Positions 1-64,000 of a stretch of DNA of 64,000 nucleotides are shown here, piece after piece. Source of the stretch: an uncultured Trueperaceae bacterium (GTDB taxonomy: Bacteria; Deinococcota; Deinococci; Deinococcales; Trueperaceae); NCBI GenBank assembly GCA_963799485.1, contig CAWCXJ010000013.1:224001-288000 (forward strand). Reading direction: 5' to 3'. The position numbers and the translations under genes are program-made. Each line of letters begins with the position of its first letter. Positions within the stretch are counted from its first letter, which is position 1. The notes under the pieces were generated by a model. That model saw nothing but the letters and a program-made list of their open reading frames with translations, was not told the DNA's origin and ran no database searches.

Positions 1-2
1 GC

Positions 3-641
3 TGGCAACTCGTAGAGGCCGAGTCCGGTACCCTTACGGGTGGTGAAGTCGTCACGCCGGAGAGCGCCTGGAACGGTGAAGGGTCGTGGAGTGGCGGCGC
101 GTATGTGACGCTCTCCCCGGGTGGGCGGCTGGGGCTGGAGCTCGCATTGCCCGAGGCCGGACGTTACGCCGTCCTGCCGGTTTTCGAGCAGCAACCCGTG
201 CTCCGTTTTGCGACGGGTGCAGAGCTTGCTTTGGGAGAACAAGCCTATACGCTCTGGTTAGGCGGCGCGGGCGACCCCGGCGTGTCGCCGAACGCGGGTT
301 TGCTCACGGTGGCGCTGGCGGACGCCAGGGGCACCGTAAAACCGCTGAACGCAGGTGCGGTACCGCTGAACGTTTCTACAACCGGCAAGTCTGCCAAGCT
401 CGACGCTTTTTTAGTCCGGCCCGAGGTCGCGCGCCTCGAGCTTTCCGGAAGCACCCGGCAAACCTTGCTGCAGAGCTTCGCCCCGCAGCGGCGGGTACTC
501 GAGCTTGCGTTTTCCGGGGATAGGGCTAGGGGTTACGTTTACGATGAAACGGGCGCGCTGACAGAAACGGTTTTGGGGCGGGGTGGACGAGTACGTGTGC
601 CTGTCGTGGCGGGTGGCTTCAGCTACGTCTCGTCACCCTAG
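3..641 (+). CDS. 5'-truncated hypothetical protein, C-terminal region with a possible CBM/galactose-binding-like beta-sandwich
   Basis: The frame of ORF 105..641 is open back to nt 3 (WQLVEAESGTLTGGEVVTPESAWNGEGSWSGGAYVTL...). The xEAEsg motif and beta-strand pattern are typical of CBM6/35-like modules. Confidence 0.55.
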   Translation, partial: WQLVEAESGTLTGGEVVTPESAWNGEGSWSGGAYVTLSPGGRLGLELALPEAGRYAVLPVFEQQPVLRFATGAELALGEQAYTLWLGGAGDPGVSPNAGLLTVALADARGTVKPLNAGAVPLNVSTTGKSAKLDAFLVRPEVARLELSGSTRQTLLQSFAPQRRVLELAFSGDRARGYVYDETGALTETVLGRGGRVRVPVVAGGFSYVSSP

Positions 642-658
642 CGCATAAAGTGCAAAAG

Positions 659-690
659 AAACCCGGAGCCAATTAACAGCTCCGGGTTTT
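659..690. terminator. Bidirectional intrinsic terminator
   Basis: AAACCCGGAGC-9 nt loop-GCTCCGGGTTT hairpin with A/T tails, between the convergent CDS and the tRNA 3' end. Confidence 0.8.
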
Positions 691-767
691 TGGTCGGGGC
701 GAGAAGATTTGAACTTCCGACCCCGTCGTCCCGAACGACGTGCGCTACCAGGCTGCGCTACGCCCCG
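691..767 (-). tRNA. tRNA-Pro(CGG)
   Basis: Reverse complement CGGGGCGTAGCGCAGCCTGGTAGCGCACGTCGTTCGGGACGACGGGGTCGGAAGTTCAAATCTTCTCGCCCCGACCA: 77 nt cloverleaf, anticodon CGG, T-loop GTTCAAAT, encoded CCA. Confidence 0.97.
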
Positions 768-779
768 ACGCAAGAGCTT

Positions 780-809
780 AGTCTACAAAAGCGCGGGCGC
801 GGGCGTCAA
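780..809 (-). promoter_or_regulatory. sigma70-type promoter of tRNA-Pro
   Basis: Minus strand TTGACG-18 nt-TAGACT just upstream of the tRNA 5' end. Confidence 0.65.
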
Positions 810-821
810 GCCGCGTTGAAG

Positions 822-1175
822 CTAAAAGGCGGGCAAGAGCGGCGTCGCAAGAAGTCGCCCCGAGGCAATCTGCACGCCGACTAAAACGAGCACCAAAACG
901 CCGACCCAGGCTCCGATAACCACCTTGCGGTTTTGATTCCGCGCGACCCCGTGGGCGAGCCCAATCGCCGCAATCATAAACACCGGGTGCCAGACCGAGA
1001 CCTGCCGCCCCGACACGGCGTAAAGGATAAGTCCGATCAGCACGTTGATGTCGAGCAGCACCGGGGCAATTCGCTGCAACGCGCCGCGCCGCCGAATGGC
1101 AAACCAGACCAGCGCGATGATGGGGACAAGTTGTAAAAACTGGCCGTAGTAGTTGTGGATGTTGTAAAGCGCCAT
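822..1175 (-). CDS. Small integral membrane protein (about 4 TM)
   Basis: 117 aa with four hydrophobic segments. GGAGG RBS upstream of the ATG. Confidence 0.75.
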   Translation of the reverse strand: MALYNIHNYYGQFLQLVPIIALVWFAIRRRGALQRIAPVLLDINVLIGLILYAVSGRQVSVWHPVFMIAAIGLAHGVARNQNRKVVIGAWVGVLVLVLVGVQIASGRLLATPLLPAF

Positions 1176-1420
1176 AAAACCTCCAAGTAGAGGCGACTAT
1201 AACGCGCTTTGGTTCGGCCTGAGCAGAGTTAAATGTCCTTATACGGGATTAGGCACTACCGTGCTATTCGGGAAACGTCAAAAGGCTGTGTTGAGATGTC
1301 CAAGGCAAGGTAACTTCTAGTGAGCTTTTTGTAGCCTCGCGGTAAGTCACAACCGTTTTGTCGTTTCAGCATAGAAGGAGGCACGGGTCGTTTAGGGGCC
1401 CGAGACAGGGGGAGACGAAG

Positions 1421-1768
1421 ATGATTAATTCAAAAGCGCTGAGTTTACCCGGCGTTCGCACAACCTGCAAAAGCTACACCTCGCTGATTGTCGCAGCGCC
1501 GCGCGCCGAACTCGAGGCCCACCCCACCGAGTACCGTTTGCACGTCGCCCTGCCGGGGGTCGTGCGACACACTATCGGGGCCTGGGTCAAAGCCGACACG
1601 TTGGTCGTCAGCGGCGCGTGGGAGGGTGCCGGGCCGGACGCGGCGGTGCTTTTCGGCAACGTTTACCGGGCCGTATTTTTGCCGGACGACGCCGTGCCTG
1701 CGCTGCTCGCGGTAAGTCTCTGTGCCGGGACGCTGCAAGTTACTGTGCCGCGCCGCCCATCTCGCTGA
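1421..1768 (+). CDS. Hsp20/alpha-crystallin domain protein (divergent)
   Basis: Motifs ELEAHPTEYRLHVALPGV, LVVSG, GNVYRAVFLP and GTLQVTVPR match the Hsp20 pattern. ATG at 1421 follows GGGGGAG. Confidence 0.7.
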   Translation: MINSKALSLPGVRTTCKSYTSLIVAAPRAELEAHPTEYRLHVALPGVVRHTIGAWVKADTLVVSGAWEGAGPDAAVLFGNVYRAVFLPDDAVPALLAVSLCAGTLQVTVPRRPSR

Positions 1769-1787
1769 ACACACGGTTTACGCGCTG

Positions 1788-4115
1788 CTACGTTACTAGC
1801 TGCACCTTCGTGATCACAAAACGGCTCTCCGGCAAAGCGGGCATCTGCGTGAGGTCTACTGTAAGGTTTTGCGGCGGCACTTCGTAGCCGACACGCTTCG
1901 TCAGCACTTCAACTGCCTCTTTCATCAGGGCAATCGTCAGCCATTCGCCCGCGCAGCGGTGGTTGAGGTAGTGGTCGCCGCCGCCTTGCGGAATCAGCGT
2001 ATAGGGGTCGCCCGGCCAGTCTATGAAGCGTTCGGGTCTAAACACTTCGGGCTCGTCCCACAGTGCGGGGTCGTGGTTCGTGCCGTAAAGGTCTAGCAGC
2101 GTGCGCGTGCCCCCCTCAAAACGGAGGCCGCGCCACGTAAAAGTGTGTTTGACACGGGCAGCGGCAAACGGGAAAAACGGATAAAAACGCCGGACTTCCT
2201 GGACGAAGGGCTCGAGGACACCCTCATCGTTCCGCAACCGCTCACGCCACTCGGGATAATCGTGCAGCGCCAGAGCGCAAAAGACGAAATAACGGGCGAC
2301 GGCGACGGTCGGGCGGACGACGTTGAGCAGCTCCACAGCGGCGACGTGTTCGTCTAGCTGTTTGCCGCTCAAGTCGCGGTAGTTGGCGACGCGCTCCAAA
2401 GCCGAACCAGCAGGCGGGTTCACCTCGCCGCGCCGCGTCTTTTGGGTGAGCGCGCCGAGCCAGCGTTCGGCGTCGTGTCGGGCGAGCCGTCCCTCCAGGT
2501 AGTGCGGGCCGAGCGCCGCCGCCGCTGAGATCAAGTCGGCCATTTCACCCGTGCGCCTAGCGACCTCGTCTTCTGCCAGGGGCACCCCCGCCCACGTACA
2601 CGCTGCCCGGAAAAGCAGCTCCATCGTCTCGTCGAACAGCGAGACCTGCTCTGCACCTGTCCACTTCTCGGCGTAGTGGCGCCACTGCTCCGCGCTCAGG
2701 CCGACGATGCGCCCGAGTTCATCGGGCGTCATCAGCGCCATAAACATCGCCTTGCGGTGCTTGTGCGCTTCCCCGTCGAGTCCTTGAACCCCGCCTTGAC
2801 CGAAGAGCGTCTGCGTCAACCGCTTCGGCGCGGCTCCGGCGCGTTTGAAACGCTCGCGGTCGTAAAAGAGTTCGGCCGCGCCGCGCCCACGCATACAGAT
2901 GGTTTTTTGCAGGAGCAGCCGGGTCTCGAACACATCGGTCTCGAGTTCTTGGCAGCGCTTTGAAATAAAGGTGTACCCTTCACTGAGCAGGGCGAGCGAA
3001 CTGTCTAGACCCTCGGTGCGGGGCATAGCTTGTACTCCGGCGTCAGCGACATCGTTGTTGACGACCGTATGAACGGCTTTGGGTGAATACGCCTCCGGGT
3101 CGGACCAAAATGCGTTAAGCACCTCGGCGGTACGCTCCGGCATTTCAAACTGCGGCAGCCCGCGCGACGGTCTAAGCATTACTGCGCGCACGTTTTCGTT
3201 CGCGGTGAGCAGCTCCGGCAGCCGCTCGAAACTCACAAACGCGTCTTGGTCGTAAATGATCAGGGTCGGCACCGCGAGCTGCTCGTAGTAGTGTTTCCTG
3301 ACGTTCGGCGTAAACAGCTTGCCACTGATAAAGGTGAGCGGTGCGTGTTCGGCGCCCGGCTGGTGCGAGCTGAGGTAGCTGTAGTCGGCAAGCTCGCGGG
3401 GCACCTCACCGACAAAGCTCGCCCCTAAAAAGTAGCGGATGCTGGCGGGCGTAGCGATAAGGTCGTAAAACGCCCGCGCCCAAAGGGGTTGCGAAGCGAC
3501 TTTGTAAAACGTGTCGTTGCCGCCCTCTTTGCCTGCCTTGTCCGACGCCCGCGCCTCGCGTTTGGTGTTGAGACCCGTTGGGGAGATAAGTGCGAGCGAG
3601 TTAAAGCGCTCCGGAGCCTGCCGCGCTGCCCGCGCTACGAATTCGCTGCTGAGAGAAAGCGCGACCACATCGGCGGGGCTGCCTAGCTGCGTTTCCAGAA
3701 ACTCGAGTATCGCCGCCGTAAACAGCTCAGGCGTGTAGGCTTTTTTGAGGCGGTCTGAAAACCCGAAACCGGGCAGCTCGAGGGCGTACACGGGCCGGCC
3801 CCGGTAAAGCTCAAAAAGCGGCTTCATCTCGAAGGCGCTGGCGGCGGCGTTGACGCTGTGAATGAGAACTAGTGGTGTGTCCCCTGATTTAGCGCCGTTC
3901 GTGTCGCCGTTCGTATTGCGGTAGTAATTGAGGCGTCCCGCTGCGCGCGTGTAGAAGTCGGTCTTTGCCCCGCCTAAAGCCGGGGGCAGGTCGGCGTCGT
4001 GGTCGATACCCAGCTGGCTGTACAGCCACCAAGCCCCTGCTGCTGCGAAAGCTGAACCTGCCAGAAGGCCTGCGCCCCCAAGTACCGTTTTTGTGATGGA
4101 TTTGGTTGTACGCAT
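1788..4115 (-). CDS. Alpha/beta-hydrolase fold fused to cytochrome P450 CYP152 (fatty-acid peroxygenase)
   Basis: N-terminal half: PLVLIHS, YALELPGFGFSDR, VVALSLS, PTLII. C-terminal half is CYP152A1-like: LDSSLALLSEGYTFI, TLFGQGGVQGLDG, ELLNVVRPTVA (Arg-Pro), QEVRRFYPF, GTNHDP, HRCAGE heme Cys. No stop codon between the domains. Confidence 0.9.
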   Translation of the reverse strand: MRTTKSITKTVLGGAGLLAGSAFAAAGAWWLYSQLGIDHDADLPPALGGAKTDFYTRAAGRLNYYRNTNGDTNGAKSGDTPLVLIHSVNAAASAFEMKPLFELYRGRPVYALELPGFGFSDRLKKAYTPELFTAAILEFLETQLGSPADVVALSLSSEFVARAARQAPERFNSLALISPTGLNTKREARASDKAGKEGGNDTFYKVASQPLWARAFYDLIATPASIRYFLGASFVGEVPRELADYSYLSSHQPGAEHAPLTFISGKLFTPNVRKHYYEQLAVPTLIIYDQDAFVSFERLPELLTANENVRAVMLRPSRGLPQFEMPERTAEVLNAFWSDPEAYSPKAVHTVVNNDVADAGVQAMPRTEGLDSSLALLSEGYTFISKRCQELETDVFETRLLLQKTICMRGRGAAELFYDRERFKRAGAAPKRLTQTLFGQGGVQGLDGEAHKHRKAMFMALMTPDELGRIVGLSAEQWRHYAEKWTGAEQVSLFDETMELLFRAACTWAGVPLAEDEVARRTGEMADLISAAAALGPHYLEGRLARHDAERWLGALTQKTRRGEVNPPAGSALERVANYRDLSGKQLDEHVAAVELLNVVRPTVAVARYFVFCALALHDYPEWRERLRNDEGVLEPFVQEVRRFYPFFPFAAARVKHTFTWRGLRFEGGTRTLLDLYGTNHDPALWDEPEVFRPERFIDWPGDPYTLIPQGGGDHYLNHRCAGEWLTIALMKEAVEVLTKRVGYEVPPQNLTVDLTQMPALPESRFVITKVQLVT

Positions 4116-4183
4116 CTTTGTCTCCCCTGGTCCAAGTGTGCCTCAGCAAAGATTTCCTAACCGGAGTCGGGGCTAAGTTTTTG

Positions 4184-4199
4184 GCAACAACGTTGTTGC
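4184..4199. promoter_or_regulatory. Perfect 16-bp palindrome, candidate operator
   Basis: GCAACAACGTTGTTGC, about 70 nt upstream of the hydrolase-P450 gene, in the divergent intergenic region. Confidence 0.5.
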
Positions 4200-4510
4200 G
4201 TAGATTGTCCGAACGACCCAGCTTCAGAGGGTATACGCACAGCCTGATCGCTCGTGTTTTGGAACCTGCTACTTGACGATAGGACCTGTCGAGAGTGTTG
4301 CCCGTAGTGAGAAGGGCAGCGACTCGTTTTACGATTGCACTCAGCCAAAGTGCATTTTGCGGGTTCAGTGGGGTGCCTTTACGGTAGCCGTGACAGCTTG
4401 TATCCGGGCAACGCAACCGGACTGGTGATCATCGCGCTCGCCGCGACCGGCTATATTTACGCGGCGAAAGAAAGCTGAGACGTTAGGTTGAGAAGACGTT
4501 AGAGTAAACC

Positions 4511-5548
4511 ATGAAGCTTTTACGGCGTGTTCCCGAGTGGGTGTGGCGCAAACTCGACGACGCGCTACCGAACTTGAGTCAAGCCGAGCAGAACGAAACG
4601 CTTACGGCGATGCGCGGGCGCGCCCTGGCGACCGTGGACTTTTACGCGCTGATGGTGCTCTCGGCAAGTATCGCTTTTTTGGGTTTACGGCAAAACAGCA
4701 GCGCAGTTGTAATCGGCGCAATGCTCGTTGCCCCGCTGATGAGTCCCATTATGGCGATGGGCTTCGGCGTGGTGACGGGCTATCCGCGTCTTTTCCGGCG
4801 GGCGGCGGCCTCGACACTGGCAGGTATTGTCGCTGCAGTCGGCACGGCGGCGCTGCTTGCGTTTCTTATTCCCTCGAAAGTTCCGACGGCTGAGATTCTG
4901 GCGAGGGCTACCCCTAACTTGCTCGACCTGATGGTCGCGCTCGTCTCCGGGGCGGCGGGCGCTTACGCGACGTGCCGTAAAGAGCTGGCGTCGTCACTAC
5001 CGGGGGTAGCGATTGCCGTGGCGCTGGTGCCGCCTCTCTGTGTGGTCGGTTACGGCTTGGGCGCGGGCCATTTTGATATCGCGCAGGGCGCAGCGCTGCT
5101 GTTTGCCACCAACCTGGCGTCTATTGTCTTAGCTGGTATCGCCGTTTTCTGGCTGTTGGGGTTTCGCCCCTTAAACGAAACGGATTTGCCGAGCTTTCGG
5201 CGCAGCCTCCGCTGGTCTATCTTGGGCGTCGTGCTGCTGACGCTGCCACTTGGTTACGTGTCTTATTTGCAGATTCGGGAAGCGAACACGCAGGCCGCCG
5301 TCGAGCAGATTTTAACCGGCGATTTGGACCCCGCAAAACTCGAGCTGGAAAATATCACCATCACCTCGTCCGGCGAGGCTTACGTGGTGGGTTTTACGGC
5401 TTATGTTTACGGAGAAACGGACGGTGCGGCGAACGTCGGGGAGCTTCAAAGGCGGCTCGAGGGCGTTGTCGGTGGGCCGGTGACGCTCAGGGCGCGGGTC
5501 GTTCCTGCGGAGCTTGGCGTTGTAGGCAGGGTGGGCTCGAGCAGATAA
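4511..5548 (+). CDS. DUF389 / TIGR00341-type membrane protein
   Basis: NSSAVVIGAMLVAPLMSPI, EILARATPNLLDL and LPGVAIAVALVPPL motifs. Confidence 0.9.
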   Translation: MKLLRRVPEWVWRKLDDALPNLSQAEQNETLTAMRGRALATVDFYALMVLSASIAFLGLRQNSSAVVIGAMLVAPLMSPIMAMGFGVVTGYPRLFRRAAASTLAGIVAAVGTAALLAFLIPSKVPTAEILARATPNLLDLMVALVSGAAGAYATCRKELASSLPGVAIAVALVPPLCVVGYGLGAGHFDIAQGAALLFATNLASIVLAGIAVFWLLGFRPLNETDLPSFRRSLRWSILGVVLLTLPLGYVSYLQIREANTQAAVEQILTGDLDPAKLELENITITSSGEAYVVGFTAYVYGETDGAANVGELQRRLEGVVGGPVTLRARVVPAELGVVGRVGSSR

Positions 5549-5617
5549 TATCCTGTAACGCCGATATAAGGGCGGCTCGAGTCGCCACCTCAACACTACT
5601 TGTTAGTCGTCTGATTG

Positions 5618-6088
5618 TTAATCGTCTGAGAAGGTCTGCGCGAGCGCCCCCCGCACCACCTCGAGCGGAAACCCCCGCCGCGCCAAAAACGCATACGCTT
5701 TGGCGTAGCGTTCACGCGGTTCACCCTTCCAGCGCCATAAGTTTTTTTCAGCCAGCGCCAGAGCATTCTCCAACTGGGTAGCTTCGTCCAGCTCACCCAC
5801 AGCTTTATCGACGAGCGGTTCCGCCACACCTTTACGAAAGAGCTCCTGCCGTAACCGAATCGCCCCTTTGTTGCGGCTGCGCGACCGCACGAACGCTTCG
5901 GCGTAAAGTGCGTCGTCTACCAGTTTTAGCTCCACAAGTTTGGCGATTACCCTTGTAACGGTGTCTTCGGTAGCGCCTTTGCGGGTGAGTTTGTCTTTCA
6001 GCTGCCCCGTCGTGTACGCCTGCCGCCCCAAAAGCCAGAGCGCGTAGTTCCAGGCGCGCTTGTAGGGGTATTCAGGCGTCTCATTCAT
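5618..6088 (-). CDS. recX: Regulatory protein RecX
   Basis: ALWLLGRQAYT, LVDDALYAEAFVR, KGAIRLRQELFRKGV and FLARRGF repeats. Confidence 0.9.
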   Translation of the reverse strand: MNETPEYPYKRAWNYALWLLGRQAYTTGQLKDKLTRKGATEDTVTRVIAKLVELKLVDDALYAEAFVRSRSRNKGAIRLRQELFRKGVAEPLVDKAVGELDEATQLENALALAEKNLWRWKGEPRERYAKAYAFLARRGFPLEVVRGALAQTFSDD

Positions 6089-7309
6089 CTATCTGAAAAA
6101 CTGTCCGATAAGCTGTGGCAGCGTGAGGTAGTTGCCCAAAGCCCCGCCGATACTCGTCAGGAAGAAGATCAAAAAGATACGCGCGACCTTGTTGCGCCAC
6201 CAGCCGCGCGTTTCGGTGATGTCCTGACGCAACCGGGCAAAGTCGCCCATCTGCGGTTTACGGAGCCACAACTCGGCGGCTCCGGCGATCATCCCGACGC
6301 CCAAAGTCGGGCTGAGTGTCCCGATAGGTGCGCCCAGAAATGTCGCCAGCACGGTAAGTGGGTGCGCCAGCGCAATAATCGCCCCGAGTGCGGCAAGCCC
6401 GCCGTTTAGGAGCAGCCAGCGGGTGACGAGTTGCAGGCCGACTTCCGGGCTTTGGAGAAAGGCCAGGGCGAAGCCGAGGAGAAAAAAAGCAATCAGTCCC
6501 CACGACAAAATCTGACCCCACGGCGCGCCTTTGGGAATCATCGTGAGGCTCGCCAGTTCTTCCGCTGCTGGGACGGTCGGGGGGGTGCCCAGCCTCGAGC
6601 TTAACCCTTTCAGATGCCCCGCCCCGATCACCACCAAGACTTTTTTATACGGTTTTGCAGCGGTTTCTTCACGCAGCCGCGCCGCCATATAGTGGTCACG
6701 CTCTTCTATAAGCGGGGTAAAAAGTTCCCCTTCTTTATCGGAAAATTCAGAGAAAGTCGCTTCTAAAACGTCCCCTTCTTTGAGTTTTTCAATCTCTTCG
6801 GGCGTGACCTCTTCGTGGCTCACGACGCTGCCCATCAGCCCCGCAAGGAGCGTCATGCGTTTCCAAAAGCCGACGTTGGCGTAAACGCGCCGGAGTGTGA
6901 CGCCGATGTCGCGGTCGATTAAAAGAACGGGCAAGCCCAGCTCACCGGCAACCCGGAGGGCGCGCCGCATCTCTTCCCCCGGTTCGATACCGGACTGCTC
7001 GGCTAACCGCTGCTGATAAGCACCCAAAGCCAGGTTCGCCGCCATCATCGCGGCTTTACCTTCACGCAAGACCTGAAACAAGTCGGTTTTGGCCCAGCGG
7101 TCGGGGTCGGACAGGGCGGCGTGACGACCGGGGTCGAGTTCTAGAGCTACCGCGTCGTACTCGCCGGTGCGGAGCAGGCGTTCGACCGCTTCGGCGCTCG
7201 TTCTAGACACGTGCGCGGTGCCGAGCAGCGTAAGTTCGGTGTCGTTGACGGTACTTTCGCGCGTGGGTTGCGTTACCGCCGAGGATACTGCAGGCGCGTC
7301 AGTAGTCAT
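6089..7309 (-). CDS. TraB/PrgY family protein with C-terminal TM region
   Basis: LLGTAHVS, VALELD, PGEEMR, LIDRDIGVTLRR, ERDHYMA and VVIGAGH motifs. Start set at ATG 7309. Confidence 0.88.
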   Translation of the reverse strand: MTTDAPAVSSAVTQPTRESTVNDTELTLLGTAHVSRTSAEAVERLLRTGEYDAVALELDPGRHAALSDPDRWAKTDLFQVLREGKAAMMAANLALGAYQQRLAEQSGIEPGEEMRRALRVAGELGLPVLLIDRDIGVTLRRVYANVGFWKRMTLLAGLMGSVVSHEEVTPEEIEKLKEGDVLEATFSEFSDKEGELFTPLIEERDHYMAARLREETAAKPYKKVLVVIGAGHLKGLSSRLGTPPTVPAAEELASLTMIPKGAPWGQILSWGLIAFFLLGFALAFLQSPEVGLQLVTRWLLLNGGLAALGAIIALAHPLTVLATFLGAPIGTLSPTLGVGMIAGAAELWLRKPQMGDFARLRQDITETRGWWRNKVARIFLIFFLTSIGGALGNYLTLPQLIGQFFR

Positions 7310-7403
7310 CGCTTGACCTATAGGTATTTGGAGAAGTGGAGACAAACACACGTCACTGTACCCGTTCTAAATGAACGCCTGCCTATACCTGCCACAAACG
7401 TCC

Positions 7404-8579
7404 CTAACGCAAAATCTCCGCCGGGTCGAGCCGCCCTGCCCGCCGCGCCGGTAATAGCGCCGCCACGACGCTCGTGCCGAGTGAGAGCGCACACACCCAG
7501 ATAAAGTCCCACGGCTGGAGTTCGACGGGGAGCTGGGTGATGAAGTAGAGGTCGCCGGGGAGCGGATACGGCTGAAACTTGAAGTACAAGCTGAGGCCGA
7601 GGCCCAGAAGTGCACCCAAAACGGTGCCGCCGCCGCCTAAAATCAGTCCTTCGGTCGTAAACACGGCTAAAACTTGCCGCTCGGACGCGCCGATGGCCCG
7701 CAAAATCGCAATCTCTTCGGTTTTTTCGGCGACGGTCAAGATTAAAATATTGGCAATACCCATGGCGGCGACCAGGACGATTAAAAAGACGACCACGCCG
7801 ATGAGCGTTTTTTGCAGCTCGAGCTGCCGTACCAAACCCCCAAAAAGACTCTGCCACGGCGTCGCCCACAAGCCGGTTTCGTTGGCTAAGGTCTGCGCGA
7901 AGGTTTCCGCTGTCTGCGGGTCGGCGAGCCGGACGTGATAGCCGCTGATCTCGCCCTCGGCACCCAAATAATTTTGTAGCGTCGGAATCGACGTGTAAGA
8001 CAACGCACCGTCGATAATCTCGTTGCCGACGCGGAAAGTCCCGGCAACGGGAAAGCTCGTGCGGCTACGGTTGATATCGACCAAAAGCACCGTGTCCCCG
8101 CTGGCGACGCCCAGCTTAAGAGCGAGGCTACTCCCCAGGATGATACCGCCCGCGGAGAGCGCCTCTGCCTGCTGCTCTAAAACCGTCAGGTCTAAAACCT
8201 CTTGTTCCCGATTCGGGTCGATCCCCAAAACCTGCGTGTAGCCTTGTGCGCCGGAAATCCCGGCGGTGGCGTCGGCGCGGCGGGCGATCAAAGCTTGCGC
8301 GGAGAGGTACGGGGCCGCCGCGACGACGCCGGGGAGTTCTTCGATACGTTTTAAGACGGCAGGGTCGTTCGTAAGCGGTGCGTTGTCATAAGCTGCCAGC
8401 GAGATGTGCGGGGTGGCCTCCAAGGTGCTGCTGATCAGCTCGTCGATAAACCCGTTCGTCAGCGACAGCGCCGTAATCAAGACCATCACCCCGACGGCGA
8501 CGCCGAGGAGCGTCAGGCTGCTCTGCAGGGCGCGGCGGCGGATATGACGCAGGGCTAGAAAAAGCACAAAGTGCTTCAT
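7404..8579 (-). CDS. ABC transporter permease, LolC/LolE (MacB/FtsX) family
   Basis: GVAVGVMVLITALSLTNGF, VAEKTEEIAILRAIGAS and PARRAGRLDPAEILR motifs. Confidence 0.9.
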   Translation of the reverse strand: MKHFVLFLALRHIRRRALQSSLTLLGVAVGVMVLITALSLTNGFIDELISSTLEATPHISLAAYDNAPLTNDPAVLKRIEELPGVVAAAPYLSAQALIARRADATAGISGAQGYTQVLGIDPNREQEVLDLTVLEQQAEALSAGGIILGSSLALKLGVASGDTVLLVDINRSRTSFPVAGTFRVGNEIIDGALSYTSIPTLQNYLGAEGEISGYHVRLADPQTAETFAQTLANETGLWATPWQSLFGGLVRQLELQKTLIGVVVFLIVLVAAMGIANILILTVAEKTEEIAILRAIGASERQVLAVFTTEGLILGGGGTVLGALLGLGLSLYFKFQPYPLPGDLYFITQLPVELQPWDFIWVCALSLGTSVVAALLPARRAGRLDPAEILR

Positions 8580-9667
8580 TGCGACCTTAAGTACGTCGCT
8601 ACGTCGCGGTTGTGGTCTTCCAACGTCAGATTGGGCCGAAACTCGCCGCCGGGCGCATGCAAAAAGTAGAGGTAGGGTTTACCCGCCGTATCGGTGCGCT
8701 CTGCCCGAAAGACGACCGAAAGCGCGCGCGCACCGGGGTTGCCGATAGGGGTCGGCGGAAGACCTGCACGGGTGTAGGTGTTCCACGGCGTGTCCTGCTT
8801 TAAGTCTCCGGCTACGGCGTCAAGCTCAGGGAGGCGCTTGCCGAGGCCATAGGCGACGGTCGGATCGGACTGGAGCCGCATCCCCCGGTCGAGACGGTTC
8901 AAAAACACCCCGGCGATAATCGGCATCTCGGTGTAAGAACCCGCTTCGGCCTGTACCAGGCTGGCGAGTGTGACCCATTCGTGAACGCTCAAGCCCAGCG
9001 TTTGTAGATTCTGCCGCACCGCAGGGGTCAGTTCGCGTTCAAAGCGGCGGAGCATCAGGGTCACGGCTTCTTGCGGCGTGGTAGCGACCGGAAAATCATA
9101 GCGAGCCGGGAAGAGGTAGCCCTCGAGCCCCACCCCCGGCGGAACAAACGCAGGCCGTAAGCTGCCGGGCCTTCTGACGAGCGGCGCAATATCCAGGCCC
9201 AACTCAGTGCGAAGGCGACTGATAATCTGGGTGGTTCGAAACCCTTCAGGAATAACGACCGACACGACTCTGGGTTGACCCCCACGCGCGAGCCGTTCGG
9301 CGAGTTGCGGCACGCTCAAACTCGGGCTGAGGGTATAAAGCCCTTCACCGACACTGCGGTCGAGGTCTCTAAGTTGCAAGTAAAGGCTGAACACGCGGGC
9401 ACTCCTGACAAGACCGGCGTCCTCCAACGCCCCGGCGACCTGCGCCGCGCCCCAGCCCGGCGCGACCTCGAACTCTCGCGCTACGGCTTGCACAGTGCCC
9501 GCTTCGGCAACGGGTCCGAGTTGCCGCTGCACCCACAGGGCGCCGAACGCCAGCAAGCTGACGACCAGCAGCGCTCCCACCAGCCCCCAGCGCATCCACA
9601 GGGGCAGGGCTGAACGCTTCGGTTCAGGCAAAGCAGTTTCGCTCACGCGTTCTACTTTACCCTGCAA
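8576..9667 (-). CDS. mltG: Endolytic transglycosylase MltG (YceG)
   Basis: N-terminal TM, then IPEG, LEGYLFPARY, LASLVQAE, GMRLQSDPTVAY and PWNTY...GLPPTPIGNPG. Start uncertain. Confidence 0.92.
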   Translation of the reverse strand: MQGKVERVSETALPEPKRSALPLWMRWGLVGALLVVSLLAFGALWVQRQLGPVAEAGTVQAVAREFEVAPGWGAAQVAGALEDAGLVRSARVFSLYLQLRDLDRSVGEGLYTLSPSLSVPQLAERLARGGQPRVVSVVIPEGFRTTQIISRLRTELGLDIAPLVRRPGSLRPAFVPPGVGLEGYLFPARYDFPVATTPQEAVTLMLRRFERELTPAVRQNLQTLGLSVHEWVTLASLVQAEAGSYTEMPIIAGVFLNRLDRGMRLQSDPTVAYGLGKRLPELDAVAGDLKQDTPWNTYTRAGLPPTPIGNPGARALSVVFRAERTDTAGKPYLYFLHAPGGEFRPNLTLEDHNRDVATYLRSQ

Positions 9668-9709
9668 GCAGCACAGAAAGGTGCCGTCCAGCTCATAAAA
9701 GACGGTGTG

Positions 9710-10129
9710 CTACGCATGTTTTGCCAGATGGCTCTCTAAAATCAGCACGGCGGCCCGCTCATCCAGAAGCCCCTTTTCTTGCCGCCGCTTCTTTTTCATA
9801 CCGCTTTTGACCAGCCCTTGAGACGCCAGTTTGGTCGTTAGCCGCTCGTCTTCAAAAACGACGGTAAGCCCTGCCCGTTCGAGTTCTGCCGCAAAGCGCC
9901 TCACCTTTTCCGTTTGCGGCGAGTCGCCCCCTCGTAACCGGCTCGGCAAACCCACAACGACGCGCGTCGCCCCTTCCGCCTCGGCGTGTGAACGTACCGC
10001 CGCGACGTCCAAAGAAAGCTTCTGCCGCACGATATACCCGCGCCCGAAGGCAAAGGGCGAGCCGGTTTTACCGACGGCCACGCCGATACGCGCTTCGCCC
10101 ACGTCGAGCGCAAGGACGACTTCAGCCAC
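9710..10129 (-). CDS. ruvX: Putative pre-16S rRNA nuclease / Holliday junction resolvase-like YqgF
   Basis: LALDVGEARIGVA, VVGLP, DERLTT and DERAAVLILE motifs. Start set at GTG 10129. Confidence 0.92.
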   Translation of the reverse strand: MAEVVLALDVGEARIGVAVGKTGSPFAFGRGYIVRQKLSLDVAAVRSHAEAEGATRVVVGLPSRLRGGDSPQTEKVRRFAAELERAGLTVVFEDERLTTKLASQGLVKSGMKKKRRQEKGLLDERAAVLILESHLAKHA

Positions 10130-10862
10130 GCATAGCCCCCAATCCCCGCTGCACATCGTCCGGCTGAGGTTCCGGGTAACGTCGGGGCGTGCTAAGCAGC
10201 GCTTGTCTAAAGGCGTTCAGGTCGTCAGGTAAGCCCAGCTCTGCTATGGCGGGACGCTGTTGCAAACGCCGTAAACGCTCTGTGCCGAGTTTTCCCAGCG
10301 GCGGCAACCAAAATCCGGGCAGTTCTCTGAGCCCGCGCCAGGCTCGGACTTGGCTCGCCGCTAGACGCGCGTATGAAGGAGTTGTTTCTAGGTGTGCAAG
10401 CAATTTTCGGTGCCGCGCCGAACGTGCTTTGACGATGGGCTCTACTGCAATAAATTCACCTTTTAAGCCCGCTAAATCAGCCAAGTATTCGGTACGCGGC
10501 CCGTGCAGCTGCAACGCCAGAAAGCCGAGCCGGTCTTCTGAACGCCCTTCGGCGTCGAGCAAGTTTGCGCTCAGGACGAGGTTGTCTATGGTATCGGCAG
10601 CTTGGGTCTCGAGCGCAATTTGCCCCGGCATAACTTGAAAGCTGCGCTCGAGGTATGAGGCCATCAGCTCAGCTTCAGAAGGCAAAGCTGCGCCTCCCGT
10701 TTGACCGCCGGTGATAAGTAGCCGCTTCGTTTTGCCCTGCTCGAGCAGCGTTCCGGCAGCCAAAGCCGACAAACGGGCGTAGACGTTGAGCTTCCCGCCC
10801 ACTTCGACCGGCCCGTAACCAAAGACGATGAGCGTATCTAAAGCCACAGGGTCTAAAGCCAC
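10122..10862 (-). CDS. YdcF/DUF218 family protein
   Basis: LIVFG, LLITGGQTGG, SEAELMASYL and ETQAADTIDN motifs. Confidence 0.8.
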   Translation of the reverse strand: MALDPVALDTLIVFGYGPVEVGGKLNVYARLSALAAGTLLEQGKTKRLLITGGQTGGAALPSEAELMASYLERSFQVMPGQIALETQAADTIDNLVLSANLLDAEGRSEDRLGFLALQLHGPRTEYLADLAGLKGEFIAVEPIVKARSARHRKLLAHLETTPSYARLAASQVRAWRGLRELPGFWLPPLGKLGTERLRRLQQRPAIAELGLPDDLNAFRQALLSTPRRYPEPQPDDVQRGLGAMRG

Positions 10863-11704
10863 GCTTCGACGACCTCCGCCACCCCGTCCGCGTCGGCGTC
10901 ACCGGCGACCCAGTCGGCTAACGTTTGCACGCTCTCGTCGGCGTTGCCCATCGCCACCCCGAATCCGGCCCAGACGAGCATCTCCCGGTCGTTGTGCTGG
11001 TCGCCAAAGGCCGCTACGTCTTCCGCCGTAAAACCCAGGTCGGCGGCAACTTGCTTCAAGGCGGTGCGTTTATTGACCTCCGGCCCGACGATTTCAAGCA
11101 GCCCCGGCATACTCCAGGTGCCGTGCAGCGGCAGCTCACTGAGTGAAGCGTAAAGCGTTTCAGGACTCTCGCCCTCGTGCCAGAAGAGGAGCTTCGTCAC
11201 TTCGTCTTGGACAAAGTCCAGGGCGTCGCCTACGCCGTCCGGCTCAGGTTCATAGGGGACATTGCCCTGCCGGGTAAGTTCACGCCGAGTGAGGTCGTAA
11301 CGCGCGGTATCGACGAACCAGCCGTAGGCGGTCTCGAGCCCACACGTCACCCCCGGATGCTCGGCCCGCATCTTCAAAACAGCCTGCCGCGCCACCTCAC
11401 CCGGAAAATCGAAGCGCATCAGCGCCCGGTCTTCAGCGAAGTTGTAAACAGCCCCGCCGTTGTAGACGATGCCGAGGTCGACAAGGCCCAACTGTTCGGC
11501 AAAGGCTTTGGCAGTACGCGGCGGCCTGCCGGTACAAAGCACAACCCTTACGCCGTTATTGACTAATCCGGCAACGGCGTCCAGGTTACGTGCGCTGATG
11601 GTCTTGTCGCGCCGTAAAAGTGTCCCGTCGAGGTCGAAGGCGACGAGTTTGGGCTGAAACTCGCTGGGCTTTAAGGCAGGACGCCGTAAACTAGGACGTG
11701 GCAA
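10853..11704 (-). CDS. Cof-type HAD-IIB hydrolase
   Basis: FDLDGTLL, CTGRP, NGG, VNK, FGDQHNDREM and VAMGNA motifs. Confidence 0.93.
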   Translation of the reverse strand: MPRPSLRRPALKPSEFQPKLVAFDLDGTLLRRDKTISARNLDAVAGLVNNGVRVVLCTGRPPRTAKAFAEQLGLVDLGIVYNGGAVYNFAEDRALMRFDFPGEVARQAVLKMRAEHPGVTCGLETAYGWFVDTARYDLTRRELTRQGNVPYEPEPDGVGDALDFVQDEVTKLLFWHEGESPETLYASLSELPLHGTWSMPGLLEIVGPEVNKRTALKQVAADLGFTAEDVAAFGDQHNDREMLVWAGFGVAMGNADESVQTLADWVAGDADADGVAEVVEAWL

Positions 11705-14378
11705 GGATGTCCGGCACGGCGGCGAGGGCCGCGTCTAAACGGCTCAGGTCTTTGACGCCGGCCTGCGCCAGATTGGGCCGCCCGCCGCCGCCGCCGCCCG
11801 CGCGTTTGGCGATTTCACCGACCAGTTTTCCGGCGTGGGCACCCCGCGTTTCAGCATCTTTGCTGATTTTGGTGACGATGAGCGGGCCGCTGGCTAACAC
11901 TACGATGTCCGCGCCGGAGCGCTCGAGCAACCCGTCCGCCGCGTTCCTGAGCGCCCCCGCGTCGAGGCCGTCCAGTTTTACGGTGCTGTAGCGATACCCG
12001 CCCGCCTCCTTGATTTCGCTCCTAGTCCCGCCCTGCGTTTGCGCCGCTGCAAGTTTGTCGCGGAGCCCCGCGTTATCGCGTTCTCTCGCCCGGAGGTCGC
12101 CCTGCAACCGCTCGATACGGCCCGTAACCTCTTCGGGTTTGACGCCCAGAGCTTTCGAGGTCGCGGTGACACCTTCGCGTAACCCTCGCAGATATGACAA
12201 TGCCGCTTCGCCGACGAGCGCTTCGATCCGCCGTACCCCTGCCGAGACCGCCTCTTCCGCCGTAATTAAAAAGACCCCTAATGTGCCCGAGCGCGAGACG
12301 TGGGTGCCGCCGCAGAGCTCGAGCGACACCCCTCTCTCTTCACCTTCAGGCATGACGCTTACCATTCGCACCCGGTCGCCGTACTTCTCCCCGAAAAGCA
12401 TCATCGCCCCGGCCTGCCGCGCCCCGGCTAACGTGACCTCCTGCCACGACACCCGCAAATCGCTCTGCACCCAGCGGTTCACGAGCGCTTCAATCCGCGC
12501 TGTTTCGTCCCCGGTCAACGACTTAGGGTGTGAAAAGTCGAACCTGAGCCGGTCGGGCGCGACCAAAGACCCGGCCTGCGCCACGTGTGTTCCGAGAACG
12601 CTCCGCAGGGCCGCGTGCAAAAGGTGCGTTGCGGTGTGATGTTTTTCGGTCTCGCTCCGGCTCGGGTCTACGGCGGCGCGCACCGTCATCCCTTCAGAGA
12701 GCGTGCCCCGTAAAACTCTCGCTTGATGAACGAACACGCCGCCCTTGGTTTTCGTTGTGGCACTAACAACAGCTTTGCCGTGGGTCTCGTTGTGGTGCCA
12801 CTCTAAAACGCCCGCATCGCCAATCTGCCCGCCGCCTTCGGCGTAAAAAGGCGTGGTGTCTAACACGACCTGCACGGTGTCGCCTTCGCGCACCTCGCCT
12901 CGTTCCGTGCCGTCTTGCACGAGTGCCAAAACCTTCGCCGAAGCGTCCCGTGCGGTGTAGCCGGTAAAGACCGTCGGGCCGTGCGCCTCGGCAAGCTGCC
13001 CGAACACGTCTTGCGCCGTAAACAGCGCGCCGCCCTCACGTGAGGCTCTCGAGGTCTCCCTCGCCCCTTCTCTTGCCGCTTCATACCCGGCCCGGTCAAC
13101 CGTAACACCGCGCTCCTCCGCCATTTCTTCGGTGAGCGAGAGCGGAAAACCGTAAGTCTGCCAGAGGTCGAAGGCCACGTCGCCGGGGAGTTCGGTGCCG
13201 CTGAGCTCATCCAAAAGCTGCGATACCCGATTGACACCGCTTTCCAGCGTCCGTAAAAACTGCGTCTCTTCCGCCTCTAAAATGCCTTCGATTCTTGCTT
13301 GTGCATCTTTGACTTCCGGGTACGCCTCGCCCATCGCCTCCACCACGCCCGGAACGAGTTTGTGCAACACCGGTTCACGCAGACCCAGCACATACGCCTG
13401 CCGACTCGCCCGCCGGATGAGCATTTTAATCACGTACCCTGCGCCGTCGTTGGCGGGCAAAATGCCGTCGGTGATGCACATGCTGACCGAGCGCACGTGG
13501 TCGGCGATGATGCGGTGCTGAACACTTTCTAGGTCTTCGTAAGGGACGCCGGAAAGTTCAGAAAGACGGCGGATGACGGGCTGAAAAAGCTCGGTGCCGT
13601 AAGCGTCTCTGGCTCCGGAGATGACGGTGGCGAAACGCTCCAAACCCCCGCCCGTATCAATGTTTTTTTGCGGTAACGGGGTTAGGGTGCCCTGCTCGAG
13701 GTTGTACTGCGTAAACACCAGGTTCCAAATCTCGATGTAACGGTCGCCGGAACCGGTATTCGGGCCGGTCTCGTCCGCTGAGCCGTACTCCGGGCCCCGG
13801 TCGTAAAAGATTTCCGAACACGGGCCGCACGGCCCCGAACGCTCGTCGGAAATGGCGTTCGCGGGCCAGAAGTTTTCACCTTCGCCCCAGCGCGAGAGCC
13901 GCGCTTCGGGGATGCCGACTTCATCGCGCCAGATGGCGTAAGCCTCGTCGTCGTCGGTAAAAACGGTGGCGTAAAGTTTTTCGGCTTCTAATCCCAACCA
14001 CTCTTCTGACGTCAAAAACTCCCACGCCCAGGTAATCGCCTCGTGCTTAAAGTAGTCGCCAAACGAAAAGTTGCCGAGCATCTCAAAAAAGGTGTGGTGC
14101 CGCCGGGTACGCCCGACGTTCTCGATGTCCGAGTCTTTACCGCCCGCCCGCATACACTTTTGCGAAGTCGTGACGCGGGGCCAGACGCCCTCGACACCGG
14201 GAAAGCGGGGTATTGCACCCTGAAAATACGGTTTGAACTGCTGCATCCCCGCGACGTTAAACATCAGACCGGGATCGTCGCTTTTAAGGGACGCGGACGG
14301 GTAGACGAGGTGCTGTTTGCTTTTGAAAAACTCGAGGTACAACCTTCTCAAGTCGTTGACTGTTAGTTGGTTCTGCAC
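11691..14378 (-). CDS. alaS: Alanine--tRNA ligase
   Basis: AGMQQFKPYF, HHTFFEMLGNFSFGDYFK, DTTPFYAEGGGQIGD, HTATHLLH, ELCGGTHV and GGGGGRP motifs. The likely start is GTG 14378 after GGAGG; the ORF track start at 14606 overlaps the divergent NUDIX gene. Confidence 0.97.
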   Translation of the reverse strand: MQNQLTVNDLRRLYLEFFKSKQHLVYPSASLKSDDPGLMFNVAGMQQFKPYFQGAIPRFPGVEGVWPRVTTSQKCMRAGGKDSDIENVGRTRRHHTFFEMLGNFSFGDYFKHEAITWAWEFLTSEEWLGLEAEKLYATVFTDDDEAYAIWRDEVGIPEARLSRWGEGENFWPANAISDERSGPCGPCSEIFYDRGPEYGSADETGPNTGSGDRYIEIWNLVFTQYNLEQGTLTPLPQKNIDTGGGLERFATVISGARDAYGTELFQPVIRRLSELSGVPYEDLESVQHRIIADHVRSVSMCITDGILPANDGAGYVIKMLIRRASRQAYVLGLREPVLHKLVPGVVEAMGEAYPEVKDAQARIEGILEAEETQFLRTLESGVNRVSQLLDELSGTELPGDVAFDLWQTYGFPLSLTEEMAEERGVTVDRAGYEAAREGARETSRASREGGALFTAQDVFGQLAEAHGPTVFTGYTARDASAKVLALVQDGTERGEVREGDTVQVVLDTTPFYAEGGGQIGDAGVLEWHHNETHGKAVVSATTKTKGGVFVHQARVLRGTLSEGMTVRAAVDPSRSETEKHHTATHLLHAALRSVLGTHVAQAGSLVAPDRLRFDFSHPKSLTGDETARIEALVNRWVQSDLRVSWQEVTLAGARQAGAMMLFGEKYGDRVRMVSVMPEGEERGVSLELCGGTHVSRSGTLGVFLITAEEAVSAGVRRIEALVGEAALSYLRGLREGVTATSKALGVKPEEVTGRIERLQGDLRARERDNAGLRDKLAAAQTQGGTRSEIKEAGGYRYSTVKLDGLDAGALRNAADGLLERSGADIVVLASGPLIVTKISKDAETRGAHAGKLVGEIAKRAGGGGGGRPNLAQAGVKDLSRLDAALAAVPDILATS

Positions 14379-14498
14379 GGTGGCCTCCACTACCAGCATT
14401 ATATTGGACAAGTTGACAAGCTGAATGTTTGCGTTAGATAACCCCGTAAAACCGCGCCTTGGCCGTCTTTTTTGCTGTGTTGCTGCGTAAGCTGAGAG

Positions 14499-14966
14499 AT
14501 GGACTATATTCGTTATCTGCGCAGCATGGTCGGTCCAAAACCCGTCATTATGATGACGGCGGGCGTCGTGATCTTTAATTCTGACGGTGAACTGCTGTTG
14601 CAGCACCGGGCTGATGGCAACGGCTGGGGTCTGATTGGCGGGTTTATGGAGTTGGGTGAAACGGTCGAGGAGACAGCTAGGCGTGAAGTGCTTGAAGAAA
14701 CAGGGTTGACGCTGGGAAGGCTCGAGCTGTTGGGGGTGTTCTCGTCAGCAGAATTGCTAACTGCTCCTGGTGGCGACGTGCTTCAAATTGTCCATATCGC
14801 TTATGTAACTGATGAGGTCGGCGGGACGTTGCAAGCTGACGAGGAAGGGCTCGAGCTTCGCTACTTTCCGCTAGACGCGTTGCCGAAAAACCTGTTTGCG
14901 CCGAGCGCTGAGCTTTTTACGGCAGTGCGGCAGAGGTTTGGCAAAGACGCTCGCAGTATCCGGTAA
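14499..14966 (+). CDS. NUDIX hydrolase
   Basis: Nudix box GGFMELGETVEETARREVLEETGL. Confidence 0.93.
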   Translation: MDYIRYLRSMVGPKPVIMMTAGVVIFNSDGELLLQHRADGNGWGLIGGFMELGETVEETARREVLEETGLTLGRLELLGVFSSAELLTAPGGDVLQIVHIAYVTDEVGGTLQADEEGLELRYFPLDALPKNLFAPSAELFTAVRQRFGKDARSIR

Positions 14967-15007
14967 AAAGGCCGAAAACCGACCTCTTCCGGGTATAGTC
15001 ACCCTCT

Positions 15008-16369
15008 ATGGACGCGGCTTCTACCGTAAAACCTACCCTGGGGCTCGAGGTTCGCCGCACCCTCACGCTGGCCCTGCCTTTAATCCTGGCGCAACTCGCA
15101 CAGATGTCGGCGTCGTTTGTAGACACGCTGATGGTCGGGCGTTTGGGCAACACGCAGCTTGCCGGAATCGCGCTCGGCGGCAGCATCTTCTTTTTGACTT
15201 TCCTGGTATGCGGCGGCGTTCTCTTTTCGGTCGGCCCGACGGTCTCGCAAGCGTTCGGTGCCGGGGAGACGAAAGAAGCAGGCAAGGCCGCGCAGCAGGG
15301 CTTTTTTTTGGCGCTCTTCTTAAGCGTTCCGGCGCTCGTTTTGTTCTCGCAGATAGGCCGCATCTTGCCGCTGTTAGGTCAAGCACCTGAAACGGTGCGA
15401 CTGGCAACAGGCTACGTGCAGGCCATTGCCTGGGGTTTCGTCCCGGCGCTCTTGACAATCGGTTTACGGGGGCTTTTGGAGGGGATTTCAAACCCGCGTC
15501 CGGTGATGGTCGTCGCCTTTTTAGCCGTCGGCTTTAACGCGCTCATGAACTACCTGCTGATGTTCGGCAAGTTAGGGTTTCCGGCGCTCGGCTTGGTCGG
15601 AACGGGGTACGCGAGTGCGCTCTCGTTCTGGTTTAGCTTGGGGCTGCTGGTGCTCTACAGCGTCCGCACCTTGCCGCAGTTCGAGGTGTTTCGCTTTCGC
15701 GGTGTAGACGCTCGCGTCCTCCTCGACCTCATCCGCATCGGTGTGCCTATCGGCCTTACGCTGGGTTTTGAAGCCGGTCTCTTTTCGGCGACCGCTATCT
15801 TGATGGGAACGCTCGGTACGGTGCCCTTGGCGGCGCATCAAATCGCCATTCAGAGCGCGAGTTTTACCTTTATGGTGCCGCTCGGTCTGGCGTCGGCGAC
15901 CGCCGTTAGAGTCGGGCAGGCGGTCGGGCGGCGCGACCCCGGCGGGGTGCAGCGGGCGGGTTGGGTCGGTATCGGGCTGAGTGCCGGGGTGATGCTGATG
16001 AGCGCCCTGACCTTCTGGCTTATCCCGGAACGTGTGGTCGCGCTTTACTTAGATACGAGCGACCCTGCAAATGCTGCGGTTATCCGCACAGCAGTACGCT
16101 TTTTCGCGTTTGCCGCGCTTTTTCAGGTTTTCGACGGGCTGCAGGTGAGCGCGGCGGGGGCGCTGCGTGGGCTTAAGGACACGCGCGCCCCGATGCTGAT
16201 TTCGCTTACTTCATACTGGGGCGTCGGGCTGAGTTCGGGAGCGCTCTTTGCTTTTGTTTTGGGACTTGGCGGGCGAGGTTTGTGGTTGGGGTTGGTGCTC
16301 GGTCTCGTTACGGCGGCGTTTCTCTTGGTCGGACGGTTCCGGCGGCTTCAGCTCGAGACGACTCGTTAG
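15008..16369 (+). CDS. MATE family efflux transporter (NorM-like)
   Basis: About 12 TM with FVDTLMVGRLG, LAAHQIA, RVGQAVG and GALRGLKDT motifs. Confidence 0.93.
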   Translation: MDAASTVKPTLGLEVRRTLTLALPLILAQLAQMSASFVDTLMVGRLGNTQLAGIALGGSIFFLTFLVCGGVLFSVGPTVSQAFGAGETKEAGKAAQQGFFLALFLSVPALVLFSQIGRILPLLGQAPETVRLATGYVQAIAWGFVPALLTIGLRGLLEGISNPRPVMVVAFLAVGFNALMNYLLMFGKLGFPALGLVGTGYASALSFWFSLGLLVLYSVRTLPQFEVFRFRGVDARVLLDLIRIGVPIGLTLGFEAGLFSATAILMGTLGTVPLAAHQIAIQSASFTFMVPLGLASATAVRVGQAVGRRDPGGVQRAGWVGIGLSAGVMLMSALTFWLIPERVVALYLDTSDPANAAVIRTAVRFFAFAALFQVFDGLQVSAAGALRGLKDTRAPMLISLTSYWGVGLSSGALFAFVLGLGGRGLWLGLVLGLVTAAFLLVGRFRRLQLETTR

Positions 16370-16459
16370 CGTCTGGTTTATCGAGCCGTGGTTTATTAAA
16401 GCTCGGTGAAGTTCGGACTGCTTTACACGCTCACGTAGCGTGCTAGAGTTTTTACGGGG

Positions 16460-16717
16460 GTGTTCATGAAACTAAGCAAGCTGCAACGTGAAAAACACAG
16501 AGACGCGGCGAAAGAGCTGATTGCGCGCCTCGAGCACCGTCTCGTGTCTGCGCCACCTGCCAAACCACACGACAGGCTCAGCGAGCGGGTCGGCGTGTGC
16601 AAACAGCAGTTGGGTCACAATCTGCGCGACGGTGAGCTCATAAAGCTCAACCTCGAGCTTGCCGAACTCTTTTACCGGAGCAACAACGCCGACAAACGCA
16701 AACGGCTTTCGCGCTAG
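16460..16717 (+). CDS. Small hypothetical helical protein
   Basis: 85 aa ORF with ordinary codon usage. The start may be ATG 16466. Confidence 0.55.
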   Translation: MFMKLSKLQREKHRDAAKELIARLEHRLVSAPPAKPHDRLSERVGVCKQQLGHNLRDGELIKLNLELAELFYRSNNADKRKRLSR

Positions 16718-17289
16718 ACCCGACTTAACCGACTAAAACGCATGATGTGTAGCTTTTGACATGTAGCCTTGTCACGCGCTATAAGTGGCACCGAATCACA
16801 TTTGTTTATGGCTCTATTTGGAGAGCGCGTGGCTGCGACTTTGCTGGAGGGTGTTTGAGAAGTAAGACCCGGCTTTTCCGGTTGTCAAAACCGAGCTGTC
16901 AACCTTTTGAGCAGCACTAACGCCGGCGAATTCGCGCATATTTTTGAGGCTTCGACCGCCGAAGGTAATACGTCGGGAAAAAGTGAACTCCAAAACACCC
17001 GCTACTACCAAAAGGTTGACTTTCGGTCAGTGAATATTGGAAGTGCTACATGTACTAGCCGGTAAATAGTACCCGACCAAACGCCCTGAAGCGTTACTAA
17101 AGGCGTTTACCAGCACTTTCGCAACGGTGGCAGGTCGAACGGGCGCGTTTTGACGCGTGCAGAGTTGACCGGACCGAACGCGCCCCACGTCGAGCCGGGC
17201 TCCGAATAGCCGCGGCTACAGCGAACAAACCGTACCGGGTTAAGCGCAGGTTTGTAGGCGTAAGGTTCTTACAACATCCCGAACTCGTT

Positions 17290-18468
17290 TTACCTTGCCT
17301 CAGCTACAACTTTTTTGTAAACCTCGCTCGTCCGCGCGGCAACCGTGCGGTAGTCGAAGCCTTCTCGCGCGTACTGCCGACACGCCGCTCGGCTCGGCAA
17401 GCTCAGGGTACCCGTAAGCGCTTCGTTTATACCTGAAACCAAGCTTTGCAGGTCACTGCCCTTAAAAACAAGATTTTTGGATAAGCCCGCGACGACTTCA
17501 GGCAAGCCCCCGACCGGCGTCACCAGGACGGGCGTCCCGGCAGCCAGCGACTCGACGGTGATAAGCCCAAAGCCTTCGTGGGCAACCGTCGGCACGACCG
17601 AAAAGTCGGCGGCGGCGTAGGTCAGCGCCAGTTTGTCGTCGGGCACAAAGCCGAGCAGCTTTACGTGTTCGGTGAGCGCCAACTTTTGAATCTGCGCCTC
17701 GAGCGCTTCTTTTAAGGGGCCGGTACCGGCGATGTAGAGCCGCACCTCCGGGTGTTTAGCGCGCAGCTCGGCAACGGCGCTGACGAGGTTTTCCAGCCCT
17801 TGCCGTTTGACAAGCCGCCGCACCGCCAAGATAATTTTGCGGTCTACAGGCCACGCGAGCGCGGCGCGCGCCTCCGGGACACTGAGGCTGGTCGCGTAGG
17901 CGGCGGTATCGACGCCGCCGGGGATGATCTCGATTTTGCCTTCGGGAACTCCATAGGTTTCGTGTAATACGGTCTTAAACGCCTGCGACAAGACGATAAA
18001 GCGTGCCGCGCGGCGATAGACGAGCGTCTCGAGTCCCTTTTTGACCTGCACGCTGAGCTTGGCTACAAAACCGGGTGACGCCTCGACTTCGCTCTCTAAC
18101 GCCCACGACCCGTGGAAATGGACGACGAGCGGAACGCTGCGGATGATATCTAAAACCGGAAAGGCGTAGAGTGCAAAATGTGCCGAGACGAGGTCGGCGG
18201 GTTCTTTGTGGAGCAGTTCCCGTAGCGCGCGCCGTAACCGGAGCCAGCGAACCGGGAGCGGCGCTGCGGCAGGGGCGAACCCGTGCACCCGGCCCGCCGA
18301 CGCCTCTGCGACCGCCGCCGAGCCGACCACGAGACCACGCGCGTAGACCCCGAACGCAAAGAGGTGCTCGAGCAAGCCGTAAAAGACGCGCTCGAGCCCC
18401 CCCGGTTTTTCGGCGAACCAGCCGGTGCCGAGTTCGACAACCCGAATTTCTTCAGCTGCAGGCTTCAT
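17290..18468 (-). CDS. Glycosyltransferase family 4
   Basis: GGLER, HFHG, IIPGGVD, RRLVKRQG and EGFGLITVESLAAGTPV motifs. ATG 18468 overlaps the upstream stop codon (ATGA). Confidence 0.93.
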   Translation of the reverse strand: MKPAAEEIRVVELGTGWFAEKPGGLERVFYGLLEHLFAFGVYARGLVVGSAAVAEASAGRVHGFAPAAAPLPVRWLRLRRALRELLHKEPADLVSAHFALYAFPVLDIIRSVPLVVHFHGSWALESEVEASPGFVAKLSVQVKKGLETLVYRRAARFIVLSQAFKTVLHETYGVPEGKIEIIPGGVDTAAYATSLSVPEARAALAWPVDRKIILAVRRLVKRQGLENLVSAVAELRAKHPEVRLYIAGTGPLKEALEAQIQKLALTEHVKLLGFVPDDKLALTYAAADFSVVPTVAHEGFGLITVESLAAGTPVLVTPVGGLPEVVAGLSKNLVFKGSDLQSLVSGINEALTGTLSLPSRAACRQYAREGFDYRTVAARTSEVYKKVVAEAR

Positions 18469-19901
18469 AAGCTGTAACCCCGGTTGGCAGGTACGCTCAG
18501 CTGCACGTTTTGCTGCTCGAGCTCGGCTTGATAACGCGAAGCGAGGTACAAGCAGGGAAACACCCACAAAATCATGCCTGAAACGCCGCCCCAGGCGTTA
18601 CCGAAAGCCAGTTGAGAAATAGCGGCAACGGTAATCCCGATATACGCTGCGTCGGTCACGTTACGTGAGCGCAGACCCCCGCGTAGGGCCGCACCGAGAA
18701 GGGCCGCCGCGCCGCCGACAAAGTAGAGCGTCCCCAAAACGCCGAACGAATATAAAACCGCGATAACCCCGCTGTCCAGGTTTTGCAGCGTGGCTTTCCC
18801 GGCGCTCAGGCTGCTCGCCACGCCGGTACTCCCGAGTCCCCGACCGAGCGGATTTCCGGCGGTAAACTCCGGCAGGCTCGAGTAAAGCTCCAAACGTTCG
18901 TTAAAGCTGACGTCGCTTCCCAAATCGGTAAAACTTTGCAGGCGTTGTGATAAGAGTTCGGCAACCGGCCCCACCGTAAAAAGGGGCGCGGCAACCAAGA
19001 CGAGCAAAAAAAGCGTTCCTAGAAGCCGCGCCCGTAGCCGGAGCGGAAGGCTCGCTGCAACGACGATGAAGCCGACCAACCAGCCTGCCCAGGTCGCGCG
19101 CACAGCGGCCAGCGCGAAGCCCAAAAAGCCGGCTCCCGCGCCCAGTGCAGTCACAAAACCGCGCCCCGTAAAAACCAGCAGCAGGCCCGCCATCATCACC
19201 GCAGCGTAAGGACCGGGCGAGTTGAGAGTGCTGAAAACGCGCACCTCTTGCGGTTCGGAAACGCCGATAGACCCGAGCCCGGCGTTATCCATCCAGTAGC
19301 CGTCCCACGCGGGCAGATAAAAATACTGCACGGCGGCGTAAAGTCCCATTATCAGTAACCCCCAGACGAATACACGCCGCGTCACCTCACGAAACGCCGC
19401 GGCGTGGTGCGTGTGCGTCAGAACGTAGGCTCCGACGATAACGGGTACGCCCCAGGTCAGCAGGTCGAAGGTCGCGGTGACGGGGCCGTTATAAAGAACG
19501 CCCACACTGTAAGCGTAGAGCAGTCCGGTGGCGACAAAGCCCAGCGGCAAACGGTAAGGACGAGGCAAATAAGAAAGCCTCGAGAAAACTGCGAAAAGCG
19601 CCACGCCGGAAACCAAAAAAGGAGCCAGCATAACGAGGCTCGCTTCGGTGTAGCCAATGCGATAGTCGACCAGGCGGCGCACCTCGGGGGTTAAAAACCA
19701 GACCCACCAGGTAAAACCCAGATAGAGCGCGGGGCGACGCCAGAGCAGGAGGGCGGCGGCGAGGGTCGCTACAAGCGGATAGAGAAGCTCGACTACGGCG
19801 GCGAATGGCCCCATAAACCCCGCCGCGCCAACCCCGGCGGTGCTCAGCAGCGCAGCGTAAGCGAGTCTGTCCAGGGGGCCGGCGGGTCTTTGCACCTGCA
19901 C
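18465..19901 (-). CDS. O-antigen ligase/Wzy-like polymerase membrane protein
   Basis: More than 10 TM, RVFSTLNSPG, periplasmic loop ending NPLGRGLG, DSG motif. Lies in a glycosyltransferase operon. Confidence 0.78.
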   Translation of the reverse strand: MQVQRPAGPLDRLAYAALLSTAGVGAAGFMGPFAAVVELLYPLVATLAAALLLWRRPALYLGFTWWVWFLTPEVRRLVDYRIGYTEASLVMLAPFLVSGVALFAVFSRLSYLPRPYRLPLGFVATGLLYAYSVGVLYNGPVTATFDLLTWGVPVIVGAYVLTHTHHAAAFREVTRRVFVWGLLIMGLYAAVQYFYLPAWDGYWMDNAGLGSIGVSEPQEVRVFSTLNSPGPYAAVMMAGLLLVFTGRGFVTALGAGAGFLGFALAAVRATWAGWLVGFIVVAASLPLRLRARLLGTLFLLVLVAAPLFTVGPVAELLSQRLQSFTDLGSDVSFNERLELYSSLPEFTAGNPLGRGLGSTGVASSLSAGKATLQNLDSGVIAVLYSFGVLGTLYFVGGAAALLGAALRGGLRSRNVTDAAYIGITVAAISQLAFGNAWGGVSGMILWVFPCLYLASRYQAELEQQNVQLSVPANRGYSL

Positions 19902-20737
19902 TAGCCCTGACCTCGCCTTAGCGGAGCGGACGTAGCACCGCCGGGAGGCTGATATTTTGCCGGTGGGTCGGGGGTAGGCGTGACGTTTTGCGCTTCCCAG
20001 AGCTTGGCGTAGCGCATAAAGTCGCTGTCGGCCTTGAGCAGCGCGTGCATGAGCCCGCGCGTCCCGAGCCGCCAGCCGCCCCTAGCCAGATAACTCCAAA
20101 AAAACCGCAAAATAGGCCGAACGATGAGGTCTACCGGGCGGGCGCGTACTCCGTTTTGGTCGAGCGCGTGAGCCTCGAGCGTCGCGTAGCGGTTAAACAG
20201 CGAGAAGTACGCGTCCATATCGAGGTCGTTCCAGTGGAGCAGCACCCCCGCGAGCGGTACCGCCCGACCGGGAAAGCGCACCTCTTCGTGAACGCTCATG
20301 GTCTCGTCGTAGGCGCTGTGCTGCCGGTTGTAAAGCCGAATAAAGTTGTCGCGTTTACTCGGTCTCGCCTCATTCGGCAGCAGCACGCCCAAGAAGTCGC
20401 CGCGCCGGTTGACCGCAAAAGCATCTTGTGGGCTGGGCTTGCCCTGCATCACGGCCCTAACCGACTCGGCTAGCTCGCGCGTTACCACCTCGTCAGCGTC
20501 TATATAAAAAATCCAGTCGTGCCGCGCGAGCTCTGCGCCCCGGTTGCGCTGCGCCGAAAACCCGAGCCAGGGCTGCTCGGCGACGCGCGCCCCTAGCGAC
20601 TCGGCAATCTCTCTTGTCGCGTCCGTGCTGCCCGAATCGATGACGAGTACCTCGTCGGCCCAGGCGACGCTGCCGACAGCGCGGGCAATCTTGTCGGCTT
20701 CGTTTTTGGTCATGATTACAGCAGAAAGTTCCGGCAC
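19901..20737 (-). CDS. Glycosyltransferase family 2
   Basis: SAVIMTKNE, IDSGSTD, FSAQRN, IDADE and VHE motifs. Confidence 0.93.
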   Translation of the reverse strand: MPELSAVIMTKNEADKIARAVGSVAWADEVLVIDSGSTDATREIAESLGARVAEQPWLGFSAQRNRGAELARHDWIFYIDADEVVTRELAESVRAVMQGKPSPQDAFAVNRRGDFLGVLLPNEARPSKRDNFIRLYNRQHSAYDETMSVHEEVRFPGRAVPLAGVLLHWNDLDMDAYFSLFNRYATLEAHALDQNGVRARPVDLIVRPILRFFWSYLARGGWRLGTRGLMHALLKADSDFMRYAKLWEAQNVTPTPDPPAKYQPPGGATSAPLRRGQG

Positions 20738-20740
20738 GTG

Positions 20741-21871
20741 CTACTCCTGTCTGGCATTGTCTGGATTTAGCGAAAGTCGGCTCTCACCTTTCGTGGCAAT
20801 TTCAGCCGGGGCCAGTCGTGCCGCGATAAAGCGTCCCAAAACCGCTTCGGAGCAGCGGGTCTGCCAGTAACTTAGAGCTTCTTGGTGTAACCGCTCGAGC
20901 TTTTCGGAATCACCGAGGAGCTCGTCAACAACTCCTTCCAGATTGCTCCAGCTGTCGATCTGCACCGCGGGCAAACTGTCGTAATACCAACGTTTGGGTA
21001 GCTGCTCACAGATGGCAATACAACCGTAGCGGACGGCTTCAAACAAACGAAAGGTTTCAAGCGACGAACCGCGCGGTACCAAACAGATTTTAGTGTCCAT
21101 CAGCCTGCTCGAGTAGCGGTTTTTTTCGTTCTCCAAGGGTTGTCCGCCAGTAAGCAGGTTGCCGGTAAACTGCTCCGTACCTTGAAGGTAAACATTGCGG
21201 TCGGGCCGTTTTTGTTGCAGTGCGCGCGCACTTTCTAGCATCTGTTCGCGCGCTACGGCCTTAGGCGAGCGGAGCCAGTACTTGAGTGAACGCTTGCTGG
21301 GCAGCTCATTATTGACGCTGCCCATAAAGCAAACGTCGGTGGTGCGGTCTTTAAGGGGCATAACAGGTAACGCCTGCTGGTTTGCATAACCCAGCGGGAT
21401 GATATAGGTTTTCGTCGGATAGTTGTGCCCCCGCAATCTGCTAACCAGATAGTGCAGCCGACCGGGTAGGCCGATAAGATGCAGTCTCAAAAACTGAACG
21501 CCGGAGATGATGTTGCTGTAAGTTATTCCGTTGGTGAGGTTTCCTGTATACGTCGGCCAATTTGCGTGAGAACGAAAAACGGCTCTAACTCTACCTAGAT
21601 AGTGCGGAAAACGGCACCACTCGTCGCCCATAAGTACAACGACAACCTTGTCTCCATAGGTGGGGAGTTTATCGACGTTCCAGGTTACGTAAAAAGTTAG
21701 ATTCTTGAGCTCTGATTGTTCTACCGTTTGAAAAGCGCCGGCTAGATAATCGATTTCAATAAACTTTGGATACTCACTTGCTTGATAAGCAAACGGGTTT
21801 AACGGAAGCGCTTTGTACTGACCGGGCAGGCAGACAAAGAAGCGATTAGATAAAGTAGTAGGCTCCGGCAT
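20741..21871 (-). CDS. Exostosin/GT47-like glycosyltransferase
   Basis: C-terminal DVCFMGS...KICLVPRGSSLETFRLFEAVRYGCIAI resembles the exostosin FCLxPxG...RxxEAxxxGCIP motif. Confidence 0.6.
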   Translation of the reverse strand: MPEPTTLSNRFFVCLPGQYKALPLNPFAYQASEYPKFIEIDYLAGAFQTVEQSELKNLTFYVTWNVDKLPTYGDKVVVVLMGDEWCRFPHYLGRVRAVFRSHANWPTYTGNLTNGITYSNIISGVQFLRLHLIGLPGRLHYLVSRLRGHNYPTKTYIIPLGYANQQALPVMPLKDRTTDVCFMGSVNNELPSKRSLKYWLRSPKAVAREQMLESARALQQKRPDRNVYLQGTEQFTGNLLTGGQPLENEKNRYSSRLMDTKICLVPRGSSLETFRLFEAVRYGCIAICEQLPKRWYYDSLPAVQIDSWSNLEGVVDELLGDSEKLERLHQEALSYWQTRCSEAVLGRFIAARLAPAEIATKGESRLSLNPDNARQE

Positions 21872-21877
21872 AGGCTT

Positions 21878-23221
21878 CTAACCGACGCCCCGACTTACTA
21901 AAGACTGCACAACCTGTTTCATATCTCGAAAATCCTCGAGGTTGAGCCACAAACGCGGCGGCGGAACCTTAAGTACGCGCGGAAAAGCAGCGATGATCAG
22001 CAGCAGCCTGACCAGTGAGGTGACAAGCAGAGACGTTCCTGCGCCCATAAGTCCAAACGCCGGTACGAGTACGAGTAAAAGCGGCAAGTTCAGCAGTATC
22101 CCGACACCTTGCAGCGTCGTGATAAAGCCGGGTCGGTCGGTTGCCATAAACGCTTGGGCCAAAACACTGCCGGTTCCTTCAAAGATTGTTACCGCAATAA
22201 GGAGGCGCATCAGGTTTGCGCCGCCGCGAAATTCGGGGCCGTAAAGAAACTCCAGCGCCCAGGGGCCGAGCACGCCCAACACCAGTGCCGAGGCGACAGT
22301 AACAGCTGTGCTGATACGGGTCGTGCGACCCGCCATAGCGACCGCTTCTGCTGCCGAGAGTCCTGCGGCTTGAGGAAAGAGTACCGTGATAACGGCGCTT
22401 TGAAAGATGTTTAGCATGTTAGCAAGGCTTAGTGAAACGACGTAGAGGCCCATGCTCGAGGCGCTCAAAAGACCGACGACGAGCGCCTTGTCAAGTTGTA
22501 AAGACAACGCGCCCAACAGGTCGATCCCGTAAGAGCGCGCACCATACGAAACAAGGTTTTTTGTCGTCTGCCCGAGCCCCGTCCATACAGGCTTGTAGGC
22601 GCGCCATATTTGACCAAACAACCACGCTGAGATAGGCAGACTTGGAACCAAGTAACAGAGCGTAGCGCTAAACGGCGTTAGCCAGCCGAGCAGGGCCAAA
22701 GTTAGAAGCGCCGCCACGGTAGCTGCAGGGCGTAAAAAACGAATGACATTAAAGAGCGCGTAATTCCCTTTGGCTCTAAGTGCTGAAGAAAAGATTTCGT
22801 CCAGCAGCACGGCAGGCGCAAAAAACATCAAGATTTTTGCGCTGCTGATGACCGCGGCGTTATGTTGAGCGAGCCAAAGCGGAATAAACGTGAGGCCTAC
22901 GGCGATGGCTACAGCTCCCGCCAACAATCCTGAGACAACCGAAGCTGCGAACAGCTTCGGTGCGTGCTCCGGCGTTTTCTTGAGGTTGTAGACGAGCGCT
23001 GAAGGTAGTCCCAAGGTAAACGCCTGCGCTAAAAAGAGGGGCCAGACCCCCATCGCTTCTTGCTCGCCGCGCCCTGCCACCCCTAAAAACCGAGCGGTGA
23101 TAACGCCGGTGAGAAGGTTGATAAACAAGATGACGACGCTAATCAGCAGTGTCTGAACCGAGGCGGCGAACATGCCCTTCCCCTGAACGAACACCCCGGC
23201 AGCGCGAAAGAGCCTAGTCAT
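21878..23221 (-). CDS. Wzx-type oligosaccharide flippase
   Basis: ITARFLGVAGRG, LDKALVVGLLSASSMGLY, LYGPEF and PAFGLMGA motifs; 12 or more TM. Confidence 0.88.
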   Translation of the reverse strand: MTRLFRAAGVFVQGKGMFAASVQTLLISVVILFINLLTGVITARFLGVAGRGEQEAMGVWPLFLAQAFTLGLPSALVYNLKKTPEHAPKLFAASVVSGLLAGAVAIAVGLTFIPLWLAQHNAAVISSAKILMFFAPAVLLDEIFSSALRAKGNYALFNVIRFLRPAATVAALLTLALLGWLTPFSATLCYLVPSLPISAWLFGQIWRAYKPVWTGLGQTTKNLVSYGARSYGIDLLGALSLQLDKALVVGLLSASSMGLYVVSLSLANMLNIFQSAVITVLFPQAAGLSAAEAVAMAGRTTRISTAVTVASALVLGVLGPWALEFLYGPEFRGGANLMRLLIAVTIFEGTGSVLAQAFMATDRPGFITTLQGVGILLNLPLLLVLVPAFGLMGAGTSLLVTSLVRLLLIIAAFPRVLKVPPPRLWLNLEDFRDMKQVVQSLVSRGVG

Positions 23222-23364
23222 AACTCGTTATAAAGAGCAGACAAAGAGCCGCTGCTCAGGTATTGGGCTTGTAAAAAACGTATAACGAATAGACACCGCA
23301 ACCATCTTTCTTAAAACGTATTTGGGCTCACCTTAACGGTGCACGACCAGGACGAACACAAGCG

Positions 23365-24543
23365 CTACTCGGTCAGGGTCACCCGCATCCCCGCGCGCAA
23401 GTTGGGCGGCACCGGATAGATGACGCGGGCACCCTCCGAGATACCCAGGACGGCAACCTGAGCGTCGATCTCACCGATGACTTCGACCTCACGCCGGACG
23501 GCAGCGCCCCCTTCGACGACGTAGACGAATCTGCGACCGGGCCCCCGCTGCACTGCGCCGCTCGGTAAGATGATACCGCCGGCGTCGGCGTAGCGGTACG
23601 AGAGCTGGGCGCGGCTCCCGTTCGGAATCGGCTTTGGTGAGGGTTTTAGGCGTGCCGTCACGGTAACGAGCTGCGTTCTGGGGTTGAGCGCACTCGCCGT
23701 GAGAACCTCTGCCGTGTAAGGGTTTCCGGCAAAGGCAAACCTGAGATTGCCTTCGGCGCTAAACTGCTCGGCTACGGGGAGCGGAACCTCAAACGTGACG
23801 AGTTGTTGCTCGGTCGAAGCGACGCTGAAAACAGGAGCCCCCTCGCCGACGAACGCACCCTGTTCGACCACCATCTTGGTGATCACGCCGGTCAGGGGCG
23901 AGGTGATATTGGCCCGGTTCAGCGCCTCTTGTGCCTGGGCCAAGTTCGCCTGCGCCTGCTCGACTTGAAGTTGCAAGAGTTCGACGCTGCCCGCATCGGT
24001 CGCCTGGGTCAGCGTCGCTCTGGCTTGACCGAGCGCGGTTTCGGCAGCTAAAAAGGCGCTCTCGGCAGCGTTTAGCTCGGTCTTGGCGAGCGCGCCGATG
24101 TTGAACAAGTCTTGCGCCTCGAGGTAATCGCTTCTTGCAGCTTCGTAGCTCGCTTCGGCGGCGCGCACGGCGAGTTCGGCCTGCGTCTTCTGGCTCTGCG
24201 CCGTGGCGGTGGCGCTGCTTAAATTGACCTGGGCGCTCGAGAGGACGAACTGGGCGTCTTGTACGGCGCGCGTCAGCGCCTCTGTGCCGAGCTGCACGAC
24301 GACTTCCCCGGCCTCGACAGCGGTGTCTTGGCGTTTGGTCACGGCGAGTACCTGCCCGTTTGTTTCAGCCGTGACCGTAACCTCTTGTTCGGGGCCGATA
24401 ACCGCTGAGGTGGTGCGCGCCCGGCTGAGTTTGCCGAGCGTCGCTTCGACGACCCCGACCGTGCGCGCGGGCTGCGCGTAAGCGGGGCTCCACACCAGTA
24501 GCAGGGTGCTCAACACGGTGCCGAGGACGCGCGCGAGACGCAT
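23365..24543 (-). CDS. Efflux periplasmic adaptor (membrane fusion protein)
   Basis: Signal peptide, lipoyl halves (VTAETNGQV; ITSPLTGVI), long helical hairpin, C-terminal LPSGAV...VYVVEGG. Confidence 0.9.
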   Translation of the reverse strand: MRLARVLGTVLSTLLLVWSPAYAQPARTVGVVEATLGKLSRARTTSAVIGPEQEVTVTAETNGQVLAVTKRQDTAVEAGEVVVQLGTEALTRAVQDAQFVLSSAQVNLSSATATAQSQKTQAELAVRAAEASYEAARSDYLEAQDLFNIGALAKTELNAAESAFLAAETALGQARATLTQATDAGSVELLQLQVEQAQANLAQAQEALNRANITSPLTGVITKMVVEQGAFVGEGAPVFSVASTEQQLVTFEVPLPVAEQFSAEGNLRFAFAGNPYTAEVLTASALNPRTQLVTVTARLKPSPKPIPNGSRAQLSYRYADAGGIILPSGAVQRGPGRRFVYVVEGGAAVRREVEVIGEIDAQVAVLGISEGARVIYPVPPNLRAGMRVTLTE

Positions 24544-25634
24544 CAGTTGGCCCCGTTGCCGGCGCTGGGAACAGCGGGGACGCCGAGCGGCCAGAGTTCG
24601 GTCGCTGCCGCCGCCTGCAACTCGAATACGGCGGTGACGTAGGCGTGCTTGGCGCGGAGCAGCTCGAGCCGGGCGTTCGTGGCGGTGTACTCGCTCTGGC
24701 GCAGCTCGAGGTCGGAAATAAGCCCCCGTGAAAAGCGGTCTTGCTGCAAGCTCAGCCGTGACCTAGCCGCCTGCGCCGCCGACTTCTGGGCGCGGTAGAG
24801 CGCTTGCGCCGCCGTAGTCTGGGCGTAGAGCGTGCGAAGTTGCGCGTTTTGGGTTCGCACCGTTTCGGCGAGGCTGACCTGCGCGGCCCCAAGCGCGGTC
24901 TGGGCGGCCTCGATCTCACGCGCCGAGCTGTAGCTCGGGTCGAGCAGGCCGTTTTGCAAGCGGGCGAGTACCAACGCTTGCTGCACCCCTAGAAACGTCG
25001 GGGTCGCGCTGGCCTGCTGCAAAACCTGCGTAACAGCCGGTAGCGGCTTTTCGGCGGCTGCTTCGGGGATGGGCTCGAGCGGCTCCGTTTCACTCCCCTC
25101 GGGTAGTAGCGCCTGCAAGCTCGAGCGGCTCAGCGTAAGCGTCTCTTCGGCAGCGGCGCGTGTGGCCCTAGCAACGTTTAGGTCGGCCTCGGCCTCACGC
25201 ACCTCGAGTTCGGTCACGCTGCCGCGCTGAAAGCGAATTCGCGCGACCTCGAGCAGCCGTCGGCTCAGCGCTTCGTTTTCGCGTGCAGCCTCGGTCTCGA
25301 GTTCGGCCTGAAGCTGCGCGGTGTAGGCTTGCCCAAGTTCGCTCAGTGCGGTGTAAAGGGCCTGACGCGCCCTTGCCCGGCTCAGCTCGAGACGCTGCGC
25401 GGCCTGTATTTTTTCAAGTGTGAGGGCGAAGGGGTCGGCTTCGGTGCGCGCCAGGTCGTCACGGGCACCTGCAATCTCGAGCTGCGCCGCTGCGACGGCG
25501 GGGCGTTCGGTCGCGCTCTGCAACGCGTCGGTCAGAGAATAGGCGAGTACGCCCGAACTCAAACTCCAGAGCCCCAGGACGAGGGGCAGATAGCGCAACC
25601 TGTTAAAAGCCGGGCTGAGGGTAGCTACGTTCAC
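24543..25634 (-). CDS. TolC family outer membrane protein
   Basis: Signal peptide and repeated RxxxG motifs (RIRFQRGSVTELEV; RFSRGLISDLEL). Confidence 0.8.
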   Translation of the reverse strand: MNVATLSPAFNRLRYLPLVLGLWSLSSGVLAYSLTDALQSATERPAVAAAQLEIAGARDDLARTEADPFALTLEKIQAAQRLELSRARARQALYTALSELGQAYTAQLQAELETEAARENEALSRRLLEVARIRFQRGSVTELEVREAEADLNVARATRAAAEETLTLSRSSLQALLPEGSETEPLEPIPEAAAEKPLPAVTQVLQQASATPTFLGVQQALVLARLQNGLLDPSYSSAREIEAAQTALGAAQVSLAETVRTQNAQLRTLYAQTTAAQALYRAQKSAAQAARSRLSLQQDRFSRGLISDLELRQSEYTATNARLELLRAKHAYVTAVFELQAAAATELWPLGVPAVPSAGNGAN

Positions 25635-27013
25635 GGTTTCTCCAAATCCGGGGTTGCCGAGGGGGTCGGGGTTGCGGCGGCTGGCGCAGACAGTGCCGGC
25701 GACAGCGGCAGGCCGAAAAACCTGTAGAGGTCGAGGAGGGCCGCAGCTGCGTCACGGCGGGCGTCGCGGAGTTCAAAACCGGTTTCAGCGAGGGCGACGG
25801 CGGCAACCTGGGTCTCGAGCGGGGTTCCGGCTCCCAGCGTTTCGCGCCTGCGTACCTCGCGCAAGTTCTGCTCCGCGTTGCGAAAAACGAGTGCGGCCAG
25901 CGCTTCGTCGCGTTGGACTTCGGCTAGGCGGGTACGGAGCTGGGCTGTGGTCGTCGCTGCGTTTTGCTGCGCCGCCCTTAAAGACGCCTCGGCTGAACGC
26001 GCCAATGCGCTCAGGCGGGTCACGTTGTCGAACTGTTCGGGGGCCAGGGTCGCTGAAACCCGCAGTGAAAGCTGCGGGGCCTCACCGTAGCCGTTAAAGT
26101 CGTAACTGTAGCCGACGCGTGGTGCCAGATCGCTCGAGCTGATCGACGCCGACAGCCGGTTTTGCGCCGACACGTCGTAAGCATAGGTCAGGTCGGCAAC
26201 CGGATAAAAGGGGCGCGTCGCACCCGCTTGGCCGATCTGCGCCGCCGCTAGCTCGAGCTCGGCGCGGCGCACCGTAGGCGGCACAAGCGCTTTGCCCGGC
26301 GTGGTGAGCCCCGGCAGCGCCCCGAGTTGCACGTCGCCGACGAGACTACTCAAGGTCGCGCGGGCGAGTTTTACGTCGGCTTCGGCGCTCAAGACGAGGT
26401 TTTGCGCCCTTTGCCGTCCGGCGTCCGCGCTTCGCAACTCGGCGGGCGTCGCCAGACCCCGACCGAAACGGAGCTGCGTCGCCCTATAGCTCGCTGCAGC
26501 AGCCTCGGCGGCGCTGCGCGCAAGTCTCAGCGAGCTCCGGCTGAGCGTCAGCGCCAGGGCGTTTTCAAATGCTCTCGCCTCAAGCTGCGCGCGCACCTCC
26601 CGCCGGTCTAGCCGGGCCCGCTCGAGGTCGATTTCACGCAGCCGCACCACGTCACCGGGCTGCCCGTAACGAAACGGGTAGGCGGTAACGCCGACGCCGA
26701 TACGTGTGTCGGCAAAGGGCGTAAGCTCCGCTGCGGGCGCGTTCGCGGCGACATTTACGTCCAGGGCTACAGGGTTAAGAGCTTGCGCCAGGCCCGCTCT
26801 AGCGGCCTCTACCGCCGCGTCTGCAGCCTCGAGTTCGGGGCGGGTCGCGAGCGCTCCCAAAAACTGTGTCGGCGTAACGCTGCTGGCCTCAGCTAAGCCT
26901 GCGCCTATTAAACACAGCCACATAAGCGCCACAGTTCGTCCCCACTGTCTTGCTCGTTTTACCTGCATAGAGGTTCTGTCCACTGTTCTAGCCACATAGT
27001 CGTATCGTGCCAC
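25631..27013 (-). CDS. TolC family outer membrane protein
   Basis: LRFGRGLATPAEL and RETLGAGTPLE repeats with beta-strand segments. Start uncertain. Confidence 0.78.
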   Translation of the reverse strand: MARYDYVARTVDRTSMQVKRARQWGRTVALMWLCLIGAGLAEASSVTPTQFLGALATRPELEAADAAVEAARAGLAQALNPVALDVNVAANAPAAELTPFADTRIGVGVTAYPFRYGQPGDVVRLREIDLERARLDRREVRAQLEARAFENALALTLSRSSLRLARSAAEAAAASYRATQLRFGRGLATPAELRSADAGRQRAQNLVLSAEADVKLARATLSSLVGDVQLGALPGLTTPGKALVPPTVRRAELELAAAQIGQAGATRPFYPVADLTYAYDVSAQNRLSASISSSDLAPRVGYSYDFNGYGEAPQLSLRVSATLAPEQFDNVTRLSALARSAEASLRAAQQNAATTTAQLRTRLAEVQRDEALAALVFRNAEQNLREVRRRETLGAGTPLETQVAAVALAETGFELRDARRDAAAALLDLYRFFGLPLSPALSAPAAATPTPSATPDLEKP

Positions 27014-27403
27014 AGATTATGTCCTGTCCCGGTAAAATTGTCCGCATTGAGCCTTACCCCTGTGTTGTACGTAGCGGCCTTCAGCTCCAAGTTAAACCTA
27101 GCAGGTATTACATTTGTATTGGTTAGAGGGGCAATGCTGGTTAGAGATAAAAGGTAGAGCCAACGCAGCTGACTGCACTAACAGCGCGGACCGTTACAGT
27201 TACTTGGGACAGGTCCCAAGTACGTTCAAGTTGCGTTTAAGTAAGGTGGTACAATCACCACTCAAGCAAGGAGAAACCACCCCGTGGAAGACCGTTTGCG
27301 TTCAAGTAAGCTTATACAGTCACCGCGGTTCGGCTCGAGGGTCTATAAGACTGAACGAAAAGCGGCGCAGATCAGGTCTGCGCCGCACTACCGTAAACCT
27401 GCC

Positions 27404-29368
27404 TTACGGCCTGACTCTGAAAAATGTCACCTTACCGTCTACTGCCACCTTTACTTCGGTAACGTTGCTACCTACTTGCGTTACGTCGGCACTTACCGAA
27501 GGCCGGTAGCGGTTTACATTTACAGCCGCGCCGAACTCGAGCGTAACCACTGCCCTGGTATCAGGGATAAGAGTACGGCTGTTACGTTCATAAAGGGAGT
27601 TTTTGAGCCAGACGGCGACGTCGTAACTTCCGTCTTTACGAGCAATCGGGAGCATGACGGCGTTTTGCGGTAGCCCTGTAACCTCAAAAGGTAGCGCGTT
27701 CGGCGCGGCACCTGCGCCCGCGTCGCGCAAGTATCCCTGAAGCCGCGCGACAGCTTCAAAAGCGGGTTTTTTACGGAGCGTCCAGGTCGCCGGCGAGGCG
27801 TTGGGGTTTCCCTCGACGGCGACGAGGCCGAACCACTCCTCCATATCGGTGCGCTCGGGGTTGTTGGGTTTTTGGTCGAAAAGCTGGTACACGTAGTTTT
27901 GGTCGACACCCTGCACAAAATTCCAAAGAAGTGTGCGAACAAGGTAGTGAGCTGCAATATCTTCAGGCACACCGCGAAATCCGGATGAGGTGTTGACCGC
28001 GTTGTGATAACCGAGTTCGGTCGCTACAACCTGCCCCGACCCCGCGCGTTTTTTGGCTTCGGCAACAGCTTTTGCCATATCGTCGGTTTCCGGCATGGTG
28101 CCGCCGGTATACGGATGAATATTTGCAGCGTCGGCTCCTTTGGTAAACAGCCGCGGGCCGTTTGCAGTGCCGAACGAAGGGCCGACAACGCGGACGCCCC
28201 TAAAGTACGGATCATTTTTAAGCGCGCCGTAGTACTCGTTGTAAAAGTCACTAAGTTCGCCTACCCAGTTACCGGTTGGCGAAAACAAGTCCCATTCGTT
28301 AGGCAGTTCGATCTGATCATAAAGTCCGGCGTAGGTTGTTTTAAGCGACCTGATCAAGTTGTTGCTGTCGCCAATACCGAAGTTGCCATAAGAACCCGCC
28401 GGATCGCCGATACCGACGCTGACGTTAAAACCGGCAGCTTTTAGGTCGCGCAGAAATCCCGGGTGCCAGGCACGCGGATTTTGATGAACACCTTCTCTGA
28501 CCCACGTCGGCCCCAACGCCCTGAGATAGGTGATGATCCGGTTGACGTCGTAGTAAGCGGTGTCGTCGTAGGTACTGTGAATATTGATCCCGACGGAGTT
28601 GCGTAGTGCTTGAGCTGAAAACGCAGCTGGTGTAGGGTTCACATCTCGTGAAGCCGGACTTGGTACCGGATTTGGTACAGGCGTAGCGGGCGTTTCAGGA
28701 ACCTCCGGCGCTACCGGAGCTGAAACCGGCTCGGCAGGTAAAACCGCGCCCGTTGGAACGAACTTGGCGTCGTTCGTCAGGGCGAGCGCGTCGAACCGGG
28801 TGCCGTCTTCACGCATCCAAACGTTTAGGGTGTAGGTACCCGGCGCCGGAATGTTGAGGGTTGCGACGCGCCGGGCCATCGTCTTATTGACCCAGCTGTA
28901 GTCTTGGGTGAAGCCGGTGATACGGCTCGAGCTTTTGATCAGCTTCCCGTTGAGACCTAAGTGCAGCGAGTCGCCGTTAAGCGCAGCCTGCGCCGCCGCT
29001 TGACCGTGAACCCAAACGTAGTACGTGCCGGCTTTGACGAACTCGACTTGATAGTCGAGGCGCGGGCTCGTCGCTTCGACGCGTCGGTCGAATGTGGCGT
29101 TAAGGTCGCGCAGAGCCGCCATCGCCGTACCGTCAACCGCCTCGGCGTCACGCTGAAGCTGCCAGCTGTGTCGGCCTCTGGGTAAGTTGACCTGAAACGC
29201 TGTGGCGTCAACGACAAGTAGACCCTGCGCGTTCTGAACAGCGGGAGCCGCCAGGCTCGTCAACTCGGCGGGAGTAAGCCGTTCGGGGGTGCTACTACAA
29301 CCACTAAGAAAAGCGAAGAGAAGTCCAAAAAACATAAAGGTGCGCCGCAGCGCTGCAGGATACATCAT
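27404..29368 (-). CDS. Lipoprotein with CBM-like domain, Pro-rich linker and clan GH-A glycoside hydrolase
   Basis: Lipobox FLSGC, GTYYVWVHG/WMREDG beta-sandwich, PEVPETPATPVPNPVP linker, acid/base IELPNEWD and nucleophile VVATELGY. Start ATG 29368 follows GGAGG. Confidence 0.75.
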   Translation of the reverse strand: MMYPAALRRTFMFFGLLFAFLSGCSSTPERLTPAELTSLAAPAVQNAQGLLVVDATAFQVNLPRGRHSWQLQRDAEAVDGTAMAALRDLNATFDRRVEATSPRLDYQVEFVKAGTYYVWVHGQAAAQAALNGDSLHLGLNGKLIKSSSRITGFTQDYSWVNKTMARRVATLNIPAPGTYTLNVWMREDGTRFDALALTNDAKFVPTGAVLPAEPVSAPVAPEVPETPATPVPNPVPSPASRDVNPTPAAFSAQALRNSVGINIHSTYDDTAYYDVNRIITYLRALGPTWVREGVHQNPRAWHPGFLRDLKAAGFNVSVGIGDPAGSYGNFGIGDSNNLIRSLKTTYAGLYDQIELPNEWDLFSPTGNWVGELSDFYNEYYGALKNDPYFRGVRVVGPSFGTANGPRLFTKGADAANIHPYTGGTMPETDDMAKAVAEAKKRAGSGQVVATELGYHNAVNTSSGFRGVPEDIAAHYLVRTLLWNFVQGVDQNYVYQLFDQKPNNPERTDMEEWFGLVAVEGNPNASPATWTLRKKPAFEAVARLQGYLRDAGAGAAPNALPFEVTGLPQNAVMLPIARKDGSYDVAVWLKNSLYERNSRTLIPDTRAVVTLEFGAAVNVNRYRPSVSADVTQVGSNVTEVKVAVDGKVTFFRVRP

Positions 29369-29785
29369 AGACGGTCCTCCAAAGAGTTGCCAGGGCGAGC
29401 CCCTGAGGGTTAGCCGCACAAGAAACTGAGATGCAGGAGGGTAGACCTACGCTGTCATCCTTGGCCGATTGCGCTACTGGCTCAGCCGACTCCAAGCGCC
29501 CAAATACGGAGTCGGTTTCAGCGCCGCTAAGGTGCAGACCTTAGTTGGCTTAACGCTACCGCGACCCCGGGTATATGGTTGTAAAGATTTTTACGTCGCT
29601 TCGCTGTTCTTGAAAAGTCGGTGGAGCCGCCAGAAACTGCGCTGCTGTTGAGGTCGTAAACGCACGAAGCAACGTAAAAAACCCAGCTGGAGTGTAAACA
29701 AGCTCAACCTACACTCTACTGTTACGTACACACTTTACTGACGGACGGCTCGAGCCTTGGTCGTTCGCGGCTATGAAGGTTCGTA

Positions 29786-30766
29786 ATGATGGTTGAGACA
29801 GGGGCTGCTATAATTGTAAAAGTTATGTATAAACGCACCACCACCACTTTTAGTACCCTGGGGTTCCGTGTGCGCAGGAAACTGCATGATGTGTGGACAA
29901 AGGCTACAGTTAGAGACTTTGCCTATAAAGTCAGACAACGGATGCAGTTCGATAGAAATCCCGTCTTTATTACGCTCCAAGACAAGCACGCGGTCAAAGC
30001 TTACGCACAGGCGCGCCAGGTCAAGACCGCTGAAGTTTTTTTCGTTACTGATGACCCCACGACAATTCCCTTTGACAAACTACCTGACACCTGTTTTATC
30101 AAGGCCAATCATGGGTGGAACTGGAACATCTTGCGGCGTGACGGAGCTTTCTTCTTGTTTGAAGACGGGCGCGACGTACTGGGAAGTGACGGTTCAGTTT
30201 CGCACGCCGCAGCAATCAAAAGAGAGATATCTCAAGAGGCGTGCACTGCGCTGTGCTGCACCTGGCTACAGACCAGACATAACTCGGCAGAGTGGGTTTA
30301 CCAGGAGATAACGCCTAAAATCATCGTTGAGGAAGTGTTAGAGGCCACCGAGCCCGGTGAAATGCCCGACTACCGCCTGTTTACCTTCGGCGGCGTGGTC
30401 AAGGCCATCGACTTTGATACGCCGTCTCACCGCAAAGATGAACTGTCGTGCTACTTCGATACGAGCTGGCGAGAAATCCCTTTGACGCCCGGCGAGCGAC
30501 CCGCCCGGCTCCCGCCAAGGCCGGATAACCTCTCGGAAATGCTCGCGATTGCCGAGCGTTTGGGGGCCGGGTTGGATTTTGTCAGAGTTGACCTTTACAA
30601 TACGACAAAGGGTATCTATCTTGGCGAGATGACGTTATATCCCGACAGTGGCAATATCGATACGCCGACTAAATCGCGGGGGTTTAATACCTGGTTGGGA
30701 AATCAGTGGGAACTCGATAAACGGCACTTTGTCGCTGCAAAGCGGCGAGTTCAGAAAATGGTTTAG
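29786..30766 (+). CDS. TupA-like ATP-grasp protein
   Basis: DKHAVKAY, FDKLPDTCFIKANHG, PKIIVEE, DYRLFTFGG and FVRVDLY...GEMTLYP motifs. The start may be ATG 29825. Confidence 0.85.
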   Translation: MMVETGAAIIVKVMYKRTTTTFSTLGFRVRRKLHDVWTKATVRDFAYKVRQRMQFDRNPVFITLQDKHAVKAYAQARQVKTAEVFFVTDDPTTIPFDKLPDTCFIKANHGWNWNILRRDGAFFLFEDGRDVLGSDGSVSHAAAIKREISQEACTALCCTWLQTRHNSAEWVYQEITPKIIVEEVLEATEPGEMPDYRLFTFGGVVKAIDFDTPSHRKDELSCYFDTSWREIPLTPGERPARLPPRPDNLSEMLAIAERLGAGLDFVRVDLYNTTKGIYLGEMTLYPDSGNIDTPTKSRGFNTWLGNQWELDKRHFVAAKRRVQKMV

Positions 30767-31052
30767 AAAATACCTGTCAAAATACCTGCCGTACTACAAT
30801 CCGTCTCGTCGGCGTCGTAATGGTGGGACAGCGACTTATGTGGCTGCGCGTAACCCTTAAGGTCTTTACCCTTTTTACAACCACTTGAATCACAATACCG
30901 GGAAATAAAGTTTTCACAAGCAGAAGTATTGTGAAATAATGTACCTACTCCGTAACTGCTCGGCAACAGCTGCCCCAGGGCGAGTCATGTCGTAAAAACT
31001 ACAAAATTTTGCGTAACGCCCGCGTTAAACTCTGACAGAAAGCGAGGCAACT

Positions 31053-31469
31053 ATGGCACTCACACGTAAAGGCAGCGCCGAATGGAACGGCGATCTCAAA
31101 ACCGGTAAAGGCACGGTTACAGTACAAAGCGGTACCTTCGACGCGCAGTATTCTTATAAGTCGCGTTTTGAAGAAGGAACCGGGACCAACCCTGAAGAGC
31201 TTATCGGCGCAGCCCACGCAGGCTGCTACTCGATGGCCCTGTCAAATATGCTCGCCGAAGCGGGCCACACCGCCGACAGCGTAAAAACGGTAGCGAACGT
31301 AAAGATGGACGGGCTTACGATCACCGAAGTTCTGCTCCAGACCGAAGGCAAGGTTCCCGGCCTGAGCGCCGAGGAGTTTCAGCGCTACGCCGAAGACGCC
31401 AAAAAGAACTGCCCGGTATCAAAGGCGCTGGCGGCTCTAGCGATTGAGCTCGAGGCCAAACTCGTCTAG
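31053..31469 (+). CDS. osmC: OsmC peroxiredoxin
   Basis: WNGDLKTGKG, SRFEEGTGTNPEELIGAAHAGCYSMAL and AKKNCPVSKAL motifs. Confidence 0.95.
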   Translation: MALTRKGSAEWNGDLKTGKGTVTVQSGTFDAQYSYKSRFEEGTGTNPEELIGAAHAGCYSMALSNMLAEAGHTADSVKTVANVKMDGLTITEVLLQTEGKVPGLSAEEFQRYAEDAKKNCPVSKALAALAIELEAKLV

Positions 31470-31486
31470 TTCAGCCTAACTCCTGC

Positions 31487-31517
31487 GCCTCACCTGAAAA
31501 CCGGGTGAGGCTTTTTT
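31487..31517 (+). terminator. Intrinsic terminator after osmC
   Basis: GCCTCACCTG / CGGGTGAGGC stem followed by a T6 tail. Confidence 0.85.
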
Positions 31518-31565
31518 GTGAAGTATTTGCGCGGTTTTTGTGTCGGGTTATTGTAAGGTGTCACC

Positions 31566-31865
31566 GTGACCCCAGAAGATGCGGTAATCTTGCGCAACGC
31601 CGCTTTGTCGACCTACGTATTGCCGGGCCTTATCTTGGCCCTGTGTGTGTTCGGCGGCGCTGCTGTTTCTTTCGGTGCCGGACGTAAACGGGCTACGGCA
31701 GTTATACCGGGCGTTTTTTTCGCGGTCTCGGGGCTTTATCTGGGCGACGGTTACACCGCTGTTCCGCTCATGTTCTTTGGGTCGGCGGTCGTTTGTGGTT
31801 TGTTTGTAGCCAGACGTTTCCCGGCTCGAGCCCGGCATGCGCCCAGGGTCCGGCAGCTCGAGTAG
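31566..31865 (+). CDS. Small membrane protein
   Basis: 99 aa with about 3 TM. TAAGGT -10 box 6 nt before the GTG. Confidence 0.6.
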   Translation: MTPEDAVILRNAALSTYVLPGLILALCVFGGAAVSFGAGRKRATAVIPGVFFAVSGLYLGDGYTAVPLMFFGSAVVCGLFVARRFPARARHAPRVRQLE

Positions 31866-31922
31866 CAGCGCCGGAAGCTTCAGCCGACGCCCTTTCGGGT
31901 TGCCTCCGGGTAAACTGGATGT

Positions 31923-33161
31923 ATGATTCACCGCCGAGAAACCGTCACCTGTTACGTCGGAGGCGTCCCTGTGGGTTCAGCGCACCCTGTCGTCGTGCAG
32001 TCGATGACCAATACCGACACCGCCGACGCCGAAGCCACCGCGCTGCAGGTCGCGCAGCTCTGCGAGGCCGGGAGCGAGCTTGTCCGCATCACCGTCAACA
32101 ACAAGGCTGCCGCGCAGGCGGTACCCGAAATCAGGGCGAGGCTTAGCGATCAGGGGATAGCCGTACCGCTCGTCGGCGACTTTCATTTTAACGGTCACAT
32201 CTTGCTACGCGAATTTCCCCAAGCTGCCGCCGCGCTCGCCAAATACCGTATCAACCCCGGCAACGTCGGTACCGGCAAACGCCACGACGAAAACTTCGTC
32301 ACGATGGTTGAAGTTGCCAAAGAACACGATAAGCCCGTGCGTATCGGCGTCAACTGGGGTTCACTAGACGCACAGCTACTCACTAAACTGATGGACCTCA
32401 ACGCCGCCTCAGCCGCGCCCAAAGACGCCCGCGACGTGATGATCGAAGCGATGTTGCAGTCTGCGCTGCTCTCCGCCGAACTCGCCGAGGCGCACGGGCT
32501 GGGTCACGACAAGATCATCTTGTCGGCAAAAGTCTCAAACGCCCGCGACCTCTGGGAGGTCTACCGGCTGCTCGCAGCGCGCTGCGATTATCCGCTGCAC
32601 CTGGGTCTGACCGAAGCGGGTATGGGCGTCAAAGGTGTCGTCGCAAGCGCAGCGGGCCTCAGCGTGCTGCTCGCCGAAGGCGTGGGCGATACCATCCGCG
32701 TGTCGCTGACACCTGAACCCGGTGCGCCGCGTACAAAAGAGGTCGAGGCGGCGCAGGAAATTCTAGCCGCGCTCGACCTGCGTAAGTTCTATCCAACCGT
32801 CACCGCCTGTCCCGGGTGCGGGCGCACGACCAGCACGCTCTTTCAGGAGATGGCGCGAGATATTCAGGCGTATCTCAAGGCGCAGATGCCGAGCTGGAAA
32901 GCGCAGTATCCGGGTGTCGAAGGGCTCCGGGTCGCGGTGATGGGCTGCGTGGTCAACGGCCCCGGCGAATCGAAACACGCCGACATCGGCATCTCGCTAC
33001 CGGGAACCGGCGAAGACCCACGCGCCCCGGTCTACCGTGACGGTCGGCTCGTCGGGGTACTGCAAGGCAAAGAGATTGTCGGGGAGTTCAACCGGATGTT
33101 AGACGCGTACGTCAAAACGCGTTACGGCAAGCTCGAGCCCGGTTACGCGGACAGCCCCTGA
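31923..33161 (+). CDS. ispG: 4-hydroxy-3-methylbut-2-enyl diphosphate synthase
   Basis: [48 protein letters not shown] and [10 protein letters not shown] motifs. Confidence 0.97.
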
Positions 33162-33410
33162 ACAAATCGTAACCGAGCGGGCAGCTAGCTGCTACTGTTT
33201 CACGTCGGCTCAGCTTGGCCTAAGCCGGGGTGCTGCCGTAAACCAAACGTCTTAACGGCCCGTGTCGCGGCTTTTCACGGTGCTTTTTGCGGTGGGTTTT
33301 ATGATGGATTTTACGGCAGCATTTGCCGAGGCAAGCCAAACCGTGAGATGAGCCGTTGTCCGGGGCACGGCTGACGTGAAACTATGGCTTTAATGAGAGT
33401 TGGAGGTTTA

Positions 33411-34301
33411 GTGACGGATACCAGGGAACTGACGCGGGTATGGACGGCGGCGGACGCGGTAGCCTACTGTACGCAGCTGACCCGCGCACACTCGAGCACC
33501 TTTTACCTGGGTTCCCGTCTTTTTCCGCCGACCGAGCGTCAGGCGGTCGCGGTCGTCTACGCCGTCTGCCGGAGTGGGGATGACGCCGTTGACGAAGCCC
33601 CTTCGAGCGACGCCGCGCAGACGCGCCTGCTGGTCTGGCAAGAACACGTCGAACGCGCCTACGCCGGAACGCCGCGTTCAGGGGCATTTCTAGAAGTCGG
33701 GTTGTCCTGGGTTTTGGAGCGTTTCGACGTTCCGAAAAGCGCTTTCGACGAGCTTTATTTGGGGCTCGAGTCCGATTTGACCGAGCAGTGTTTTGAAACC
33801 ATGGGCGACCTGATGGTCTACTGCCGCCGGGTCGCCGGGGTCGTCGGCCTGCTCGTTGCGCCCGTAGCGGGCTACCGGGGCGGCGACGCCACCTTGCAGA
33901 GTGCGCTGGCGCTCGGTGAGGCGATGCAGCTGACCAATATTCTCCGCGACGTCGGTGAAGACCTGCGGATGGGCCGCTGCTACTTACCGAACGAACTGCT
34001 TGGCAAACACGGAGTGTCACGCTCGGCGCTCGAGGCCGGGCAGGTCACACCCGGCTACATCGCGCTGCTAGAAGAGCTGTCCGAGCACGCGTCGGCGCTT
34101 TACCGGCAGGGGTGGGCGGGTATCCCGAAACTCAACGGCGTCGCCGCCACAGCGGTCGGGGTCGCCGCCCTCAACTACGAGGGCATCTTGCAAAAATTAC
34201 GGCAAAACGGTTTCGATAATCTGACACGGCGGGCGTATCTGCGCCCGGTCGAGCGTTTGGTGCTCATCCCCAAAGCTTTTTACGGTGTTTACGGCTTCTA
34301 A
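33411..34301 (+). CDS. crtB: Phytoene synthase
   Basis: STFYLGS, CRSGDDAVDE, YCRRVAGVVG and MQLTNILRDVGED...GRCYLP motifs. GTG 33411 follows GGAGG. Confidence 0.93.
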   Translation: MTDTRELTRVWTAADAVAYCTQLTRAHSSTFYLGSRLFPPTERQAVAVVYAVCRSGDDAVDEAPSSDAAQTRLLVWQEHVERAYAGTPRSGAFLEVGLSWVLERFDVPKSAFDELYLGLESDLTEQCFETMGDLMVYCRRVAGVVGLLVAPVAGYRGGDATLQSALALGEAMQLTNILRDVGEDLRMGRCYLPNELLGKHGVSRSALEAGQVTPGYIALLEELSEHASALYRQGWAGIPKLNGVAATAVGVAALNYEGILQKLRQNGFDNLTRRAYLRPVERLVLIPKAFYGVYGF

Positions 34302-34309
34302 GCTGCTCG

Positions 34310-34621
34310 CTACGATTTGCACCGAAAGCCGTTGCCGTAAACGATGATTTCAACGCCTCCCTCGACAACTTTCGGGCTTACAATTCTGACGCCCAACACG
34401 CCGTCGTAGCCTCGTTCGGTAGCTTTTCGCTCGAGCTTCGCCAAGGCGCGCGCCAACGTCTTATCGATCAGCACCTCGTAGTGTTTCATTTCACCGCCGA
34501 CCAGATTACGGACGTTTTCGCGGATGTCTTTGACGACGTTCGCCGCGCTTACGCTACAAACGGTCAACAGCTCGCCGAGTTCGACAGCTTGTGGGAGTGT
34601 TTCTGAGGTGTAGAGCATCAA
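34310..34621 (-). CDS. YbjQ/UPF0145 family protein
   Basis: [28 protein letters not shown] and YGNG motifs. Confidence 0.85.
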
Positions 34622-36456
34622 ATACGTCTGCGTTTCCGGCGTCTTGTCAGCCGGCGAAACACGTTTACTGCAAAAAATGCAGCGCCCACTACCACCAGAG
34701 CCACAACCAACCCCGCCAAGAGCAAACTACCCAGGCTGTATTTGGCAAGGAGCAAGCTGCCGCTGACGGTACCGGACGAAACTGTCGTCACGTCTTCACC
34801 CAGACCTTGAATAAGGTCGGCGCCAAGTATGCCGAAACTCGGTTCGTTACCGAGAAACGTAACTGCTGTCAAAGGTTCGCGGCTGTTTGCAACCGCGTTT
34901 CTGATAGCTTGCGGTTCGAACTTTGCGAGCCGCGAGGGGCGCTCGAGCAGTCTCACAACGAGCGCGTTAAAGGGTTCTTGGTCTAGCGTACTTGCATACC
35001 AGGCAACGGTCTCGAGCTGCCCCGGATTAAACTCGTTTGTAAGTGCGTTTAGATTGACCCTGGAAAGTTTTAGTAGCGTGTTCATAGCGTCTTTGGGCAG
35101 CGCCGATACTTTAGCAGCTGTTACGATGTTGTCCGTATCCAACAGGCGGTTTAGCGTTTGCTCTGAAAAATCGTCCGGGTTTTTTGAGCGGTAAACTTCG
35201 GTGCTGACAACTTCGTCCAAACGGGTTCCGGCGAGGTCGGCCCAGGCTAGAACAGTCGTGATAGACGGTGAGGTCGTAAGAATCTCGAGCGCCGCGTCCG
35301 GCAATTCTACAACCCGCCTCAGCTCGCCTTTTTGGGCAGCCTCGAGTACCGTGCTTTCGGGAACGGTCTGCACGACCTCGGCAAGTTTGTAGAGGTCGAT
35401 TTCGGGAACCCGCTCGAGTTCTCGCCGGAACGCCGCGTTACGGCTGGCTAAGCCCAAGATCAGCGCGAAGTTCTGGGTAAAGCTCTGCCACTGCGTAAAG
35501 ATTTCGCCGGCGATACCCGCCGAAAGTTCCGCGCTGACCGTGGGCGTGTCTTCACGCAGCGAGGTAGCAATCTCCTCTTGAATCTGCCTTTGGGTCTCCG
35601 CACCGGAAAGCTGACGGCGAATGGCTGGAAACGGCCCACGAACGGTGCTGTCGATTACGTCAAAAACGATGAGACCGCCACCGACGACCCAACCGACGAC
35701 CGGAATCACCGATGAGCCTGCCCGCCCCAAAATACGGGTGGCGATGTTGCCGGCGACGCGGCGCGAGACTTGGGTGCTGAGCCGCCGCGCCACCGCTCTG
35801 GCAACGTAGCCGCCTGCGATTGAGGCGACCCCGACGCCGCTCCTTAAGCCCAGCGTGTCCGGCTGAAAGTTTCCTGTCAGCGCTTCGGTACCTACTTTTT
35901 CAACCTGTGCTTGAATTTCTTGCTTGTAGGTCGTTGCTACGGCGCTTCCGTAGGTGTTGCCGAGATAAGTTTGAAGACACGCTGCCGAGGCCGACGCACT
36001 GCGCGCCGCAACCGACGTAAAACTTTGTGTGAAGTCGTCGGCGACTTCGCCGGCGAGCGTCTCGAGACGGGTGCGAAGCGCCTCGGACGTAAACGCTCTT
36101 TCGGCAATCTGTTCGGCGAGTTCGGTCGCCTGGGCCGGGGAGAAGCTCGCGGTAAGGTTTCTAGTCCAGGCGGTATCCTGACGTACACTCTCTACTGCGC
36201 GGTTGACTTCGGTTTCCAGAAGGTCGGGCAGCCCCAGCTCGAGCCACTTGTTTTCGACCATTCGGGGCAAATCCACCGCACCTAGTTCGGCGTCGAAAAA
36301 TTGCCGGGTTACCTCCCTGAGTTCGCTCCTAAGGTCGTTTTCGTCCAGGTTGAGGCAGCGCTCGAGCGGTGGTGCCGAGTCGGATTGCTGTGCTGATCCG
36401 AGGGTAATGTAGACCAGAATACCCAGCAGCAAAGATATGATGGCGGCTCTATGCAC
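34618..36456 (-). CDS. Hypothetical helical membrane-anchored protein
   Basis: 612 aa with a signal peptide, a central Gly/Ala-rich hydrophobic segment ([18 protein letters not shown]), a C-terminal TM and a basic tail. Coupled to the ybjQ-like gene. Confidence 0.75.
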
Positions 36457-36602
36457 GGGCTCGAGCTTAGCACGGGCTATGTTACTGGAAGATGCGGTAG
36501 CGGCAGTGTAGATGAAGCCGACCCGCTAGGGTTGGCAAAGAATATGGAGCTGCAAGACTTACCATCACCGAGCTCTAAATGCTTGGTCGTCCCTTGCCAG
36601 CT

Positions 36603-36631
36603 AAAAAGGGAGTGCTTTCGTAAGCACTCCC
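36603..36631 (-). terminator. Intrinsic terminator
   Basis: GGGAGTGCTT-4 nt-AAGCACTCCC stem with a U-tail on the minus strand (A5 at 36603-36607). Confidence 0.8.
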
Positions 36632-36656
36632 CTTACTCCGTTTGCTGGAAATGTAT

Positions 36657-38227
36657 CTAGCGTGCGCCGGTAGGCTCGGCGTTACGGTATTCGGAAAAGC
36701 CCGGATGCCGGTCAAACCATTTGGCCCGCGCCGTTTTCCAGACGCCGACGTCGGTGGTGACGTCGAAGCACTCGGGCGCAGCTTCACGCAGCTGTTTAAG
36801 GTAGCTCGCGTTACCGCCGAGGTAGACGACGGTGTTTTTGTTCCCCGACACGCGGCGCGGTCGAGTACGTCGTAGTTGACTTTCGGATCGTCGGAGGGGT
36901 CGATGTAGCCGGCGTACCCGGTAATTAAAAAAACATTGTTTTGAAGGACGAGCTTGCACCCTTTTTTGGGCCCCTGGCTGACCTTGAAGAGCTGATTATG
37001 ACCGGGCCCACCCCGGTTTTTGTAGACTCCGACCTGCGGCTTAAGCGCAATCAGGCTGTCGCGGACGGTAAAGTCGTAATCGACGTCGGCAGTAGCTTTC
37101 TCCTTGCGGCACGACAACCCGGTATACGCCCAGTCGATCAGCACGTCGTCGACCAACCCTTCGCTAAAGCGGTCGTTTTCTACCCCGTCGTCGCCCGCAT
37201 GACGGACATACGAGTCGCGGAAGACCCAGTTGGGGTTGTTGTCCTTAAACGAAATGCCGTCGCCGGCCTGATAGATGGTGAGGTTTTCGACGACCGCGTT
37301 CGGGGTGTTGTAAAAGAGCAGACCGGGGGCGCTGTGAAAGGTGTCCCAGTCGGTGGTGTCGCTCAGGCCGTTGTCGAAATAGCCGCCGTAAAGACAAAAC
37401 GACCCGCCGTTAAGGTTGGTTACGAATGAAGCGCGTAGCTGAGCGCCCCGGGCGTCGATCCGCGCGCCGGAACTTTTGTTGCGGATTACCACGTTGTTCC
37501 GGTAGCTGCCGTCAAGCACAATCTGTTCGCCGCTCCCTCTGTTCAGACACGAAGCGGACGGTACACTGGGCGTGCTAGGCTCCGGCTCCGGGGTAGCGCC
37601 GGGTTTAAGCGTTTTCGGCTCGAAGGCGATCTTGAGTACGGGTGTACGCCCGCTACTTTTATCGCGTGCGTAAGCCGAACGTTTTACGTTACGGTCACCG
37701 GTTACATAAAACGCCAAGGCGTTGCCGCTCTGCCAACCCCCGCGCGATACGACCTCCTGGACAACGCTGCTTAAGTCCCAGGTGCGCGTAGCTAGACCTT
37801 TGCGCCAGGGTTTGGGGTTCCAAGGGGCGACAGCGCTGGTTTTGGCTCTGGTTTTTACGCTGCCGCCAAAAGCAGCAGCGTTGTCCGAGTCTTCCGCCCT
37901 GACCTGCAGCTTGACCGGCGCTGAATCGGCAGCGATAGCGGTAAAGCTGATCGTCGCACTTTTGATCCTGGCCCCTTGTGGAATCTTGACGTCGGTAAAG
38001 CGCAAGGCGACGGTTTGACCTCTTTGCGAAAAATCGAGCGCCTTGCCCCCCTTGTTCAAGCCGGAGCTGCCCTCTTCGGCGTCGTCGGCGTTGCTGGGGA
38101 GTGGAATCCGCAAGCTGGTCGTCGCGGCCTGCGGCTCGAGTTCGGGTAAGTCTTGCTCCAAGCCGCTGCTACACGCCGCGAGCAGTACAAGTGAGCCGAA
38201 TAAAAAGCTTCTAGCGGTCAGTTTCAT
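36657..38227 (-). CDS. Lipoprotein with N-terminal beta-sandwich and pectin-lyase-like beta-helix, frameshifted near 36845
   Basis: Lipobox LLAAC, ADDAEE...LRFTDVKIPQGARIKSA domain, beta-helix repeats (GDGISF, DDGVEND). A natural-looking C-terminus lies in another frame ending at 36657, just before the terminator. Confidence 0.7.
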
Positions 38228-38657
38228 CGTTCCTCCACCCCAAATGATGTCGGTTTGTTCAGGCCGGGTTGCGTGAGGTGAGGCGGAGTGCAGACCACTC
38301 CCCTCGGCCGGTTGCCAGTTCCTGTTCCGGAAACCTAAAAGAACAGAAGATGCTGCTGTCTAAGGGGTGGGGAGCCCCTCTTCTTTACCTACCTTAATCT
38401 AGGCTTAATAATCGTGGGTGTAAGATTTTTCGAATCCGGAACAGTAAGGTGAAAACTTCACATTTCGCTGTCATAAGCTGTCACAAGAGGTATATTCGCG
38501 CCAAAGTCGGGAGCAGGTCGAAGCACGACCGGGTAAAGGCGCTCAACCAAATTCGGTCACTGCCCGGTGCACTATTTGAACGGCAGGCGCGTGACGCGGC
38601 GTTAAAATCTTATCGGGGCTTTCGTAAAGCCGCTGGTCGGTGGGCTAAACTTATGAA

Positions 38658-40196
38658 GTGCCGGATTTCGATGTCATTACCGTTGGGGCGGGTCACAACG
38701 CGCTGATTACGAGCGCGTACCTCGCGCAAGCAGGCTACAAAGTAGGGGTTTTCGAGCGGCGCGACGTGGTGGGCGGCGCGGTTTCGACCAAGGAAATCGT
38801 ACCGGGCTACCAGTTCGATTTAGGCGGCAGCGCCCATATTTTAATTCGCTTGACGCCGATTGTCCAGGAGCTGGGGTTGGAGCGGTTCGGCCTCGAGTAC
38901 ATCGACATCGACCCGCTGTTTTTCGCCCCTTACGACGACGGCGAGAGCGTGTTTATCTACCGCAGTGAACAGGCGACGATAGACGGGCTCGAGCGCACCT
39001 ACCCCGGCGAGGGCGAAGCCTACAAACGCTTTATGGACGACTGGCGGCCTTTCGGTCAGGCCGTCAAAGAGCTGTTTTTAAGCACGCCGAGCCCCTTTAA
39101 CCTCGGCAAAAAGATGATTTTCGGGCGTGCGATTAAGGGCGACTGGAAACAGGCGCTTAGCAAAATCCTCAAACCTTACGGCGAAGTGGTTGACAGCTAC
39201 TTCAAAGAGGAGCGGGTCAAGACGCCTTTGGTCTGGATGGCGGCGCAGTCGGGGCCGCCGCCCTCGGAACCGTTTTCGTCGCCGTTCGTGCTGTGGCAAC
39301 CCTTGTACCACGAAGGCGGGATGGCGCGGCCCAAGGGCGGCTCGGGGATGCTGACGCAGGCGCTGGCGCGGCACATCGAAGCGCACGGCGGGCAGATTTT
39401 TACGGACGCGCCGGTCGAGAAGATTTTGGTCGAAGGAACAAAGGCCACCGGGATTGAGGTAGCTGGACAGGTCTATACAGCGCGCACAGTCGTCGCCGGG
39501 GCGCACGCCTTGGAGACCTTCGGCAAGCTCCTGCCCGAAGAACACCGCCCTGAAAGCAGCAAGAACATGCGCGTCGGCAACGGTTTCGGCGCGGTTTTAC
39601 GGCTGGCTTTAGACGCGCCCGTGCGTTATACCGCCCACCCCGGCGACGAGGCGCGGCGGGCCTTGGGTCTGTTGTGCCGCGACCGGGCGCAACTGAGCGC
39701 GGCCTACGGCGACTTTTTAGCCGGTCGGCCCGCATCCGACCCGCCGATTGTGGCGATGAGTTTTAGCGCGGTAGACGACACGCTGGCCCCGCCCGGCGGC
39801 GAAGTGTTGTGGCTCTGGGCGCAGTATTTTCCTTATGAACTGGTCAAGGGCGCACGCTGGGCCGACATCGAAGACGAGGTAGCCGAGAGCATTTTGGACG
39901 CCTATGAGGTTTACGCACCCGGAACGAAAGCGAAGGTCGTCGGCAAACTGTTTCAACACCCGGAGTGGCTCGAGCGTCACTTAGGTCTCTTCCGGGGCAA
40001 CGTCATGCATTTAGAGATGAGTTTGGATCAGATGTTCGCCCTGCGGCCCTTTCTGGGCATGGCGGAGTACAAAACGCACCTCAAAGGGCTTTACCTGACC
40101 GGCGCGAGTACGCACCCTGGGGGCGGCATCATGGGCGCGTCGGGACGCAACGCAGCGCGGGTCGTCTTAAAAGACCTCGAGAAGAAAAAGGTTTGA
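38658..40196 (+). CDS. crtO: Carotenoid ketolase CrtO (FAD-dependent, CrtI superfamily)
   Basis: GAGHNAL...[30 protein letters not shown] and [19 protein letters not shown] closely resemble Deinococcus CrtO as recalled. First gene of the carotenoid operon. Confidence 0.8.
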
Positions 40197-40200
40197 GCCG

Positions 40201-40614
40201 GTGAGCCGTTACGCCGTAAAAATGCAAACTCCGAGTGTCGAAGATTACATTTGCATTCGCCTCGCTGCCGGACTCAGCCGCAAAACTGAAGCAGCGGCGA
40301 CGATTGGCCTGAAGAATTCGCTTTTTGCCGTTACGGTTTTTTACGGCGCTGAAAGGGTTGGCGTAGGCCGGGTGATCGGTGACGGCGGCTGTTTTTTTGA
40401 AATCGTCGATATTGCCGTTTTGCCCGAGTATCAAGGGAAGGGCGTCGGCAAAAGCATCATGGACGCGCTTATGGTCTATATCCGCGAACACGCGCCCAAA
40501 AGCGCCTATGTAAGCCTGATGGCGGATCACGGCACGCCTGACTTTTACGCGAAGTTCGGCTTTCGTAAAGCCGAAGCGCCTCACGCGGCGGGCATGTACC
40601 TGCGCGTCTCGTGA
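40201..40614 (+). CDS. GNAT family acetyltransferase
   Basis: [26 protein letters not shown] and FYAKFGF motifs. Confidence 0.92.
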
Positions 40615-40629
40615 CCCACTCGTAATTCG

Positions 40630-42081
40630 ATGACCTACTTGCAATTCCACTTCGTTTTTATCTTGCCGCCGCTGCTTTTACTTGCGCTGCTGACGTGGCG
40701 TTCTTGGCGGCGGGGACAGGTGGCCCAGGCCGGACTCGTCGCCCTTGGTGTTCACGTCCTCTTGGCCCTCGTCTACACGACGCCGTGGGATAACCTGCTG
40801 GTGGCGCGCGGCGTGTGGGGTTACGGCGAAAACCGGGTGCTCTTTACGCTCGGCTTTGTGCCGTTTGAAGAGTATCTGTTTTTTATCTTGCAAACGCTGC
40901 TGACGGGGTTGTGGGTGCTGCTTTTGCGCCGCCGTCACCGGGTCGGTAATCTGGTCAATCATCCGGTTGATGTCCCGGTACCTGAATCCCGGAAAACCGC
41001 CGTCCGCCTTGTCGGGGCGCTGGTATGGCTCGGTTTGGCAGCGGCGGGCGTGCTGGCTTTGACGACGCCGCGCGGGTTCTATTTCGGGATGATTGCGGCG
41101 TGGGCTGCGCCGATTCTGGCGCTTCAGTGGGGTTTCGGCGGCGACCTGCTGTTACGGCGACCTTACGTTCTACTCGCCGGATTCCTGGTACCGACGCTCT
41201 ATCTGTGGGTAGCCGACCGTCTGGCGCTGGGTCTGGATATCTGGTGGATTTCACCGGAACTCTCATCGAATCTGGCGATTTTCGGGCTGCCCGTCGAAGA
41301 AGCGCTCTTTTTTCTGCTGACGAACCTGCTGGTCGTTTTCGGGCTGACGCTGGCTTTGGAACCCGCGGCGATGGCGCGTCTGCGCGCCCTCCGCACGCTC
41401 AGCCCGTGGCGTTTCGTGTTGGGCTTGTGGGCGCTCTCGATGGTGCCGACGCCGCTCTTTCCGGATTATTTTGCGGCGCTGGCTTATCTCAGCACCGGCC
41501 TTCTGACGCTCGGCGTGTTCGGGTACGCGCTGTCGCGTTACGCTCACAAAGCCTGGCTGCTGTTTACGGCGGCCTTCGGCTTTGGGCTGCTGGTCGAATG
41601 GGTCGGATACACGACCGGCGTCCCGTTCGGCGCTTACGACTACACTGCGCCGGGGCCGCAGCTTTTGGGGGTGCCGCTGCTGGTGCCGCTCGGCTGGTTT
41701 GCGTTTGCCTTGATCGGCCTCGAGCTCTCCCCGCCCGGCAGCAAACGCTGGCTCGCGCCGCTGGCTTTGGTCGCCTGGGACGTGGGGCTCGACCCGCTGA
41801 TGGTTTCGCAGGGGTTCTGGGAGTTTGACCGGGGTGGGTACTACGGCATCCCGCTGAGCAATTTTCTGGGCTGGTTCGTCGCCGGAGCCGTGCTCGTGAC
41901 GCTGCTGGGGTGGCTCGAGCCCCGTCTGCTGCAAAACACTTCGCCCGACTTACGCGCCGTGTTTTGGGCGCAGGCATTTCTTATCAGCGTCGGGCTGCTA
42001 TTTTACGGCCTGCCGTGGGCGGCGTTGGCGGCGTTTGTAGCGATGGGGTCGGTGGGGCTGTTGGCAAGCCGGGTTTTATGA
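40630..42081 (+). CDS. Membrane lycopene cyclase (tandem CrtYc/Yd-type domains) fused to CruF-like carotenoid 1,2-hydratase
   Basis: TYLQFHFVF, YTTPWDN...WGY, VPFEEYLFF and LPVEEALFF cyclase repeats, then a CruF/DUF422 region: EWVGYTTGVPFGAYDY, GVPLLVPLGW, WDVGLDP, GIPLSNFLGW. Confidence 0.82.
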   Translation: MTYLQFHFVFILPPLLLLALLTWRSWRRGQVAQAGLVALGVHVLLALVYTTPWDNLLVARGVWGYGENRVLFTLGFVPFEEYLFFILQTLLTGLWVLLLRRRHRVGNLVNHPVDVPVPESRKTAVRLVGALVWLGLAAAGVLALTTPRGFYFGMIAAWAAPILALQWGFGGDLLLRRPYVLLAGFLVPTLYLWVADRLALGLDIWWISPELSSNLAIFGLPVEEALFFLLTNLLVVFGLTLALEPAAMARLRALRTLSPWRFVLGLWALSMVPTPLFPDYFAALAYLSTGLLTLGVFGYALSRYAHKAWLLFTAAFGFGLLVEWVGYTTGVPFGAYDYTAPGPQLLGVPLLVPLGWFAFALIGLELSPPGSKRWLAPLALVAWDVGLDPLMVSQGFWEFDRGGYYGIPLSNFLGWFVAGAVLVTLLGWLEPRLLQNTSPDLRAVFWAQAFLISVGLLFYGLPWAALAAFVAMGSVGLLASRVL

Positions 42082-42779
42082 ACGCCTACTTTGCTTCGCT
42101 TGCGGCGCGTTTACGGGCACGGCTGACGGCGCTGATCGCCTGGAGCTTGCCCTTTTTGATCCGCCGCTCGTTAGCCCGTGATCTGCACGGCGTTTACGCT
42201 AAAGGCGACTGGAACGGCCTCTCGCCGGGTGGCGCAGTGTTGGCGGCGAACCATCACAGCTGGTGGGACGCGTATCTGGCGTGGTTTATCGGACAAAAGC
42301 TGAGGCGGCCTCTAAGCGGCTTGATGCTTCCTGAGACCTTGGGGCAGTTCCCCTTTTTTCGCCAGCTTGGGGCCGTACCGACGACCGAACTGCGCGAAGC
42401 GCTCCGGCGTTTACAACGTGGCGAACTTTTGGTTGTGTTTCCTGAAGGCGAGCTGCGCTCAGCCGGGTACGTGGAAGTTTTGCAACCGGGTTTGGGGTTT
42501 CTGGCGTCGCGCGCCGCCGTGCCGGTCTATCCGGTGGCGATTCGCGCGGTGCTGCGCGGGGCGCAGCGCCCGGAAGTATTTATTATTTTAGGGGACGCGG
42601 TCGCTCCGGAAGAGGTGGCGGGGGCGCTGAACGGGCTTTTGGCGGGGTTGGGGCGTGAGCTGGCCCAAGCCAACCCTGAAAAACCGCTGCCGGGGTTTGT
42701 GTGCTGGCGCGGCGGCGCAGCGAGTACGAACGAACAGGCCGCCTGGGTAGGTAAACTACTCGGCAGGAGGGCGAGATGA
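42078..42779 (+). CDS. PlsC-type acyltransferase (CruD-like carotenoid glucoside acyltransferase)
   Basis: ANHHSWWD and VFPEGE motifs. ATG 42078 overlaps the upstream stop codon. Confidence 0.85.
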   Translation: MNAYFASLAARLRARLTALIAWSLPFLIRRSLARDLHGVYAKGDWNGLSPGGAVLAANHHSWWDAYLAWFIGQKLRRPLSGLMLPETLGQFPFFRQLGAVPTTELREALRRLQRGELLVVFPEGELRSAGYVEVLQPGLGFLASRAAVPVYPVAIRAVLRGAQRPEVFIILGDAVAPEEVAGALNGLLAGLGRELAQANPEKPLPGFVCWRGGAASTNEQAAWVGKLLGRRAR

Positions 42780-43882
42780 GCTTATTCGGTTGGCTGGTGT
42801 GGGGGTTGGTAACGCTGGCGGTCACGGCGCAACTCGCCGTGCTTCTGGTCAACACCTTTACCTTTCCTGTTTTAACTCCTCCGCAGCGTGCGCCGGAACA
42901 GGGCCGCCGCGTTTCGCTGCTCGTCCCGGCCCGGAACGAAGCCGTCAACCTCAGCGAAACGCTGCCGCTGCTGCTCGCGCAAGGCGCGGATGAGATACTG
43001 ATTTTGAACGACGACTCGGAAGATGAGACGGCGCAGGTCGTCGCTGAATCCGGCGTCAGATGTATAAGCGGCAAACCCTTGCCGCCCGGTTGGACGGGTA
43101 AAAACTGGGCCTGCTGGCAACTCGCGCAAAAAGCCAGCGGTGACATTCTGGTTTTCACCGACGCCGACGTATCGTGGGAACCGGGGGCGCTGGCGTCACT
43201 TTTAGTGTTCGCCGAACACGGCGACGCGGTTTACGCGAGCGTCTGGCCCCGGCAACGTACCGAAACACTCTTTGAACGCCTCAGCGTCCCGGTGATCGAC
43301 CTCGTGCTGCTCGGCCTCTTACCGTATCCACTTGTGCAGCGCACGACCGACGCCGCGTTTTCAGCGGGCAACGGGCAGTGCATGATGTGGACGCGGAGCG
43401 CTTACTTGCAGGTCGGCGGGCACGCGGCTTTCAAGGACGAAGTGTTAGAAGACGTAAAGATGGGGCAATACGCCAAGGGGCGCGGCCTCAAAACGGTGCT
43501 GGCTTTGGGCGGTGAGCTTTTGAGCGTGCGGATGTACCGGACGCGGGGGGAACTCTTGGAGGGTTTCTCGAAAAATATTCTGGCGGCGCATCAGGGCAGC
43601 CGCACTTTGCTGCTGTTGTCGCTCGTACTCAACACCCTGATGTACACGCTCTCGTGGTTCCTGACCTTGTTGAACCCGCTCTGGCTTATTCCGGCGGCGC
43701 TCGGGCTGTTTCAACGTGCTTTAACGTCTTACAAAACGCACCGGAGCCCGCTCGAGGCATTTTTGCAACCGTTCGTCTTCGTCCCGCTCTGGCAGATTGG
43801 TTTACGGGCACTTAGACATAAAGGTTATCGTTGGAAAGGTCGTTTTTACGGCGACGCCGAAACCTCTGAAGCACATGACTAA
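42776..43882 (+). CDS. GT2 glycosyltransferase (CruC-like carotenoid glucosyltransferase)
   Basis: VPARNE, LPPGWTGKNWAC, FTDAD, AGNGQC, LEDV, RMY and WKGR motifs, plus operon context. Confidence 0.85.
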   Translation: MSLFGWLVWGLVTLAVTAQLAVLLVNTFTFPVLTPPQRAPEQGRRVSLLVPARNEAVNLSETLPLLLAQGADEILILNDDSEDETAQVVAESGVRCISGKPLPPGWTGKNWACWQLAQKASGDILVFTDADVSWEPGALASLLVFAEHGDAVYASVWPRQRTETLFERLSVPVIDLVLLGLLPYPLVQRTTDAAFSAGNGQCMMWTRSAYLQVGGHAAFKDEVLEDVKMGQYAKGRGLKTVLALGGELLSVRMYRTRGELLEGFSKNILAAHQGSRTLLLLSLVLNTLMYTLSWFLTLLNPLWLIPAALGLFQRALTSYKTHRSPLEAFLQPFVFVPLWQIGLRALRHKGYRWKGRFYGDAETSEAHD

Positions 43883-45308
43883 ATCACTTAAACCCCAGAC
43901 GGCGCTGGTTTTGGGCGGCGGCTTTGCCGGACTGTCGGCGGCGCTCGAGTTAACCCTCAGCGGCGTTCAGGTCACGCTGCTAGAGCAACTTGACGAAGTA
44001 GGCGGTAAAGCCGGTGAGTTCACCGACGGCGGCTTTCGTTTCGACCTCGGCCCGAGCGTCTGGACTTTGCCCGAACTCGTCACCGATTTGTTCGTGCGGG
44101 CCGGGGCGACGCCGCCGGAGTTTAGGCCGCTGTCGCCCCTGTGCCGCTACATCTACTCGTCCGGGCGCGTTTGGGACGTGTCTTTAGACGCTGAACAAAC
44201 CGCCGCGCAGTTGTCCGACGCAGAAGCCGAGGCGTTTTACCGGTTGAGAGATGAGGCCCGCCTGCTTTACGAAGCGGCTGCCCCGACGTTTTTATTCGGG
44301 CAATCGCCGGGACTCAAAGAACTGGCACGTTACGGCCTTTCGGCTGGACTTAAGGCCCATCCGGGCAAACGCCTTCCGGCGTTGTTACGGCAATTTGGCG
44401 CAACCGGCGACTTGGAGACCTTCTTTTTACGGTTCGCGACTTACTTCGGCGCCGACCCCTACCGCGCCCCGGCGGTGCTGCACAACATCGCCTGGGTCGA
44501 ACTCGGCAAAGGGGTGTTTTATCCGGTCGGCGGCATCAAAGGGGTGGTGCGGCAGCTCCGGGCGTTAGCGGAAAAGCTGGGCGTCGAGGTCTGCACGAAT
44601 GTTACGGTGACGCGGCTCTGCACCTCGGGGTCTAAAATTACGCAGGTTGAAACGGACGCCGGAGATTTTACGGCGAACGTCACCGTGTCGGGTCTGGACG
44701 TTATCCGCACACATCAACTACTCGGTAAAGTAAAAGGGGAGAGGCTCGAGCCCTCCTTGTCCGGTTTCGTCTTGTTGCTGGGTCTAGACGCTGAAACGCC
44801 CGGTCTGGCCCATCACAACATCTCGTTTCCGGCGGACTACCGCGCCGAATTCGAAGCGGTGCGGCGCGGCAAGCTTGCCGACGACCCGACGCTCTACATT
44901 TCCATCAGCAGTAAAACCGAGCGTAACGACGCGCCGCCGGGGTGTGAAAACTGGTTCGTGCTGGTCAACGCGCCTGCACTCTCGGCAGAGCGTCCGCTGG
45001 ATTGGGAACGCGAGGCTCCGCACTATGCTGGGCATGTGCTCGCGGTTTTAGCGCGGCGTGGGTTGGACGTGCGTGAACGTATCCGGGTACAAAAGACCTT
45101 TTCTCCGGCATATCTGGGCCGCCTTGCCCACCGGGGCGCGATTTACGGCGCTGCGCCGCATTCGCTCCTCCAGACGATTCGGCCCGGGCAGACCGTAAAA
45201 GGTGTTAAGAATCTGGTGCTGGCGGGGGGGACGGTGCATCCGGGAGGCGGGATTCCGTTGGCGCTGTTATCCGGAAAGCACGCAGCGGCGCTTGCTTTGA
45301 GCATGTGA
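43875..45308 (+). CDS. CrtI/CrtD-family carotenoid desaturase (probably CrtD 3',4'-desaturase)
   Basis: GGGFAGLSAA, GFRFDLGPS, FATYFGADPYRAP, APPGCENWFVLVNAP and GGTVHPGGGIPL motifs. Start ATG 43875. Confidence 0.85.
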   Translation: MTKSLKPQTALVLGGGFAGLSAALELTLSGVQVTLLEQLDEVGGKAGEFTDGGFRFDLGPSVWTLPELVTDLFVRAGATPPEFRPLSPLCRYIYSSGRVWDVSLDAEQTAAQLSDAEAEAFYRLRDEARLLYEAAAPTFLFGQSPGLKELARYGLSAGLKAHPGKRLPALLRQFGATGDLETFFLRFATYFGADPYRAPAVLHNIAWVELGKGVFYPVGGIKGVVRQLRALAEKLGVEVCTNVTVTRLCTSGSKITQVETDAGDFTANVTVSGLDVIRTHQLLGKVKGERLEPSLSGFVLLLGLDAETPGLAHHNISFPADYRAEFEAVRRGKLADDPTLYISISSKTERNDAPPGCENWFVLVNAPALSAERPLDWEREAPHYAGHVLAVLARRGLDVRERIRVQKTFSPAYLGRLAHRGAIYGAAPHSLLQTIRPGQTVKGVKNLVLAGGTVHPGGGIPLALLSGKHAAALALSM

Positions 45309-45631
45309 TACACCTTATCGCCTTTGGAGGAGAGTTCTCTGGGCCGGAAATGAACTAGGCTCTACAGCTAAACTTCAATGCAAAAGTGAGGTTGTTTGCC
45401 AAAGTCGTCATAAATTACGTTTCTCAAAGCCCCGAAAAGGTTACCTTGGACGGTCGAGCCGTAAAGTTCAGCGGTGCAAAATAACGCCGTGCGGGTGAGC
45501 TACCAAGATGATGGGGAGCGGCACGCGCTCGAGCTGAGTATTTAAGACAGCGATATAAGACAATCCGCTACCGGGCAAATGCCAAATAATTACCAGCCGG
45601 GTTGCTTCTTTTTGCTTATGGTAGAACTCTT

Positions 45632-46048
45632 ATGCCGCGAGTATTTCAAGAAATTGCTTACGAAAGCCTGAACGCAAGGCAAAAGGAGAGCTACAATTTC
45701 CAAAAGTTTTCTGCTGTGCTTGCCGATTACGGCTTTATCACCATCAAGTTGAGCGATGATTGGCACGGTGCGGATTTTATCGCGCAACATCTACACGGCG
45801 AAACTCTAAAAGTTCAATTGAAAGGCCGACTCACATTCCACAAAAAATATCAAGGCAAAGACTTGTGGCTTTGCTTTCGTGAAGACAACGAATGGTATTT
45901 TTATCCGCATGATGAATTGTCGGAGAGATTCTTAGCGGAAACGAACATTGGAAACACGGAATCTTGGGTGAAGTATGGCAGTTACTCGTTTTCTTATCTT
46001 TCCCAACAGCGTAAGAAGATGCTCGAGCCTTACCGATTTGTGGAGTGA
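45632..46048 (+). CDS. Hypothetical protein, PD-(D/E)xK nuclease-like
   Basis: Helix E..F.....L..YGF, then GADFIA and KVQLKGR, which fit a D-(x)n-QxK catalytic pattern. AT-richer than its neighbours. Confidence 0.6.
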   Translation: MPRVFQEIAYESLNARQKESYNFQKFSAVLADYGFITIKLSDDWHGADFIAQHLHGETLKVQLKGRLTFHKKYQGKDLWLCFREDNEWYFYPHDELSERFLAETNIGNTESWVKYGSYSFSYLSQQRKKMLEPYRFVE

Positions 46049-46410
46049 ATCGTATGGACAGAATCGAGAAGGCGTTTGCCGATTACTTCGAGCCTTGGAG
46101 CCTTGTCTTACCCGAGGGGGCGACGGCTGAAGAAAAGCCCGGTGTCGTCGTCGGGGAAGGCTGGCACATTCGCTACATATTCGGGAGCGATGAGCAGGGC
46201 ACATACTTGGATTTTCTCGCCAGCCACCGCATGACAAACGAGCGCCACATTCGTCTACGTGCCAGCGGGAAAGTTGAAGGACTTCCTGCGATACGGGAGG
46301 GGTACGTGTGGAACGGCACTGAGGAAGACCGGCAGCGCGCCGAGGCCGAGTACCTTGCATACAACCGTCAGATTGGCGAGATGCTACGCGAGAAGGGTTT
46401 GACAGACTGA
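46045..46410 (+). CDS. Hypothetical protein
   Basis: 121 aa with a GTGA overlap to the upstream gene. Contains YLDFLASHRMTNERH. Confidence 0.7.
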   Translation: MNRMDRIEKAFADYFEPWSLVLPEGATAEEKPGVVVGEGWHIRYIFGSDEQGTYLDFLASHRMTNERHIRLRASGKVEGLPAIREGYVWNGTEEDRQRAEAEYLAYNRQIGEMLREKGLTD

Positions 46411-46465
46411 CTTCAGTGCTCAGGTAGGCCAAGCCGCTGCTGCACCTCGCTCCAAGTAAGCCTAT

Positions 46466-46714
46466 TTAGCTCTCATCATCTGGAAGCTCGAGTATTTTTT
46501 CTTCGGTCTCAGCTACGTCTTCAGCGTCCATCCCAAGTTGCCGCGCCTGAGCTAGCGTGTAACCCAAAAGGTCACTATGTTCTTCGCTGTTCGAAGGGAG
46601 CGTTTTAAGCTGTTGCCAAGACGCAAGATAAGCCTGGGCGTTTTCAGCCAGCTCATCCAGCAGAAATGTTCTGTGCTCGACTAGACTGTCCAGATTTTCA
46701 GCCGTGCTGCTCAC
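46466..46714 (-). CDS. Small acidic helical protein (module 2 partner; putative antitoxin/immunity)
   Basis: 82 aa, paralogous to 46944..47189, with a GTGA overlap to 46711..46905. Confidence 0.75.
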   Translation of the reverse strand: MSSTAENLDSLVEHRTFLLDELAENAQAYLASWQQLKTLPSNSEEHSDLLGYTLAQARQLGMDAEDVAETEEKILELPDDES

Positions 46715-46905
46715 TTTCCACCTCCGGGTAGTCTGGCTGCAAGTCTAGCGTAAATGCGTGCGTGTTTGGCAATGTCAGCTTGCCATTTCTCAATCGCGCG
46801 GCGGCTGGGATAGGTCTCGAGGTCATCCGCAATCTTTTTTTCGTGGACGGCAATCTGCTTGAGTTCACCTGCCAGCTGTTTGCAAGTATTTTTGTTCGTT
46901 CCCAC
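46711..46905 (-). CDS. Small basic helical protein (module 2; putative toxin)
   Basis: 64 aa, 33 identities to 47186..47383 by manual alignment. TAGACT 6 nt upstream of the GTG. Confidence 0.78.
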   Translation of the reverse strand: MGTNKNTCKQLAGELKQIAVHEKKIADDLETYPSRRAIEKWQADIAKHARIYARLAARLPGGGK

Positions 46906-46943
46906 AAGTACAGTCTAGCAAGGCGTATGCGCCGCAAACTATT

Positions 46944-47189
46944 TCACTCTGGTTGCGCATCGTCATCTTGAAGGTCGTCGGTACACGTGTCCATCGCCTC
47001 GATAACGTCTTCAGTATCCATGTGGACTTGCTGAACGTAAGCGTACATCGTTCCTAGCAGCGTATCCGCCTCTTCGCTTTCCGGGGGCAGCGCCTCGAGC
47101 TTCTGAGCCAGCTCGAGATAATCCCGGCTGCTACCGGAAAGATGTCTGAGCAGCATCTTTATCCGCCTGGTTTCGACAACTTGACTCAT
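46944..47189 (-). CDS. Small acidic helical protein (module 1 partner; putative antitoxin/immunity)
   Basis: 81 aa sharing LP..SEE...LLG and MD.EDV.E with 46466..46714. ATGA overlap with the upstream gene. Confidence 0.75.
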   Translation of the reverse strand: MSQVVETRRIKMLLRHLSGSSRDYLELAQKLEALPPESEEADTLLGTMYAYVQQVHMDTEDVIEAMDTCTDDLQDDDAQPE

Positions 47190-47383
47190 TTTTTCCTTCC
47201 CGGCAGCTTTGCCTCGAGCTTGGTCTTAATACGTTCGTGGCGAGCAATGTCTTGCTGCCACTTAGAGATATCTTGACGGCTCGGATAGGGTTTGGCAAGT
47301 TCCGCCGCAATCTTTTTTCGGTGTTCTAAGATGACTTGAACCTCGCTCTGAATCTGATTGCGAAGGCGCTTATTCTTTCCCAC
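47186..47383 (-). CDS. Small basic helical protein (module 1; putative toxin)
   Basis: 65 aa with IxEHxKKI, YPSR and KWQxDI motifs. TAGAAT 6 nt upstream of the GTG. Confidence 0.78.
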   Translation of the reverse strand: MGKNKRLRNQIQSEVQVILEHRKKIAAELAKPYPSRQDISKWQQDIARHERIKTKLEAKLPGRKK

Positions 47384-47435
47384 TCGTACATTCTAAAACG
47401 AAGCCTATAGAAAGAAAGCCTGTTTTCTAGACAGA

Positions 47436-48401
47436 TTATTTAGTCGACGCGAGCCGTTCCGGGTGAACCTTCGTCCAATAGCGTTTAAGCCCCATGACCG
47501 TCATCGCGTCGTTACTCGTAATGCTGTGCCGCTCAATTGTTCCCGCCGACGCACCTTCGGCCCCGAGTGCGCCCCGGCTGAGCGCATCAATCCGCGCCGC
47601 TAACGTTTCGTCGTCTTCACCGGCGTTCATGCCATCTAAAATACTCTCGCTCCAGCTTTGGTGTTGGTGCTCGAGTTCCCGAAAATGCTCCGCGACATTC
47701 TCGACCGGGCCGAAGTGCGTGAGCAACAGCTCTTCGGGTTCGACTTGCAACATCGCCTGAATAGAACGGTGCCAGGTCTCTAGATCAGCTTCGGGGGGCG
47801 GCAACGCAGGTCGCACCGTTTCGGCTCCCGGCAAGCGGATTCCGGCGGCGTCCCCCGTAAACATTCGGGTTTTATTTAGCACGTAACTCACGTGATGCGA
47901 GGCGTGACCGGGTGTATAGAGGACGCCGATACGGTGGCCCAAAATCTCCACGGTGTCGCCGTCTCTCACGGGCCGCACTAAGTTTTGCGGCAACGGTTTC
48001 ATCTCGCCCCAGAGCGTGTCCATCTGGTCGCCGTAAATCCGGCCCGCGCTGCTGAGTAACCGGCTCGGGTCGATAAGATGCCCCGCCCCGTTCTCATGGA
48101 CGTACACTTCCGCGCCGTAACGCTGTGCCAACGTCCCGGCAGCCCCGGCATGGTCGAGGTGAATATGCGTGACCAAAACGCTCGTCAGTTTTACGGGGTC
48201 GAAGCCTGCCGCTTGAATCCCGGTCAAAACCGTGTTCAACGTTGACCCCGGCCCCGATTCGATGAGCGCAAAGGTTCCGGCAGCGCCGGGCAGCAAATAC
48301 ACGCCGACGGTTCCGGCGTAGCCCATGTGCTGCGTGTCCAGCAGGAACAGCCCGCCCAAATCTTGCACCGCCGGGATAACGGGTTCGTTTTGACCGCTCA
48401 C
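47436..48401 (-). CDS. MBL-fold metallo-hydrolase
   Basis: THIHLDHAG, TPGHASHH, FTGDAAG and THFG motifs. GTG 48401 overlaps the upstream stop codon. Confidence 0.93.
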   Translation of the reverse strand: MSGQNEPVIPAVQDLGGLFLLDTQHMGYAGTVGVYLLPGAAGTFALIESGPGSTLNTVLTGIQAAGFDPVKLTSVLVTHIHLDHAGAAGTLAQRYGAEVYVHENGAGHLIDPSRLLSSAGRIYGDQMDTLWGEMKPLPQNLVRPVRDGDTVEILGHRIGVLYTPGHASHHVSYVLNKTRMFTGDAAGIRLPGAETVRPALPPPEADLETWHRSIQAMLQVEPEELLLTHFGPVENVAEHFRELEHQHQSWSESILDGMNAGEDDETLAARIDALSRGALGAEGASAGTIERHSITSNDAMTVMGLKRYWTKVHPERLASTK

Positions 48402-49171
48402 GGGACGAGCCGTGCGGACGCTTCGACGACACACTCCAAAGTTCCGATCCCTTCGACGGTGACCTCGAGCTTGTCCCCGACTTGCATCGGCCCCACCCCG
48501 TCCGGCGTGCCGGTCAACACCAAATCTCCGGGTTGCAGCGTTAAAAACGAACTGATATAAGACAATACCTTCGGCACCGGAAAGATCAAATCTGCGGTGT
48601 TGCCGTCTTGTTTCAACTCGCCGTTAAGCCGCGTTTGCACGCTTAGAGAACCCGTGTCCAGGTCGGTCTCGAGCCACGGCCCCACCGGACAAAACCCGTC
48701 GGCAGATTTACCCCTTGCCCACTGCAAATCGCTCCGCTGTTTGTCACGGGCCGTCACGTCTACCGCGCAGGTGTAGCCAAGAACATGCTGCAAAGCCTCC
48801 GCCTCTGACACGTCCCGCATTTCCCGACCGATCACAACGGCTAGCTCACCCTCGAAATGCAGGTTCTGCGTCCAGCTCGGATACGGAACCGGGTCGCCGG
48901 GGTTGGCGAGCGTCCCCAGCGATTTGATAAACAACCCCGGCTCTTTGGGCAGGTCTTCGGCGCTGCCGCCCATCTCGACGACGTGCTTGGCGTAGTTTTT
49001 GCCCACACAGACGATGTTTTTAGGCTCACACGGTGCGAGTAGCGTGACGTCTGAGAGCGTAACGGTGGGGCCGCTGCGTTCACCCAGCAAGTGCGTTAGA
49101 GGGTAGACGGTGCCCCCCTCCAACTCACCCCAACTGACGCCGTTTTCGTCTCTGTACCTGATGCGTTTCAC
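48398..49171 (-). CDS. Fumarylacetoacetate hydrolase family protein
   Basis: IVCVGKNYAKH, EGELAVVIG, DVTARD, GKSADGFCPVGP and GDLVLTGTP motifs. GTG 49171 follows GAGG. Confidence 0.93.
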   Translation of the reverse strand: MKRIRYRDENGVSWGELEGGTVYPLTHLLGERSGPTVTLSDVTLLAPCEPKNIVCVGKNYAKHVVEMGGSAEDLPKEPGLFIKSLGTLANPGDPVPYPSWTQNLHFEGELAVVIGREMRDVSEAEALQHVLGYTCAVDVTARDKQRSDLQWARGKSADGFCPVGPWLETDLDTGSLSVQTRLNGELKQDGNTADLIFPVPKVLSYISSFLTLQPGDLVLTGTPDGVGPMQVGDKLEVTVEGIGTLECVVEASARLVP

Positions 49172-49248
49172 CCTTGACCTCTTTTCAGTTTCCAAATGCT
49201 GCTATCTTAACCGAGTTTGCGCGATAAGAGCGGAGCGAAACCTGTTCG

Positions 49249-50427
49249 TCAGGTTTCCTCGTCGATAAAAAGTACACCGTGCACAAGGTCGCGGCTGTCC
49301 GCCCGACCGCCGAGCGAACCCGCAAGCGTGCCGAACGCGGCGACGAACAGGCTCAACTTGAGGTGGTCGAGCGTCCGCACCGCCGGGTCTACGGTCGGCC
49401 ACGTCTCCATAAGTTGGCGTGGAAAAATTGTAGCGACGCCCAGGTAGACGAGCGCGGCAAAGGCGGCAAAGATAAACAGCATCGTCAGCGTAAGACTGAA
49501 GAGGACGGCTGCGCCGGTGACGACGCTCGACTCGGCTAGACGGCGGCCCCGGCGCAGGGGTGCGCCGAAAGCAAAAGCGCGGTAGAGCGCAAAGGTGCCT
49601 ACTGCGACCGACACCCCCGCAAACAAGATGAGCTGATACAGCTCGACGGTGCTCGCTACGTCCCACATTTCGGGGCTGAAAAATACGACGATGATTACTG
49701 AGAGCGCCGCAGTAATCAGGGTGGGCAGGCGCGTCGCTAAACGCAGCGGGTTCGCCCTCTTTACCGCGTGCGCGATGCTACGCCAGTCTTTTAGAAGCGT
49801 CTGCAACACAAAACTCCAGCGGTTGCCCCGGCTCGAGCGCTCATGGGCTTCGCGCGGCAACGCCAGGCGCACGTGGTTCCGCTGTGCGGGCGTCAGCGTT
49901 GCCATCGCGCCCAGATCGTCTACGTTCTCAAACGCGTACATCGCGTTGTGCGGCCCGTCCGCGTGCGGCAGGTTGAGGAGATGACCGAGGGTATGCAGCA
50001 GGAGGTGATTCAGACGCCGCACCGCGAGCGCCTCGTCTGCCTCTTCCCCCCAAAAGGTGGGCTCGAGCCGCTTGGTCGAGATGACGCCGATGTTGGTCAG
50101 CTGACTCGGCAGGGCGAGGGTATAGGAGAGCGCCGTGGCGGCGAGGTCAACTTCGGTGACGATCAGGAGAAAGTCGGCACTACGCTCGAGCTTTTCGGTC
50201 ATGCCGAGGCGCAAAAAGTCGAGCGGCGCGTAGGCTCCGGCTGCCGGGGTGAGGTGCGGCCCGTCGAAACGGAGCAGGTTGACGCGTAACCCCAGTTCGG
50301 TGCCGAGCGCCTCGTCAAACGCCGTCACTGCCGCGTTCGCCAGCCTCTCGAAACGCTCCGAGTGCTTGCCCTCCACGTCTATCGTCATCACGCCGACGAC
50401 GTAGTTACGGCTTTTAGCCTCAGACAC
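49249..50427 (-). CDS. Zincin-like (archaemetzincin-like) domain plus about 4 TM membrane protein
   Basis: GVISTKRL and LLHTLGHLLNLPH...NAM (HExxHxxGxxH-like with E replaced by T, plus a Met-turn), followed by four hydrophobic helices. Confidence 0.6.
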   Translation of the reverse strand: MSEAKSRNYVVGVMTIDVEGKHSERFERLANAAVTAFDEALGTELGLRVNLLRFDGPHLTPAAGAYAPLDFLRLGMTEKLERSADFLLIVTEVDLAATALSYTLALPSQLTNIGVISTKRLEPTFWGEEADEALAVRRLNHLLLHTLGHLLNLPHADGPHNAMYAFENVDDLGAMATLTPAQRNHVRLALPREAHERSSRGNRWSFVLQTLLKDWRSIAHAVKRANPLRLATRLPTLITAALSVIIVVFFSPEMWDVASTVELYQLILFAGVSVAVGTFALYRAFAFGAPLRRGRRLAESSVVTGAAVLFSLTLTMLFIFAAFAALVYLGVATIFPRQLMETWPTVDPAVRTLDHLKLSLFVAAFGTLAGSLGGRADSRDLVHGVLFIDEET

Positions 50428-50582
50428 GGTTGCTCACTGAGCTGAGTATACGTTACGCGCCTATACCAAGCCCCGGTTCACGCCGTTTTCGTTGCGGTAG
50501 CGGATACGTTTATACGTTTCATGGTTTACCCCTTTCTAGCCACTGCTATCTCAGAAGGGAGTGTTGGTTGAGAAGTCTTTTG

Positions 50583-51482
50583 CTACCGGTTCATAAATGT
50601 ACTAATTGCCGCGACAATTTGCGGAAGATTGGCAGCTACCTGACTACTAGCAACACTGGCTGTGAAGTTGCCGAGCCAAGCTTTTACGCTATCCCCAATT
50701 CCGCGATGTCCACTTTGTTGGTCAGCTATTACAGCTTGCTCGAGCTTTTCAAGGCTTTTCTGCTCCACACCCAAATCTTGCAGGCGGAAAAGCAAACTGT
50801 CTAAATCCTCTATGGTTTTAGTAACAGCTTGTGTAAACTCACGTCCACTCGCTACCGTGTTTTCATCGCCATATATATAATTGTTTACAAGAACCTGAGC
50901 AGTTTGACTTGTGTTAGAATCCGGCGCGCTTTCTGATATATCAAGGTTGGGGTACTGCTCTCGTAACTCCATCAAAAATGTGAGTAATCTATTCCGAGTA
51001 TTATCTAAGATTGTTTGTACCGACACACGTCCTATGTTTCTCTGAGCATCTACATAGACTCCGGGACGATTTTTTTGCTGAAGTTCAAAATTCAGCATCG
51101 TTAGCATGTCGGATGGCCAACTTGCCTTAATGTTATCGCCGTGGTCGTTCTGAAGCAAACCCTGAATACTTGAGACAGATTGCCCGATACTGATGTGTTC
51201 AGCAAAATCTCTCAATTCATCTGATAGGAGAAACAAAGGAATAGGACGATTATGGATTATAGAAGTTATCCCATCGGTGAACGTTCCTACGCTCTGCACG
51301 TTTATATCAGTCCTATACTCCGGCATTATCATACTGCTGTTGTAACCGTTGATTTCTCCCTCAAGCCAAACCTTGAGGTTATCCGCGTGAAGGTTGTAGG
51401 CAAGCACTTTCGCCTTGAGTAATACGGAGTTGAGGGTTACTTGGTCATCAACTACTTGGTTAATAAGCTCATTCAAGGTCAC
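50583..51482 (-). CDS. AbiTii-domain protein (putative abortive infection/anti-phage)
   Basis: N-terminal VLLKAKVLAYNL...WLEGEINGY...PEYR and ILDNTRNRLLTFLMEL match the AbiTii pattern as recalled. Markedly AT-rich. Confidence 0.72.
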   Translation of the reverse strand: MTLNELINQVVDDQVTLNSVLLKAKVLAYNLHADNLKVWLEGEINGYNSSMIMPEYRTDINVQSVGTFTDGITSIIHNRPIPLFLLSDELRDFAEHISIGQSVSSIQGLLQNDHGDNIKASWPSDMLTMLNFELQQKNRPGVYVDAQRNIGRVSVQTILDNTRNRLLTFLMELREQYPNLDISESAPDSNTSQTAQVLVNNYIYGDENTVASGREFTQAVTKTIEDLDSLLFRLQDLGVEQKSLEKLEQAVIADQQSGHRGIGDSVKAWLGNFTASVASSQVAANLPQIVAAISTFMNR

Positions 51483-51604
51483 TAGAACTCGAGTTTACTA
51501 TGGATTAAGAAAGTATCTCTTTGAATTGTGGCAAGAAACTCAAACACTGCTGCTCGCAATCTCGATAAAGTTTCTTGCCACAAATTCAAGCCTAAAGTCT
51601 ATTG

Positions 51605-52435
51605 CTAGTCTTTCACCGCCCCCGCCGTAATCCCCGCAACAAAAAACCGCTGCAAGAATAAAAACAGGATCAAAAACGGCACGGTCATCAAAACAGCCCC
51701 GACCATGATCCCGCCCCATGACACCCGCGTCAGTCCGAGCAGTGTTCCCAGCGCGACGGGCGCGGTGTACATCGTTTTTTCGGTCAAGATTAAGAGCGGC
51801 CAGAGGTAATCGTTCCACGCGGTCAGGAACAAGATGATGCCCAAAGCTGCCATTGCCGAGGAGACGAGTGGCAGGGCAATCTGAAAGAAGATGCGGTATT
51901 CGCCTGCGCCGTCAACGCGGGCGGCGTCGAGCAAACTTTGCGGCAACGACAAGAAGTTCTGCCGCATAAAGAAGATCCCGAGTGAGTTGGCCAAGAGCGG
52001 CAGCACCACACCGATGTACGAGTTCGTCAGGGAAAACTCGCGGGCGACCAAGATGTACTGCGGAATCACCACGACGAAATACGGGATGGTCAGCGTCGCA
52101 ATGACAATCGTAAAGATGGCGGCCCGACCGATAAACTGAAAGCGGGCGAAAGCGTAGCCGGCCATGCTCGTCAGGAGCAGCGACAGCAGCGTGTAAATGC
52201 CTGAAATCATCACACTGTTTAGAAGCGTGCGGAGAAAATCGGTATCGGCCTGCAGGTCTCGCAGGTTTGCCATAAACTCGCCGCCGGGTAAGAGCGGAAC
52301 GGGAGTGCTGAAGATTTGCGGCTCGAGCACCGTCGAAAACACAACCATCAGCCAAATCGGGGCGAGCCATAAGAGGGCCAGCGGCGTCAGCAAGAGGTGC
52401 AGCCAGAAACGCCCGATAAAATTTGCGCGTTTCAC
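51605..52435 (-). CDS. Carbohydrate ABC transporter permease
   Basis: AGYAFAR and EAA loop LLDAARVDGAGE; WNDYLWP. Confidence 0.95.
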   Translation of the reverse strand: MKRANFIGRFWLHLLLTPLALLWLAPIWLMVVFSTVLEPQIFSTPVPLLPGGEFMANLRDLQADTDFLRTLLNSVMISGIYTLLSLLLTSMAGYAFARFQFIGRAAIFTIVIATLTIPYFVVVIPQYILVAREFSLTNSYIGVVLPLLANSLGIFFMRQNFLSLPQSLLDAARVDGAGEYRIFFQIALPLVSSAMAALGIILFLTAWNDYLWPLLILTEKTMYTAPVALGTLLGLTRVSWGGIMVGAVLMTVPFLILFLFLQRFFVAGITAGAVKD

Positions 52436-53292
52436 GAGGCGTCCCCGCCGAAAATCCGCAGTTGCAGCGCCGAAAAGATGACCGCCAGAAGTGCAATCGC
52501 GTAGCCGATGGCCGAAGCGTAGCCGAAGTTAAACGACCTGAAGCCCTGCTGATACAGGTATACGCCTAAAGTCAGGGTGGCGTTACCGGGGCCACCGCCG
52601 GTAATCAGGAACGGTTCGGTAAAGAGTTGCAGCGTGCCGATGACCGATAAGACGAGGGCAAAGAGGAGAATCGGGCGTAAAAGTGGCAAGGTAATGCCCC
52701 AGAACTGCTGCCACGGGTTGGCACCGTCGATTTTGGCGGCTTCGTAAAGCTCCAAGGGGATGTTTTGCAACCCTGCCAAGATGATAATCGCGTTGTAGCC
52801 CGTCCAGCGCCAGGTGACAGTCAGGATGATCAGGATAAACGCCGGGACGGGTGCATTGAGCCAGTCGATACGCGGCAAGCCGATGCCGGTCAAGGCAGCG
52901 TTGACTGCGCCGTTTTGGGTGTTGAACAGCAGCCGAAACACCGCCGAATACGCAACCGACCCGACGACGACGGGCGCGAAAAAGGCGAAGCGGTAAAAGC
53001 CTTTGAGTTTTAACAGTGGCGAGTTGAGGCCGACGGCGAGTCCGGTGGCTAAGAGCAGCATCGCCGGAACCTGAACAGCCAAGATAATGACGGTGTTCCG
53101 AAACGCCTGCCGGAAAAATGGGTCGCTCAAGATGCGGCCCCAGTTCGCGCCGGGTTCCCACGCCCAGGGGAAGCCGCGTGTATCTAGAAACGACAGGTAG
53201 ACCGAATAGATAATAGGCCACGCCCAGAAGAGCAAAAAAATAGCGAGATACGGGAGCAAGAACGTATAGGGGACAAGGCGGTTACGCTGCAT
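52432..53292 (-). CDS. Carbohydrate ABC transporter permease
   Basis: LAGLQNIPLELYEAAKIDGA, ITLPLL and FGYASA motifs. Confidence 0.95.
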   Translation of the reverse strand: MQRNRLVPYTFLLPYLAIFLLFWAWPIIYSVYLSFLDTRGFPWAWEPGANWGRILSDPFFRQAFRNTVIILAVQVPAMLLLATGLAVGLNSPLLKLKGFYRFAFFAPVVVGSVAYSAVFRLLFNTQNGAVNAALTGIGLPRIDWLNAPVPAFILIILTVTWRWTGYNAIIILAGLQNIPLELYEAAKIDGANPWQQFWGITLPLLRPILLFALVLSVIGTLQLFTEPFLITGGGPGNATLTLGVYLYQQGFRSFNFGYASAIGYAIALLAVIFSALQLRIFGGDAS

Positions 53293-53345
53293 AAGACCTC
53301 CGCGAGGGATGAATTTTGGTGCGCTTTAAGTGTACTCGAGCTAAA

Positions 53346-53377
53346 GCGTCGGCACCCCGTTTTGCAGGTGCCGACGC
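53346..53377. terminator. Intercistronic stem-loop after the solute-binding protein gene
   Basis: GCGTCGGCACC-10 nt-GGTGCCGACGC, an 11-bp stem. This position is typical of an mRNA-stabilising or attenuating hairpin. Confidence 0.7.
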
Positions 53378-53407
53378 CCAAGTTAGCTAAACCTGTTGAC
53401 TGAAACG

Positions 53408-54691
53408 CTACTGACCGGCAACGGGTAAACCGGTGGCTCCGGCAATCTGCTCGGCGGCGTTGTCCATTGCCGCCTGCGCGCTGTCATAGGTGCCTTCGGT
53501 GAGGTACTGCGACAGGGTATTGGTGACAATCTGCCGCGCCTCTTGGAAGTACTGCGTGCCGCGTGCCTGCGGAATCTCACCGAGTGTCGCCAAGATGTCT
53601 TCCCAGATGGGCTGGTCGCCCCAGTAGGGGACGCCTTCTTGAACGTAAGGGTCGTCTAACGCCGGCAAGAACGAGGGCACCAAACCGTAGTTCTCGAGCA
53701 TTCCGACCTGACCCTGCGTCGTTGCCAGCGCGTAGTCGATAAACGCCATCGCCGCTTCGGGATTGTCCGAAGACGTCGGAATCGCTAGCGCCGAACCGCC
53801 CAGGTTGGCAGCGCGGACGCCACCCGCCTCAGAGGCCGGCATCGGGTAAACACCCCAGTTGCCCGACTGATCGGGGGCGTTACTCTGAATCGTGCCGACG
53901 TACCAACCGCCGAACACTGCGCCCGCCAGGTTGTTGTTTTTAATCGCCTGAATCGCGCCGTTCCAATCGACGATGCTTGCGACTTCAGCGTCGTAAAGCT
54001 TTTTCATCGTTTCCATCGCCGTCACACACCCCGGTTGATTGGCAGTGATGGTTTCGCCCGCGTCGTCGAAGTAAAAGCAGCCGTTCTGGTTGGCTAACTC
54101 GCGCCACACGCCGTCGTCGGAAAAGTCGAACCAGAGCATCTTCGCGCCGGTTGCTTCGTCGAGCTTTTGCCCGGCAGCGATAAAGTCGTCCCAGGTTTCG
54201 ATGTCGTCGGGGTTGATCCCGGCTTGTTCGTACAAGTCGCGGCGATAAAAGGTCACGACCGGGCCGGAGTCCCAGGGAACCGCAAAAACCTGATCGCCGA
54301 CGCTCAGCTCCGTCCATTTGAAGTCGGGGAACTGGTCGCGGAGGTCGCCCGCGCCCATCGTATTGAGGTCGGTAAAGCAGCCGGGGAAGCGGTTCCAGAA
54401 GACTTCGGCTTCGTTGTTTTCAACGGCGTACACGTCGGGCAAATCCGCGCCGCCCGCCGCACATCCGGCTAAGCCCCGGTCGTAAACTTGCTGGTTGCCT
54501 AAATTTTCAACCGTGACGTTGACGTTCGGATACTCCTGGTTAAAGCCTTCGACGGCACCTTGAAGGGCTTCGGCGGCGACGTCCCAGGCCATGACGGTGA
54601 TGTCTCCCGAAAGGTCGGTATTTTGCGCGGCAGCGAGTGGCAACGCAGCAGTGCCGAGTAAGAGAAGACTTGCAGCGAGTGTCTTTTTCAT
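53408..54691 (-). CDS. Sugar ABC transporter substrate-binding protein
   Basis: Signal peptide with FNQEYPNVNV, PWDSGP, FYRRDL, TWDDFIAAG and GGSALAI motifs. Confidence 0.93.
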   Translation of the reverse strand: MKKTLAASLLLLGTAALPLAAAQNTDLSGDITVMAWDVAAEALQGAVEGFNQEYPNVNVTVENLGNQQVYDRGLAGCAAGGADLPDVYAVENNEAEVFWNRFPGCFTDLNTMGAGDLRDQFPDFKWTELSVGDQVFAVPWDSGPVVTFYRRDLYEQAGINPDDIETWDDFIAAGQKLDEATGAKMLWFDFSDDGVWRELANQNGCFYFDDAGETITANQPGCVTAMETMKKLYDAEVASIVDWNGAIQAIKNNNLAGAVFGGWYVGTIQSNAPDQSGNWGVYPMPASEAGGVRAANLGGSALAIPTSSDNPEAAMAFIDYALATTQGQVGMLENYGLVPSFLPALDDPYVQEGVPYWGDQPIWEDILATLGEIPQARGTQYFQEARQIVTNTLSQYLTEGTYDSAQAAMDNAAEQIAGATGLPVAGQ

Positions 54692-54759
54692 TTTTTGCTC
54701 CTTAATGACTCGAGAAAAGGTAAAAGGTTCGTTTCGTAACTGTCACGATGTTAGTCCAT

Positions 54760-56793
54760 CTAAACCCCCTCTGCCGGGACGACTTCAGGAACATCCTCAG
54801 CTGGAGATACGGCTGTACGGCGTAAAAAACGGACGCCGTAAGGGGGTAGCGAAACCTGCTTTACGGCGTCGCCCCCGCCCAAAGCGGTCGCCGTTTGGGA
54901 GAGTTCGAGCCGGGTTTCGGCGGCGGTGTGGTTTAGGAGGATGAGATAGTCAGCACCCTCGGCGGTGCGGTTTACGGCTTCGACACCTTCAGGAAAACGT
55001 TCTGCCTTGACGCCCGCCCGCGCACACGCTCTTTCCAGTACCCACGCCGTACCTGCGGGCTCGAGTCTCGTCCCTACATAAAAGCTCAAGCCCTTCCCAA
55101 ACGCGTGCTGCGTCACCGCCGGACGCCCTGCGTAAAAACCACTTTCAAAGGTCGCCAGCACTTCCGCGCCCTCCAGGGTAATCACATCGGCCCAGAGGTC
55201 GGCGGAGAACGTCTGCTCGCCTTTTACAGCGGTTTTTACGGTGGTCGTTACCCCGACGGGTAGCGCGTCGAACTCTTCAACCCTGAGCCCCAAGAGTTTA
55301 CGGAACGGAGCCGGATACCCGCCCAGCCGAATCTGGTCGTTTTCGTCTACGATGCCGCTGAAAAAACCCAGCACCAGCGTGCCGCCGTTTTGGATGTAAC
55401 GCTCCAAGTTCGCCGCCGCCTCATCCCGAACGAGGTACAAGTTGGGCGCGACGACGAGTTTATAAGCCGACAAGTCGGCGTCCGGTTTGACGAAGTTTAC
55501 GGTGATGTTTCTCTGCCAGAGCGCCCGGTAAAAGCTGTAAACTTGCTCCAGATAACGCACGTCTTCGCTCGGGCGAGCGTCGAGTTCTAAAGCCCACCAC
55601 GTTTCCCAGTCGAATAGAAGCGCGACTTCGGCTTGGACGCGGGACTCCAAAACCTCTCCCAAACCCCCGAGTTCTTGTCCCAAATCTCTAACTTCGTGCC
55701 ACGTCCGGGTGTCGGTGCCGCCGTGCGGCACCATCCCGCTGTGAAACTTTTCGGCCCCGGCTTTAGACTGCCGCCACTGAAAAAACATCACGCCGCGTGC
55801 GCCCCGCGCCACCGCCTGCAAGCTCCAGAGCCGCATCACACCGGGCGCTTTGAGGCTGTTACGCCCGCGCCACTGCACCTGACTCGGAGCCTGCTCCATC
55901 AAAATCCACGGCGCACCCCCTTTCAGTGAGCGCATCACGTCGCTCTGAAACGCGGCGTAGATTCCAGCCTCGGCGTTGCCGGGGTCGGGGTACGAATCGT
56001 TTGAGACCATATCGAGTTCTTGCGCCCAGCGCCACTCGTCGAGCGGTTTATGAACGCCGATAAAGTTGCTCGTGGCCGGAACCTCGGGCGTGACGTCGCG
56101 TAAAATCTCGCGCTCCATCTGATAAAGGGACAACAGGGCGTCGCTGCAAAACCTGCGCCAGTCGAGCTGCTCTGTCGGGTTGAGCAAGGTCGGGGCGGCA
56201 GCGGGCGGCGACACCTCTTCCCAGGCGTAGTAGGTCTGGCTCCAAAACGACGTGCCCCACGCTTCGTTGAGCTTTTCAACGGTGCCGTAACGCTCTCTCA
56301 GCCACACTCTGAACGCCTGCGCTGAATCCTCATCGAACGACTCGTAAACGTGGCAACCGTATTCGTTGTTGATGTGCCAGAGCTTGAGCGCCGGGTGTTT
56401 GCCGTAACGCTCCGCCAGCTTGCGCACGAGGTTGGCAGCGAGACGCTGATAGTCGGGGCTCGAGGGGCTGTACTGCTGCCGTGACCCGACGCCCAACCTC
56501 ACACCGTTTTTGGTGACGGGCAAACTTTGCGGATATTTACGGGCCAGCCACGGCGGTGGCGCGGCGGTTGCGGTCGCTAGACACACGCCGATACCGTTTT
56601 CGTAGAGCAAATCCAGCAGCCTGTCTAACCAGGCAAAGTCGTAACGGCCTTCTTCAGGCTCGAGCTTCGACCACGCAAATATCGCTACGCTGACCAGATT
56701 GACGCCCGCTTCGCGCATGAGCCGGACGTCTTCTTGCCAGACCGTTTCGGGCCACTGTTCGGGGTTGTAGTCGCCGCCGTAAAAAATGTCCAT
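54760..56793 (-). CDS. Beta-galactosidase, GH42
   Basis: YGGDYNPEQW, WHINNEYGC, WGTSFWSQ, WILMEQ and FFQWRQS...EKFHSG motifs. Confidence 0.95.
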   Translation of the reverse strand: MDIFYGGDYNPEQWPETVWQEDVRLMREAGVNLVSVAIFAWSKLEPEEGRYDFAWLDRLLDLLYENGIGVCLATATAAPPPWLARKYPQSLPVTKNGVRLGVGSRQQYSPSSPDYQRLAANLVRKLAERYGKHPALKLWHINNEYGCHVYESFDEDSAQAFRVWLRERYGTVEKLNEAWGTSFWSQTYYAWEEVSPPAAAPTLLNPTEQLDWRRFCSDALLSLYQMEREILRDVTPEVPATSNFIGVHKPLDEWRWAQELDMVSNDSYPDPGNAEAGIYAAFQSDVMRSLKGGAPWILMEQAPSQVQWRGRNSLKAPGVMRLWSLQAVARGARGVMFFQWRQSKAGAEKFHSGMVPHGGTDTRTWHEVRDLGQELGGLGEVLESRVQAEVALLFDWETWWALELDARPSEDVRYLEQVYSFYRALWQRNITVNFVKPDADLSAYKLVVAPNLYLVRDEAAANLERYIQNGGTLVLGFFSGIVDENDQIRLGGYPAPFRKLLGLRVEEFDALPVGVTTTVKTAVKGEQTFSADLWADVITLEGAEVLATFESGFYAGRPAVTQHAFGKGLSFYVGTRLEPAGTAWVLERACARAGVKAERFPEGVEAVNRTAEGADYLILLNHTAAETRLELSQTATALGGGDAVKQVSLPPYGVRFLRRTAVSPAEDVPEVVPAEGV

Positions 56794-56843
56794 TACCCAA
56801 CCTCGGTTTGAAGGTCACAACGTTGAAGACTTTATGCCTGCTT

Positions 56844-56859
56844 AAGTGACCGGTCACTT
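56844..56859. promoter_or_regulatory. LacI-family-like operator
   Basis: Perfect palindrome AAGTGACCGGTCACTT with a central CG, just downstream of the promoter of the GH42/ABC operon. Confidence 0.75.
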
Positions 56860-56871
56860 TTTAGATGACTT

Positions 56872-56900
56872 AGGGTAGCACATTACCAAATAGCTGTCAA
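56872..56900 (-). promoter_or_regulatory. sigma70 promoter of the galactoside operon
   Basis: Minus strand TTGACA-17 nt-TACCCT with a TG extension. Confidence 0.75.
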
Positions 56901-57139
56901 TTTCGTCTTTATGAGGTGTCGGTGAAACTTCGTCTAGCCTCGGCACTTAATCTCGGTCAGCCGAACGGTACCTTTAACCCGGTGGGAGGGTGGTGACACA
57001 GGTTGTCTACGGGTTGTCTACCTTGCAACGAGCAACGACGGTTGACGTAAAGCTGCTACGGTTTCCCGGTCGAGCCGCGCTTTAGGAACCGGTCGCAAAG
57101 AGGATTGGGACGAGCTGCTACGCCTGGAACGGGGACAAC

Positions 57140-57892
57140 TTACGGTTTTAGCGAGTCAAGCTCAGATGGGCTTGAAGGAACCGGTGGTTTTCCGGCTATA
57201 TCCGGAGCCGTTACCCACAGGCGACCCGGATAGGCCAACAGGGTGTAGAGAAAAAGACTCGCCCCGATCATCTCGAGAAACTCCTCGAGTGTGCTGAACG
57301 CTGCGTAAGTCAGCGTTTCGTCTCCGTAACGCGCGACGTAGCCTGCCGTAACGACCTCGACGCCGAGCGCTCCGGCGAGATACAAAGCCCCTGCGCCGAG
57401 GGCCAGGTACCGTGTTCTGGCAGGGAGGTTCAGTAAAAACCGCAGGTAAATAGCGATAAAGGTAACAACGAACAACGTTCCGGGTATCACCCAGGCAAAG
57501 TAAAGAAATCCCGAAAGACTAAACTTCTCTTGGATGATGTCACCCGTGAGTTCGTGAAATTGCACGGTCTCGTCCACTGACAACGCCAGGAAAATGACAG
57601 CCAGACCTAACCAGCTTCCGGCGTACTGCCGCCTTGCCTGGTGTTCTAGTCTGTAGATACCGTAAAGCGACGCCGAACACAGCATCAGCAAGACCGCGCT
57701 GTACCAACTAGGTATGCTGTTTTCAGCATCGACGTTCGTCAGTTTGACGATTGAATTTAGACCCCTGAACTCAGTACCCGTGTAAACGTAGAGCTGAACC
57801 AGCAAGCTGACGAGTGCAAGGCCTAAGCCGACAAGTAAGAGGAGCCTGAGAAGCTTCCACGGGGAAATTCGAAGTGTAGGTGACGTTGCCAT
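57140..57892 (-). CDS. Hypothetical multi-pass membrane protein
   Basis: 6-7 TM with ENSIPSWYS, LSVDE...HE and EEFLEMIG motifs. Start set at ATG 57892 after GAGGG. Confidence 0.8.
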   Translation of the reverse strand: MATSPTLRISPWKLLRLLLLVGLGLALVSLLVQLYVYTGTEFRGLNSIVKLTNVDAENSIPSWYSAVLLMLCSASLYGIYRLEHQARRQYAGSWLGLAVIFLALSVDETVQFHELTGDIIQEKFSLSGFLYFAWVIPGTLFVVTFIAIYLRFLLNLPARTRYLALGAGALYLAGALGVEVVTAGYVARYGDETLTYAAFSTLEEFLEMIGASLFLYTLLAYPGRLWVTAPDIAGKPPVPSSPSELDSLKP

Positions 57893-58040
57893 GACAAACC
57901 CTCTCTGAAGCATCCTAACAAGTCTGGAACATAAAAGTAAGTCATCAGGAAACAAATTTTTCACGAGCAGAGGTGTTGTGAAAAATATTACTTTAAGCGA
58001 TACAAACCAGAAACTTCTGCAGACGAAGCGTTTTTTGTCT

Positions 58041-58679
58041 TCAGCTCCCGGGTCGGGCAAGACGCTTTAGCAGCTCGAGCACAAACATGACGTCGCCTAG
58101 TGCGCGGTGGCTCGCGTGCTGCGTTAAAAGCGCTTCAAGTCCTTCGGTAACGACCGCCTTGTGCAGCCCGTAGCTGGGGCGACCGTGCGTTTGGGCGTAA
58201 AGCCGCATGGCGCAGACATAAAGGAGTTTTGGATGGGGGAGATCCCAGCGGGCGCTGGTCTGCTCGAGCATCCGCGCGTCAAAAGGTGCGTTCCACGCCA
58301 GCACGGTCGCATCTTTTGCCAGCGCGACAAATTCCGGCAAGACGTCGGGCCAGCGCGGTTGGTTTTGCAGCTCACGTAGCGAAATCCCGTGAACCCGCTG
58401 GGCGTGCGGGTTCATCGCCGGGGTTTGCGGCTTCAGCAGCGTGTTTAGGCGAACCGCCCCGGTCGTATCGACGAGCGCCAACTCGATCACCTCGGCGTCT
58501 TTAAGCCCGGTCGTCTCGGTGTCGAGGATAAACACATCGGTACGGTCTAGCAGTTTACGCGCCGCCTCGGCGACGCGCGCAACGTCCGGACTACGTTCTG
58601 GCACACAGCGCCCACAACGTCCGGCAGACGAAAGTAGGTGGTTACAGCGGACGCAGCGTATAGCTCGAGTTGACGCCAT
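58041..58679 (-). CDS. DEDDh 3'-5' exonuclease with N-terminal CxxC-CxxC Zn finger
   Basis: ILDTETTGL, VHGIS, AWNAPFD and HRALGD motifs; N-terminal CVRC...CGRC. Confidence 0.9.
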   Translation of the reverse strand: MASTRAIRCVRCNHLLSSAGRCGRCVPERSPDVARVAEAARKLLDRTDVFILDTETTGLKDAEVIELALVDTTGAVRLNTLLKPQTPAMNPHAQRVHGISLRELQNQPRWPDVLPEFVALAKDATVLAWNAPFDARMLEQTSARWDLPHPKLLYVCAMRLYAQTHGRPSYGLHKAVVTEGLEALLTQHASHRALGDVMFVLELLKRLARPGS

Positions 58680-58787
58680 TATACTAGTCTATCGTATCGG
58701 TCTCAGGGCGCGCGGTTGCGTTACACTGGCTCCGAAGACACTAGCCCCGAAATACAAACGACCCCAAAGGTTTACGAGAGGAACCAA

Positions 58788-60248
58788 ATGACCTCAATTC
58801 CCCCGACTTCAAGCCCCCAAGCAGACCTCGGACTTATCGGCCTCGCGGTGATGGGCCGCAACCTCGTACTTAACCTAAACGACCACGGTTACAAGGTCGC
58901 GGTTTACAACCGCACCACCGCGAAGATGACCGATTTCACCGAGGGTGAAGCGCAAGGCACGGACGTAACCGGCTACGCCGAGCTGCCTGACTTCGTTGCG
59001 GCACTTAAGCACCCGCGTAAAGTCATGCTGATGGTCGAGGCGGGGCGCGGGGTAGACGCCGTAATCGCCGCCTTGGCGCCCCTCCTGGAACCCGGCGACG
59101 TGATTATCGACGGCGGCAACTCGAACTTTGAAGATACCCGCCGGCGCAACCGCGAGCTGACCGAAAAAGGCTTTCACTTTGTCGGTACCGGCATTTCCGG
59201 CGGCGAAGAGGGTGCGCGGCACGGCCCCTCGATCATGCCGGGCGGTGCGCCGGAGGCGTGGGAAGAAGTCAAACCCATTTTTCAGAGTATCGCTGCCCAT
59301 GTTCACGGCGACCCGTGTTGCGATTACGTGGGTGAAGACGGCGCGGGTCACTTCGTCAAGATGGTGCATAACGGCATCGAATACGGCGATATGCAGCTGA
59401 TCGGCGAGGCTTACGGGCTGATGCGCGGCGTGCTGGGCCTGAGCGCGGATGAGCTGAGTACGGTCTTTAAGAAGTGGAATACAGGCCGCCTCGACTCGTA
59501 CCTGGTTGAAATCACCGGCACCATCTTAGCGGTCAAAGACAAAGACGGGTCGCCGCTGGTTGAAAAGATTCTGGACGTTGCCGGGCAAAAAGGCACCGGT
59601 CGCTGGACGGTTATCGCTGCGCTCGAGGAAGGCGTGCCGCTGACGCTGATTGCCGAAGCGGTCTTCTCGCGTTCACTCTCGGCGCTCAAGGACGAACGCG
59701 TCGCGGCGGCTAAAGTGCTGGGCGGCCCCGAAGCACCGGCTGCACCTGACCGGGAGACTTTTGTGCGCGACCTCGAGGACGCCCTCTACGCCGCTAAAAT
59801 CGTTTCCTACGCACAGGGCTACATGCTGATGCGTTCGGCAGCCAAAACCTACGGCTGGAACCTCAACTACGGCGGCGTCGCGCAGATGTGGCGCGGCGGC
59901 TGCATTATCCGCTCAGCCTTTCTGGACGACATCAAAAACGCCTTCGACGAAGACGAGACGCTCGCCAACCTGCTCCTGGCCCCGTACTTTCAAGAAGCGG
60001 TCATGGACGCGCAGGCCGCGTGGCGGCGGGTGGTGGCGACTGCCGTGGCGTGGGGTGTACCGGTACCCGCGTTTTCGGCTGCGCTCGCCTTTTTCGACGG
60101 CTACCGCACCGCCGACCTGCCCGCCAACCTCCTGCAAGCCCAACGCGACTTTTTCGGCGCGCACACCTTTGAACGTACCGACGAGGCACGTGGCAGCTTT
60201 TTTCACCACAGCTGGCTTGGCGACGCCGGGGGTACGGCTGAAGGTTAG
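58788..60248 (+). CDS. gnd: 6-phosphogluconate dehydrogenase (decarboxylating, NADP)
   Basis: GLIGLAVMGRNL, IDGGN, SGGEEGA, KMVHNGIEYGDMQ, WRGGCIIRS and QAQRDFFGAHT motifs. ATG 58788 follows GAGG. Confidence 0.97.
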   Translation: MTSIPPTSSPQADLGLIGLAVMGRNLVLNLNDHGYKVAVYNRTTAKMTDFTEGEAQGTDVTGYAELPDFVAALKHPRKVMLMVEAGRGVDAVIAALAPLLEPGDVIIDGGNSNFEDTRRRNRELTEKGFHFVGTGISGGEEGARHGPSIMPGGAPEAWEEVKPIFQSIAAHVHGDPCCDYVGEDGAGHFVKMVHNGIEYGDMQLIGEAYGLMRGVLGLSADELSTVFKKWNTGRLDSYLVEITGTILAVKDKDGSPLVEKILDVAGQKGTGRWTVIAALEEGVPLTLIAEAVFSRSLSALKDERVAAAKVLGGPEAPAAPDRETFVRDLEDALYAAKIVSYAQGYMLMRSAAKTYGWNLNYGGVAQMWRGGCIIRSAFLDDIKNAFDEDETLANLLLAPYFQEAVMDAQAAWRRVVATAVAWGVPVPAFSAALAFFDGYRTADLPANLLQAQRDFFGAHTFERTDEARGSFFHHSWLGDAGGTAEG

Positions 60249-60264
60249 GTCGGCAGTCATGGTC

Positions 60265-60293
60265 TGAAGCCGGGTATGCCACATCCGGCTTCA
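60265..60293. terminator. Hairpin after gnd
   Basis: TGAAGCCGG...CCGGCTTCA stem with a weak U-tail. Confidence 0.55.
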
Positions 60294-60369
60294 TCAAGCG
60301 TTAATGCTCCGTTAATGTAGGGAAAATTACCCAAGCCTAAACTGGCCTTAATCTGGTAGGCTGGTCGCT

Positions 60370-63087
60370 GTGTTGCCGGTCACCCCTACCCTTTCTCCTG
60401 CTGCTGAAACTATACGCCTGGCAACACTTCACCGCTACGGCGTTCTCGGAACCCCACCCGAAGGGCCCTTCTCCCGGCTGACACAGCTGGCGGCAGAGAC
60501 GCTGGGCATGAGCGGCGCGGCGCTCAGCTTCGTGGGCGCGCAGCGGGTTTTTTACAAGGCGCAGCAGGGCGCGTCCGGGCGTTCGTATCCGCGCGCGCAG
60601 ACGCTCTGCGGCGCTGCCGCTTTCGCTGCCGAGCCCCTTGTCCTCGAGGACGCTGCCTCAGGTGAAGCCGCAGACTTGGCGTTCGTCCGGCAAAACAGCG
60701 TGCGGTTTTATGCAGGTGTCCCACTCGTTGCTCCCGACGGCGCAGTACTCGGCGCGCTGAGCGTTTTCGACCGTGTGCCGCGTGCTGCGGCTCAGGTACA
60801 AGTCAAACTGCTGGAAACACTCGCGCGGACGGTGCTGGACTTGCTCGCCGCGCGGCGCGGCGCGTTGGCACGAAGCCAAGCCGAAGCGACCGAAGCGCGC
60901 TTGACCGAGTTGCTCGAGCGCACCTCTTGTTATGCGTTTAGCGTCGCTGCCGATGGACGCCTCGACTACCTGAGCGGCCCCCTTAAAACCGCGTTGGGTT
61001 ACCGGACACCCCCGGAATATTACCGCGACCTCTACCCGCCGGAAGCTCAGGCGGCGGCAACGGCAGCGCTCGCCGAAGCTCACGCTACGGGTCAAAAACA
61101 GCTGGTTACGACCTTTTTAAGCCGCACCGGTAGCACGGTTCCGGCCTTCCAAGAGCTGGTGCGGTGCGGCGAGGCGGTCGCCGTTCTCGCCAGAGATTTA
61201 ACGGCGCAGGGGCAGCGCGACGCCTTCGAACAAAAACGTGCCGAGGTACTCGAGCTGACCGCGCGTGGCGCGCCGCTCCCGGCGGTGCTCCTGGAATTGA
61301 CCCGGCTTTTGGAGAGCTACTGCGAGGGACTTATCGGCGCAGTTTTCCTGGTTCAAAACGGCACCTTGCAGCTCGAGGTCGCGCCGCAACTGCCGAGCGC
61401 CTTTACCCGCCTCGTCAGCGAGTTACCGCTCGGGCCGGTAGCGGCGGCTCCCGGAGCCGCCGCACTAAGCGGCAAAAGGGTTATCACGACCGATATTCGG
61501 CACGATCCGCTGTGGCATCACCTGCGTTACTTCGCGCTGCAAAACGGCTTGCAGGCGTGCTGGGCCGAACCCATCCTGAGCGACCAGGGTGAGGTTCTCG
61601 GGACCTTCGTCCTCTACGCCTGTGAGACGAGAGCCCCCAGCGACGCCGAAAGTCGGCTTTTGCGGGAAACCGCGCAGCTCGCGGCGATCGCCGTCTCCCG
61701 GCAAAAGCTTTACGCGCAGCTCGAGCACCAGGCGCGTTACGACGCCCTGACCGGCCTGCCCAACCGGCGACTCTTGCACGAACATCTGGGACGCGCCGTT
61801 CAGCAGGTGCAAACACCGAGCAGTCAAGCCCAGGGTGAAGGGGTCGGCGTCTTTTTACTCGACCTCGACAACTTCAAGCGGGTCAACGACGCGCTCGGTC
61901 ACAGCGCCGGCGACCTCTTGTTGGTCAGCGTGACCGAGCGGCTTAAAGCGCACCTTCAGGCGCAGCTCCCGCCGCGCACCACCCTCGCGAGAAGTGGCGG
62001 CGACGAGTTCGTGTTGACCGTTCCCCTCGCCCACCGTGACGACGCCGCCCGCTTCGCTTTCGGTCTGACCGACGTCTTCGCGGCTCCCTTTACGCTGGGC
62101 GCGCGCACCTTGCACGTCGAAGCGAGTATCGGGGTCGGCTTTTACGGCGAGGACGCGAAGACGCCCCAAGCTTTGTTGCAGGCCGCCGATACCGCCATGT
62201 ACGCCGCCAAAGCCGACCGCCGCGCCGGCTCTAGGCAGGGCTACCGGCTTTACCGGAGCGAGATGACCGAACAGCTCGAGGCGCAGCTCAAGCTCGAGGC
62301 CGAGCTCAAACGGGCCTTCGCCAAAGATGAGCTCAGAGTTTTCAGCCAACCACGTTTCGACATCGCCCGGCAGCAGGTCGCAGGTTTCGAGGTACTCGTA
62401 CGCTGGCAGCACCCGGAACAGGGCCTACTGCTGCCCGGCGCCTTTTTAGGGGGCGCGCAAAAGGCCGGTTTGCTGCCGCAGCTCGACGCGTGGGTTTTGC
62501 GTCAGGTCGCGCGGCAGCTAAGTGAAGGGGCGGCGCGTGGGCGACCCGAACGGCTATCATGCAACGTGTCCGCTACGAGCTTCCAAGACCGCAGCTTTTT
62601 ACACGAACTGGAAACCATCTTGGGAGCCGACCGGGCGGTACCCGAAGGACTCGAGCTCGAGATCACCGAAAGCCTGCTGATGCAAAACCTAGACGATGTC
62701 GCTGCCAAGCTCGCCGAACTCAAGGTGCGGTTTCCGGGTATCCACGTTGCTATCGACGATTTCGGCAGCGGCTACTCGTCTTTGGCTTATTTGCGGCATC
62801 TGCCAATCGATACGCTTAAGATCGACCGGGCGTTCGTCCGTGACCTCGACCACCGCGACGGTAAGCTTCAGCGCACCGCGCTCGCCGTGATTCGCACCGT
62901 GATCGCCCTGGGCCGCGATCTGGGATTTCGCGTCGTCGCCGAGGGAGCCGAGACCGCGGGTCAACTGGGGATGTTGACCGCACTCGGCGTCGATGAAGTG
63001 CAGGGTTTCGCCATCGGCAAACCGCGCCCTATGGAAACGCGCGTATTCGAAGCACCCGGCGACGCCTTCTCGAGCAAATTTTCCTAA
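60370..63087 (+). CDS. GAF-PAS-GAF-GGDEF-EAL c-di-GMP signalling protein
   Basis: GAF (VRFYAGVPL), second GAF (CWAEPI), DALTGLPNR, DLDNFKRVNDALGH, SGGDEF, EVLVRW, ELEITES, DDFGSGYSS and EGAET motifs. Confidence 0.93.
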   Translation: MLPVTPTLSPAAETIRLATLHRYGVLGTPPEGPFSRLTQLAAETLGMSGAALSFVGAQRVFYKAQQGASGRSYPRAQTLCGAAAFAAEPLVLEDAASGEAADLAFVRQNSVRFYAGVPLVAPDGAVLGALSVFDRVPRAAAQVQVKLLETLARTVLDLLAARRGALARSQAEATEARLTELLERTSCYAFSVAADGRLDYLSGPLKTALGYRTPPEYYRDLYPPEAQAAATAALAEAHATGQKQLVTTFLSRTGSTVPAFQELVRCGEAVAVLARDLTAQGQRDAFEQKRAEVLELTARGAPLPAVLLELTRLLESYCEGLIGAVFLVQNGTLQLEVAPQLPSAFTRLVSELPLGPVAAAPGAAALSGKRVITTDIRHDPLWHHLRYFALQNGLQACWAEPILSDQGEVLGTFVLYACETRAPSDAESRLLRETAQLAAIAVSRQKLYAQLEHQARYDALTGLPNRRLLHEHLGRAVQQVQTPSSQAQGEGVGVFLLDLDNFKRVNDALGHSAGDLLLVSVTERLKAHLQAQLPPRTTLARSGGDEFVLTVPLAHRDDAARFAFGLTDVFAAPFTLGARTLHVEASIGVGFYGEDAKTPQALLQAADTAMYAAKADRRAGSRQGYRLYRSEMTEQLEAQLKLEAELKRAFAKDELRVFSQPRFDIARQQVAGFEVLVRWQHPEQGLLLPGAFLGGAQKAGLLPQLDAWVLRQVARQLSEGAARGRPERLSCNVSATSFQDRSFLHELETILGADRAVPEGLELEITESLLMQNLDDVAAKLAELKVRFPGIHVAIDDFGSGYSSLAYLRHLPIDTLKIDRAFVRDLDHRDGKLQRTALAVIRTVIALGRDLGFRVVAEGAETAGQLGMLTALGVDEVQGFAIGKPRPMETRVFEAPGDAFSSKFS

Positions 63088-63103
63088 GTTCTCAGCACCC
63101 GCC

Positions 63104-64000
63104 TTACCACTCACGGGTCACGTCCTCGAGCGCTTTTTCACTTACTTTCGCGTAGATCGTCGTGGTGGCGATGTTTTTATGTCGTAAATGCGTTTGTGTC
63201 CGCCGGAGGTCGCCGGTTTCCTCGTACATCCGGGTGCCGGACTGATGCCGCAAAGGGTGCAGCGCGCGGTAATCGACGCCCGCTGCGGCGCAGAGTGCGC
63301 GCAACCGTTGCCGCAGGCGTTCGTCGGCGTAGGGGAGAACCTTGCCTGCTCGAGCCTTTGCCTTGCGCCTGGTGGTGGTGTCGTTTTGGAGCAGCTCGAG
63401 GGCGCGGACGAGGCTGTTCGACAAGGCGACGCTATCGACGTAGCCGCCTTTACCGCGTACCTGCAAGCGCTGCGTCTTTAGGTTGACGGCGCGCCACTCG
63501 AGCCCCGCCGCTTCGTGCGCGCGCAAACCCGCGTGCGCGCAGAGCAGGAGCGCTACGGTGTCGGCCGGGTCGGTGGTCACTGCGAGCAGTTGCGCTAAGT
63601 CAACCTTCGGGTAAGGCTGTACTTTCTCCCACGCCGGGACGGGGTCGTGAACACCTTTAACCGACGCAAACGGGGTCGCGTCGGTGGCCCCGGCCCAGTG
63701 CAGCGCCCGGTAGAGAACGCGGGCCGCCGCGAGCGTTTTGTTTACCGTCGAGGGTGAGCGGTACCGCGCGGGGCCGTCACTACCCTCATTAAAAGGCGTT
63801 TCTTTAAGCCACGCCCGGTAACGGCTGCCCATCCGGCGGCTCGGGTGCAGGAGGTTCTCGTGCGCGTTTGCCCCGACAAAAAGCCCGACCCCGTGACGGT
63901 ACGCCTTAAAGGTCAAGCGGCTCAGGTTGTCTTTATCCGTGGTGTCCTCGAGGTACGCCTGCGTTAACACCCAGAGTGCTTCGGGGTCGCGCTCGCCCGC
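63104..64000 (-). CDS. Tyrosine recombinase/integrase (5'-truncated by window end)
   Basis: Catalytic set GLRAHE (R), GKGG (K), HPLRH (HxxR), LRH and TTIY (Y). The frame is open to nt 64000. Confidence 0.92.
   Translation of the reverse strand, partial: AGERDPEALWVLTQAYLEDTTDKDNLSRLTFKAYRHGVGLFVGANAHENLLHPSRRMGSRYRAWLKETPFNEGSDGPARYRSPSTVNKTLAAARVLYRALHWAGATDATPFASVKGVHDPVPAWEKVQPYPKVDLAQLLAVTTDPADTVALLLCAHAGLRAHEAAGLEWRAVNLKTQRLQVRGKGGYVDSVALSNSLVRALELLQNDTTTRRKAKARAGKVLPYADERLRQRLRALCAAAGVDYRALHPLRHQSGTRMYEETGDLRRTQTHLRHKNIATTTIYAKVSEKALEDVTREW

Follow-up and report, generated by a model that had tools for sequence, protein, structure and literature searches.

Two tandem copies of a two-gene unit lie on the minus strand of the window (the whole 64,000-nucleotide stretch that was analysed, from an uncultured Trueperaceae bacterium). 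Sequence comparisons indicate that they probably represent an undescribed toxin–antitoxin (TA) family whose minimal toxin is common to polymorphic toxins. Each unit encodes a small basic protein (B) followed by a small acidic one (A), and there is good reason to think that each is a self-contained, toxin-first, type II-like cassette in which B would be a basic-hairpin toxin acting on RNA and A an antidote binding to it. The identification as a TA cassette is, taken by itself, quite probable; RNase chemistry, supposing that B is a toxin, is an evenly balanced proposition based on residue types and on a table entry for the Ntox32 family (see below). A candidate uncharacterised TA or toxin-immunity family had been proposed from the sequence-only reading, and this proposal is supported by the linkage of the two genes, the divergence of the partners, the lack of a match to known TA families and the presence of B at the tips of Rhs proteins. 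The components of the locus are as follows:

47390..47395, minus strand: TAGAAT, -10 box of unit 1, with the GTG 6 nt downstream; predicted leaderless promoter
47186..47383, minus strand: B1, 65 aa, pI 10.6; basic helical hairpin (helices 3–29 and 36–59), predicted toxin
within 47186..47383, minus strand: key residues of B1 (H21, K24, E28, W42 and D45)
46944..47189, minus strand: A1, 81 aa, pI 4.2; acidic helical hairpin (helices 2–33 and 39–77), predicted antitoxin
46912..46917, minus strand: TAGACT, -10 box of unit 2, with the GTG 6 nt downstream; the A1 stop is 26 nt before the box
46711..46905, minus strand: B2, 64 aa, pI 9.8; paralogue of B1
46466..46714, minus strand: A2, 82 aa, pI 4.05; acidic paralogue of A1

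All four of the minus-strand ORFs that had been proposed are present, with 64–65 aa for the B proteins and 81–82 aa for the A proteins, as are the features claimed for their expression: stop and start overlap by 4 nt within each unit (ATGA at the B1/A1 junction, GTGA at the B2/A2 junction) and both -10 boxes, TAGAAT and TAGACT, are located exactly 6 nt before a GTG, that of unit 2 being preceded by TG. The leaderless arrangement deduced from this spacing agrees with what is seen genome-wide: TAnnnT occurs 6 nt upstream of 132 of the 1954 candidate starts (6.8%) as against 0.33% of internal ATG/GTG codons, an approximately 20-fold enrichment, and the 6-nt spacing of both units is therefore the signature of leaderless starts in this genome. 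Leaderless transcription driven by a TANNNT box a few bases before ORFs is described for Deinococcus-Thermus (PMC12340547). No full -35/-10 promoter was found (0 versus 2.0 expected from shuffles), and none of the 25 longest inverted repeats listed covers either promoter. The G+C content of the cassette block is 51%, compared to 59% for the 64-kb window, and its third-position G+C is 0.49–0.61, compared to 0.70–0.71 in two upstream genes, which suggests acquisition. A gene for a protein of the metallo-beta-lactamase fold is situated upstream of the block. A tblastn search of the genome returned just these two copies.

B1 and B2 agree at 33 positions (z = 18.7, a score matched by 0 of 1000 shuffles), so that the 33 of 65 shared positions counted earlier stand. 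A1 and A2, which had been judged diverged yet related, have 29 (z = 10.4; again 0 of 1000 shuffles), and no relationship is seen between B and A (z = −0.8 and 1.0). B2 retains H21, K24, P34, W42 and D45; it lacks the usual L7/R8, has D in place of E28 and a 1-aa deletion near the turn, and its net charge is +6 versus +11 for B1, changes from which B2 is possibly attenuated relative to B1. Duplication of the cassette as a whole had been put forward for the tandem. A recent or local origin is not shown, since neither unit resembles the other more closely than it does cassettes from different genera. Identity between B1 and B2 is 51%, versus best values of 56–62% to cassettes of other genera in the family, and in a tree of concatenated pairs (LG+G4, a short alignment with 27 redundant rows left out) both units fall in one clade with those of loci L030 and L037 (bootstrap 94) without forming an exclusive pair. 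In another genome of the same genus (G066), an orthologue of unit 1 is present and unit 2 is absent at the site; a contig from sequencing run X4 carries unit 1 at ~92% identity and rejoins the window sequence beyond unit 2 (one contig). A recent tandem duplication was thus rejected, because the units are not mutual closest relatives and relatives carry unit 1 alone, and on these comparisons the tandem goes back either to an ancient duplication or to the separate arrival of a second unit in a variable slot. Two plus-strand ORFs of 148 and 121 aa (45602–46410), convergent on the cassettes, partly of low G+C and without Pfam or PADLOC match, are missing at the G066 site and variable in run X4 and so belong to this variable slot. 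Next to them (38658–45308, plus strand) are two FAD-dependent oxidoreductase/desaturase-like genes, a glycosyltransferase-like gene and genes for membrane proteins, a cluster that is probably devoted to carotenoid synthesis and modification (last gene alone scanned).

Homologues of B were collected with a profile built from three sequences. Among 1.84 billion sequences, 108 representatives were retained at E ≤ 0.001, nearly all of ~60–70 aa. Within the window's family, 15 of 101 genomes have B, as do 54 of 301 genomes of its phylum, Deinococcota (18%); A is present in 64 of the same 301. Outside the phylum, record titles locate the pair in Terriglobia, Nitrospira and Ca. Caldarchaeum, i.e. in Acidobacteriota, Nitrospirota and one archaeon. 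Real B matches among 201 Acidobacteriota genomes were confined to a single one (G312, the centre genome), which has six copies, each with A downstream; a second match was spurious. Of 121 Nitrospirota genomes, 11 gave a B match (two of the 11 being spurious), and many Nitrospira genomes have the pair in a very well conserved form. Three weak genome matches (L192, L201 and L202) were discarded as unrelated proteins. The family is therefore widespread yet very patchy. Linkage of the homologues, which the sequence-only reading had left to be checked, was observed across four phyla.

Over 86 pairs the mean identity is 28% for A and 44% for B, in keeping with the faster divergence attributed to the acidic partner, and the median net charge is +9 for B and −6 for A. 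The residues conserved throughout the B family are N4, K5, H21, K24, I25, E28, P34, W42, E/D45, I46, R/K59 and L60; H21 reaches 100%, W42 99%, P34 98%, E28 96%, K24 95%, E/D45 94% and N4 91%. Among the motifs that had been pointed out as shared by B1 and B2, YPSR and LPG are lineage-specific. Conservation in A is mainly at hydrophobic positions and at one Glu (91%), which is His in A1; its histidines are 50–58% conserved, and both A1 and A2 lack them at those positions. AlphaFold models B1 and A1 each as a two-helix hairpin (pLDDT 88 and 92, respectively). On a helical wheel, H21, K24 and E28 of B lie on one edge of helix 1 beside the core, with W42 and E/D45 near the turn on helix 2. In a subgroup of 11 loci (L025, L026, L028, L036, L040, L048, L056, L057, L060, L069 and L072) the likely A start is 46–55 nt inside B and overlaps the second conserved Trp codon of B.

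Searches of Pfam, NCBIfam, PADLOC and PHROGs gave no significant match for B or A. RelE/ParE, MazF, VapC, HicA, HEPN and Fic were absent from the matches of the window proteins and from the top 25 families for 75 B members, and no HTH or RHH family was found among 43 A proteins, the A1 model being a plain hairpin; the family libraries thus uphold the claim that RelE, MazF, VapC, HicA and HTH/RHH signatures are missing. As A has no HTH, RHH or AbrB domain, the usual autoregulation is not apparent. Sequence searches of the PDB returned designed or generic coiled coils alone, neither the B nor the A model had a Foldseek match at E ≤ 0.001, VIA-align yielded a flat list of hairpins (top Z 9.4), and the nearest ESM Atlas clusters are labelled ‘hypothetical protein’. 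No enzyme homologue of B was found, the fold searches returning generic hairpins. A description of the B/A pair was not found in the literature outside subscription papers; a nameless family is hard to search for, so this silence is limited evidence of novelty.

The order in which the two genes decay suggests which of them is the toxin. In the window's phylum, 74 B-anchored cassettes (B matches being merged if their starting DNA was identical) were classed by hand, 19 doubtful ones being checked individually. Both genes are intact in 46. Beside an intact A, B carries a stop, frameshift or truncation in 20 cassettes and a mutated start codon in 2; a further 6 are broken or missing in both genes, and none has an intact B without A. 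With B as the search anchor, this last class is the easiest to detect, and since A is longer than B, assembly errors should strike A at least as often. The binomial P for the 20:0 ratio is 1e-6, a value that overstates significance because the cassettes are related. Two of the 74 are from an unpublished genome (G033; one intact, one doubly broken), and the conclusion is independent of them. At 43 loci of Acidobacteriota, Nitrospirota and the archaeon (one duplicate dropped), 36 have both genes, 4 a truncated B with an intact A and 3 a B remnant without A (one at a contig end), and an intact B alone was again never seen. Conversely, 22 distinct loci have A only (two at contig ends; nine mostly weak or contig-edge A matches were left out): none has an intact B upstream, 4 have B remnants detectable by profile, and damage is seen in some of the A genes as well. 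At the G066 site, an 87-nt deletion (window ~47359–47444) took away the start of the B1 orthologue, promoter and first codons included, but spared A1. Thus, by the intact-without-partner test for type II TA modules, 0 of the 46 intact B genes lack A and 22 defective B genes stand beside an intact A, the decay order expected if B harms the cell without A. Orphan antitoxins left from degraded systems are known for TA families (PMC7354431). Two further loci types were noted: in genome G023 (L010), where no A was detected anywhere, a CRISPR-like repeat array interrupts B at codon 52, and a lysine-rich stand-alone A-like subfamily (L131, L135 and L136), without B upstream, is possibly a domesticated antitoxin.

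Together with this one-sided decay, the occurrence of the B domain as the tip of Rhs proteins makes B the likely toxin. A tblastn search of plasmids with a member of the family gave one weak match (E 0.1), which is the end of WP_192909148.1, a 1,913-aa protein encoded on NZ_CP062791.1, annotated as DNRLRE domain-containing and having RHS repeats and DUF6531. Its last ~55 aa match the B alignment (hhalign 98.3%, E 2e-14), and an 87-aa acidic ORF (WP_192909149.1) follows 12 nt after it. This tip finds three more clusters, RHS proteins of Geobacillus, Peribacillus and the B. cereus group. The Bacillaceae Rhs tips score 47–60 bits against a profile of the stand-alone pairs alone, and profile–profile comparison with B gives 99.3% (E 3e-20). 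The likeness to polymorphic-toxin tips, which the sequence-only reading had proposed, is therefore real (hhalign 98.3–99.3% with Rhs C-termini). On these proteins the hairpin sits after the Rhs core motif, and the region after the DPxG motif of Rhs is a variable toxin domain (PMC10684867); the B domain was thus found as a variable C-terminal tip in front of an immunity-slot gene. That gene resembles A at an hhalign probability of 0.1–1.5% (ranks 1 and 3 of 48). At 64 metagenome Rhs loci found with alignment A8 and having the same core, there are 76 other C-termini in ~15 loose clusters, and none is a B tip. At one locus (L263:3580–3940), an orphan homologue of the Rhs immunity-slot gene lies behind an unrelated Rhs tip and its partner.

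The B domain was also seen in phages. In Streptococcus phage Javan241 and at 18 IMG/VR loci (L206:2959–3404 and L207–L224), a B homologue (46.7 bits against the stand-alone profile for the streptococcal prophage protein) is the last ORF of a variable array whose ORFs begin MGGRG and which is located between an annotated DNA modification methylase gene and the terminase genes. The Javan241 homologue is unannotated and overlaps by 4 nt a 76-aa acidic ORF; this acidic partner has no match to A. Other searches were negative: tblastn with B1 against plasmids and phages, tblastn with the B of L194 against plasmids, a viral scan with alignment A7 and a metagenome scan with the Rhs tip gave nothing, and a word-based search for longer B fusions (alignment A3) gave none, having missed the Rhs fusions later found otherwise. 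Natural fusions of B to A exist (L148 and P0076).

The genes around the cassettes are diverse. Of 163 neighbour ORFs at 55 loci, 146 were scanned and correspond to diverse housekeeping genes. PIN, ParE, CcdA/CcdB, MazF, nucleotidyltransferase, Uma2 or HTH_3 genes are near 10 of the 55 loci, an uncontrolled count, and transposases or an integrase fragment are found at 3. The absence of any RHS family from the 146 scanned neighbours led us to reject the idea that the cassette is part of an Rhs locus. Patchiness, up to six copies and varied neighbours amount to a TA-like ecology.

A mechanism may be proposed on this basis. A leaderless mRNA would start at the GTG of B, and A would be made by translational coupling. 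The basic N- and C-terminal ends of B (N4, K5, R8, K9 and R59) would grip RNA, and a metal-independent cleavage site would be built from H21, K24 and E28, along one edge of helix 1, together with W42 and E/D45 from helix 2, B acting probably as a dimer given its small size; it is this residue layout, with the basic termini, that suggests a metal-independent RNA nuclease. A would pack on B as a four-helix bundle covering that surface. Direct binding of A to B is likely, being favoured by the fusions, the opposite charges, the matching hairpin lengths and the correlated divergence of the two proteins (r = 0.90, confounded by kinship). The cassette would insert between housekeeping genes and persist by addiction for as long as B is active; once B has been lost, A would be free to decay.

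A predicted polymorphic-toxin domain, Ntox32 (Zhang et al. 2012), has some of these features. In the table of PMC3482391 it is described as all-alpha with conserved H, [KR], [ED] and [DE], is found in RHS proteins of firmicutes among others and, by table order, stands under ‘Predicted metal-independent RNase toxins’. B fits this description, with H21, K24, E28 and E/D45 in that order and as the tip of firmicute RHS proteins; the description is loose and could fit another family. Unlike B, Ntox32 is given in its table without an immunity protein, a two-gene stand-alone form or the cassette-bearing phyla. No library model of Ntox32 was hit, and no further treatment of the family was found in the literature searched. 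B may be the stand-alone form of Ntox32, as compared by the table description only. A broader and rather doubtful reading is that the 55-residue hairpin would be a complete His-Lys-Glu ribonuclease, used as a stand-alone toxin, as a WapA/Rhs warhead in Bacillaceae and as a streptococcal prophage cassette, the abundant DUF29 family (below) being a self-inhibited or domesticated relative. If that were true, B would be among the smallest enzymatic toxins, its stand-alone form spanning bacteria and archaea as an addiction or defence toxin.

The main alternative to a nuclease is a non-enzymatic blocker of a nucleic-acid machine: B would be a basic coiled-coil finger that plugs the ribosome, a tRNA or the secondary channel of RNA polymerase, A would be an acidic decoy, and H21 and W42 would be packing or binding residues. 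We hold this to be possible, though doubtful. In its favour, the weak library matches are nucleic-acid-binding hairpins (the tRNA-binding arm of ValRS, matched weakly by 7 of 75 B members with a best E of 0.0012, and uL29 and Gfh1, both among the non-significant Foldseek rows for B), H21 and W42 occupy core positions on the helical wheel or positions next to them, and 64 aa is very small for an enzyme. However, the ValRS, uL29 and Gfh1 matches are non-significant and generic, and the strict conservation of a His, joined on one edge by near-invariant Lys, Glu and Glu/Asp, seems to exceed what a binding surface usually retains at ~44% mean identity.

It is also conceivable that A opposes B without binding it, as in type IV systems, or that B, instead of an addiction toxin, is an abortive-infection effector set free on phage infection. 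An AbiTii gene is 3 kb away, and a B homologue lies within the variable cassette array of the streptococcal prophages. We nevertheless find this unlikely, because the same four observations that favour direct binding speak against it (fusions, charge, hairpin lengths and correlated divergence), because there is no PADLOC match for the cassettes and because three other genes separate them from AbiTii. The AbiTii-domain gene itself (50583–51482, minus strand; Pfam E 3e-32, PADLOC E 1e-32) is in a low-G+C insert (~42%) with an ABC sugar-transporter operon on one side and a gene for a membrane protein on the other.

Slightly less credible still is that the units are shed toxin-immunity cassettes of polymorphic toxin systems, A being kept against the Rhs toxins of competitors and B being decaying baggage. 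This would accommodate the fact that B is a real Rhs tip, the frequency of orphan A genes and the tandem layout, which recalls orphan cassette arrays. It does not explain why B, when it stands alone, begins with a conserved M-G-x-N-K and has promoter spacing of its own, with no remnant of an Rhs core, why almost all of the 108 representatives are ~60–70 aa with no RHS among the 146 neighbours, or why 46 of 74 B genes are intact, and the Rhs immunity gene is not clearly A.

Ferritins have di-iron ligands in an ExxH motif. That B and A form a harmless heterodimer, e.g. a split ferritin-like metal-binding bundle or a small regulator, is very improbable: the best-rmsd structural matches of B are the encapsulin cargo hairpins EncB/EncC (Z 8.3–8.8, rmsd 1.1–2.0), His and Glu are conserved in both proteins, and the stability of the pair in Nitrospira would also fit a useful housekeeping role, but Z below ~13 is uninformative for helical bundles, neither consensus has ExxH (its absence from the column profiles led us to reject EncB/EncC-like cargo), the A histidines are 50–58% conserved and missing from both window copies, and a harmless pair would neither decay one-sidedly nor tip Rhs proteins.

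The toxin-first TA cassette thus remains the preferred reading. HigBA, HicAB and MqsRA are type II TA modules in which the toxin gene likewise comes first. The cassette resembles them in being a small coupled operon with a basic first and an acidic second gene that occur together, in its patchy and multi-copy distribution and in its orphan antitoxins. It differs in having no sequence or fold match to those toxins, and in that both proteins are bare helical hairpins, A being without the DNA-binding domain of most type II antitoxins. With the WapA/Rhs pair WP_192909148.1/WP_192909149.1, the units have in common the hairpin, there the end of an Rhs protein and followed by an acidic ORF 12 nt on; in the Rhs version the turn is 5 aa shorter and ~60 extra residues lie between core and hairpin. 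The window B proteins, stand-alone and of 64–65 aa, are not Rhs/WapA proteins themselves, as secretion signal, RHS repeats and core are all absent from the window genes.

The family is therefore of interest in several respects. It is TA-like and absent from the four libraries searched, yet present in 18% of the sampled genomes of its phylum and in at least 3 other phyla, and it is tied to interbacterial Rhs toxins through a common minimal domain. The locus provides a candidate toxin (64 aa, one invariant histidine) and two diverged cognate pairs on which specificity could be studied. It also suggests what the unvalidated Ntox32 could be, and it provides a lead on DUF29 (PF01724; PDB 3FCN). The central hairpin of the latter aligns weakly with B, including H..K and W..E[IV] (hhalign 66%, E 5.5e-5); 4 of 75 B members match DUF29, with a best E of 2e-4, over the hairpin only and below the Pfam gathering score for the ~140-aa domain. 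Unlike B, DUF29 proteins have 150 aa in a single domain of unknown function, and their status as a distant B relative is a lead only, drawn from these alignments. Tandem DUF29 genes were observed in Azospirillum (L205:8854–9786).
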